Below are positions 1 to 64,000 of a stretch of DNA of 64,000 bases, one piece after another (position 1 is the first letter of the stretch; every line of letters begins with the position of its first letter). A program made the position numbers and the translations under genes. The notes beneath the pieces are model-generated. The model was not told where the DNA came from, searched no databases, and saw only the letters and a program-made list of their open reading frames with translations. This stretch comes from Eledone cirrhosa. Taxonomy: Eukaryota. The stretch is from contig OZ024756.1 of assembly GCA_964016885.1 (NCBI GenBank), positions 18,352,001 through 18,416,000 on the forward strand, written 5' to 3'.

Positions 1-231
1 GGTGTGGATGGGGTGGGGGCGGGGGTGGTGGGACGGGGTGTATTTTGTTAGAGGTGCCTACTGGCTGGAGTAGGTTTTACTATATATTTAGGTAAGGCGG
101 GTCTTCTCTGTTACTGAGTACCGCCAAAGGTCTCGGTCCAGTGACATTGTTTATATATATATATATTTATATATATATATTTATATATATATATATTTAT
201 ATTTATATATATTTATATATATATATATTTA

Positions 232-270
<39 letters not shown>

Positions 271-272
<2 letters not shown>

Positions 273-730
273 AAAGTTATATTTAAATTGTTGGGTTACA
301 ACTAGTAAATATTTATAACTGATATAAAAGCACTCGACAAATATTTGGAGTATATTTACAATATTAAAGAAATGGAAACTATATTTATAAAACCATATCT
401 ATTTCATTATATATATTTCAGGGATATCATATTAACAATATGCTATGCCTTCCTCAGACAAAATACAATATAAACAGTTTTATAGATAAATAGATTCGAC
501 ATACCGTAACAACATCGACTTGTATTTGAAAAGGTTGATTTGGTACCAAATCAACCTTTTCAAATACAAGTCGATGTTGTTACGGTATGTCGAATCTATT
601 TATCTATAAAACTGTTTATATTGTATTTTGTCTGAGGAAGGCATAGCATATTGTTAATATGATATCCCTGAAATATATATAATGAAATAGATATGGTTTT
701 ATAAATATAGTTTCCATTTATTTAATATTG

Positions 731-732
<2 letters not shown>
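271..732. mobile_element. Fold-back Penelope-like pLTR relic with a hammerhead ribozyme in each arm
   Basis: Palindrome 357-732 centred on ggt|acc (544/545), about 188-bp arms with one mismatch seen, plus an unpaired extension at 271-356; in (TA)n. Confidence 0.8.
620..694 (+). ncRNA. Type I hammerhead ribozyme (mirror copy on the minus strand at about 395-469)
   Basis: Stem I tattttgt/atgaaata; CTGAGGA 632-638; stem II AGG...CCT enclosing catatt-gtt-aatatg; GAAA 670-673; palindromic stem III tatata; AUA cleavage triplet ending at 681. Confidence 0.75.
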
Positions 733-768
<36 letters not shown>

Positions 769-773
769 AATAT

Positions 774-856
774 GTGACGAGTGGAGAGATGCTGTGCTGA
801 ATAAGACCCGTCCCACCCTTGCAAGCAGGGAAAAGCGGACGTAAAATGATGATGAT

Positions 857-857
<1 letters not shown>
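774..857 (+). mobile_element. Extreme 3' end (~85 bp) of the same RTE family as 14965-17435
   Basis: Identical by eye to 17345-17428, including the atgatgatg tail; embedded in (TA)n. Confidence 0.9.
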
Positions 858-2269
<1,412 letters not shown>

Positions 2270-4768
2270 AACTTTGAAATGTTTTGGCCAGTATTGGCCC
2301 AGGCCATGTCTAACTTAATAGCACCACCTGGCGAAGTCTTTCAATTCAGGATTTGGGCACCATGGCCCATTCGAGAAGAGAATTACTGTTTGCGGAGACA
2401 TATCCGGGTGTGGGTGGTTTGTCCGGGATTACTTGGAGGAATTTGTCCAAAGACTTCTTGAATTTTGAGTGGTTAGTTTCTGTTTTGACGTGTCCTGGTG
2501 TGATGTTGAAGAGAGCAGGGCCGATTGAGGTGAAATAATTGTGCCGTATTGTTGTTATGAGTTGCGATTTAGATTTTTGAATGGGACGGATAGCACGGGG
2601 CCCAAGCCTTGGGTGTATCTTGAAGGCGATGCCAACATCATTTGGGCAGTGATGATGGAACATTTTCCACATCATGCAGATAATATAACGCTCACGGCGA
2701 CGTTGGAGTGAGTAAAGTTTCAGGTTTTCCAATCGACCCCAGTAGTCAAGGTCTGACATGCCATCTATCTTTTTCGTGATTGCTCTTTGAGGAGCTTCAA
2801 GTTTCATGATACTTTGTTTCGTGTGGGGAGACCACAGTGGACAACAGTATTCAAGGTGTGGTCGGGCGAAAGTAGAGAAGAGAAGGATAATGGTGCGGGA
2901 ATCTCTCGACTGGAAGGTTCTGAGGATCCAGGAACACATTCTGCGGGCCATGTCAACTTTGCTGCTTATATGCGTGGTCCAGCTTATGTTGCTGTCCACG
3001 GTTACTCCCAAGTCTCTGATGTTGTTAGATGCCACGAGAGTTTCCCCGGAGGGAAGGGAGTACGGGAGTTTCAGAGCATCCTCTTTTCCAAAGTGGATCA
3101 GTTCGAATTTGTCCTCGTTCAGTAACATGTTGTTCTTTTCTGCCCATTGGGTAACAGCCAGTAGGTCTGACTGAAGGCTTATCCGGTCATCCACGCCATT
3201 GATGACCTTTTGGAGCTTGGAATCATCAGCGAAAATTTTAATGTTGCTGTGTTTGATGATGTCAGTGATGTCATTAATATAGATGATGAAGAGAAGTGGG
3301 CCCAACACAGTGCCTTGTGGGACTCCACTACTGACTTTGGCTGGGCTTGATTTGACTCCCTCAACTACAACATGTTGGGTTCTGTTTGACAGGAAGCTCT
3401 TGATCCACTGCAGCAGCTTTCCAGTGACACGAATATTGGACAGCTTTCTCAGTAGAATGTTATGATCAACCCTGTCAAAGGCCTTGCTGAAATCAAGGTA
3501 GATAACATCAGTGTTGGAACCCTCTCCCAAGGCTCTCAAAATGTCATCAAAGTGATGCAGTAGTTGCGTCAGGCAATCCCTTCCATTACGGAATCCATGC
3601 TGGTTGGAGTTCAGCATATTGTTACTCTCAAGGAAGTGGGTCATTCGCGATCTCACCACTCGCTCAAATACCTTAATGATATGAGAGGTGAGTGAGATTG
3701 GACGGTAATTCACGGCAAGGGATTTGTTTCCCTTTTTGAAAACTGGGACAACAGACTGGGATAGAAGGTTTTCTGGCACATATCCAGCATCCAGTGAGTT
3801 CCGCCACAGATTGGCAAGAGGAGAAGCAAGTTGATGTTGACACGCCTTCAGGACACAAGCAGGGAACCTATCGGGACCTACTGCTGAATTATGCTTGATT
3901 TCCTTTATTGCCGCCAAGACATCTGGGGCGCCAAACGTTATGTCCGATAAGGTGTAATGGGGAGTAACATCGCCGATACAGCCCAGATCGGCCATATCAG
4001 GATTGCTGAAAACAGAGCAGTATTGTTTCTGCAGTATCTCACCCATGGTTTTAGCATTGTCTTGAAGAGTGCCATTTTCATCAATTAGAGGGCCAACAGT
4101 AGAGCCAGTGATTTTGTGTTTTTTTGCAAATGAAAAGAACACTTTGGGATTGAGTTTGATCTTCTCAATGGCCCAGGCCTCTTCAGCTCTTCTCTGATTG
4201 TTGATGAGGGACATTATGTTGTTTTGGAGGTTATGTTTTTTAATCTCTAGTGATGAAATGGCAGTCAAGTTGATGTGTTGCTGCTGACAGTATTTCAGCT
4301 TGTTGATTTTTTTTGTTCGTTCTCTTAATTTTTCTGATGAGCGTTTTTCTATTTCTAGGGATTCTGCTCTTAGATTTGTTTATAGTTCTTAATGGGGTGT
4401 GTTTAGCACATATGTTTGTAACAGTGTCCACAAATGTCTGCCAGGACTTTTTGATGTTAGTGGGTGTATGAGTGTGCGTGAAGGACCAGTCGACATGTGC
4501 AAGATCATGACTGATCGCTTCCCAGTTTGCATTGTGGAAATCCATAGCGTCAAACGGATGGACAGGAGAGATGACATTGGGTTTGTATATTGGACGGTGG
4601 AATCTCAGATCACAGAGAACCATGTCATGATCAGAGAGTAGAGTTTTCTCCACTGCAATATTGTGGATATTGTCAGTGTGATTGCTGAAAATTAAGTCTA
4701 GGACGTTTTTGTGGCACCTCGTTGGTTCGAGCACTAGTTGGGATAGGAAGAAATCATCCATGAAGTCA
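2270..4768 (-). mobile_element. CR1-clade LINE, 5'-truncated: end of APE endonuclease, RT and short 3' UTR
   Basis: ORFs 4240..4761 (EPTR..LDL..SDH) and 2346..4268 ([39 protein letters not shown]...NSL) join if one base is removed from the T8 run at 4307-4314. Flanked on both sides by (TA)n. Confidence 0.93.
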
Positions 4769-4790
4769 TATTTATATATATATATATTTA

Positions 4791-4823
<33 letters not shown>

Positions 4824-4896
4824 ATATATATTTATATATATTTATATATATATATATTTATATATATATATATTTATATATATTTATATTTATATA

Positions 4897-4941
<45 letters not shown>

Positions 4942-4962
4942 TTATATATATTTATATATATT

Positions 4963-4994
<32 letters not shown>

Positions 4995-5024
4995 TATATA
5001 TTTATATATATATATTTATATATT

Positions 5025-5075
<51 letters not shown>

Positions 5076-5114
5076 ATTTATATATATTTATATATATATA
5101 TATTTATATATATT

Positions 5115-5145
<31 letters not shown>

Positions 5146-5209
5146 ATATTTATATATATATTTATATATATATATTTATATATATATATTTATATATATA
5201 TATTATATT

Positions 5210-5241
<32 letters not shown>

Positions 5242-5247
5242 TATATT

Positions 5248-5278
<31 letters not shown>

Positions 5279-5344
5279 ATATTATATTTATATATATATA
5301 TTTATATATATATATTTATATATATATATTTATATATATATATT

Positions 5345-5376
<32 letters not shown>

Positions 5377-5496
5377 TATATATTTATATTTATATTTATA
5401 TATATATATATTTATATATATATATTTATATATATATTTATATATATATTTATATTTATATATTTATATATATATATTTATATTTATATATATATA

Positions 5497-5548
<52 letters not shown>

Positions 5549-5560
5549 TATATATATATT

Positions 5561-5592
<32 letters not shown>

Positions 5593-5637
5593 TATATTTA
5601 TATATATATTTTTATATATATATATTTATATAAATAA
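4768..5637. repeat. (TA)n/(TATT) microsatellite array
   Basis: Direct reading. Confidence 0.97.
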
Positions 5638-6321
5638 ATGCGATATAAGACTTAGACTAAGGTCTAGAGTTTCGTTCCACTCTCTCTCTTCCCCTCATTT
5701 TCTTTCTCTCTCCTTTCTCCCCCCCCCCTCTCTCCATTTCCTCTAACTTACGTTATTTAATTATTTTTTTTCATTGCAAATGTTCCATAATTTAATTAAA
5801 TTTTTTTAAATTTTTAATGAAAGTATTTATAATTTGTGATGTTACATATTTGCTTACGCAAGTTATCAACATAGAATTAGCAGAGCTTCAAACAGTTATG
5901 TGAAATATCGTAGAAATATATCTGAAGGCACGTGGCTTAGTGGCTAGAGTGTTGGGTTCGCAATCGAGTTCAATTGTCGGACCGGGTGATGCGTTGTGTC
6001 CTTGAGCAAGACACGTTATTTTTCATGCTGCTCCTTCTGCCAGGAATTGATAGTATCAGCAATGGAAAGACCAATGGAAACATTGTTTCCTTGGTCCGAT
6101 TTGACGAGGTCCACACCACTCGGCAAACGAATGAGGTCTGTGGTCTTGTTGAGTGTTTAGAGCGAGCGATATCTGAAGAAAGCAAGGATGGTCTCCGTTG
6201 GCATATCATGAATGTGGAAAGTTCATTAAGAAGAGCAAAGGGTGTCGTGAGAAAAAAAAAAGGCTGTCGTTTTCGGCAGAACCATTCCTTTCTTCAAAGG
6301 AGGAAGAAATTAATACCAATA

Positions 6322-6505
6322 CAGTGAAATTCCGTTATAACGAAATTCAAGGAGCATAAAAAATTTGTTATAAATTCTTAAAAATTCCTTATAACGATAT
6401 TGATCGAAACAAATCGAGCGTTTGTTTGTTATTACTTGGGGGATTGAAAAATTTGTTATAATGTTATTCGTTATAATGTTATTCGTTATAACGGAATTTT
6501 ACCTG
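6322..6505. mobile_element. pogo/Tigger-type (Tc1/mariner) MITE
   Basis: TIRs cagtgaaattccgttataacgaa / ttcgttataacggaattttacctg, with TA on both sides. Confidence 0.85.
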
Positions 6506-6867
6506 TATTACTAAAAAAATAGTGTGATTCTCCGGGAGGGTCGTGATGCCAATAAAAATACATGCACCAGTTTAGTTTCAATTCAGTTTATGACTTGGGC
6601 TTTGGATTTATTGAATAAAAAATAAAGAAAAATTTATTATATTTTGTCAAACATAGAAAAAGAAATGCTATAAATTAGAGGAAAAGGAGGGAAAGAACAA
6701 GCATTATTTGGTGACAATAGAAAGAAAGGAGGAAGGAGAGAGGGTGACAGACTCTACACCTAAGTCAGAGCGGCGTTTCGTCTGTGCTCCGCGGACAGTA
6801 ACTAATCAATTCATCGGTTAGTTTGGTAACCGGATGGCTTTTTAATTATTAATTGTCAAGTTAATTT

Positions 6868-6908
6868 TCAAAGGTCTTTCGTCACACATCCTGTGACCTC
6901 TTCAATGG
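6868..6908 (-). ncRNA. Degenerate hammerhead motif in a probable Penelope pLTR relic
   Basis: Minus strand reads cca TTGAAGA g GTCAC-aggatgt-GTGAC GAAA gacctt tg. Confidence 0.45.
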
Positions 6909-7189
6909 CTATACTTTTTACTCTGTGTCTCCTCTGTGTCCTATTTTACTTAATGTTGTCTTTTCGAGATGTGTTTCTATAAGAAGACTACAACAATGCA
7001 AATGGGACATAAAATGTTAAAAATAATGATAACAAAGATGCTGGAATGTTATCTTGGTGTTGTTTAATTCAATCCTGGGCTTTTTCACTCCTACCGGAGA
7101 AACTACTCCCTGTTTGACCTCCACCGTTTTCTGTTTTGGTTTTTGGTCATGTCAGTGGTGGAGCCGTACTCACCACGCTTGGCCAATTG

Positions 7190-7960
7190 CGGGTTGGTGA
7201 GGTTATTTAACCAATCATTGGGTAAACTCATTTCTACAGCTGAGTGAACTGGAGCAATGTGAAATAAAGTGTTTTGCTCAAGAACACAACGCACAGCCCG
7301 GTCCGAGAATCAAACTCACAACCTCAGGATTGTAAGCCCAACGCTCTAACCACTTAGCCATGCGCCCTCACGGTGTTGCTTTATAGTCCTTGATATTTCG
7401 GGATAAAATCTACTATGTGTAGATTAAAACCAGTTTGACGTAATGAAGCAACACCAAATTATCATCGCAAGCTCAACCCGCCGCTCAACTAACTTCGATT
7501 TCCCTACTTAAAACTTTCCTGTCTATTTCCTTTCTTCCACTCATTTATTTATTGTACTTCTTTCTCTTCTAGCGGTTAGGGTGTTGGACTTACAATCATA
7601 ATGTCGTGGGACAGGGTTTTGTGTTGTGTTCTTGAGCAAAACACTTCATTTCACGTTGCTCCAGTATACTCAGTGGAGGTGTGTGGCCTAGTAGTTAGGG
7701 TGTTGGACTTATGATCATAATATCGTGGGTGCGATTCCTGGATCGAGTTTTGTGTTAATCTCTTGAGGAAAACACTTCATTTCATGTTGTTCCAGTATAT
7801 TTGGCTGAAAATGAGTACCTGCAGTAGCTGAAGGTTTTACTCTGCGATGCACTGGCGTCTTGACCAAGGGGGAGCCATGTACTTTCAGTCGCTTAATACC
7901 AAGGAAACTAGGATAAGCACCGGCTTGATGAGCCTCTGGGGTCGAGACACACTTTAGACT
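7190..7960. mobile_element. Cluster of tRNA/CORE-type SINEs: minus copy ~7190-7368, plus copies ~7570-7960 (others at 5927-6035 +, 39290-39475 -, 46770-46880 -)
   Basis: A-box tggcttagtgg / tggcctagtagttag and CORE-like tgtgt(c/t)cttgagcaa(g/a)acact. Confidence 0.72.
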
Positions 7961-8132
7961 TTTTCTCTTTTAACTCTCTATCTCCCGTTTCCCCAATTCT
8001 ATTTGTTGTTTTTTTCCTAGTATTCATTTACTGTCTTGCTGAATCTCCCTGACAACCAATTTATGGTTACACATGTCTGTGGAATGCTTAGCCATTTGCA
8101 CGTTGATTTCACGAACAGGCTATTCCGTTGTT

Positions 8133-8320
8133 CAAACAACTGGAACATTCATCGTCGGAACCGACGGGGGCCCAACGACATTCTAGTCATGCCTCAAACA
8201 ACTGGAACATTCATCGTCGGAACCGACGGGGGCCCAACGACATTCTAGTCATGCCTCATACAACTGGAACATTCATCGTCGGAACCGACGGGGGCCCCAC
8301 GACATTCTAGTCATGCCTCA
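8133..8320. repeat. 60-bp tandem repeat x3
   Basis: caactggaacattcatcgtcggaaccgacgggggcccaacgacattctagtcatgcctca. Confidence 0.95.
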
Positions 8321-9060
8321 TTATTTTCGTTGGAGATTTTATATTAATACTTCTGCCTTCCTCCTACTATTTTCCCTCCCTTTTCACATGATTGCCTTTC
8401 CTTACTTATCCTCTGCCTTATCTCCTCTTCCCACTCTATTTATTTTCTATGTTACTCTCCTTCATTCTTAATCCCTTCGTCCACGAAGACCCTATATTTT
8501 CTAAATTGTTTCTTTTCACATCAACTATTACCTCCCTTTCCTCACACCTCTCCTGTCATGTCACCAATCTCACCGCCTCTTTCTAACCTTCTCTACTCCA
8601 ACATTATCTCCAATTCTAATTGTCTCCTCCTCCTCTTCATCCTTCATTCTCCACCAGCATCACCCCACCACCGCATTTCTCATTGCTTCATTATACTCTC
8701 CTCCTCCTCCTCACCAACAACATCACTTGCATTTTTTCATTGCTTCCTTTCCCTTCTCTATCCCCTTTCCTCTTTCTGTCTGTCTGTCTCTCTCTCCTTC
8801 CCTCTCTCCATCTCTATCTGTCTCTCCTTCTCCCCTCTCTGTCTATCTCTCTCTGACTGTCTCTCCCCTCCCCCATTCCCTTGGTTGCCGTACATTCTCT
8901 GCTTCACTGCTTCAATTTATGTAGCACAGCATCACACCAGTTCTACTAGACACACATACACTACACACATACACATATATACACACATACGCACACATAC
9001 ACACCACTGGCATAAGTGTTACTCAAAAAGATTCACCCAACTTCCAGTCTATTTCTAGGT

Positions 9061-9462
9061 ATTATATAGTACACTGCGGTGGATTGGCAGTATTGGTAGA
9101 GGGTCGGACGCCATGCTTTGACGTATAGAGTTACGGCCCTTGCCTTTCTGAGTTCAAATCGCGCAAAGGTTAACTTTGCCTTTCATCCTTACGGGGTCGA
9201 TAAAATAAAGTACCAGTAATGCACTGGGTATATGCTAGCCTTGTGCCTAACGTAGAAACAATTATATAGTACACTGCGGTGGATTGGCAGTATCGGTAGA
9301 GGGTCGGACACCATGCTTTGCAGCAAAGAGTTACGGCCCTTTATGGTCTGAGTTCAAATCTCGCCGAGGTTAACTGCCTTTCATCCTTACAGGGTCGATA
9401 AAATACACTGGGATAATTGCTGGCCTTGTGCTAAAAGTAGAAACAATTATATAGTACACTGC
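9061..9462 (+). mobile_element. Tandem pair of tRNA-derived SINEs (family with gcctttcatccttacggggtcgataaaataaagtaccag core)
   Basis: A-box (tggcagtatcggtag) and B-box (gagttcaaatc). The 17-mer attatatagtacactgc occurs at 9061, 9261 and 9446. Confidence 0.85.
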
Positions 9463-9709
9463 ATGGCTGAGTGGTTAAAGAGTTCGCTTTGCGATTACGA
9501 GGTTTACATTCAATACCAGTGTGAGCAACGTTTTTTTCCCTTTGTAACCATACCCTGTGTGGAAGATTGTCACATGGATTATAACTGTAATTATATATAC
9601 ATATATATACATGTATATGTGTGTGTGTGTATACACACACACACACAAACACATAAAATGACAAACGAACAAACATGCAGGAGTCAATGGTACCTAATGT
9701 TATTAGCTT

Positions 9710-9770
<61 letters not shown>

Positions 9771-9801
9771 CGTCTGGAACTAGGTGTTGAGACGGCAAGA
9801 G

Positions 9802-10031
9802 CTCAGCCGTCGGGGTCCCAACTCTTTATAATATAACCATACTCTGCTACAACAAGTATCGAGTATTCTGTTGAGTAATGGTCTAACCAGTTTCAAACTG
9901 AATCCATCCTGATTTATGTGTGTGTGCGCAGATCAGGATTTTAAACTTGTGAAACCATTATTCAGCAAAATACTCAATACTTGGGATAGTAGAGCGTAAA
10001 TATATTAGAGAACCGGGGCCCGGTGGCTGAG
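9802..10031. repeat. Imperfect inverted repeat (~105-bp arms) around a short GT-repeat loop; MITE-like
   Basis: ctcagcc...caagtatcgagtattctgttgagtaatgg...atcctgat pairs with atcaggat...ccattattcagcaaaatactcaatacttg...ggctgag. Confidence 0.75.
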
Positions 10032-10091
10032 TGTGTGTTCATGTGTGCATATGTTTATATACTGCGCATTCCATCGTGATAAACATATATA

Positions 10092-10390
10092 CATATGTGT
10101 ACGTACATGACAGTGAGACATGGAGGCAATAAACGAGCAGAAAACAAAAAAAAAAACAAAAAAACAAGGAACGCGATACGGAGATTTTGGTCATCAGCTT
10201 TCCCCCAGAGAAAAGAGTTTCGCATTCATTTTCTCAGTTGACTAACTGAGAAAATGAATGCGAAACTCTTTTCTCTGGGGGAAAGCTGATGACCAAAATC
10301 TCCGTATCGCGTTCCTTGTTTTTGTTTTTTTTTCTTGTTTTCTGCTCGTTTATTGCCTCCATGTCTCACTGTCATGTACGCACACATATG
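10092..10390. repeat. Near-perfect fold-back palindrome (~148-bp arms, 4-nt spacer), unrelated in sequence to the other two
   Basis: Centre ...ttctcagtt gact aactgagaa...; each arm carries CTGATGA. Confidence 0.9.
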
Positions 10391-10507
10391 ATGATGATAT
10401 ATATATATCTTGATGCTTATGGCAATATTTGTATTCTTGAAGATATGTAGACCAGCAGACTAATGCCCAATATATATTGAGGTATGGCCAGCTTTTATAC
10501 ATTGTAA

Positions 10508-10613
10508 CGCTGAGGTTAACTTTGCCTTTCATCCTTACGGGGTCGATAAAATAAAGTACCAGTAATGCACTGAGTGATTGGTGGCCTTGTGCCAAAAAGT
10601 AGAAACAATTATA
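10508..10613 (+). mobile_element. 5'-truncated copy of the same SINE
   Basis: Core and tail match the 9076 copy. Confidence 0.8.
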
Positions 10614-12717
10614 GTGGCTATACAATTTATCGTTTCTTTGTCACAATTGAAGGGACGAGGTGATGTTGAAATTGTCGTTGGTGTTGGTGGTGTTTTTATT
10701 TCTACTCTCGTTATTGGAGCAATTGTCGTCGTTTATTGTTGCTATTTTAGTAGATACTGAATAATAATAACAGTAACAATAACGATAATAATAACTAATA
10801 ACACTAATAATGATTTCTGAAGAAGAAGGGAAAGAAGAAACGGCAGGAGAAAAAAGAAAAGGCAGGAGAAGAAGAAACAAAAGAAAAGACGGCAAAGAAG
10901 AAGGAAGAGGAGTAGAAGAAGGAAAAGGAGAAAAAGAAGAAACAAAATAAAAAGAAGGCAAAGAAGAAAAGACAATACAAAACAAAGAAACCTTGAGAAA
11001 GAAAATACTTTTTTTTTTAGAAGCAATTGAACAGCAGCCATTGTGGCTAATAATGTTCCTATTTAGTCCTGTTTCTTTTATCTCTCTCATTTTTATTCCT
11101 CTCTCTCTTGCATCCAACTCCCTTATTATTATCCTCTTATCACCCTTTCTTTCACCTGTATCCATCTCTCTCTCTCTCTCGCACTCCTTCCTTATTATTC
11201 CTCTATCTCTCTTGCACCCTCTCTTATTATTCCTCTCTCTCTCTTTTACATCCCTCTCCCTTATTATTCCCCTGTCTTATCACACTTTCTTTCACCTGCT
11301 CCCCCCTCTCTCTCTTACATACCCCTCCCTTATTATCCCTCTCTCATGACCTTTTCTTTCACTTACATCCCTCTCCCTTATTATCCCTCTCTTATCACCC
11401 TTTCTTTCACCTGCTGTGTCTCTCTCCTGCACCCCTCCTTTATTATTCCTCGTTTTATTCTACATTTTCTCTCCTCTTCACCCCCCCCCCCTCTTACATT
11501 CCTCTCCCTTAATTTCCTCTCACCCACCTCATACCACTGTTTCTCACCTCCTCATTTTTCTACTCTTTCTTATGTTACCGTGTTTCTTTAGTCTGTCTAT
11601 CTATCTATCTTCACCTTTCATCTCTCCATCAGCATGTCTACCTCTCTCTCTACACACACACATACATATATACCCCCTTCATCTCTCTATCTATCTCCCT
11701 CTCTCTCTCTATATATATATATAATATATATATATATAGGGAGAGAGAGAGATCCATTCCATATCTATTTTCCTCTCTTTTGTCTCTCTCTCCTCATTTC
11801 TCTCTCCCCCTCTCTCTTTGTCATCTTTACCTCTCCCCCTTTACTCTACCCCCCCCCCCCCTCCTTCCATTAAAGCTACTCCTATCTTGTTGATTCTCCA
11901 AACAAATAATCCTGGTGAAGTCACAAAATCATTGGAATGAAAAATTAGGCTTCCTTCATTAAAATGCTTCCCATTCCACCACCATCAACAACACCATTAC
12001 AACCATCACCACCACCACCACCACTACAACGAGAACGACCGCCAGCAGCAACAACACCATTACAACCACCACCGACGACGACGATCACCACCACCACTAC
12101 CACCACCACGACGACGACGACGACCACCACCACCACCACTACTACCACCACCACTATCGCCGCCACCGACCGCGACCACCAACAGCAACAACACCATTAC
12201 AACCACTACTATCACCGCCGCCGTCACCACCACCACCACTACTTCACCACTTTATTCTATATTGTTCTGTAAGATGAGTGAAGATAAAAGAAAGCCAGTT
12301 GCGTGACTACTGGGCAGTCAACCAGCTATAGAACATTAACAGACGATAGCATTTACTGTATTGAGAGCAGGGGACTACACAGTCGATGTGTATGTAGGGA
12401 AAGATAGATCCCTGAAACTAAGCAGACCTATGATATATCTATCTCTACTTGACGGCGAAGGTAGCAAGCATCTTACAGTCGATGTGTATGTAGGAAAGAT
12501 AGATCCTGACAGCAGCTTACCTTACACAAATTTTTTAGTCAGTCTTATTAAAAAAAGTTGCTTTGAACTCTGTACTTAACTTCTCTTCTTCATCTACGTA
12601 ACTCATTTTTCCTTATATGGTTATATGTATGTATGTATGTATGGAACCGTAACTTCTAATGGAGTCGTACAGGCGCCGTTGTGACACACGGTGCGGTGTG
12701 TGTATAATAATAATAAT

Positions 12718-13314
12718 TATTATTATTTCTACATTTGGCACAAGGCCAGCAATTATTTCAGTGTATTACTGGTACTTTATTTTATCGACCCCGTAAGGAT
12801 GAAAGGCAAAGTTAACCTCGGCGGGATTTGAACTCAGACCATAAAGGGCCGTAACTCTTTGCTGCAAAGCATGGCGTCCGACCCTCTACCGATACTGCCA
12901 ATCCACCGCCTTATAATAATAATAATAATAATAATTGTTTCTACTTTTGGCACAAGGCCAGCAATTGCCCAGTGCATTACTGGTACTTTATTTTATTGAC
13001 CCCGTAAGGATGAAAGGCAAAGTTAACCTCGGCCGGATTTGAGCTCAGAATGGCAAGGGCCGTAACTCTATGCGTCAGGATCTATCTTTCTTACATACAA
13101 TAATGATTTCTAGTATAGGTACAAGGCCAGTAATTTGGAGGGAGGGAAAAGTTGATTAAATTGACCCCAGTGTATTACTGGTGATTTATTTTATCGAGCC
13201 CGTAAAGATGAAAGGCAAAGTTAACCCAGGAGGGATTTGAACTCAGATCGTAAACGGTTGTAACTCTATGCTGCAAAGCATGGCGTCCGACCCTCTACCT
13301 ATACTGCCAATCCA
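12718..13314 (-). mobile_element. Three consecutive copies of the same SINE family
   Basis: Reverse complements of the 9076-9450 sequence at about 12718-12911, 12930-13076 and 13101-13314. Confidence 0.85.
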
Positions 13315-13370
13315 ATAATAATGATAATAATAAAAAGGCCGAGGTGTTAGATCTTCATTTCATTTATTGA

Positions 13371-13461
13371 GGTGTGACGCGCGTTTCGCGATTGATCAGC
13401 TCAAGACTAGATCTGTATAGATCTGGCTCGACTCTGGAATCAAAAGCTCGTCAGAAGCACC
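13371..13461 (-). ncRNA. Type I hammerhead ribozyme with long stem II
   Basis: Minus strand reads ggtgctt CTGACGA GC-(long hairpin)-GC GAAA CGCGCG TC acacc, followed by AATAAA. Confidence 0.8.
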
Positions 13462-14169
13462 ACAACCCCCACTACCACAACCAGCATCCTCACAAACACC
13501 ATAACCAGCACCAGCACTACCACAAACACCACCATTACAAACACCAGCAACACCATCATCATCATCAACACTACTTCTTTAATCAGGGACACAGAAGTCA
13601 ATTGAAACCGACAGTTTTGATTTGGGTGAGGCTAATATTGGGGTGGGGTGGGAGTGGATTAGGAGGGGGGATGAAAGGCTGATGGCACAACCCCTGCTGC
13701 AGGATTCTGATCTTTGATCCAAGCTCATGCTTCAACAAATGCAATATATCTCACCATCACCCCATATCCTCCAACGTTAACCCCAACTCCGTCACCAACC
13801 TGAAACCCAACCCCATCCCCTTTTTTTCCATTTAAATAGATTCAGACTCCCTGAAATGCATTCACAGAAAATAATCAATATCTCTCAGGAATACCGTTTC
13901 TAAAGAGATTCTGTATCTCATCGATCAATATGGCATGTTCTGTTGCCATAGTTACCTTTAAATTAAAAAAAGAAAGAAAGTAAAAATGAATATGAACATA
14001 AAGAAATGTTCTATTATTAGCAGATGAGGTGATTTGGGCCTTTCTTTCCTTATTTCCTTCTTTCTTTCTTTCCTATCAGATTCTGTGATTGCTAAGAATC
14101 AGTCACATGGTGTGTAGTGATGTTGTGTGGTAATGTACCCACACACACACACACACACACACACAGACC

Positions 14170-14362
14170 TACATACATTCATACATTCATACATACATAC
14201 ATACATACATTCATACATTCATTCATACATACATTCATACATACATACATACATACATACATACATACATACATACATACATACATACATACATACATAC
14301 ATACATACATACATACATACATACATACATACATACATACATACATACATACATACATACAT
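14170..14362. repeat. (CATA)n microsatellite
   Basis: Direct reading. Confidence 0.97.
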
Positions 14363-14945
14363 GGTGGCTGCCAACTCGTTTTCGAGTACGGCCACTACTT
14401 TATATCCATGTAGGAGAACCCCTACCGATGCGCTGAACGAGTGTGACTTTTTAGTCCAGCCAGCGCCTTGAAAACTCTGGTACAGACACTACACTTGTGA
14501 CAATTATTGACACATAGTGCTGGGCCCATGGTACCATGTGACAAGTGCAGAGAGATCTCCAGATATAAAGCAATGCCTGTGCCGTGAAGCTTTTATAGTG
14601 AGCAAAGGCACTGCACAAAGCCAGTCCCACTCTCTTAACCAAGATATTTACCAAAAAGAAGAACAAGTCAACATCATTGGATACCATCAGAGTTGCAGGT
14701 GTTATATCAGGAGTTTTCCTTCTCCTAGAATTCTGCTTTGACAAAGGCTAAGGGGTCATCTCTCCCGGTGATTTTGGATGGCCATTGACTCTTAAGAGTT
14801 CCTTTGCCCTTTGGCAGGATGTCCAAAGTCACCCTCCTCACCAAGAAACCTTGGTGGGGTTGCCAGTTTAGTCGCCAACAACCCGACCATGAGACAGGTT
14901 GTACTGGGATACATGTTACCAGTAGCACCAACTGGTGACCTGACA
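14362..14945 (-). mobile_element. Non-coding interspersed repeat, probably an RTE-derived non-autonomous element (relative at 23484-23810)
   Basis: Blocks shared with 23484-23810 (ggctgcc..ctcgtt..gagta.ggcca; gcaatgcctgt..gtgaag; cccactctct; tcaacatcattg; tgacaaagg). The minus strand has ctaggagaaggaaaactc, like RTE 5' UTRs. Confidence 0.55.
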
Positions 14946-14964
14946 TAGATATATATATATATAT

Positions 14965-17435
14965 TATGAGCACATAAGCCAGATTGACTTCCTGCTAGTT
15001 AGGCAGCGGGACAGGCAGATAGTGTCTAATACCAAGGCATACCCTGGGGAAGAATGTACCCCACAGCATAGGTTAGTTGTTAGTGATATCTCAGTAAGCA
15101 AGAGATGGAATGAGACATATAGGAAGGTGTGGAGAAGAAAGGTCTGGAAGCTAAAAGACCTTTCACTAAAATTCAAATTTAGGAAAGCCCTTCAAGATGT
15201 ATATGACGAAAAAGAAGACGATTTAGAGACGTATGACATAGATAATAACTGGAAGTTCTTACGTGACAACTTGCTGAAGGCTACTGATGAAACCTGTGGC
15301 TGGAGCAGAGCTCCAACCAGACAGAGAGTGACCTGGTGGTGGAACAGCAGTGTAGATAAGGCTATTAGAGACAAAAGACTAGCATGGAAGGCTTGGAATA
15401 AGGGTGGGAGTAGGGAAGAATATACAGCCACTAAGAGAGAAGCTAGACGTCAGGTGTACTTAGCACGCAGGGAGGCAGAGAGTAGGAGGTTTGCCAATGT
15501 TCTGCGACGGGAAGATCAGAGGCGTGCGGTGTTCCACATTGCAAGGCAGTGTGTCAATGCAAATCAGGATGTTGTTGGTGATAAATGTGTCCGGGATGAT
15601 GCCGGTGTACTTAGTGTCACGAATGACCAGAAAAAGGAGGCCTGGAAATGTCATTATGAGAGACTGATGAATGTGGAGAACGAATGGGAGAGAGAGAAAT
15701 TACCCTTGGTAGATCCGACAGAGGGACCAGCTATTGAGATTGACGAATATAGGGTCCAAGAGGCGATTAGGGAAATGAAAAATGGTAAGGCGGCCGGACC
15801 ATCGGGAATAGTTGCTGAGATGCTGAAGGCATCAGGGGACGTAGGCACTAAACTGGTTGCACGCATAATCAATCAGGCTATATATGGTGGTGTCATACCC
15901 AAAGACTGGTGCAGCAGTATTCTCATAAATTGCTACAAAGGTAAAGGGGATGCTTTGGAGAGGAGCAATTATAGGGGTATAAAACTGATAGATCAGGTTA
16001 TGAAAGTGGCAGAAAGGATTCTAGCACAACTAATTAGAGAAAGGGTCAAACTAGATGAGATGCAGTTTGGTTTTGTGCCTGGGAAGAGTACAACAGACGC
16101 CCTCTTCTTGGTGAGACAAATGCAAGAGAGGTTCTTAGAGAAGAATAAGCCACTATACTTAGCCTTTGTTGACCTAGAGAAGGCCTTTGATAGGGTACCC
16201 CGATCTGTCATCTGGTGGTCCCTAAGGAAGCTGGGTGTTGAGGAATGGCTTGTAAGGACAGTGCAAACTTTGTACAGAGGTACTCTCAGTAAAGTCAGGG
16301 TAGGAATGGAGTTTAGTGAGGAATTCCAGATACAAGTAGGAGTACATCAGGGTTCGGTCCTCAGCCCGCTCTTGTTCATTATAGTCCTCCAAGCCATAAC
16401 AGAGGAGTTTAAGACTGGCTGTCCATGGGAACTTCTCTATGCTGACGATCTGGCTCTTATGGCAGAATCAGTAGAGGAGCTAGAGAATAAATTCCGGCTA
16501 TGGAAACAGCAGTTGGAAGCAAGAGGACTGAGAGTAAATCTAGCTAAGACAAAAGTGTTGATGAGTAGAAAAGAGGACAAAACCCTGATTCCGTCAGGGA
16601 AATGGCCATGTTCGATATGCAGAAAAGGAACTGGCATAAATTCTATAAAATGCACACAATGTAGGTCCTGGGTACACAAGAGATGTAGCGGGATAGCAGG
16701 CAAACTAACAGGTAGGGAGAAATATGTATGCAGTAGATGTACAGGGAAATTAGACAGTAGAAGTCGCACTGATAGACACATTTTTCAAATGCGAGAGGGC
16801 GCTATAGAAGTGGTGGATAGCTTCCGGTACCTAGGAGATCAGATTAGCATGGGAGGAGGGTGTTCCGAGGCCATAGTATCTAGAATAAGGACGGGTTGGA
16901 AGAAGTTTAGGGAGCTGCTTCCTCTGTTGACGAAGAAGGGTTTCTCCCTGCGTACGAAAGGCCGGTTGTATGATGCCTGTGTGAGGAGCGCGATGCTGCA
17001 TGGTAGTGAGACATGGGCAGCTACCGCAGAAGATATGCGACGGCTGGAGAGAAATGAGGCAAGCATGCTCCGTTGGATGTGCAGTGTAAATGTGCGTGAA
17101 CGACCCAGCATAAATGTGTTGAGAGAGAAACTGTGTCTGAGAGGGATAGAATGTAGTGTACGGGAGAGGAGACTGAGGTGGTATGGACATGTGATGCGCA
17201 TGGAGGATGACCGATGGGTGAAGAAGTGCCAGGAAATGCCAGTTGAAGGAAGACGTGGTAGAGGTAGACCACGAAAAACATGGGCGGAGGTGGTGAGAAC
17301 AGACCTCAGATCATTGAAGCTCACGGTGGAGATGACGAGGGACCGTGACGAGTGGAGAGATGCTGTGCTGAATAAGACCCGTCCCACCCTTGCAAGCAGG
17401 GAAAAGCGGACGTAAAATGATGATGATGATGATGA
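14965..17435 (+). mobile_element. RTE-clade LINE, 5'-truncated, with an uninterrupted ORF (APE end, RT with internal PHD finger) and (ATG)n tail
   Basis: 797-aa ORF 15022..17415, whose frame stays open back to about 14965 (SQIDFLL). Motifs QHRLV, NYRGIKL, FVDLEKAFD, GVHQG, YADD, YLG, RLRWYGHV, GRGRPRKTW. Flanked by (TA)n. Confidence 0.95.
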
Positions 17436-17494
17436 TATATATATTATGGAATACTGTTGGCTTCTTGCTACAATACTTTCTATACCTTTCATTT

Positions 17495-17502
17495 ATTATA
17501 TA

Positions 17503-17574
<72 letters not shown>

Positions 17575-17659
17575 CACATATATATATATACACATATATA
17601 TATACACATATATATATACACATATATATATACACATATATATATACACATATATATAT

Positions 17660-17726
<67 letters not shown>

Positions 17727-18104
17727 TATATAATATACACATGTATAATATATATAAATATATATATATAAATATATATATATACACATATATAATATAT
17801 ATATATATAATATATATATATACACATATATAATATATATATATATAATATATATATATACACATATATAATATACACATATATAATATATATATATACA
17901 CATATATAATATACACATATATAATATATATATATACACATATATAATATACACTTATATAATATATATATATACACATATATAATATACACATATATAA
18001 TATATATATATACACATATATAATATACACATATATAATATATATATATACACATATATAATATATATATATATATACACATATATAATATATATATATA
18101 TATA

Positions 18105-18136
<32 letters not shown>

Positions 18137-18150
18137 CACATATATAATAT

Positions 18151-18183
<33 letters not shown>
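17495..18183. repeat. Compound (TA)n/(CA) microsatellite
   Basis: Direct reading. Confidence 0.95.
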
Positions 18184-18787
18184 AAATATTAAACAAATAA
18201 TGAATAAACAATTCCTTATATTAAACAAAAAAAGTTCATTATTTAACGATCGTTTCTAGGATATATAACGATCTTTCCATGATATCCGGAATACATTGAG
18301 TTCTTCATACGGATTGGACACTACCGTAAACTCTTGGTAGATTTATCTACATATATATATATATATATATATGTGTAAAATGTATATGTAATGTATATAT
18401 ATAATATATATATAAAATGTATATATTTATATATGTGTACATGACCACACAACACCATGTGTGTGTGTGTATATATATATTTATATATATATATATAACA
18501 ATCAGAATGGATGCAGTAAAAACCAGTTAGACCATACTCTGAACATATCACACACACACTATATATATGTATATATATATATATATATTTATTAAAATAA
18601 CAGATTAAAGTTTAAGCAAAGAATCGCTGCTTTCACAGGATCTTCTGAAACTAAAAAAGTCAATCTGTGATATTTCCTCTACGGTTCTTATATATCTGAT
18701 ATATATGTCCTTATCGAGCCCTCTTTGGATTTTAGTCTTCAAATTTATTATTATTACTATTATTATTACTATATATATATATATATT

Positions 18788-19326
18788 CGATATTAACAAA
18801 TGGAAACTATATTTATAAAACCATATTTATTTCATTATACATATTTCAAGGACTCCAAGTTAAATTATGGTGTGCTTTCATCAGATAAAATATAATATAG
18901 ATCAGTTTTATAAATAAATATTGACATACCCTTAAAAAATGCAACCATTACTGTTGGAAGCTCCCGGGAGCTTCCAACAGTAATGGTTGCATTTTTTAAG
19001 GGTATGTCAATATTTATTTATTTATTTATAAAACTGATCAATATTATATTTTATCTGATGGAGCTTCCAACAGTAATGGTTGCATTTTTTAAGGGTATGT
19101 CAATATTTATTTATAAAACTGATCTATATTATATTTTATCTGATGAAAGCACACCATAATTTAACTTGGAGTCCTTGAAATATGTATAATGAAATAAATA
19201 TGGTTTTATAAATATAGTTTCCATTTGTTAATATCGTATTTTTACTCCAAATATTTGTTGAGTGCTTTATATCAGTTATAAAAATATTTGCTTGTTGTAT
19301 TCCAACAATTTAAATAAAACTTTTAC
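18788..19326. mobile_element. Second, diverged fold-back Penelope-like pLTR relic of the same family as 271-732, in opposite orientation
   Basis: Centre ctccc|gggag at 18965/18966; internal ~94-bp duplication; unpaired tail 19237-19326 homologous to the reverse complement of 271-356. Confidence 0.8.
19128..19201 (+). ncRNA. Type I hammerhead ribozyme (mirror copy on the minus strand at about 18825-18896)
   Basis: CTGATGA 19140-19146; stem II AAG...CTT; GAAA 19177-19180; stem III tatgta; AUA; stem I tattttat/atgaaata. Confidence 0.78.
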
Positions 19327-19689
19327 ATATATATATATATATATATAGTGTGTGTGTGTGATATGTAGTGGCTATTTAACCCCAGTTAAGTTCTGACTGA
19401 GCAGACATATAATCCAAGGCATTCCGGCTGTGACCATCCTGTTTTATTTTGCCCAATGTTCAGGGAACCCACATCCATGTTATTGTATATGTTCTCTTCC
19501 TAAGATGGTAAATAGTATGTGCAATTGAGGTAATTTGACTGCTACTTCTAACATGTTAAACGATCATTTAAAGGTTCCCTCATTGGTAGATTGATGTTTT
19601 TTGTAGTGTAGTGTAGTGTAAAAGAAGTGTCATGTGATATAGTAGCATGGTATGTAATGTTGGTGTCATGTGGAATGTAGTTAATGTGT

Positions 19690-20425
19690 AAGATGGTGTG
19701 TAGTTGGTGTGATGATGGTGCTGTGTAGATGGTGGTGCTGTGTAGATGGTGGTGTGTAGAGGGTGGTGCTGTGTAGTTGATGGTGGTGTGTAGATGGTGG
19801 TGTGTAGTTGATGGTGGTGTGTAGATGGTGGTGTGTAGTTGATGGTGGTGTGTAGTTGATGGTGGTGTGTAGATGGTGGTGATAGTGGTGGTGTATTATA
19901 GCTCGTGGTGGTGCTGTGTGAGATGGTGGTGCTGTTTAGATGGCAGTGTGTAGATGGTGCTGGTGTGTAGATGGTGCTTGTGTGTAGATGGTGCTGGTGT
20001 GTAGATGGTGGCGGTGTGTAGTTGGTGTGTCGATGGTGGTGGTGTGTAGTTGGTGTGTCGATGGTGGTGGTGTGTAGATGGTGGTGCTGTGTAGGTGGTG
20101 TGTAGATGGTGGTGGTGTGTAGATGGCGTGTAGATGGTGGTGGTGTGTAGATGTTGGTGTGTAGTTGTTGGTGTGTGAGATAGTGGTGGTGTGTAGATGG
20201 TGGTGGTGTGTAGTTGGTGGTGTATAGCTAGTGGTGGTGTGTAGGTGGTGGTGTATAGATGATGGTGTGTAGATGGTGGTGTGCAGTTGGTGGTGGTGTG
20301 TAGATGGTGGTGGTGTGTAGATGATGGTGTGTAGATGGTGGTGTGTAGTTGGTGGTGTGTAGCTAGTGGTGGTGTGTAGTTGGTGGTGTATAGCTAGTGG
20401 TGGTGTGTAGTTGGTGGTGGTGTGT
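19690..20425. repeat. Compound GGT/GTGTAGAT simple repeat
   Basis: Direct reading. Confidence 0.9.
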
Positions 20426-20454
20426 ATGGAGGGGGAGGGGGGATTTCAGGTGTA

Positions 20455-21085
20455 GTGTTGGCGAATTTCTGGAAGCATGGAAATTTTAAAGGATGCAGTG
20501 TCCCAGCAGCTAACAACCAATGCAGGTAGATTGTTCCATGGAGGTTTTAATGGATGCAATGTCTCGGCAGATAACAACTGATGCAGGGAGTTTGTTCCAT
20601 GGAGATTTTAATGGATGCAGTGTCTCAGCAGATAACAACCGATGCAGGGAGTTTGTTCCATGGAGGTTTTAAAGGATGCAGTGTCCCGGCAGCTAACAAC
20701 TGATGCAGGTAGATTGTTCCATGCTTCAGCAACTGAGTGTGAAAAAATGTTCCAAAAAGTCATGGGTGCTGTTTTCTGACTTTGTAGGCATGCCCACGTG
20801 TGTTAGACACATGGAATTCAAAAAGGTACTCAGGGTTGTTGTTTGCAAGATGGTTTATAATCTTGTGGGTGTTTACCAAGTCAGTTACCAGACGTTGGGG
20901 CTTTAATGTATCCATGCCCTGGGAAGCAAGGCATTCAGAGTATGGTAGATGCTTTATGGAGGTTCCCTGTCCCTGAACAGTTTCCAGGAGGTCAATATTC
21001 TGAGCAAGATAGGGGTTCCAGACTGCTGATGCAAATTCAAAGTGTGGCCACACCATAGCTATATATGGCTCATAATAAAGCCGGT
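20455..21085 (-). mobile_element. Degenerate CR1-clade LINE 3' fragment with a 61-bp segment repeated 4 times (20462-20725)
   Basis: ORF 20760..21113: PHFEFASAVWNPY...LETVQ...TRGH. ggatgca recurs at 20491, 20552, 20613 and 20674. Confidence 0.8.
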
Positions 21086-21783
21086 CGCAGTGCCAACAAA
21101 TTAAGTGTACCATTCAAAAAACTAAACAGGTCACTGTTTGCACAAGACTGATCTAAAGTGATCCTCCTAAGATCAAACCGTCTTTTTTTTTGTATATCTG
21201 GGACTAGATGTGTCCATTATTTTCTAAGATTGTAGGGAGTGATTTGAGGAGATTTGGCTGCTACTTTCAAAAGGCTGGGTGACCAAACTTAACCTCTTCT
21301 GTCTGAAACCGACCCTGGTTCTATGATATTAAACTGTTTGTTTTAATGTGATTTTATTTATTTATCTAAAAACCTGGTTTGTTCTGGAGAAAGGGACAGT
21401 TCACATAGTAGTTGCAGAAACACCTGATTATACATACTCTGCTTGTTTCCTAAATGTATAACTAACTCTTTCCAAGCTCTAGCCCAGCTTCTCTCTTAAT
21501 GCTTGTTTCGCACTAGATAAATATTGAGCAATTGCTTCTTTCTGTGGCTGGCAACTACAACCTATATATCTCTCTCGACACTCCTTTGAGATTTGATTAT
21601 ATACTTCCACTTTTGATAGATATATATATATATATATATTTTGTTTTTTATATTTATTTAAAAAGAATAAAAAAAAAAAAATTGTTTTATATTTATTTTT
21701 ATTTTCCTCTTCTTTTTGTGTTCTTTACTTGTTAACCTCCCTCTTTACAACCCTCCTTACTTCCTCTCGGAGTTCCTCACAAC

Positions 21784-21820
21784 TTTCCTGATGAAGGACT
21801 TAAGTCCGAAACGTTGAAAC
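21784..21820 (+). ncRNA. Minimal Penelope-type hammerhead ribozyme
   Basis: tttc CTGATGA a GGAC-ttaa-GTCC GAAA CG TT gaaa, with palindromic AACGTT in place of stem III. Confidence 0.72.
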
Positions 21821-22281
21821 CTCCTCTACTCCCACCAAGCGTGAAGCTAATACAACTGTGTACAATTGACTCCTGCATTTTGTTTGTTCTTTCCAACTAT
21901 ATATATATATATGAGCAACATCGGTGAAGTTGGCACCCTTAACTCACAGTTGGGTGCGGATGCATTCATGTATATATGTGTGTCCCCGCATGTATCTGTG
22001 TGTTTCTAAATATATTGTTAATAACTCCCTCTGGTCGAGCAATCTTTGAAGTGTGGGGACAGCTGGAAAGCTTCCATTACTCATACTTCTCGCCTCCTTC
22101 ACCACCTCTTCTACGGCCTCGATATAAATACCCCCTCCGCCTCCGTGGTATTTTCTTCGGGGTTATAAGAGGCTTAGCTCTGTTTCTCGACCGTTATATC
22201 GCGTGACTATCTCCCCCTCCGCCTTTTGGGATTCTTTCTCACGTCGTGTAGACGCGTTCTTGAGACTAGTAAAATGAGGTA

Positions 22282-22371
22282 TCCTCTTGATAAGTCGGCA
22301 GACCTCGCAAGGACTCTATATCTTTATGATATATTGTTTTTGTTTATGCCACGAAACTACGTAGTCGAGGA
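22282..22371 (+). ncRNA. Type I hammerhead ribozyme with U3-A8 core variant
   Basis: tcctc TTGATAA gtcggca...tgccac GAAA CTACGTAG TC gagga: 5-bp stem I, palindromic stem III, GUC cleavage triplet. Confidence 0.72.
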
Positions 22372-22462
22372 ATTTAGGAGCAGTTTAGGTATGATACATT
22401 TTATTACTAATTATATCTAAATGTTTCTTCTCTCTTCATAATGTATATATATATATATATAT

Positions 22463-23467
22463 ATATCATCATCATCATTTTACATCCGCTTTTCCCTGCT
22501 TGCAAGGGTGGGACAGGTCCTATTCAGCACAGCATCTCTCCACTTGTCACGGTCCTTCGTCATCTCCACCGTGAGCTTCAGCGATCTGGGTCTGCTCTGA
22601 CCACCTCCGCCCATGTTTTTTGTGGTCTTCCTCTACTGCATCTTCCTTCTACTGGGATTTCTTGGCACTTCTTTACACAATGGTCATCCTCCATGCGCAT
22701 CACATGTCTATACCATCTCAGTCTTCTCTCCCGTTCACTACAACTTATCCCTCTTATACAGTTTCTCTCTCAACTCATCTATGCTTGGTCGTTCAAGCAC
22801 ATTGACATTGCATATCCTCTGCAGTTGTTGCCCATATTTCATTACCATGCAGCATCGTGCATCTCACACAGGCATCATACAACCAGCCTTTCGTACACAG
22901 GGAGAAACCCTTCTTTGTCAACACAGAAAGCAGCTCCCTAAACTTCTTCCAACCCGTCCTTATTCTAGATACTATGGCCTTGGAACACCCTCCTCCCATG
23001 CTAATCTGATCACCTAGGTACTGGAAGCTATCAACCACTTCTATAGAACCCACCTGCATTTGAAAAATGTGTCTATCACTGCAACTTCTACTGTCAAATT
23101 TCCCTGTACATCTACTGCATACGTAGTTTTCCCTACCTGTTAGTTTGCCTGCTATCCCACTACATCTCTTGTGTACCCAAGATCTGCATTATGTACATTT
23201 TATAGAATTTATGCCAGTTCCTTTTCTACACATCGAACATGGCCATTTCCCTGATGGAATCAGAGTTTTGTCCTCTCTTCTACTCATCAACACTTTTGTC
23301 TTAGCTATGTTCACTCTCAGTCCTCTTGATTCCAACTGCTGTTTCCATAGCCAGAATTTATTCTCTAGCTCCTCTACTGATTCTGCTATAAGAACCAGAT
23401 CGTCAGCATAGAGAAGTTCCCATGGGCAGCCAGTCTTAAACTCCTCTGTTATGGCTTGGAGGACTAT
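22463..23467 (-). mobile_element. Older, frameshifted 5'-truncated copy of the RTE-PHD family
   Basis: ORF pieces 23189..23521 (GCPWELLYADD...WPCSMC) and 22793..23059 closely match the 797-aa ORF; the 3' end is the same; (TA)n on both sides. Confidence 0.92.
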
Positions 23468-23818
23468 ATATATATATATATATGATGGCTGCCCCCTCGT
23501 TATTGAGTATGGCCATTGCATGATATAACATTATCAATAATTATCAATTAATGCTATCGTGCAATGCCTGTACGTGAAGATTTTTTTTAAAGTGAGGAAA
23601 GACTGTGCTCTGAGCCAATCCCACTCTCTGAGCAACAGTAGCTATAACCCGAAAAAAAGAAAAGATCAACATCATTGTTAACTACTGAGCCACAGGTTTT
23701 ATAGCGGAGTTATCCCAGTTTCCAGAGTTGCCTTCTAGAAGAATGCCCTGACAAAGGTTTGGGGTCTTTTACTCCCAGTGGTTTAACCACGCAATCGGGT
23801 ATCCAGCCCTATTACATG

Positions 23819-23857
<39 letters not shown>

Positions 23858-23930
23858 ATACTTGGGGAGGGTCATATTTGTGTAATATTGCCAGAATTAA
23901 TAACAGAACACACTCACTGTTTGGTATGTG

Positions 23931-23968
<38 letters not shown>

Positions 23969-24021
23969 CACATGCATAATATATATATATATATATGTGT
24001 GTAGTGAAATGTAAGCATTTA

Positions 24022-24105
24022 CTACAGGAATTGGAAAATTTCCCAGGGAATTATCTATATATTTGTCGAGGTGTGATCTTATTTGTGTGTGTGTGCGTGT
24101 ATATA

Positions 24106-24154
<49 letters not shown>

Positions 24155-24263
24155 ATATATATAAAGATATATGAATATATATGTCTATATAAGCATGAAT
24201 ACTCACACATAACTAATATAAGATAGTCAGATGATTTCCTGGGAAATTTTCCAATGCCTATAG
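24022..24263. mobile_element. MITE-like element with ~35-bp TIRs and microsatellite interior
   Basis: ctacaggaattggaaaatttcccagggaattatct / agatgatttcctgggaaattttccaatgcctatag. Confidence 0.6.
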
Positions 24264-24429
24264 GTATGTTTATATATATATATAGGTATGTTTATATATA
24301 TAGGTATGTTTATATATATATATATATTTATATATATATAACCAAAAGTTTAACAAGGTTCATTGATTAATCAATAAATATATATATATATATATATATA
24401 ATAAATGTGAAGACTAAAATCTGTTATTT

Positions 24430-24478
<49 letters not shown>

Positions 24479-26869
24479 TATATATATACACATTTACATA
24501 CATACATAGATACTATATACATGCATGTATACCTAACTACATACAAATACACACATACACACATTTATATATATATAGATATGTACAAGATTTACATCTT
24601 CATAAAGATACAGATATACATCTTTTTACATATATGTATGTTAGATAGAATCTAACCCTGGGAAGTCTCTCTCGCTCTCTCTCAGTCACACCCATATGAT
24701 GTCTATCTTTCTTTTTATCACACATACACACACTAACACGGCATACACATATACACAATACAGTGGGGAGAGAGAGAGGTAGGGAGTGAGAATGATAGTG
24801 AGAGAGAGAAAATGAGAGAGAAAGGAAGACAGAGAAAGAGAGAGAGATGTGGGGAGAGAGAAAGGAGAGGGAGAGAGAAAGGAAGAAGGAAAGAGTGAGA
24901 GAGAGAGGGAAAAGAAGAGAGGAGATTCGAGATGCCCCCCCCCCACACACACACACATCAGAGAACGCTACCCAACACCGCCATGGCCTGCATTAGTGAG
25001 GGTTGTGATACTATGACACTATTAAGTTATTTTTCTCTCTCATATTTTCTCTCTTTTTCAAAGATAAATTATTATTGCAACACAAACGCCATTAATTCTC
25101 AAAATGGAAATTTGCAAAACCATAACAAAATCTGCTACTTTATTTATCGACTTTAGAGGAGATTGTGGTTTGTGGGAAAACTAGCTACTGTTTCCAGCTT
25201 GTCAAGATACCACAGACATTTTCTCTGTTGTTAGTAGTAGTAGTACTAGTAGCAGCAGTAGATGTAGTGTTAGCAGTTGTAGTAGTATTGGTAGTAGTGG
25301 TTGTAGTTCTCCAGCAGTAATAGTTGTAGTATTAGTAGTATTAGTAGTAGTGTTAGTAGTAGTGGTGGTAGTAGTAACAGTAGTAGTTATAAATATGACT
25401 ACGGATAATGTTATCAAAATCAGTAGTAGTAGCAGTAATGGTAGTAGTTGCAGTATTAGCACCAGTAGTAGTAATAATAGTGGTAGTAGTAGTAGTAGCA
25501 GTAGGTATAAATATGGTATAAACTACGGATAATCTTATCAAAATCAGTGCAACTGAAACTATTGATATGCTTAATGCTATGTTATAGCAAGTTTTACAAT
25601 CAGTGAAGAAGGCTTTGTCCCATAGTGATCACAATAAGCGACTGCTTCCATTGTATTACCTACTATTATCACGTAAAGCCATCATATCTGACACATATCC
25701 TCCCCTCTCTCTTTCTTTCTCTCTTGTCTCTAACATATCTTCCCTCTCTCTTTCTCTAACATATCTTCCCTCTCTCTCTAACATATCCTCCCTCCCTCTC
25801 TTTTTCTTTCTCTCTAACATGTCTTCCCTCTCTCTTTATTTCTCTGGGTACACACATATACACCGATATACATACAAATATTCGCCCATACACGCATACA
25901 CATCTACACCGACACACATGCAGGCATTCACACTCATACACATACAGGCATTCACACTCATACACATACACCGTCAGTCAAACATGCAGACATTCACGCA
26001 CGCACACACACGTACACGTAAATACACATACAATTATACATACACACACCGACACACATACACAGACACATACAATTATATATGCACCGTAATCACATAC
26101 AATTACACATGAACAGGCACACACACACACACAATTATGCATGCATTCACAGACACATACAATTACACGTGTCACATGCACACACTCACGTATACAATTA
26201 CATATGCACACGCACACTCACAGCCACAAATACACAATTTTACACGCACACGCAATTATACATACACACACACACACACACCACAAGAAATTCGGGGCAC
26301 ACAGCTATACTATTACTGACCGACTCCATCTTTCCTTTCACGCTCAGCAGCAGATCCTTCATTTTCTTTCTCCTTTCTTTTCCTTTCGTGATAAAGAATT
26401 ATTATGCATCTACCATCATTTCATTTACCTGAACGTCTTACATTCATCTCTCTCTCTCTCTCTCTCTCGTGTGTGTATGTATGCACATATATATGAATAA
26501 AAAAAATCCATTACATTCAGTCTTAATTCATATTATATACACACACACACACTTATATATACATGCATATATCCATACATATATGCATTCATATATACAC
26601 ATGTACATACACACACATACGTACATGCACTCATACATACACACACACATTCATATACACATACAAACATACATATCCGAGAAGCTGGGCTTCACAGAAC
26701 CAGAAAGACCACGACTAGTTAGGAAGTTACAAATACAATCCATTGATGGAACTGTAAAAATATGTAAAACATTCCAAAAATTCTGCATGTAATAACTGTA
26801 TATACACATCTACAAATACAAAACATATGCACATACACACATATAACTCAAAACAAACACATCCACACA

Positions 26870-27420
26870 TGGTTATTCCAGCATCTTAGTCTCGCTATCA
26901 CCTGGTCTTACCGTCGTATCGGGTGATGGATGCTCACCACGAGGGTGCTTGGTTATTACAGCAACTTAGACTCGCTATCACCTGGTCTTACCGTCGTATC
27001 GGGTGATGGATGCTCACCACGAGGGTGCTTGGTTATTACAGCAACTTAGACTCGCTATCACCTGGTCTTACCGTCGTATCGGGTGATGGGTGCTCACCAC
27101 GAGGGTGCTTGGTTATTACAGCAACTTAGACTCGCTATCACCTGGTCTTACCGATGTATCGGGTGATGCTCACCTCGAGGGTGCTTGGTTATTCCGGGAA
27201 CTTAGTCTCGCTATCACCTCGCCTTACCGAAGTATTAGGTGATATCCGAGGGGGCGCCTGATTATTCAAACGTCAGACTCGCCATCACCTCTTCTTTTAT
27301 TGAGGTATCAGGTAATGCTCCTCGTGGAGGCGCTTGGTTATTCAAGTGTCTTAGTCTTGCCGGTATATCAGGTAACTCCCGCGAGGTTGCTTGATTTCCA
27401 GTGTCTTAGTCACTCTACCA
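26870..27420. repeat. 80-bp minisatellite: about 3.5 near-identical units, then decaying units
   Basis: ctcgctatca at 26891, 26971, 27051, 27131 and 27207. Confidence 0.92.
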
Positions 27421-27879
27421 CCCATCTCAATGCTGCCTGTGTTGGCTCGCCTAAAAAAAAATCATTCAAGTGGAATTCCATTGCCGTTTGTTGTGGCGTG
27501 TAATTGTGTCTTCACCACCTAACTTTTTTTTTTAATTATCCCGTTTTTTTCTTCTTTAGTAGTTTATATACGTGTAAGAAAATTACTGTAATCACACACA
27601 CACGTATCATTATCAGAATCGTCACTGTTTAACGTCCGTTTTCCCACTCTAGCATGGGTTAGATGTGTTGTCGCATTTGAGACAAGTCAGGTCAAATGAC
27701 CGTGTCCTGCTCATAGAGAACTGTTTCTGGCTTGGTTACTACGGCTGGATGCCCTTCCTAAGGACAAATTTTGTAGTAGGTCCTTGCGCTTGACGAGAGA
27801 GACCAGTTTTAGAACAGTGGTGGCCATAACTCCAGTTACCTAAAGTTGCCCATACATATTAAGTGTATGAACTTTAATA

Positions 27880-28037
27880 CAGTGAAATTCCGTTATAGCG
27901 AAATTTGTGAGGTATAAAAAAAATTCTTTATAACGAGATTGACCTAACACATCGAGCGTGTGGCCGGGGATTGAAAAAATATTCATTATACTGAAAAATT
28001 TGTTATAATGGTATTCGTTACAACGGAATTTTACCTA
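27880..28037. mobile_element. Second copy of the same pogo-type MITE
   Basis: Same TIRs and internal sequence as 6322-6505; TA flanks. Confidence 0.82.
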
Positions 28038-28260
28038 TATAAACATGTATATGTACATTCCCGAGTTGGGTGGGGGTGGAGGGTAACCAAAATTTAAAAA
28101 GGTACTCAATACATTGGTAGAGTACAGTCATCTTTATTATAAATAGAAATGACTTCTAATGATTTCTACACGACTAGAACTGTTTCATCCGTATGAAATC
28201 ATACTTCTCTCTCTTGTCATCAATGCTCGCACGTATTAGAGAAGAAATGGTATGCCTACA

Positions 28261-28695
28261 TACTCTCGGATCCCAAATAATAGGGGATGAGGTGGAATAA
28301 GCGGGGCGGTTGGAAAATCGGTAATTTTTCTAGGTTGTCTCTTGATTTTTTTTTTTTATTAAAAAAAAACAGAATTATCTTCCGCCTGTTGTATGTGGCC
28401 CTATTTGTATGTATTACCCACTTGTGTGTTTTTTCTTTCTTTTTTCTATTCCTTTTTCTTTCTCTTCTTTAATTATTTGTAATGTTATTTATAAAACTCT
28501 TCAGTAAATAAACATTTTAATTCCTTTTTTTTTTTATCTTGTATGTTTTTTTAAATGTATAAAGAAAATAAAAATAAAATTTCGCTGGAGATAGATTAAC
28601 AAAATTTAATAAACGTGGAAGGTGTGGTCGGAAAAAAAATCTGAAAAAATTAGTAAGCTTGGGGGCGGAGGAACGATTATTCGAGACCCCAGTGT
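28261..28695. mobile_element. Probable degenerate MITE
   Basis: Imperfect TIRs tactctcggatcccaaataat / attattcgagaccccagtgt. Confidence 0.4.
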
Positions 28696-29221
28696 TGTAT
28701 ATACAAATCTTGTTCATTTTACCACTGGCATTCATAGTCCTTTCCTCTACTTTCCCATAGAGCCAGATCTGCCATTCTTTACTTCTTCCCCTTTTTCTCA
28801 TTACTTAATTTTGTTTTTATCTTTCTTTTTCATATTTCCATCATTGTATAACTTCTTTTTTTATTTGTAATGTTATTTATATAACTGTGAATAATAAAAC
28901 CCTTTTTTTTACCACTTAATATAGGGGAATACACTGACATAATGGAGAACTAACGAATTTCTATGTTAAATCACGTGATCATCCTCAAACAATCAAATTG
29001 TGTCTCAAAGAAATAGCACTTTGAGCTCTGCTCTTTCCATTAAATCAGAACATGTTCAGACGCCAGCTTCACTTGAAAATCTCGAAACATTGTGAAACTA
29101 GTAAAGTTATTATAAATAAATCTTCCTTAAAGCTCCAAGAGCATTTTCAACTTTTCTTTATATATATGGAGTTGCTCCAACATGGCACCAGCCTGTCAGC
29201 TGGAACATGCAATATATATAC

Positions 29222-29278
<57 letters not shown>

Positions 29279-29306
29279 CACAAACACACATAAATATGTG
29301 TAGGAA

Positions 29307-29758
29307 TCTGTAGATGAAAGATCAAGGAAAACAGTGCTCAGTCTGTTGCGAGAGAGCTTATTTAGTATAAACAACATTTCATACATTTCACATATATGTA
29401 TGACCATTGGTTTCGGGGTCCAGATCCAGTTATGCAAATAATCCACATGCAAAAAGGATGAGGCTTCATCGTCAATCTGAAAGCTGTGATGCAAGGGAAG
29501 AACGATTTTCTAGTCATAGACAGAGGCAAACAGTCTCGGCAAAATGAAAGTGGTTATGCAAGGGAAGAACGACTTTCTAGGCAAAGACAGAGGCAAACAG
29601 AGTCTCGGCAAAATGAAGCCTTTGGTGAGCATCAAGAAAGACATGAACACGATAGATTTCGCCATATAGTTGCAAGAAGAAATGACTTTGAAGAAGAAAG
29701 ACAACAGCGTTTGATTGCTGATGTGTGAAACACAGCAAGGCGCGGGTAATTCGGCTAG
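29307..29758 (+). mobile_element. Non-autonomous Helitron derivative with STPR-like repeat remnant
   Basis: The 3' end is a GC-rich subterminal stretch (gcaaggcgcgggtaattcgg) then CTAG|T; possible 5' A|TC at 29307. ORF 29486..29728 has SRQNES...REERL repeats like Helitron N-termini. Confidence 0.6.
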
Positions 29759-29865
29759 TTAAATATATATCGATTGTTTCTCAATTAAAAAAGCTCCATG
29801 GACATTAGCTCAGACGATATATAAAAAAGGGGTATCAATTGAGAAACAGTATTTTGTATATATAT

Positions 29866-30593
29866 ACAGACGACCTTTGGCGTCACACAGTAATACAGAA
29901 GACCTGACTTCCCACGGGTACAAGCAAAGTGGGATCTCAGGAAGTTTAACTAAGAATGTAGGCTTCACATGTAGCAGCTGTGCTGGGACAGCAAGCAGCA
30001 AACGGCCACAGGAAACAAGCACCACCAAACTCTGGGAGGGCTTTATAGAAACAGCAGACAACTTCTGCTACCTAGCTGACCGAATTAGCAGCGGAGGTGG
30101 ATGTTCGGATAGTACAATAACTAGGGTAAGAACGGGATGGAAGAAGTTCAGGGAGGTACTGCCACTGCTAGCTGCAAAAGGCTTTTCCCTCAAAATGAAA
30201 GGCAGACTGTATGATGCGTGTATACAAACAGCAATGTTACATGGTAGTGAGACCTGGGCGCTGTCTGTAGAAGACTTGCGTAGATTAGAAAGAAATGAAG
30301 CCAGCATGATCCGATGGTTGTGTAATATACGCGAACGGCAAAGCATAAATGAATTGAGAGAGAGATTGAGTATAAGAGGAATCAAATGCTGCGTGCAGCA
30401 GAGGAGAAAAAAGCACCCAGCACTCACTGTAAATGAGGTTGGTATTAGGAAGGGCATCCAGCTGTAGAAATCAAGCCAGAATCAGTTCCCGTATGAGCAA
30501 GCCAAGGTCAGCTGACAGGACAATGCCCACAACAGGACAACCCGTCTAACCCATGCTAGCGTGGAAGAACGGACGTAAAACAGTGATGATGAT
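29866..30593 (+). mobile_element. Diverged RTE-PHD fragment joined to a SINE-type 3' end
   Basis: ORF 29877..30467 (CSSC...FCYL...GWKKFRE...LHGSETW) switches at about 30405 to aaaagcacccag...ggaagggcatccagctgtagaaa...ggacgtaaaacagtgatgatgat. Confidence 0.8.
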
Positions 30594-31460
30594 ATACACA
30601 CACAAACTATACGGATAAAATATCTTTTTATTACTTATCTCATTAGCTCTTTTTGATTACCAACTGTAAGGGGTATTCGATACTTCCCCTAGTCTGTCAT
30701 GGATTACTAGCTTTATGCGGAGTTTAAATTGAATAAATAACTATAAAAGCATCAAAATTTGTTTTCACTCTCAAAAGCATCATTATGTTGGAAGGGAGAT
30801 AATTCATATCCTCTGCCAAAGCCGACTGACAGACTTATATATCATTCAAGTGTATTTGTTGTCGTTCTTGTTATTTAGCTTCAGTTTCTACTTGATAAAA
30901 TACCTTCCAGCTTTGATCATACACTTGCAACTTGATCGTGTGTATCTATATTAAAATACCTTCCAGCCGTGACCATTCTGTTGTTTTTGCTATATGTTCC
31001 CCACCTCTTTTAAAACTGTACGTTGTGATTTGGTAGGGATTTCACTATTAGTTTTAGCCGGTTGAGAGACCACGTAGAAGCGCCTTGTATTAAGAAGGTA
31101 TAGGCGGTGAATTGTCAGAGTCGTGAGAACGTCAGGTAGAATGTTTTGCGGTATTTGTTTCGGATCTTTGCATTTTCTGGGCTCAACTTAACCTTTCATC
31201 CTTTCGAGGTCGATAAAAAAGTACTATTCCAGTACTGGGGTTGATTCTTCCTCTATATCTCTTTCTCAATCTTATCTCACTCATTCTAATTTATTTAAAC
31301 ATTAGCAAAATATTTAATATATAAAATCTCACAATGTCATGAAAGGCCATTGCCATTATATAAAAATAATTGAACAGGATCTAATAAAAACAAAACACAC
31401 TATTACAGGGAAAGGAAGAAAATGAAAAAGAGAGAAAAAGAGAGTAACGACAGAAAGTAT

Positions 31461-32530
31461 CTAGCCCACACTGTAGAGTGGTCGTGTAGGTGTCATGACA
31501 AAAAGCACCCAGCCCACACTGTAGAGTGGTCGTGTAGGTGTCATGACAAAAAGCACCCAGCCCACACTGTAGAGTGGTCGTGTAGGTGTCATGACAAAAA
31601 GCACCCAGCCCACACTGTAAAGTGGTCGTGTAGGAGTCATGACAAAAAGCACCCAGTCCACATTGTAGAGTGGTCGTCTAGGTGTCATGACAAAAAGCAC
31701 CCAGCCCACATTGTAGAGTGGTCGTATAGTTGTCATGACAAAAAGCACCCAGCCCACACTGTAGAGTGGTCGTATAGGTGTCATGACAAAAAGCACCCAG
31801 CCCACACTGTAAAGTGGTCGTGTAGGTGTCATGACAAAAAGCACCCAGCCCACATTGTAGAGTGGTTGTATAGTTGTCATGACAAAAAGCACCCAGCCCA
31901 CACTGTAGAGTGGTCGTATAGGTGTCATGACAAAAAGCACCCAGCCCACATTGTAAAGTGGTCGTATAGGTGTCATGACAAAAAGCACCCAGCCCACATT
32001 GTAGAGTGGTCGTATAGGTGTCATGACAAAAAGCACCCAGCCCACATTGTAGAGTGGTCGTATAGTTGTCATGACAAAAAGCACCCAGCCCACACTGTAA
32101 AGTGGTCGTGTAGGTGTCATGACAAAAAGCACCCAGCCCACACTGTAGAGTGGTCGTATAGGTGTCATGACAAAAAGCACCCAGCCCACACTGTAGAGTG
32201 GTCGTATAGGTGTCATGACAAAAAGCACCCAGCCCACACTGTAGAGTGGTCGTATAGGTGTCATGACAAAAAGCACCCAGCCCACACTGTAAAGTGGTCG
32301 TGTAGGTGTCATGACAAAAAGCACCCAGCGCACACTGTAGAGTGGTCGTATAGGTGTCATGACAAAAAGCACCCAGCCCACACTGTAGAGTGGTCGTGTA
32401 GGTGTCATGACAAAAAGCACCCAGCCCACACTGTAAAGTGGTTGTGTATGTGTCATGACAAAAAGCACCCAGCACACACTGTAAAGTGGTCGTGTAGGTG
32501 TCATGACAAAAAGCACCCAGCGCACACTGT
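31461..32530 (+). repeat. 48-bp tandem array (~22 units) expanded inside a SINE; the normal SINE 3' end follows at 32530-32690
   Basis: Unit gtcatgacaaaaagcacccagcccacactgtagagtggtcgtgtaggt; the last unit runs into gaagggcatccagctgtagaaa...gatgttaaacgatgatgatg. Confidence 0.95.
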
Positions 32531-32739
32531 AAATGTTGTTGGCATTACGAAGGGCATCCAGCTGTAGAAACCAATCCCAAATCAGTTCTGTGTGAGCAAA
32601 ACACGTTCTTCCGACCTGATCTCTCACAAAGGGATAGCCCCTTCTATCCAAGCTAGCGTGGAAAATGGATGTTAAACGATGATGATGACCAATCGGTGGA
32701 AGAAAGGGTGGGCAGAGAGGCAGTCACTCCACCCCAGTC

Positions 32740-33000
32740 TAAGCAGTGTCTCAGCTGTTCCCCACACAGAATGGCCAGAAACACCTGCTGCAGCAACCAC
32801 TCCACCTCATGGGGCTACCTCATCAAGCAGGCCACCGGCTTTCTGACTTTATGGAAGAAATCAGCAATGCGGTGATGAAGGACACCAGAGGTCTTGACAG
32901 AGACTGGTGCAAAGATGAAGTGGTCAGTTAGGCCCCGGTATTTGACTCTCTTCCATGTTGCGGGCAGCAGGGCCTGCGTTTGTGGCCTAACTGACAAGGC
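32740..33000 (-). mobile_element. CRE-like non-LTR element 3' fragment (RLE endonuclease)
   Basis: KRVKYRGLTDHFIFAPVSVKTSG...EWLLQQVFLAIL resembles the K..KY...F.P...ET.G...Q..S.A RLE C-terminus. Confidence 0.65.
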
Positions 33001-33738
33001 TGGAGGCAGAGAACAAATTGCTGCACATCACTTGAAGAAATCTGGTGTGTTCAAACCTGGAAAGGAGATGGGTTTTGCCAGGTTTAAAATGTCCAAGAAA
33101 TGCCATATGTCACTACAACTCCAGTAGGAATTACAGGTATATTTATACAGTAAGACAGTAGAATCAGTGATATTTGTTGTCTTTAACCACCCTACCCCCA
33201 CCTCTTCCCTTATATTTCTGGTTTATATGCTTTTGTTTGTGTTTTAAGCAGACATTTCTTTGGATTCCTTCCTGCATTTGAAACAAGCCATTACAATTCT
33301 GCAAGGATTAGGTTTAATTTGTTTAGATTTAGGTTTAGGATTGGGTGGTTAGAGTTAGTTTGGTTTGGAGTTAGGACAAGACTGGATTAAATCCTTTTAA
33401 AGCCCTAAGCACATAAAAGATGATAGTGCTATCCACATATAATGTCTGTTGAAAAGAAAACAAATAAACTTTGAAATATCAAATACATTTGATGCCCGAG
33501 CTTGTGTTTATTTTACTTAATGTTTAATCCAGCATTGGGTTACAGCTGCAGCTATGGTTGGGGTTAGGGATAGGGTTATGTTTCTGCTTCTGAATAGTGA
33601 AACTTTATTCTATGTCCTCAATACTACTGAGAATTGGCTTCAGGAGGGATATTTCCCATTTGCTTAGCACCTAGGCAGACTACAGCAGGATCAAATATTG
33701 CAAGATGTCCCTGCAAGGTAGCCCATCCAATGCTTTAA

Positions 33739-33917
33739 CCCTTTAGCATTTACTCTATGTATACTATTGTATTTTTGAGTTAAAGGCTTTATCTCACATA
33801 ATATTGAATATTTGAGATTTTGATGTTTATTTTGAGAACAATACCTTAACATCACTATGAGTAGCCAGTTGTAGCTGGTTTGAACAGAAATAGGTGGGAA
33901 TTTTAAATGGTAAAGGG
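33739..33917. mobile_element. piggyBac-type MITE
   Basis: TTAA|ccctttagcattta ... taaatggtaaaggg|TTAA. Confidence 0.82.
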
Positions 33918-34119
33918 TTAATCATTCAACCAACCCATTGCACTACACTGGTTCTTTTTATTGACTCTGGAAGGGCTGAATGAATATGATCACAAATACA
34001 TACAATTGTCTAAAATGGATGTTCCTCCAAAGGGTCTTTGGAGTAACATTACTCAGTAGGGTGTGTAGCTCAAAGACTGTAGAGTCACTACTTCTCCAAA
34101 TTGAGAGATTACAGCGCTG

Positions 34120-34350
34120 ATACTATGGGCATGTGGTTAGAATGTCTCAGGAAAGAATGGTTGGACTGATTTTTACGGACAAAACCAACTGGCAGGAGAC
34201 CCAGGTGTTGACCCCGAGTAAGATGGATAACATCCATGAGCTCAGTTGGTCTCGCTTGGGATTCAGCTAGATCAATTGTTGGTGGTTGCTTCTGATAGTC
34301 TCTGAAGACTCTACCTTCACAAGAATAAGTGAGTGAAGAAGAAGAAAGAT
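34120..34350 (+). mobile_element. RTE-clade LINE 3' relic
   Basis: Translates as YGHVVRMSQER...PTGRRPR..PRVRW. Confidence 0.65.
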
Positions 34351-35463
34351 GAAAGGTAAGTTTACCTTGGTGAGATTTGAACCTCAAAACACAAAAGCTA
34401 GACGAAATACTTCAAGGAATCCTATCTGATGCACTAACAACGCTGTCAGGCCACTACCCTAGACAAGTACTTTATTTAACTTTGGAAGGATGAAGGGCTC
34501 AACAGGATTTGAACTCAGAATTCAAGGAACCGCTATAGAACCCAAGCTACTTTATTACTTCTGCCTTTTAATGGACCTGTTAATTTGTCTATCTGTACGA
34601 GACACGGTCTCCCGATCAATCTTGCCTCAAGTGAGACAAAACCATTCACCCATGCTAGCATGATGATGATGATGATACCAAACTACTTGAAAATATCTTA
34701 GGTTCTACAATATGAAGTTGTTCATTTTAAAAAGTTTATATTTATCTGAAAAAACCTTCCATCATAATTTTATTTAGAAACCATTGTTAAATTATGTTCC
34801 AAACACCATTTTAATAATGAGAAAGTTATTACTATATCCCTCGAAATTCTTGATTATTCTAAAAATTACTTAAAATCATAGGCAGTGTCTTTCATTAGAA
34901 ATGTAGTAATGAAAAATTTATATTTATCAAAAAACCTTTCATCGTAATTTTATATTAGAACCTTTGTTAAGTTATATATTCCAAACACCATTTTAATAAT
35001 GAGAAAGTTATATTACTATATCCCTCAAAATTCCTGATTATTTTCGAAATTACTTGAAAATAATGAACTGTGTCTTTCATTAGAAATATGGTAAAAGAAA
35101 AGTTAATGCCATAAAATCAGAGTTAAGCTGTGGTAGTGAAGGGTCAGGATCTCTTAGGAGATAATTCCTTTACTTTTAACCCTTTAGCATTTAAACCGGT
35201 TCTATCCAAAATTCTCTTTCCTCTTTCTGTTCAAACTGGCCATAACTAGCCACTCATTCTGATGTTAAAGTATTGTTCTCAAACACTACACTCTGTAAAG
35301 TGGTTGGTATTAGGAAGGGCCTCCACTTGTAAACATGTCAAAATATGGAACATATGAGCAATGTGAGGTTACTTGATCCATCTTGTTTCCGTTGTGATGA
35401 CATGACCAACCCATACCAGCCAGAAAAATACAAAAAATGCATAATAATAATAATAATAATAAT

Positions 35464-36515
35464 GACTGGATGCTGACAATGGTTGCAGATCAAGAAAAGA
35501 AGAGCTTACATTTAATCACAAACAAAAGTAGGGAGTTTGCAGAAGAATTGGGAATATATTTTGAAAATGGTGGCAATTCTACAATTAAAAGTTGCAAAGA
35601 ACATCAAAGTGTTGGCAAAACATGAAGGTAAAAGGAAACTATACTAAATAGGAGCAAAAACCACTGTCTGGGAAGTATGTTCTCTGTAGAAATGAACCTG
35701 ATGTAGATCAAACTCTCACCCATCAATGGCTGCTGAATTCTGGTCTAAAATCAGGGAGTGAAGGCTTCATTTTGGCTGCACAATCCGGTGTCTTTCAAAC
35801 CAATGTGATCAGCAATAGAACTGACCCAAAGTGTCGATTCTGTGATGAGCATGTTGACCACCTGGTTTCAGGCTATAAAGTATTAGCTTTCCAGGAATAT
35901 AAAACGAGGCGTGATAGTGGGGCAATATTTATACTGGGTAATGTGCAAGTTTTATGGTATAAAAAGAGGAAAATGGTACAACCATCGCCCAGTTGCAGTA
36001 ACAGGAGGTGAGAATGTGACAATCGTATGGGATTTCCCTGTGAACACTGACATAATAATCAAGGCCAACAGACCTGATATAATTGTGAAGGACTATAAAG
36101 AGAAAACATGCTTCTTAATTAATATGAGCATTTCATCAGATCGTAACATCTCCTTGAAAGAGTTCTGAAAGCTCAGTGATCTGACAATTAAAATTGAGAA
36201 AATGGGGCATCTTAAGGCCTGTGCAACAGCAGTGATAGTCAGTGTACTTGGAATAATAAAAAATGGAACTGAAAAATATTTGGACTAGATACCTGCAAGA
36301 GACAGAAAATAGTGCTGACTAGCACTGTCTATGTTCTGAGAAGAGCATGATCAATTTAAATACCTCGCAAAGACATTTACTGTTGTTTGTGCTCTTATGG
36401 TACCATTTGTATCACAATTGATTGTAAAATGTGTGTATTATCAAATTTTGCCTCAGGTGTCAGGTTGACACTTGGCAAGATTTGGGGAAAGAAGCAGAAT
36501 TCAAAGGAAGTTTCA
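35464..36515 (+). mobile_element. R4/Dong-clade non-LTR retrotransposon 3' fragment (CCHC knuckle and restriction-like endonuclease)
   Basis: Broken ORFs give CRFC...DHLVSG, VGQYLYW..C, WY.H.P and IVWDFPV.TD..IKANRPDII. (TAA)n flanks both ends, which is the known Dong target. Confidence 0.85.
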
Positions 36516-38572
36516 AATAATAATAATAATAATAGTAAGAATAAGAATGTAAATAAAAACAACAAAATCAACATTGTTTTATAGTGTGTATAGAAAAAAA
36601 TTATAATTTTTATTTTCTTATGAAATCAAAATGACATAGAATAATAATAATACATTTGCTGCTGTAAGTATGAATTGAATCCCCTTCAAAATATAGGGAA
36701 TATGTGATAGACAATGAATGAGAGAGAGGTAGAGTGTGAGAGAGGGAAGAGAAGAGAGATTGATAGAAGGATAGAGGGGGGGGGGGAATAGTAAAAGGTG
36801 AAAGTGGGGAGGGAGAAGACAGAAAGAAAGGAATAAGGTTTCATTTTACCTCCCAAAATCTTTATTTGATGTCTTATTATTAAGTATCAGGTGTGAGTGT
36901 GATTTAATGGATGGGATGGGATAGAGGTTATCGAGCAAGGAAGCTAACTATATATATATATATATAATGGTTATTGACTTCAATACACAAATGTTGCCAC
37001 CTCCAGTTTCAAACTTTGCATAGGTGTTAGATTGTGCATTAGCACAGTTACATGCATCGTTATCTTTCAGGCAACTGTAAACAATATATATATATTATAT
37101 ATATATATTTATATATTATATTATATATATTATATATTGTTTCTTTCAACAAGACACAATACCCTGTCTTTTGTATAAGGGATGTGGGCCATAGTCTAGT
37201 CAATTAAATTAACCTCAGTATATTATCGATACTAACATTTTTGGAAGGAGGGGAAAGTCAATTAAATCAACCCCAGTATTTTACTGGTACTTTATTTTAT
37301 CAACCCTACAAGGATGAAAGGCCAAGTTGACCTCAGATGGTACTTTTTTATCCCCCCCCCCCCCCCCCCCCCCCCCCCAAAAAAAAACCGGTGGAAAAGC
37401 CAAGTTGACCTCAGAGGGATTTGAACTCAGAACTAAATACTACCAAAGCATTTTATCTGCCGCTTTACCGATTCTGCCGATCCACAGAATTTATAATTTA
37501 GGCACCTGGGCCAGCAATTTGTAGCAGGTTCGGGGCTAGTTGGTGATTGAACCCAAGACCTAATGATTGTAAAGTAAACTTTTTTTTTATCATACAGTGT
37601 CATGCTGCATCTGCCCCCTAAACTAGAACAGACCCCCCCCCCCCCCCCAAAAAAAAAAACTTAGACTTTCTATGTATTTATGATTTTGGGAAGATGAGGA
37701 AAGAAAATTGAAGAAATATATGAAAGAGACTAGTTTTTTTTTCTGGAGGGTTTAAATTGAGACACATGAAAGATTATGTACAGTTTAGAGAAATAAAAAT
37801 GTGTGGGGTGAGGTGGGGGCCAAAGAATAGAATTTTTACAGACTAAATACACATATGGTACATACAATTTCTAATATAGGAGGAGGAGGAAGAAGGAAAG
37901 GAACCACATGTTTGATCTTGGATTGGACCAAGGAAAGAATGTTTCCATTGGGCCTTTCCGTTGCTGGTATTATCTACTAGTCAGAACTCTTGACAAAAGA
38001 AAGGAGCTGATCATTAGAACGGACCAAGGAAACAATGTTTCCATTGGGTCTTTCCATTTCTGATAGTCACATCTAGTCAAGTCAGTCACAACTCCTGACA
38101 GAAGAAATGAGCTGATTGTTAGAACGGGTCAAGGAAACAATGTTTCCATTGTGACACTCCATTGCTGAGATTATCTGCCGGGTCACAACTCCTGGAGGCG
38201 GTTGTGTACAGGGTGGAGTAGATAGGGAGGGGGTGTAGGATATAGGAGAGGGGTGGCGATTGTGTAGGAGTTGGAGAAGGGTGGTGGTGGTGGTGGTGGT
38301 GGTTGGAAATATAACAACAAAACAAAAGACAAAACAAAAATTCAGAAAACGTAAAAAAAAAACGGTACAATATAATAATAATGATAATAATAATATATGT
38401 TTTGGTCGAATAATCAACCAGACTGCAGAATGTAGCAGAAATGTTCCGGAAATATTTCCGAAACTAAAACTCTGTCACGCTTTTTTTACAGGTGACAGGG
38501 ATACAATTTTTTTTTATATTCTAAAAAAAAATTATTTTTTTTTAATGATTTTTTTTCTTTTCTTATATATCT

Positions 38573-38620
<48 letters not shown>

Positions 38621-39570
38621 AAATATTAATAATAATAATAAATGTAATGATAATGATTAGTAGTTTGGTACTAGTAGTAGTGATGATAATATTAATAATA
38701 ATACTATTCATAATGATAATACTATTTATGTGTTGGTGTTGTAGCAGTTATAATAGTAGGAGTGGTGGTGGTGGTAGTAATAGTAGCTGGGGTGCGGGGT
38801 GGGGGTGGAGTGGGAAATTTTTGTGGCATTGGTTTGGTGGGTGTGAGTTCAGAAATTATAAAGTTGAAAGACAGGAGTGTGTGTATATATATATATAATA
38901 CGTACATATGTATTTATGAATACATATATACATTCGTATCATTATATATATATGCATATGCATATAATTATATATATATATATATATATATGAGAGAGGG
39001 TGGAGGGAGAAAGAAAGTTGAATGACTGCAAAGGGTTATGGTATTGTTGGTGGTGGTGGTGGGGAGTATTGAAAGGGGGATCGTATGAAAATAATGTGGT
39101 GTTTGTTTGTTTAATAAAAAAAAATTGAGGGCATAATAGTTTTAAGGACAAATTTTCTATCTAGAAGTTCTATCTATAAAAAAGGGATTACCTATTCATC
39201 GACAAATACTCTTAACCTATTCCTCAGATAGAATCAGTCTAGTTTCCGACACAGCAGGTGTTTGATCCAAACCTGGTTGGTTCTTATGAATTACTGCTAC
39301 ACACAGTCAGTTTGATGGGCTTCCACACAGTTTCCATTGACCAAGTCTCACCGACAAGAGATGAGGGAATCAGCCCGAGGCTATAGTGAGAAGACACTTG
39401 CCCAAACTGCTCCACAAAGGGATCAAATCTGAATTTCAAAGTCAGTCAATGTTTAACCATTTCTTCATGCCTGCATCCCACCCCCACATAATAATTACTA
39501 TAATTACTTTTAATGTTGATTAGTCAAATAAATTCTTATTCTATAATCTCTATTTCTACAGTAGGTTTGG

Positions 39571-39617
<47 letters not shown>

Positions 39618-39693
39618 ATAATACTTGATCTTCATAAGCCCTCACAGACTAGAAAAATCAATGTTATTGATGTTCTGTTTACATATGTGTGTG

Positions 39694-39737
<44 letters not shown>

Positions 39738-42406
39738 TACTCACACCACATGACTAATCTACAAATATATTGTGTAAAACTATATACACTGTATTGATTA
39801 ATATATATATTGGTTCACAACGCCATATGAGATATACATGTGGAGTGTGTGCATGTACATATAATACAACTATATATATATTTATGTGTGCATGTGGTTG
39901 AATATATTTAATTGTTGAAGAAACAACACTAATACATTATTTCTAGTTTTCCTGAGAGAAGAAACAAACATGAAAACAAACAAACAAACGAACAAACAAA
40001 AAACAACAATCACTATAAAATTTAGATGAAAGAAGATGAAAGGAAAAAGAAAAAGAAAAAGAAAAAGAAAAAGATAATGATGTTTTATATTCACAGATGA
40101 GATGATGATGAAAATGGTATGGGAGGGATAAATAGATTTGTTCAGTCTTAGTGTTGTAATATATATTACTTTTATTTGGTTAATGTGTGTATGTACATAT
40201 ATTATATATATATATTATTATATATATATATAATATATATATTATATATAATATATATATTATATATAATATATATATTATATACAATATATATATTATA
40301 TATAATATATATATTATATATAATATATATATTATATATAATATATAATATATATATTATATATAATATATTATATATATATATTATATATATATATTAT
40401 ATATAATATATAATATATTATATATAATATATTATATATATATATTATATATATATATTATATATATATATATTATATATATATATTATATATTATATAT
40501 ATACATACATGTATATATACATTTTGTTTTATTATAGAATGTCTTCTACAGGACTTCCTGATATACATCGGGAATGCACCTATAATATATATATACATAC
40601 ATACACTTTTTTGGACCTTTTGCACAGCAGCTATGTTGTGAAAATATATATTTTCACAAAAAAAAAAAAAAAAAAAATGAAATAAAAAAAAGTTTAAATG
40701 TCGGAAGAATATAAGTGTTTTTTGGGGCTTCATAGATAATAGCTTTGGGGGAGATTGAGATATTGGGGTCAGGTGGGGTCAAATGTTGCGTGGGTAACGT
40801 GTGGAAATTTTTTTTATCAAGTTTATATTTATGTACAGATGTATGCATGATTGTTCATCTGTCTGTCTGTATGTGATGTATGTATGTATGTATGTATGTG
40901 TGTATATATATATGCACATGCATATATATATGTATGACTATATATATATATGTATGATGTCTATTAGTCTGTATATATATATATATGTATGATGTCTATT
41001 AGTCTGTATATATATGTATGTATGACTGTCTATCTGTGTGTATGTTATGAATGTATCTCCTAAATGATATTTTTTTTTCCGTTTTAATAAAGAGTTCTGT
41101 TCAACAGAGCCATTAAAGTTTGGTCTCTCAGAGACAAGAGGCATATAATTCCATTTGTAAATATTTCAGACAGGAAACATCTTCACAATTTCCATTTTTT
41201 TTAAAGAAAAAAATTGCTTGAACTTTTCATTGAAAAGCTTTTTGTTATATATATATATATTTTTTTTTTTACATATATAGTTTTGCAATGAGTGTCACTA
41301 AATGTGTCACTCTAAGTCTTCATAGTTTTACAGTTAGGTGCCAATAAGTAATTGTGCAACACAGTTTTTTTTAGTGTGTGTGCCACTAACTAATTGTGCC
41401 ACACACACACACATAATATTTTAGTGTGTGCCACTAACTAATTGTGCCACACACATACACAGACATAGTTTTTTCTTTTCTTTTTCTTCAAATTAAGATC
41501 TGCTGGTTCTGTATTATTGTCTGTGAGAAATTTCAGCCATTTTTTCTTTTCATGGTTACTTACAGCAACTGTATGCATACAACAGCATTGCTTTTAAGTG
41601 TATTTTAGTCTCTTCATAGGAGAAATATAGATAAATAGATAGCTAGATCATAGGTAGATAGATAGATAGAGAGAGACTTAAGAGACATCATTATATTTTT
41701 GTTTTGTTCTGAGAATTGCTATACTGCTAGTAAAAAGGTGTACATTATATAGCTAGTGAAATGTTTTTCAAATATCTATTTCATCTAGAAGCTAACTCAA
41801 GCTGATAGCTTGCATTTTCATCCATTTTTTTGTGTACAGATATACAAATATATTTTTAAAAGCTAACGTTTTATAGTGTTGTTAGGCAATAACTAATGAA
41901 ATAATATATTTTTACAAATTATTTCTTGTGTATTTCTAATTTTTTTTTTCAAGAAGGAAGTAGTGAAAAAGAAAAAGAGATTTTTACTTTTAAAATCTTT
42001 AAAAGAATTAATAAAACTTAAAATAAGTGATTATTTATCTGATAGTTAAAGCTTTCAGTGCCTAAAAAAAAAAAATTGAGACAGTATACTACTAGTAATA
42101 GTGATGATGATTATTATAATAATAATAATAACAATAATAGAAATAGGAATGTCTCTTGTTAATTCTTGTTTTAACATATGAAAATGTCATTTAAGAAATT
42201 CAAGATATTGTTTTCTGTACTATATTGTACGTGAGATATCCGCCTAGTGTAAGTTGTTTAAGGAGGGAGAGAATTGACTTAGATCATAGTTTAAATGTTC
42301 AACAGTGTTCAACAGTTGTGTATCACATCTAGTGGTGATCAGATCAGAGATTCATGTATAGCGGCTCAACAGAGTGTTCACACTGCCAGTCCTCCATCTT
42401 TCACAG

Positions 42407-42466
<60 letters not shown>

Positions 42467-42554
42467 GCATATATATTGATCTTCATATGAGGGACTAAAC
42501 TCTGTGAGTGAACATCATTAATTTTCTCCCTCATATCAAGGATTTGAAGACAAT

Positions 42555-42643
42555 TCATTTTCATCTGACGAGATCAGTGATAATCGATCATGGCTACATG
42601 ATCGATCTATCTCTTATTGAAACATGTGTCGGGATTAAAATGA
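42555..42643 (+). ncRNA. Hammerhead ribozyme motif, stem I slightly decayed
   Basis: tcattttcat CTGACGA, long stem II capped by atcgatcatg-gcta-catgatcgat, GAAA catgtg TC gggattaaaatga. Confidence 0.62.
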
Positions 42644-42678
42644 TTGGAAATTTATACCATGCCTTCGGATCTTCATTT

Positions 42679-42730
<52 letters not shown>

Positions 42731-43265
42731 GGTGACCAAAGAAATATAACCTTATATTCAATATACTTCTATAGCTCACACACAATCACATACACACACA
42801 CACACAGCTCACTGACCTCATCTGAATGGAGGCAGTTTAGGCTGTTTACTGGATAAGAAAAACAGAATAATAAAAAATCAAACAAAGACCCCCAAAATAT
42901 AGACCATATATTTTTTTGTATATTGGGCAACTAAGACCTAAACATGGCGGTCCATAATTTGTGAAGCTTGTATCACACAAACCAGGCAAAAAAACTTCCA
43001 ACTTTCATTCACTTGTACATCTCTTTTGTATAAAATATATTTAAAGATGCTTAGATTTCTTTCTTCAGCTGTTTGTATATTATAGATACAATCATATATA
43101 TATATATATATATATTTGATGTCTTAACATATTAAAGTTGATTGTTTAGTTGCTTGTTTTTTTTTATTGTTTTGTTTTGTGTGAGTGTGTTTATATAATC
43201 TGTTTTATATTTCTTCTCTCTGTGTCTGTCTGTGTGTCTGACTCTGTCTGTGTGTCTTTCACTTC

Positions 43266-43472
43266 TCAACAGACGGAGTCCAACTGTAGCTGCAACATCT
43301 TTGCATGTTCTCCTATCACTGCCATGTTGTGGGGCCCGTCTTTCTCATTCTCCATGATGTGACGCAGCATCCGTTGCCTCTCGCTGAAGCTCAGGGATGC
43401 AATGTATTGTTCTCGGTACTGGGGAAGAGATGGTCCCCATTTTGGATCAGGATGTATCAGCTTCTTTACGCG
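43266..43472 (-). CDS. SLC6 family transporter, last coding exon (cytoplasmic tail RVKKLIHPDPKWGP...LDSVC*)
   Basis: ttccag acceptor, 207 nt to TGA. The 'P...WGP' motif is typical of the amino-acid/glycine-transporter branch. The C-terminal S-x-C resembles a PDZ ligand. The exact paralog cannot be assigned by eye. Confidence 0.9.
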   Translation of the reverse strand, partial: RVKKLIHPDPKWGPSLPQYREQYIASLSFSERQRMLRHIMENEKDGPHNMAVIGEHAKMLQLQLDSVC

Positions 43473-43711
43473 CTGGAAAACCAAGCAAAAAAATAATCAT
43501 AAAATAACAGAAAAATCCCCCCAGAAAATTAGGTCACATGTAGTAAATAGCATAACTGGTGATGGTGATGGTGATAAGTGATAGTGAGTTTGATGATGGT
43601 GATGTATATACATATTACGACACACACAAACTACCACACACACAACTCAAACTACTATCACTCACCATACATACACACACAACTACACCACACACACACA
43701 CACACACACAC

Positions 43712-44108
43712 ATCATCATCATCGTTTAGCATCCATTTTCCATGCTAGCATGGGTAGGACAGGCTGTCCCTTTGTTTCTATAGCTGGATGCCCTTCCACA
43801 TTTACAGTGTGTGTTGGGTGCTTTTTGTCATGACACCTACACGACCACTTTATAATGTGGACTGGGCGTTTTTTGTTGCGACACCTACACGACCACTTTA
43901 TAATGTGGACTGGGCGTTTTTTGTTGCGACACCTACACGACCACTTTATAATGTGGACTGGACGTTTTTTGTTGTGACACCTACACGACCACTTTATAAT
44001 GTGGACTGGACGTTTTTTGTTGTGACACAGAGAGGATTGGACGCTTTTGTTGTGACACCTACACAACCACTTTACAGAGTGGACTGGGCTCTTTTGTCGT
44101 GACATACG
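43712..44108 (-). repeat. Second SINE-internal 48-bp array (~5-6 units) with SINE tail, in the last SLC6 intron
   Basis: Period 48 (acacctac at 43833, 43881, 43929, 43977); homologous to the 31461 unit. Confidence 0.9.
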
Positions 44109-44187
44109 CTACACAAACTACTACCACACACCACAAACACACACACTACCACATACACACAAAGGCATTGTCAGTGCAGCTTCTTAC

Positions 44188-44355
44188 CTCAATAAAGGTT
44201 CCCTTTGTTTTGAATAGTTGGGAAATCATGACAGCAGGTAGAGGAACCAATGATACCATTCCAAGAATCCAACCAAAGACAATTGACCATGTAGGGTATG
44301 TGTAATCTCCATAGGTGACCGGACTCAACTGGCTGATACTGAACAGCCACACCAC
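44188..44355 (-). CDS. SLC6 family transporter, internal exon (TM12): [56 protein letters not shown]
   Basis: 168 nt with cag/gtaag boundaries, phase 0/0. SLC6 motif P..Y..Y.YP.W...GW. Confidence 0.93.
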
Positions 44356-44655
44356 CTGGATAAATAAATAAAAGTGGAAACATTGAGAATAAATTAGGGT
44401 GCAGTGTAGATGATGATGATATGATGATGGTGATGATGATATGATCATGATGATGATGGGGAGGAATGACAGTGGTGATGGTGGTGGCGATGATGCTGTG
44501 GAGGGGAGGATAATGATGGTGGTAATAATAATGATGATTATGATAGTGATGTTGGTGAGGATGATGGTTGTGGCAGTTATGGCTGTGATGGTAATAATGA
44601 TTATGGTAGTGGTGGTGATGAAGATGATGATAATTATGATGATGGAAGAACTTAC

Positions 44656-44756
44656 CAAAGTAATTGTAGGGGTGATGAAACGCCATGAGATTTTCCACCA
44701 GACACAAGGTTTGTAGCCAATCATCAAAGTGATGTCATTGTAGAAACGGTCAGCAC
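44656..44756 (-). CDS. SLC6 family transporter, internal exon (TM11): (G)[33 protein letters not shown]
   Basis: 101 nt with cag/gtaag boundaries, phase 1/0, restoring the frame after the 100-nt exon. Motif D...MIG..P..WW..W....P. Confidence 0.93.
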
Positions 44757-44949
44757 CTGTTAGAAATAATAATAAAATAAAATAAAACACGAACAAGTTG
44801 AGTTGATATAGTTAGTATTAATAGCAGGATCTGTGGAAATTCAATGACGGTGCATGAATTTATAGATTGTCATTTTGATAGAATAGCTGCAATGTGTCCC
44901 CCCCTGTATGTTGTAAGAGACAAATAAAAGTATTGGCATGGTGAAGGAG

Positions 44950-45303
44950 ATCTGGCAGTAAAACATTGCTTCAACCAGAAACCCAGGAATGACATCTGGC
45001 AGTAAAACATTGCTTCAACCAGAAACCCAGGAATGACATCTGGTAGTAAAACATTGCTTCAACCAGAAACCCAGGAAGGACATCTGGCAGTAAAACATTG
45101 CTTCAACCAGAAACCCAGGAATGACATCTGGTAGTAAAACATTGCTTCAACCAGAAACCCAGGAAGGACATCTGGCAGTAAAACATTGCTTCAACCAGAA
45201 ACGACATCTGGCAGTAAAACATTGCTTCAACCAGAAACCCAGGAATGACATCTGGCAGTAAAACATTTTCAACCAGAAACCCAGGAAGGACATCTGGCAG
45301 TAA
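44950..45303. repeat. 44-bp intronic minisatellite, ~8 units
   Basis: atctggcagtaaaacattgcttcaaccagaaacccaggaatgac. Confidence 0.93.
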
Positions 45304-45474
45304 AGAATTGACACAAAGAGGACACTACAATGAGCATAAAATTTGTCATGTGGCCTGCAAGACTAACCTTTAATTCTGGAACTAAATCAAAGACATAATA
45401 GAAATCCTTTTTTTAAGGGGTTGTGTTGGGTGTAATAAAATAAGGGTTCTGTTGATCAAAGATTAGGGACCTAC

Positions 45475-45574
45475 CGTAAACCCAGGAAATGACCACACAC
45501 TCAGTCAAAGACAGAATCATCAGGGAAAATGTGGAGCAATACCAATCAACAACTTGGAGCAAGTAGATTCCACC
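45475..45574 (-). CDS. SLC6 family transporter, internal exon (TM10): GGIYLLQVVDWYCSTFSLMILSLTECVVISWVY(G)
   Basis: 100 nt with a tag acceptor and gtagg donor, phase 0/1. Classic SLC6 motif GG.Y....D.Y...E...I.W.YG. Too short to appear in the ORF track. Confidence 0.93.
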
Positions 45575-45954
45575 CTATTGGAGAAAAACAGAAGAAATTT
45601 AGAACATAGATAATGTTGGTGGTGGTAGTGTTGTGGTTGTGTTCTGAGGGTGGTAGTGTTGTTGTGGTGGTGTCAGTGGTGTTGTGTAGTTGGTGGTGGT
45701 AATGCTTGTATTGTTGTTGGTGATGGCAGTGGTGGTATTAATGTTGGTTGTGTTGGTGTTGTTGGTGGTGGTGGTGTGTTGGTGTTGTTGGTGGTTGTAA
45801 TGTTGTTGCTGTGGTTGTTGGTGGTGGTGATAGTAGTACTGTTATGAGTTAATGTTAATAAGATTATCATTTTGTGGACAATAATTTTTCCTTGTATCTC
45901 TAAAAATGATGTTAAGTGCAGACATATGTATTACATATTATTATATATATACAG

Positions 45955-46245
45955 TAAAGTACCAGTAATGCACTGGGTAATTGCTGGCCTTGTGCCTAAA
46001 GTAGAAACATATTATATATACACAGTAGGGCGGTGAATTGGCAGTAAGGTAGAGGGTCGGACACCATACTTTGCAGCATAGAGTTACGGCTCTTTATGAT
46101 CTGAGTTCAAATCGCGCCGAGGTTAACTTTGCCTTTCATCCTTACGGGGTCGATAAAATAAAGTACCAGTCACGCACTGGGGTCGATTTAATCAACTTTC
46201 CCCTCCCCCAAAATTGCTGGCCTTGTGCCTATATAAGAAACCATT
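45955..46245 (+). mobile_element. SINE tail plus a full SINE copy inside an SLC6 intron
   Basis: Same family as 9076; full copy at 46029-46245. Confidence 0.85.
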
Positions 46246-47010
46246 ATATATATATATATATGTGTAACATATATTACATATGTACTCAACCTGTTGACTG
46301 CCGCGTATATTTTACACAGCAACAGTTGCTGTGCTGGGTTTTTCCAGTAAAATGACTGTTTTTAAACAAACATTTATTAACACATATCTGAATGATTGAC
46401 AAATGCCACATCAATTAACTAGTAACCCCATCTAGCTTTGCAGTTATGAACTGTTGGAAAAAGAGTTCAAACATGTTAGGATGAGTTATCTTGTCTGTGG
46501 CACTGGAATGTCTACATGTTAAGACGAGTTATCTCGTTTATAGCACTGAAGAAGTTAATAATGTTAAGTGGATCCTTTAGGCTGGCCAAAGACACATCAC
46601 GATAAGATGGAATCATTATATTCAGTTGTAGAAACCATGCCACAAATAGAGTATATAAGCTAGACATGGTACTCTGAACTGTCAGTGATTGCTTCCAATG
46701 CTGGAGCTTAACTCGGTTACATTGGTGTAAAATGACTGAGAGTAGAAGACACTACTGTCTCTCTCTCTGCAACAGGATGCCAGTCCATTGAAGAGATAAC
46801 TCCCAGCTGCTGCTGGTGGTACTTATTTCTAATTAAGTTGACTAGAACAATACAAAATGAAGTGTTTTGCTCGAGACAATAACTGACTGAAATCATGATG
46901 ACCTGTCCAACCCATGTAAAAATTACGACAATGACAATGATGAATTACTCCATTTAGCTACAGACCCCACCCCTGCACACAAAAAAAAACCCAGAAAAAA
47001 ATGTTCTTAC

Positions 47011-47142
47011 CCGTGTAATAAAGGGAATGCCAAGTAGAAACTCCACGAAGCAAATGCCGGCTGTGAAAAGAACTTTTCTCTTGGCCAGTAATTCTGGGAA
47101 TTCATCTATAAAGGCACTGGTCATCGTTTCAAACATGCCAAA
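47011..47142 (-). CDS. SLC6 family transporter, internal exon (end of TM8 through TM9): FGMFETMTSAFIDEFPELLAKRKVLFTAGICFVEFLLGIPFITR
   Basis: 132 nt with a cag acceptor and gtaag donor, phase 0/0. The peptide matches the SLC6 pattern F...ET...A..DEFP. Confidence 0.93.
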
Positions 47143-50100
47143 CTGAACAAAAGAAATATATAATATTGAAAATCTATCTGTCTAGACATATGACAAACTG
47201 TAAAAACAATGACTGCAATTATACATGGAAAATAGGGGTTTAAAAAAAAAAAGAAGCTTTTTCAAAACAAACTTCCTGTCTTGAAAAACCTTGTGAACAA
47301 GGGAAATATTTTTTCTTAAAATATTTTCAATGTCTTTCCTTTGAAAGACCCTAGTGCTGTTGGAATATGGATTTTGAAAATGGGATTTTATAAAAAGACA
47401 GTTGATGTTAAATGGAGAAAAGTGAAAATAAAAAATAAAATTTGTCCTGAAATTGTTTTTATGTCAAATTTGAAAGAAATTATAATTTTTAATTCCAATT
47501 TTTTTTACAAAGATATGTATGTTCTTATGTCTTTAGTTCATTAGTTTTAGCCATTGCGGCTAAAGGTACATGTTAGAACACTGCCTACATGCATGCATGT
47601 TTGTGTGTGTATGTGTATAATATATATTACATATGTTTTATATATATATATATACATATATTTTATGTGACATACACATATATATATATGACATATGCAT
47701 TATACATACATACTCATACACACATATACACATGCACACACCCCACACACACCTATAAATGAACATAAGAACACAACACATACATTATCTTAGAATTTGG
47801 AAATATTAAAATAAAGAAAGGAAGTGGGGGAGGGAATTAAATAGATTCTTTACATACTGGTTATAAAAAATATAAAAAAAATTCTATTTTCCTTGTTCAA
47901 AGAGGAAGTTAGAAGCCAAGCAAACCATGTCAACGTTTAGAATTCGGGGAGACTTGGAAATATGTTTAATATATTACTGAAAAAAATTTTTTTAAATCAA
48001 AATCTAATGTAATATTTTTTATTTATAATTTACTTAAATATATTTTATTTCTATTTTTCTTTGTTATATATATATCGTTTTAAATATTTGATAATTTGTA
48101 ATAATGTTGTCCAAAATGTAAATAATTTATTGGTTTGAGAAAAAAGTTGGTTTATTGAATTTTAAAATTATTCTTAGATAAATCAAAATTAATGCTTTTC
48201 CTTCAGGATAATAATCAAAATTTAGAAAAAAAAATTATTTGAAATAATGTATCAAAATAGATGTATGTTGGTTCTGTTTATAAATAATTAATCAATGTAG
48301 ATGATATTGGAACTTTTTTGTTTATTTATTTATTTATTTATTCATATTACTTTTTTTTTGTAAATATGTTATTGAAAATAAAATGTTTTTCTTTTACCAA
48401 TAAAATTTTATTAAATTAAATTTATCTTTCTTTGCAAATACATTATTTAAAATATAAATCTCTCTTTCTATGCAAAGAAGTTATCTAAAATAAAATTTAT
48501 CATTTTTTTTCAAATAAATAATTCCAAATAAAATTTATTCTTCTTTCCAAATATATAATTTAAAATAGATATTTGTCTTTCTTTGTAAATAAATTATCTA
48601 AAATAAAATTTATCTTTCATATAAATTATTTAAAATAATTTTTTCCCTTGGGAATTAATTATTTAAATATATCTTTCTTTGATTTAAAATCAAATTGTTT
48701 AATGAATAAGAGGAAGCTGGGGTTGTATAAACTATGGATTTCTATCTATTTCTATTATGATTCTATATATGAGAGTGAGAGAGCCTAATATGGTTGGCTT
48801 AGCTTTATTCAATGACTTTTTCTTTATATCCCCATATGAAAACATTGTAGACTGACTTACATTATTATTATTATTATTATTATTTGAGGGTGGGGGGTGC
48901 ATTAATTTAAATTCAATTTGTACGATTATTATTTTCATGAAATATATTTCTTAAATAATAAATATAATGCATATTTAATGATATTTAAAAATAATAATTA
49001 ATTAATAAATATATAAATACAGATTAAGTGATGAATTATGATTTTATATTAAAATAATAATTTAGGAGAAGGATGAGGAGGAGAAAAATGTCAGCAAGGT
49101 TTTCATGGGTCATACAAAATAAAATTCATACATGGAATTTGATGAGATATTTGCTCACAAATAGATATATTTCCAAAACCAAATCTCTTCTTAAATTCTT
49201 AAAGCCAAAAATTTTTTATAAAATATAATTTTACAGAAATAGTAATTTTTCTAATTCCAACAAAAAATTATAAAAATAAAATAAAAGCAGTTATTAAAAT
49301 TTTTTTTAGTGATGAAAAATTTTCCTTAGTAATACATATATACATATATATAAATATATATGTATATATATATATATTTGAGCATAATATATAATAAATA
49401 TATGTGAATTTTTGAATATATATATATAGATTGGTTGTGTTATAATATTTGTGAGCATTCCCTGTAGAGTTAAAAGAATGTGAAAGATTAAACCTGTTAA
49501 AGCATGAATAGATTGGTTTTACCTTGTACATGGTTTTTGTGTATTTAAGCTATCATTTGTATGTTGTTTGCTTCAAACACCTTTTACATAGACCTAGAAA
49601 AACTATTTTTCAATGAAATTGTACATAGTATAAGTGGCCACTTTATGTACAATTTTCAACTGAATTTAATACTACAACGGTGTTCCATTTGGCTAAATAC
49701 TCTAAATATAATCAATTCTTCAATTAATCTAAATAAAAAAATTATTAAAAGTCAAATTCAGCTAAGAAAAAAAAATGATTTTTTTGTCAAAATTTTTATC
49801 ATATTCAGAAAGAATCATAGCACTGCCGTCATTTACTAGGTACTATTTTGTCTCAGAAAGAGAACACATTTAGCTGATGGGATCGACTGCCAGTATATGA
49901 TAATGAGAATAATCTCATTTGGCACTACCAATAAGCTGAAAAGTGAAATCAACTTTGGTAAAAGTTAAACACAGAAGCATGAGGTATTCAACTCAAATAC
50001 TGTACAGTATCAGACCCTAAACCTCAAAAACTATCTGTGCCAAATTCCACAGCTTTCACTAGTAGTAGTAGCAGTGACAAAATGAATACTAAACATTATA

Positions 50101-50313
50101 ATCATTATAAAATTATATAAAATTAAAATCATCAATTTTTGATTTACTTTACCTAAAAGAATAAAATGTAATTTTGAATTTTGCCGAATATATAAAGTCC
50201 TTAAAAAATTTGGAGGAAATCATAATTTTGAAGAAACTTTAATTTTTAGCCAAATACAAACTCCATTGTAGTTGAATGTTTGAATAATTTTTAAGAATTT
50301 TGTTTTTCAATTT

Positions 50314-50354
<41 letters not shown>

Positions 50355-50544
50355 AAAAGAAAAAAATACCTTCATCAATAACAGTAAATAGTTTCCTAAA
50401 TTTATAATTTTATTTACTAACCCCCAATCCCTCCAAACCCAACCCCCAACTCTACAAAAAAACCCACTCAAAATGTCTGCAGTTTATCACTGTCTTTAAC
50501 TTCTTGTAGATTTTGTGAAAACCATCTGACATCACTGAGTGCAT

Positions 50545-50890
50545 ATATATCTCATCTGTTTGAAGATACATCTCATGTTTGAAGATATATTTAATCTTTT
50601 TAAAGATATATCTCTTCTGTTTGAAGATATATCTCTTCTGTTTGAAGATATATCTCTTCTGTTTGAAGATATATCTCATCTGTTTGAAGATATATTTTAT
50701 CTGCCAGCAATTGTGACTAGCAGATAGTATCAGGAAACATAGTTTCATTGGTCCAATCTTACAAACATCTTTCTTTTTTGAGAATGAGAATTTATCTCAT
50801 CTGTTTGAAGACCTATCTCATCTGTTCCAATATATATCTTATCTATTATAAGATATAAGTCATCTGTTTCAAGATATAACTCATCTGCTT
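50545..50890. repeat. 21-bp tandem repeat (tgaagatatatctcttctgtt), degenerate
   Basis: Direct reading. Confidence 0.85.

Positions 50891-64000: not shown

Follow-up and report, generated by a model that had tools for sequence, protein, structure and literature searches.

A head-to-head pair of Penelope-like pLTR fragments with a predicted hammerhead ribozyme on each strand in Eledone cirrhosa

The window analysed here (64,000 nt of Eledone cirrhosa contig OZ024756.1, positions 18,352,001 to 18,416,000) contains at 271-732 a palindrome that is almost certainly a pair of stubs of a Hydra-type Penelope-like element (PLE). Both arms are 5'-truncated copies of the pLTR of a ~3.86-kb autonomous element, whose family is young and high-copy, and a ribozyme is predicted on each strand of the pair. 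This structure is a described arrangement and a known outcome of PLE insertion, and it therefore does not constitute a new RNA family; the 271-732 copy itself is most likely inert. The new detail is that the 5' ends of the insertions pile up at an initiator-like site in two families, although this may already be in print. Head-to-head pairs of this kind are probably made by twin priming on one source RNA whose start site bounds both arms.

Arms 357-544 and 545-732 (188 bp each) are reverse complements of each other with zero spacer and the centre at 544/545, the only mismatch between them being at 369/720. Complementarity stops at 356/733 and collapses past 350/739, the flanks are not mirrored, and (TA)n adjoins both ends of the element. 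The pLTR numbering used below takes the centre as its origin (P1 is 545 on the + arm and 544 on the - arm). The central TA occupies +3/+4 counted from the inferred start A (see below), where full-length copies read CACT-ACC. What the original prediction had read from this stretch was confirmed: the palindrome with its 188-bp arms and single mismatch, the extra tail of ~86 nt on one arm (271-356), the insertion into (TA)n and the lack of an ORF in this copy. The long hairpin that had been proposed for read-through RNA was also recovered computationally (185 pairs, -289 kcal/mol), and it would hide the ribozyme.

Table 1. Features of the palindrome at 271-732 and of the related fold-back of the sister family (positions in the window)
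Feature	Position	Strand	Basis or remark
Tail-bearing arm, pLTR P1-P274 of Hydra-clade PLE	271..544	-	Over 274 nt, 99% identity with each pLTR of full-length L031, L032, L033
86-nt tail, P189-P274	271..356	-	Bounded by the two fixed 3' ends of the family
Tail-less inverted arm, P1-P188	545..732	+	
Zero-spacer centre, self-complementary TA	544..545	.	Template sequence for both arms
(TA)n-rich target, left flank	152..270	.	
(TA)n-rich target, right flank	733..770	.	
Type I hammerhead, short palindromic stem III, predicted cut after 681	624..689	+	Motif scan, folding, sister comparison
Mirror hammerhead on tail-bearing arm, predicted cut between 408 and 407	400..465	-	Motif scan, core at 457
Downstream-promoter-element-like AGTCG, +28 to +32 from initiator A	570..574	+	Consensus and spacing as given in PMC5580651; putative function
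Mirror copy of AGTCG word	515-519	-	
Sister-family fold-back, same build, ~83% identical	18785..19327	.	Motif scan, comparison
Sister fold-back, tail-less arm	18785-18964	-	
Sister fold-back, centre CCC/GGG	18966/18967		
Sister fold-back, partial repeat, 93 nt	18967-19059		Stops at hammerhead core, restarts near inferred start site
Sister fold-back, tail-bearing arm	19060-19327	+	
Sister fold-back, hammerhead cores	19140 (+), 18884 (-)		

Creation of the palindrome during assembly, from fold-back chimeric reads, is extremely unlikely. None of the public contigs or reads searched, including RAD reads, bridges the centre with 31 nt on each side, as would be expected of an artefact; however, the mirror ends exactly at the element boundaries and leaves the flanks unmirrored, the arms differ at one base, the centres differ among loci, and short-read contigs contain related head-to-head junctions (with the centre 3 nt shorter in X1 and with a loose end in X3). 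Elsewhere in the window, the short non-repetitive pieces between (TA)n tracts to the left and right of the palindrome (57-151 and 771-852) resemble other mobile-element ends. Two open frames on the - strand (2346-4379 and 14944-17415, 677 and 823 aa) look by eye like LINE reverse transcriptases, and 31374-32723 is a tandem array with a unit of ~42 nt that is open in several frames.

The genome search with one arm gave at least 53 matches in the 40 that were scored of 1074 candidates, mostly 99-100% identical. Several of them form direct pairs 3827-3856 bp apart, i.e., full-length tandem copies, and one of these (L032) has an open 736-aa ORF between its two pLTRs (2904-5114, - strand); the versions in L031 and L033 are broken. 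The ATG lies at P324, with ribozyme and tail upstream of it. Pfam and PDB sequence searches with the 736-aa ORF gave no match, and 208 relatives of the protein were found among 7999 scored candidates (30-42% identity in the 120 listed); the few listed with an organism name are cephalopod. Its AlphaFold model (pLDDT 90) has telomerase TERT as the top Foldseek match (E 4.4e-9). The ORF contains the motifs RIRWR at 35 (R replacing the K of RWK), DKT at 118 (replacing DKG), YRDD at 352, CxCX5C at 595 (CNCRDRSKC), Y616..YVG and, around the conserved E and N, CDLCAEE at 693, N711 and CKH at 720, the C-terminal ones corresponding to a putative endonuclease of the GIY-YIG type. Such motifs, a (TA)n target and hammerheads are described for the Hydra clade of PLEs (PMC8557442). 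Because of the full-length copies, the ORF motifs and the TERT-like fold, we regard the arms as truncated pLTRs of an autonomous Hydra-type element, which agrees with the Penelope-like origin and the inverted pLTR put forward originally. As in the Hydra clade, the pLTRs of the parent family occur as partial tandem and inverted copies, and a tail is present. A term search of the PMC8557442 supplement with the first residues of the ORF gave 0 matches. Note that the L032 ORF is a candidate for in vitro work on the Hydra clade.

Both arms carry the complete type I hammerhead arrangement that had been claimed for them, with CUGANGA and GAAA cores, three stems and an NUH site. In the + arm, the core is formed by CTGAGGA (632-638), GAAA (670-673) and AUA (679-681), and cleavage is predicted after 681. 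Stem II (639-669) includes C.C and G.A mismatches, stem III has just 2 bp within the palindromic ATATATAT (673-680), and stem I (624-631/682-689) has 8 bp, two of them G-U. For the monomer, folding gives the hammerhead -3.4 kcal/mol, against -7.3 kcal/mol for the minimum-energy structure. When two monomers were cofolded, stem II formed a duplex between the molecules and no active dimer resulted, which bears neither way on the hammerhead. The search with hammerhead models that had been put forward as a check was negative: no Rfam hammerhead model matched the window at gathering score, and the 20 matches with E<=10 obtained for 200-800 did not include one either. Rfam miRNA matches below gathering score merely reflect the perfect hairpin and were rejected. 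Compared with the sister family, the hammerhead shows two clean compensatory changes of stem II pairs and one change of G-U to A-U in stem I, and 95% of the stem cells are paired across 15 sequences; this covariation support is modest, because the two families amount to a single comparison. Cleavage by PLE hammerheads is described as weak or protein-dependent (PMC4209133, PMC11167929), and pairs of hammerheads lying 100-700 bp from each other, one on each strand, were found previously (PMC4209133). Furthermore, a possible third hammerhead, unrelated to both families, may be present at 42565-42622 (+), where CTGACGA...GAAA has pairable flanks.

An exact search with the 26-nt word P16-41 gave 587 matches in the genome; the census sample consists of the first 100 in positional order, which cover contig C1 completely and C2 at its start. 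Their 3' ends lie at P188 in 44 cases and at P274 in 39, the remainder running into the ORF (6) or ending elsewhere (11). Two fixed 3' ends, P188 and P274, therefore cover 83 of the 100 arms and define the tail. At the other side, 43 of the 100 arms have their first base 0 to +17 from the A of TTCACT (A = P-2), 10 of them exactly at this A; after collapsing three local duplications, the hot spot accounts for 35 of 92. No 5' end lies between P-4 and P-40, and 11 lie in P-9 to P-300. The P16-41 anchor misses arms starting downstream of P16; such arms, seen as partner arms or with a second anchor (P159-186, 2495 matches), have scattered 5' ends. Solo arms without a partner (L045, L085, L168, L170) start at the hot spot as well. 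Among 54 arms (30 taken in order of position and 24 from 20 chosen loci), none begins at the predicted ribozyme cut, P136-140, and ribozyme-cut RNA was therefore rejected as the template. The original prediction had also considered that the genomic copies might be only random truncations of an autonomous Penelope: the autonomous element does exist, but its truncations pile up at a promoter-like site. Some loci in the census are more complex. In L075 (1266-2165; G000:C1:133985647-133986169), the central part of a short fold-back is present three times, with a 223-bp period and (TA)-rich spacers, and L118, L104 and L110 are insertions of three pieces whose order alternates or is offset, which suggests additional template switches.

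The 5'-end hot spot is likely a transcription start, judging from the DNA ends and motifs, since the ends pile up there, initiator-like and downstream-promoter-element (DPE)-like words accompany it in two families, and the Penelope of Drosophila virilis has an internal promoter with a DPE (PMC2377424). With the consensus and spacing given for Inr and DPE in PMC5580651, the initiator BBCA+1BW is matched in both families, and an RGWYV word follows at +28 in the palindrome's family and at +27 in the sister family. The latter spacing is one base off the canonical one, a shift that also occurs in family-A variants lacking 1 nt. The 271-732 copy has lost the initiator TTCA(+1)CT, its A and C being missing. 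The sister family has 735 matches, and its partner ORF is a close relative. About 30 of its 59 arms begin at 0 to +12 of TCCACT, and 4 at -7 to -16 (two mis-called long copies were removed from this count, and one arm is possibly counted twice). The DNA upstream of the sister boundary is unrelated to that of the palindrome's family. Other causes of the hot spot were rejected: stalling of reverse transcriptase at the upstream U-rich tract, since the sister family has no such tract, and a splice acceptor, since no AG precedes the hot spot. An extra G (a copy of the cap) was not consistently present at the 5' ends and was seen at only a few junctions (L013, L127, L173).

Inverted pairs with both ends visible were tabulated by hand; solo copies were not included, nor were four pairs of which the far end was not seen. 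In the resulting 43 pairs, the tail-less arm is longer in 22 (by at least 100 nt in 13), the tail arm in 17, and the two are equal within 1 nt in 4. Fifteen of the 43 are short fold-backs with both arms inside P-8 to P20; a rough extrapolation of 15 per 100 anchors to 587 suggests ~90 of them in the subfamily. All 28 pairs that could be typed have arms of matching haplotype, without a difference at any of the diagnostic sites typed; 7 further pairs were not typable. Among the 12 pairs for which five sites were typed, 8 haplotypes occur, with a chance of sharing of 0.076 per pair. In 4 of 11 long pairs, the ends of the two arms are no more than 11 nt apart (permutation P=1.3e-4). Other zero-spacer centres likewise lie on self-complementary words, i.e., GC in L087, TATA in L205 and the 12-nt palindrome TTTAAATTTAAA in L036. 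In L107 (2867-2945, P196-274) and L109 (1568-1667, P175-274), the tail arms comprise little more than the tail, and the opposite tail-less arms exceed 2 kb.

The arm lengths, shared haplotypes, near-equal ends and self-complementary centres, together with in vitro data on the Poseidon element (see below), lead us to favour two primings on one source RNA. This RNA would start at the initiator (internal Inr+DPE promoter) and be uncut by the ribozyme, and both ends of the cut (TA)n target would prime reverse transcription on it, from P274 at one end and from P188 at the other. Each cDNA would extend to or near the RNA 5' end, and the 3' ends of the two would anneal via a short self-complementary word (here TA), followed by fill-in and ligation. 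The ribozyme on both strands would then be a by-product of copying the same pLTR twice. Note that the concordance of the arms could also have arisen if they were copied from two RNAs transcribed from the same locus or from both pLTRs within a single transcript, or through gene conversion between them.

The original prediction had proposed snap-back priming. In such a scheme, the tail-primed cDNA would reach the RNA 5' end, fold, prime itself and stop at P188 by annealing to (TA)n. This route would explain the concordance in all 28 typed pairs; it predicts equal-ended and tail-longer pairs, and equal-ended ones make up the 4 of 11 long pairs mentioned above. The junctions of L084, L119, L100 and L112 can be drawn as snap-backs with a 3-nt loop, some short junctions recur on different haplotypes, and palindromic junctions are read as self-priming in the available text of PMC3846280. 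However, snap-back cannot yield pairs with a longer tail-less arm, which is the case in 22 of the 43 (by at least 100 nt in 13 of these), and in several loci (L101, L117, L120) the tail-less arm reaches A+1 exactly, with a truncated tail arm opposite. At 271-732, snap-back is disfavoured because the centre has no room for a loop, except if untemplated bases had been added. Altogether we consider it unlikely, although it may make some of the equal-ended or tail-longer pairs.

Self-priming on an antisense RNA template, as suggested for rotifer Penelopes, was proposed for head-to-head palindromic junctions (PMC3846280), and we regard it as very unlikely here. An antisense template does not account for the 5' ends in two families, which stop at an initiator read in the sense direction and followed by a DPE-like word of the same orientation, nor for the fact that either arm can be longer. 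A longer inverted insertion may also have lost its middle after integration, as palindromes are unstable and long inverted pairs are common in the census. Such a deletion would, however, not end at A+1 in two families, and the partnerless arms of L045, L085, L168 and L170 start at A+1 as well; we give this explanation very little credence.

A non-autonomous family of ribozyme fold-backs moving as a unit, which had been suggested for this element, would fit the short fold-backs (15 of 43 pairs) and the recurrence of the exact centre 544/545 at 3 loci with different flanks. Nevertheless, P146 is G in both arms of 271-732 and A at the other two loci with this centre; since the same centre thus occurs at 3 loci on two haplotypes, the structure apparently recurs by being remade each time and does not spread. 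In addition, centres vary among loci, the short arms fall into six 5' signature types that are all found in long copies too, and the two commonest haplotypes include both short and long arms (9/12 and 8/12). Read-through RNA of such a unit would provide a template ending with the tail on one strand only. Movement as a unit is therefore hardly credible, and twin priming from the autonomous family remains the preferred explanation.

The origin of tandem and inverted PLE structures is named as unsolved in PMC8557442; in the available text of PMC11167929, inverted pLTRs are left unexplained and the steps after first-strand synthesis unvalidated. The countable insertion products of a young family bear on the origin of inverted pLTRs and favour twin priming. 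In a search by title and start of abstract (with most subscription papers and older Penelope reviews outside its range), we found no paper on a twin-priming mechanism for PLEs, but this reading may already be in print. The family provides exact predictions for an in vitro system, i.e., the start site, the two priming sites and the TA joint. A more far-reaching scheme, which we put forward tentatively and hold to be rather improbable, is that the 276-nt RNA from initiator to tail end is a complete minimal Penelope unit (internal promoter, hammerhead and two priming sites) primed twice by a dimeric enzyme, so that perfect ~190-bp hairpin genes of the ribozyme region would arise routinely (perhaps ~90 in the subfamily) and feed dsRNA silencing of the family. 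If this were true, the origin of inverted pLTRs would be settled, and a retroelement would build its own silencing triggers.

In LINE-1 twin priming, the element RNA is primed from both ends of the target, which leads to a 5' inversion. The barely overlapping arms in L107 and L109 resemble such products. In contrast to LINE-1, the second priming site is fixed here, and the arms usually overlap, resulting in palindromes.

The in vitro work on Poseidon of Anolis carolinensis (PMC11167929) provides the closest biochemical parallel: the enzyme, a predicted dimer, cuts and extends both target strands and uses uncut RNA, with two RNA start sites bounding the tail. The family studied here likewise has an AT-rich target and would, under the twin-priming model, also be similar in its two tail-bounding starts of reverse transcription, the extension of both strands and the uncut RNA template. 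However, the start sites and the ribozyme cut of Poseidon lie inside the ORF, whereas ribozyme and tail are upstream of the ATG (P324) here; furthermore, no difference in start sites between the strands was seen in PMC11167929, while the insertions reported here pair one P188 end with one P274 end.

The Penelopes of D. virilis and Adineta vaga (PMC2377424, PMC3846280) likewise have an internal Inr/DPE promoter in the pLTR, a tail-less inverted pLTR and palindromes at inverted junctions, and a TCACT initiator-like word, as found here, was noted for A. vaga. Those papers describe single structures and favour antisense self-priming, whereas the present analysis is based on a counted pile-up of 5' ends in two families. 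Non-LTR retrozymes (bioRxiv 10.64898/2026.07.22.740005) are similarly ORF-less and pLTR-derived and contain a type I hammerhead, but they are described as head-to-tail tandem repeats. As 271-732 is a single head-to-head pair with a tail and has no head-to-tail tandem units, its identification as a retrozyme was rejected.

The Hydra clade (e.g., Penelope-13_HM and Hydra-1_Obim; PMC8557442) shares with the parent element the C-terminal endonuclease motifs, DKT, CxCX5C, CxxC/CxH, the (TA)n target and a type I hammerhead in the pLTR. According to the published description of this clade (PMC8557442), there are also differences: the unit is ~3.86 kb here and generally <3 kb in the clade (a tendency, not a strict criterion), the tail has 86 nt instead of 30-40 nt, RWR replaces RWK, and the hammerhead has a longer stem II than most of the listed Hydra ones and a stem III of only 2 bp. 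Still, the very arrangement seen at 271-732 has a counterpart in this clade, as Penelope-13_HM is shown in the supplement of PMC8557442 with an inverted 5'-truncated copy attached and with a hammerhead on both strands.

Follow-up and report, generated by a model that had tools for sequence, protein, structure and literature searches.

The segment at positions 18788 to 19326 of the window, by which we mean the whole 64,000-nt stretch of Eledone cirrhosa DNA analysed here, is derived from a Hydra-clade Penelope-like element (PLE), two fragments of whose terminal repeat (pLTR) lie head to head within a (TA)n target (Table 1). The identity of the family, the two fixed 3' ends (E1 and E2), the presence of one of each per insertion, the sharp boundary at a CACT motif and the variants common to both arms can all be read directly from the copies. 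They suggest a model, which we favour as probable, in which a single element RNA would have been reverse-transcribed from two fixed sites, with both cut ends of the (TA)n target as primers.

Self-alignment confirmed the fold-back, the arms and the asymmetric tail that an earlier note on this DNA had described. The short arm (~18788-18967, minus strand) matches 19060-19239 at 99.4% identity over 175 nt, the sole mismatch lying towards the outer end, and the right arm continues for 87 nt to 19326, (TA)n being reached at both ends of the insertion. The middle piece (18964/18967-19060) duplicates 19060-19145 at 90.4% identity, with an 8-nt (TTTA)2 insertion and one substitution, and breaks after CTGATG, in agreement with the earlier description of a run at ~18966-19060 that stops inside this motif and restarts in the right arm. 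Counted from the inferred transcript start (+1), the left arm and the middle piece begin at +6, with CCGG in common, and the right arm at +9. The CCGG at the fold-back centre lies 6 nt inside a conserved boundary, and identical CCGG junctions are present at two further loci (C1:155430496/155430688 and C1:139125678). The insertion carries two complete hammerhead motifs on opposite strands, and the same-sense middle piece ends inside the core; the head-to-tail arrangement of a retrozyme is thus not found.

Table 1. Positions of the features of the insertion at 18788-19326 and of related features (window coordinates unless a locus is named).
Feature	Position	Strand	Description
Left flank (target)	18770..18787	.	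(TA)n; target-site duplication not discernible within the microsatellite
Short arm	18788..18967	-	Tail-less pLTR copy, inferred transcript +6 to E1; boundary seen by self-alignment and sampled ends
Hammerhead of short arm	core CTGATGA starts 18884	-	
Fold-back centre	18964..18967	.	Palindromic CCGG common to both arms (4-nt microhomology), 6 nt downstream of inferred transcription start
Junction insert	18964..19060	+	Incomplete copy, +6 to CTGATG; expanded by (TTTA)2, one substituted base
Long arm	19060..19326	+	pLTR copy from +9, across hammerhead and E1, to 3' end E2
Type I hammerhead motif	19132..19196	+	Stem I 19132-19139/19189-19196; core 19140-19146; GAAA 19177-19180
Hammerhead stems II and III			Stem II 3 bp, C-C mismatch and distal helix; stem III 2 bp, near-palindromic loop
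Tail	19240..19326	+	87 nt, E1 to E2
Right flank (target)	19327..19347	.	(TA)n
Copy 1 (sister-subfamily insertion)	271..733	.	Tail arm on minus strand; centre TA at 544-545, +3/+4 of inferred transcript
+1 hairpin	L129:5685-5733, L066:6212-6260, L365:523-569 and others		Predicted by folding

The diverged relative that had been reported at 271-732 in opposite orientation is likewise present, as an insertion of a sister subfamily (copy 1). It forms a palindrome at 351-738 (99% in self-alignment) with the tail on the left, hence the opposite orientation; its long arm is 84% identical to that of 18788-19326, and the short arms stop at the same point, as had been claimed. The cores read CTGATGA at 19140-19146 and CTGAGGA at 632-638 in copy 1, so that the reported restriction of core differences to N7 was correct, as was the change in stem II (AAG/CTT as compared to AGG/CCT).

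Neither insertion stands alone. In its own 3.0-Gb assembly, the family accounts for ~19,800 hammerhead motif matches in several subfamilies, with exact-pattern matches numbering 3,963 for the window subfamily, 3,158 for the sister subfamily and 12,690 for the others as compared to 0 for the reversed controls, so that the pattern is not a chance one. The autonomous partner encoding RT and GIY-YIG, a search for which the earlier note had proposed, was found: one locus (L066) consists of a pLTR, a 736-aa ORF, a 3' region of ~1.3 kb and a second pLTR, plus an inverted copy. Partners of the window subfamily (L129, L130, L134, L135 and L142) show ~75-88% protein identity to the 736-aa ORF, and no fully open ORF of this subfamily was present among the 14 loci fetched. 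A partial pLTR tandem with an adjacent inverted 5'-truncated copy and a one-ended tail is seen at L066, L068, L129, L130 and L135. In full-length elements the hammerhead is in sense orientation to the ORF, and the tail corresponds to the 5' leader, the ORF starting ~48 nt past it. Full-length matches at 96% identity or more numbered 61 among the matches listed, 50 of these 61 being free of stop codons. With no fewer than 50 full-length open ORFs at 96-99% identity, the sister subfamily appears to have expanded very recently or to be expanding still.

An ORF with RT and GIY-YIG, the pLTR architecture and the hammerhead motif together identify the element as an EN+ PLE. The RT residues D258 and Y352/D354/D355 and the EN residues Y616, Y629, G631, R640, H644, E699 and N711 are invariant in 73 homologs. 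The protein P0001 carries the motifs RWR, DKT, CNCRDRSKC (a CxCx5C linker), YRDD, CDLC..E and CKH, with one Cys between the VY and YVG motifs and a GIY-YIG core without the CCHH cysteine pair; across 73 aligned proteins, DK[TS] and CxxC..E were each found in 73, the C-terminal CxH in 70, RW[KR] in 60 and CxCx5C in 50. The Hydra clade has been defined, in the portion of that study available, by DKT for DKG, an RWK-type motif, the CxCx5C linker, CxxC and CxH flanking E/N, and the lack of CCHH (PMC8557442). By its motifs, rather than by an RT phylogeny with named references, the element is a member of this clade, and an assignment to Neptune, Nematis or Naiad was rejected on the basis of the C-terminal EN, CxCx5C, DKT and lack of CCHH. 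Atlas neighbours of the partner protein carry RVT_1 and GIY-YIG (13-50% of members, in several clusters). A Pfam search with the partner ORF and two homologs gave no significant match, and neither did a PDB search with the single partner sequence give any match; a PDB profile search returned weak RT matches only (retron RT, E=0.013). The only species-named homologs came from Argonauta hians (36-42% identity). Among the entries in the part of the PMC8557442 supplement available are a Hydra family from cephalopods, hammerheads, targeting of (TA)n and an inverted copy truncated at its 5' end, and the available text of an octopus repeat annotation (PMC13282606) makes no mention of hammerheads or the Hydra clade.

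To evaluate the hammerhead, 17 variants picked by eye from 59 were aligned with the window copy, giving a set of 18 that leans to intact subfamily representatives. Paired cells amounted to 93.8% in the 18 variants as compared to 86.1% in shuffles (0/500 as high), and 8 pairs, 6 of them in stem II, changed on both sides (11/500 shuffles), all counts being uncorrected for phylogeny; slid controls of the same alignment paired at 39-54%. Covariation of stem II pairs, measured as pair counts against shuffles, thus supports the earlier claim of structural selection on the hammerhead, which would have acted in the parent element. Much of the 'diverged loop II' of the earlier note is paired, as most of it continues stem II past a C-C mismatch. 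This mismatch, at the fourth stem II position (C19150 and C19173 in the window), is invariant in all 18 aligned variants while its flanking pairs covary, which makes it a candidate tertiary or protein contact. The core of the window copy is intact, and A19170 breaks one distal stem II pair. Stem III consists of two pairs with a palindromic or near-palindromic loop across the variants; a short stem III with a palindromic loop is the dimer-type layout described for PLE hammerheads in the available part of PMC4209133, and related PLE motifs are described as cleaving weakly, as dimers or with protein (available portions of PMC4209133 and PMC11167929). Cleavage is predicted after A19188. Rfam at gathering thresholds returned no match in the whole window, and the monomer fold was no better than shuffles (z 0.36), so that the energy of single-sequence folding gives the hammerhead no support. 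A strongly diverged subfamily (L359:498-572) has stem II GTT/AGT and another stem I, with the core, the C-C mismatch and stem III kept.

A second, unrelated head-to-head stub (18597-18770) lies directly to the left of 18788-19326. It contains a minus-strand hammerhead-like motif whose core reads CAGAAGA, with A instead of U4, and which has stem I AGTTT/AAACT, stem III AGCA/TGCT and a stem II that is partly deleted in the window copy. The CAGAAGA-type pattern gave 20,001 matches, with A in 100/100 among the matches listed, and a fixed core change in so many copies may be noteworthy for cleavage. At two loci of such stubs, a Hydra-like EN coding region with 39-42% identity to P0001 lies upstream. 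A low-complexity inverted match (catatc-(AC)n-(TA)n; 18544-18570 and 19338-19365), which may be due to chance, brackets both stubs. Elsewhere in the window, the long open frames at 2346-4809 (minus), 14944-17415 (plus), 22411-23188 and 29763-30481 give translations that resemble LINE-type endonuclease/RT fragments, the segments 16380-17038 and 22810-23468 are 93% complementary, and two tandem arrays (31374-32723 and 43719-44108) have units of ~19 and ~18 codons in translation.

We next consider the 3' ends, sampled in the window and sister subfamilies by taking the first 100 hits of each in order on contig C1, an exact 30-mer being required. The window subfamily yielded 49 E1, 49 E2, 1 read-through and 1 other end, and the sister subfamily 47 E1, 45 E2, 6 read-through and 2 other ends (n=100 each). 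The earlier claim of reproducible arm ends therefore holds: the ends are non-random and fall at E1 or E2 in both sampled subfamilies. E1 and E2 lie 87 nt apart, a TA repeat adjoins 185 of the 191 sampled E1/E2 ends, and the element sequence past both E1 and E2 consists of TA-like bases. Among 52 divergent pairs, 5 with a read-through arm were set aside, and 45 of the remaining 47 with two terminal arms combined one E1 with one E2 (p=7e-13 for 45/46 pairs in the contig C1 sample), the exceptions being one E2+E2 and one E1+other. A further 14 pairs with an anchor-less partner all obeyed the same rule. Four among 14 E2 arms started at E1 (~+101/102), two of them apparently representing one duplicated locus and one being fuzzy, a number too small to build on.

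At their 5' side, arms are either long or break off close to an initiator-like CACT that lies 88-91 nt before the core, either precisely at its A or slightly within it. In the window subfamily (n=100), 15 of the 5' ends fall exactly at this A, 27 within 3 nt and 38 at +1 to +11, as compared to 1 in the 11 nt upstream; the edge is less sharp in the sister subfamily (22 vs 8 in the 11 nt upstream). Genome-wide, 673 departures from the element occur just before +1 and 103 one base earlier. A G precedes +1 in 38/100 copies of the window subfamily and 43/100 of a third subfamily (hand counts) as compared to 9/100 in a control (p=1.7e-6) whose G share is lowered by the point mutants it contains, and to 13-20% expected from the partner arm. 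In about half of 11 such junctions inspected the partner arm could itself supply the G, so that the extra G is only suggestive; in full-length L1 insertions, an extra 5' G marks cap copying (available portion of PMC11702581). In the third subfamily (s3) the boundary lies 64 nt from the core, with TATAAA at -31; the sister, s4 and s6 subfamilies have a pyrimidine tract in place of a TATA box, and the window subfamily has a weak AT-rich match. An initiator-like TCACT in a pLTR was noted earlier (PMC3846280), and the Penelope start site lies within its pLTR (PMC8557442), according to the portions of these papers available.

The CACT adenine is thus likely to be the capped transcript start, and the 5' boundary would locate a candidate promoter. 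That arms end at this probable transcript start explains the position of the fold-back centre, which the earlier note had placed ~80-90 nt upstream of the core: the conserved position stands, but the distance does not, being 64 nt in another subfamily. A fixed core-to-centre distance was accordingly rejected, as it amounts to 64, 78-79, 88 or 90-91 nt depending on the subfamily, in step with the initiator-like motif. In each of the subfamilies that were folded, a hairpin with the closing sequence ACTRCC/GGTATGT is predicted to start at the inferred +1, its internal helices differing among them.

The two arms of an insertion resemble each other in extent and in sequence. The 45 E1/E2 pairs comprised 26 short-short, 18 long-long and 1 mixed combination (p=1e-11). 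In 9 pairs both arms reached equally far 5'; in 17 the E1 (tail-less) arm was the longer on this side, and in 5 the E2 arm; in 17 of the 22 unequal pairs the tail-less arm thus extends further 5' while the other arm carries the tail, so that neither is nested in the other. Arms of the same insertion differed from each other less than unrelated arms did (1.7 vs 5.5 and 2.6 vs 5.2 differences per 150 nt). The rare variant A19170/T18854 occurs in both window arms and in 0/100 sampled copies; it accounts for ~0.2% of depth in sequencing run X1 and is present at locus L014.

The junctions, in turn, differ from copy to copy, so that the palindrome is not inherited as a unit. Among 110 short arms, the neighbour is an inverted piece of pLTR in 84, an inverted piece of the element body in 3 and a TA repeat in 10, while 2 have a direct body match and 11 no match; a direct pLTR copy adjoins none of the 110. 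Short inverted or copied fillers are frequent at the junctions of the sampled insertions. In our reading, the internal junction of the window copy (18964-19060) arose once, during joining or through a duplication at a later time, rather than as a result of ribozyme action, and its insert likely arose by fill-in or snap-back synthesis during joining.

These observations can be arranged into a sequence of steps, all of them read from finished insertions. The GIY-YIG endonuclease would cut both (TA)n strands, whereupon the two DNA ends would prime at E1 and at E2 (87 nt further 3'), respectively, each by a few bases of TA-like microhomology and with E1 priming in the lead. With priming in the upstream pLTR, synthesis of both cDNAs would end on reaching the capped 5' end, ~88 nt before the core, or slightly before it, giving stubs, and priming in the downstream pLTR would give long arms. 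The cDNA 3' ends would then anneal by microhomology (here CCGG), at times with a copied filler (here 18964-19060), and the hammerhead would be carried along uncleaved, the ends of copies not being set by it. For the anole Poseidon protein, the available portion of PMC11167929 describes that both strands are cut and extended in vitro from two internal start sites matching the tail, that the protein is predicted to be a dimer, and that uncleaved RNA is used, ribozyme cleavage not being needed. In its strictest form, with a single capped RNA and a dimeric enzyme that starts obligatorily once at E1 and once at E2, we give the model an even chance; if true, obligatory twin priming would give exactly one tail per insertion and stubs from the upstream pLTR bounded by the transcription start, and one mechanism would cover inverted pLTRs, the tail at one end only and the many short copies with a hammerhead that are found in animal genomes.

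Several points speak against such twin priming. If both primings use one RNA, the cDNA started at E1 would have to be displaced by the enzyme that started at E2, and the E2 arm reaches further 5' in 5 of the 22 unequal pairs. Conversion between arms after insertion could also equalise their variants. Moreover, common variants and matched arm length show a single template but fit equally well with fold-back copying, in which a strand folds at its end and copies itself into a hairpin or an inverted dimer, an endonuclease trimming one end to E1 and leaving the tail at the other. This course, which we regard as unlikely, would account just as well for palindromic junctions and agrees with the short inverted fillers common there. 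Self-priming on an antisense template was proposed by Arkhipova et al. 2013 (PMC3846280), and PMC8557442 ascribes the tail to endonuclease resolution, as far as the available portions of both go. However, a single target-primed cDNA would give a nested second arm, whereas 17 of the 22 unequal pairs are un-nested; the initiator boundary on the sense strand and the extra G fit a sense, capped template, and TA-like microhomology with the target is found at both ends.

Displacement would be avoided if each enzyme subunit used its own RNA from the same source locus, with the same priming sites and a 5' boundary due to an RT stop at the +1 hairpin. Transcripts of one active locus would have variants in common, and folding of 12 segments, two of them incomplete, predicted the ACTRCC/GGTATGT-closed hairpin from +1 in the remaining 10. 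We nevertheless consider two RNAs rather improbable, as the use of the same pLTR in 44/45 pairs and the single use of each site are left unexplained, the 3' side of the hairpin, ~45 nt downstream, is where a polymerase would encounter it, hairpin stability is mostly unremarkable (z +0.8 to -1.8, one -4.7, mostly within the shuffle range), and a start site is indicated by the extra G together with the TATA at -31. A role of the ribozyme itself appears very improbable, be it that the core triggers a template switch or break at CTGATG, as the earlier note had suggested, or that the stubs form a non-autonomous retrozyme family able to propagate itself. It is true that the middle piece stops within the core, and non-LTR retrozymes derive from PLE pLTRs (available portion of bioRxiv 10.64898/2026.07.22.740005). 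Yet the break lies ~43 nt upstream of the predicted cleavage site, a similar junction occurs in 0/200 other arms, and 0/83 partner-arm 5' ends fall within 3 nt of that site, on which ground ribozyme cleavage was rejected as the source of the 5' ends; the junctions that vary by copy, and their inverted rather than direct pLTR neighbours, speak against a retrozyme.

Taken together, we describe a new family of Hydra-clade PLEs, probably inserted by priming from both target ends, whose element class, clade, inverted pLTR, one-sided tail and hammerhead are already known, so that the architecture is not a new class. The single stub is ordinary, one of thousands of truncated PLE insertions, and its value is statistical, in that a young and very abundant family yields rules that are sharp and open to testing. 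Each insertion combines an E1 with an E2 end, its two arms come from the same pLTR, and the 5' boundary coincides with an initiator-like motif and an extra G. Such regularities fit a template of sense RNA, capped and uncleaved, better than they fit the proposals of antisense self-priming or of cleave-and-circularise that have been published, and the family, with at least 50 open ORFs and ~20,000 motif copies, would suit the testing of twin priming. The available text of PMC8557442 names the origin of PLE tandem and inverted structures and of the tail as an open problem. A literature search, with subscription papers (including older Penelope work) outside its scope, found no description of the one-E1-one-E2 rule, of PLE twin priming or of cap-bounded stubs.

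The comparisons below extend to the portions of the cited studies that were available. Like the Hydra clade of C-terminal EN+ PLEs (Craig et al. 2021, PMC8557442; Hydra-1_Obim, Penelope-13_HM), the family has a single RT + GIY-YIG ORF with RW[R/K], DKT, the CxCx5C linker and CxxC/CxH around E/N, no CCHH, a (TA)n target and a pLTR hammerhead; the inverted 5'-truncated copy is listed there for Penelope-13_HM, and the non-Watson-Crick N-U first pair of stem II recurs in the listed hammerheads. It differs in a unit of 3.8-4.1 kb ('generally <3 kb' there), a tail of 87 nt (30-40 bp there) and, from the clade as listed, in its ~19,800 motif matches, at least 50 open full-length ORFs and RWR for RWK. 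Unlike the Hydra-1_oBim hammerhead, that found here has a stem II of 3 bp with the invariant C-C and a distal helix and a stem III of 2 bp; the stem II with the invariant C-C mismatch is a new variant.

The closest mechanistic parallel is PAc (Poseidon of Anolis carolinensis; Frangieh et al. 2024, PMC11167929), with two internal RT starts that define the tail, an AT-rich target, both strands cut and extended, and dispensable ribozyme cleavage, features that are inferred here from the insertions. PAc belongs to another clade and its start sites lie inside the ORF, whereas those described here lie in the 5' leader, and the available portion of that study contains no assignment of one site per end, no explanation of inverted arms and no 5'-end map. 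With LINE-1 twin priming (PMC11702581) the family would have in common two primings per RNA, as inferred here, together with microhomology joining and the extra 5' G; the second priming of L1 is variable and its arms barely overlap, in contrast to the fixed sites, near-full overlap and near-perfect palindromes seen here. Finally, the stubs resemble non-LTR retrozymes (bioRxiv 10.64898/2026.07.22.740005) in being short, non-coding and pLTR-derived, with a type I hammerhead and a short palindromic stem III, but the latter are head-to-tail tandems with at least two same-sense ribozymes, whereas the stubs are head-to-head, with a new junction each time.
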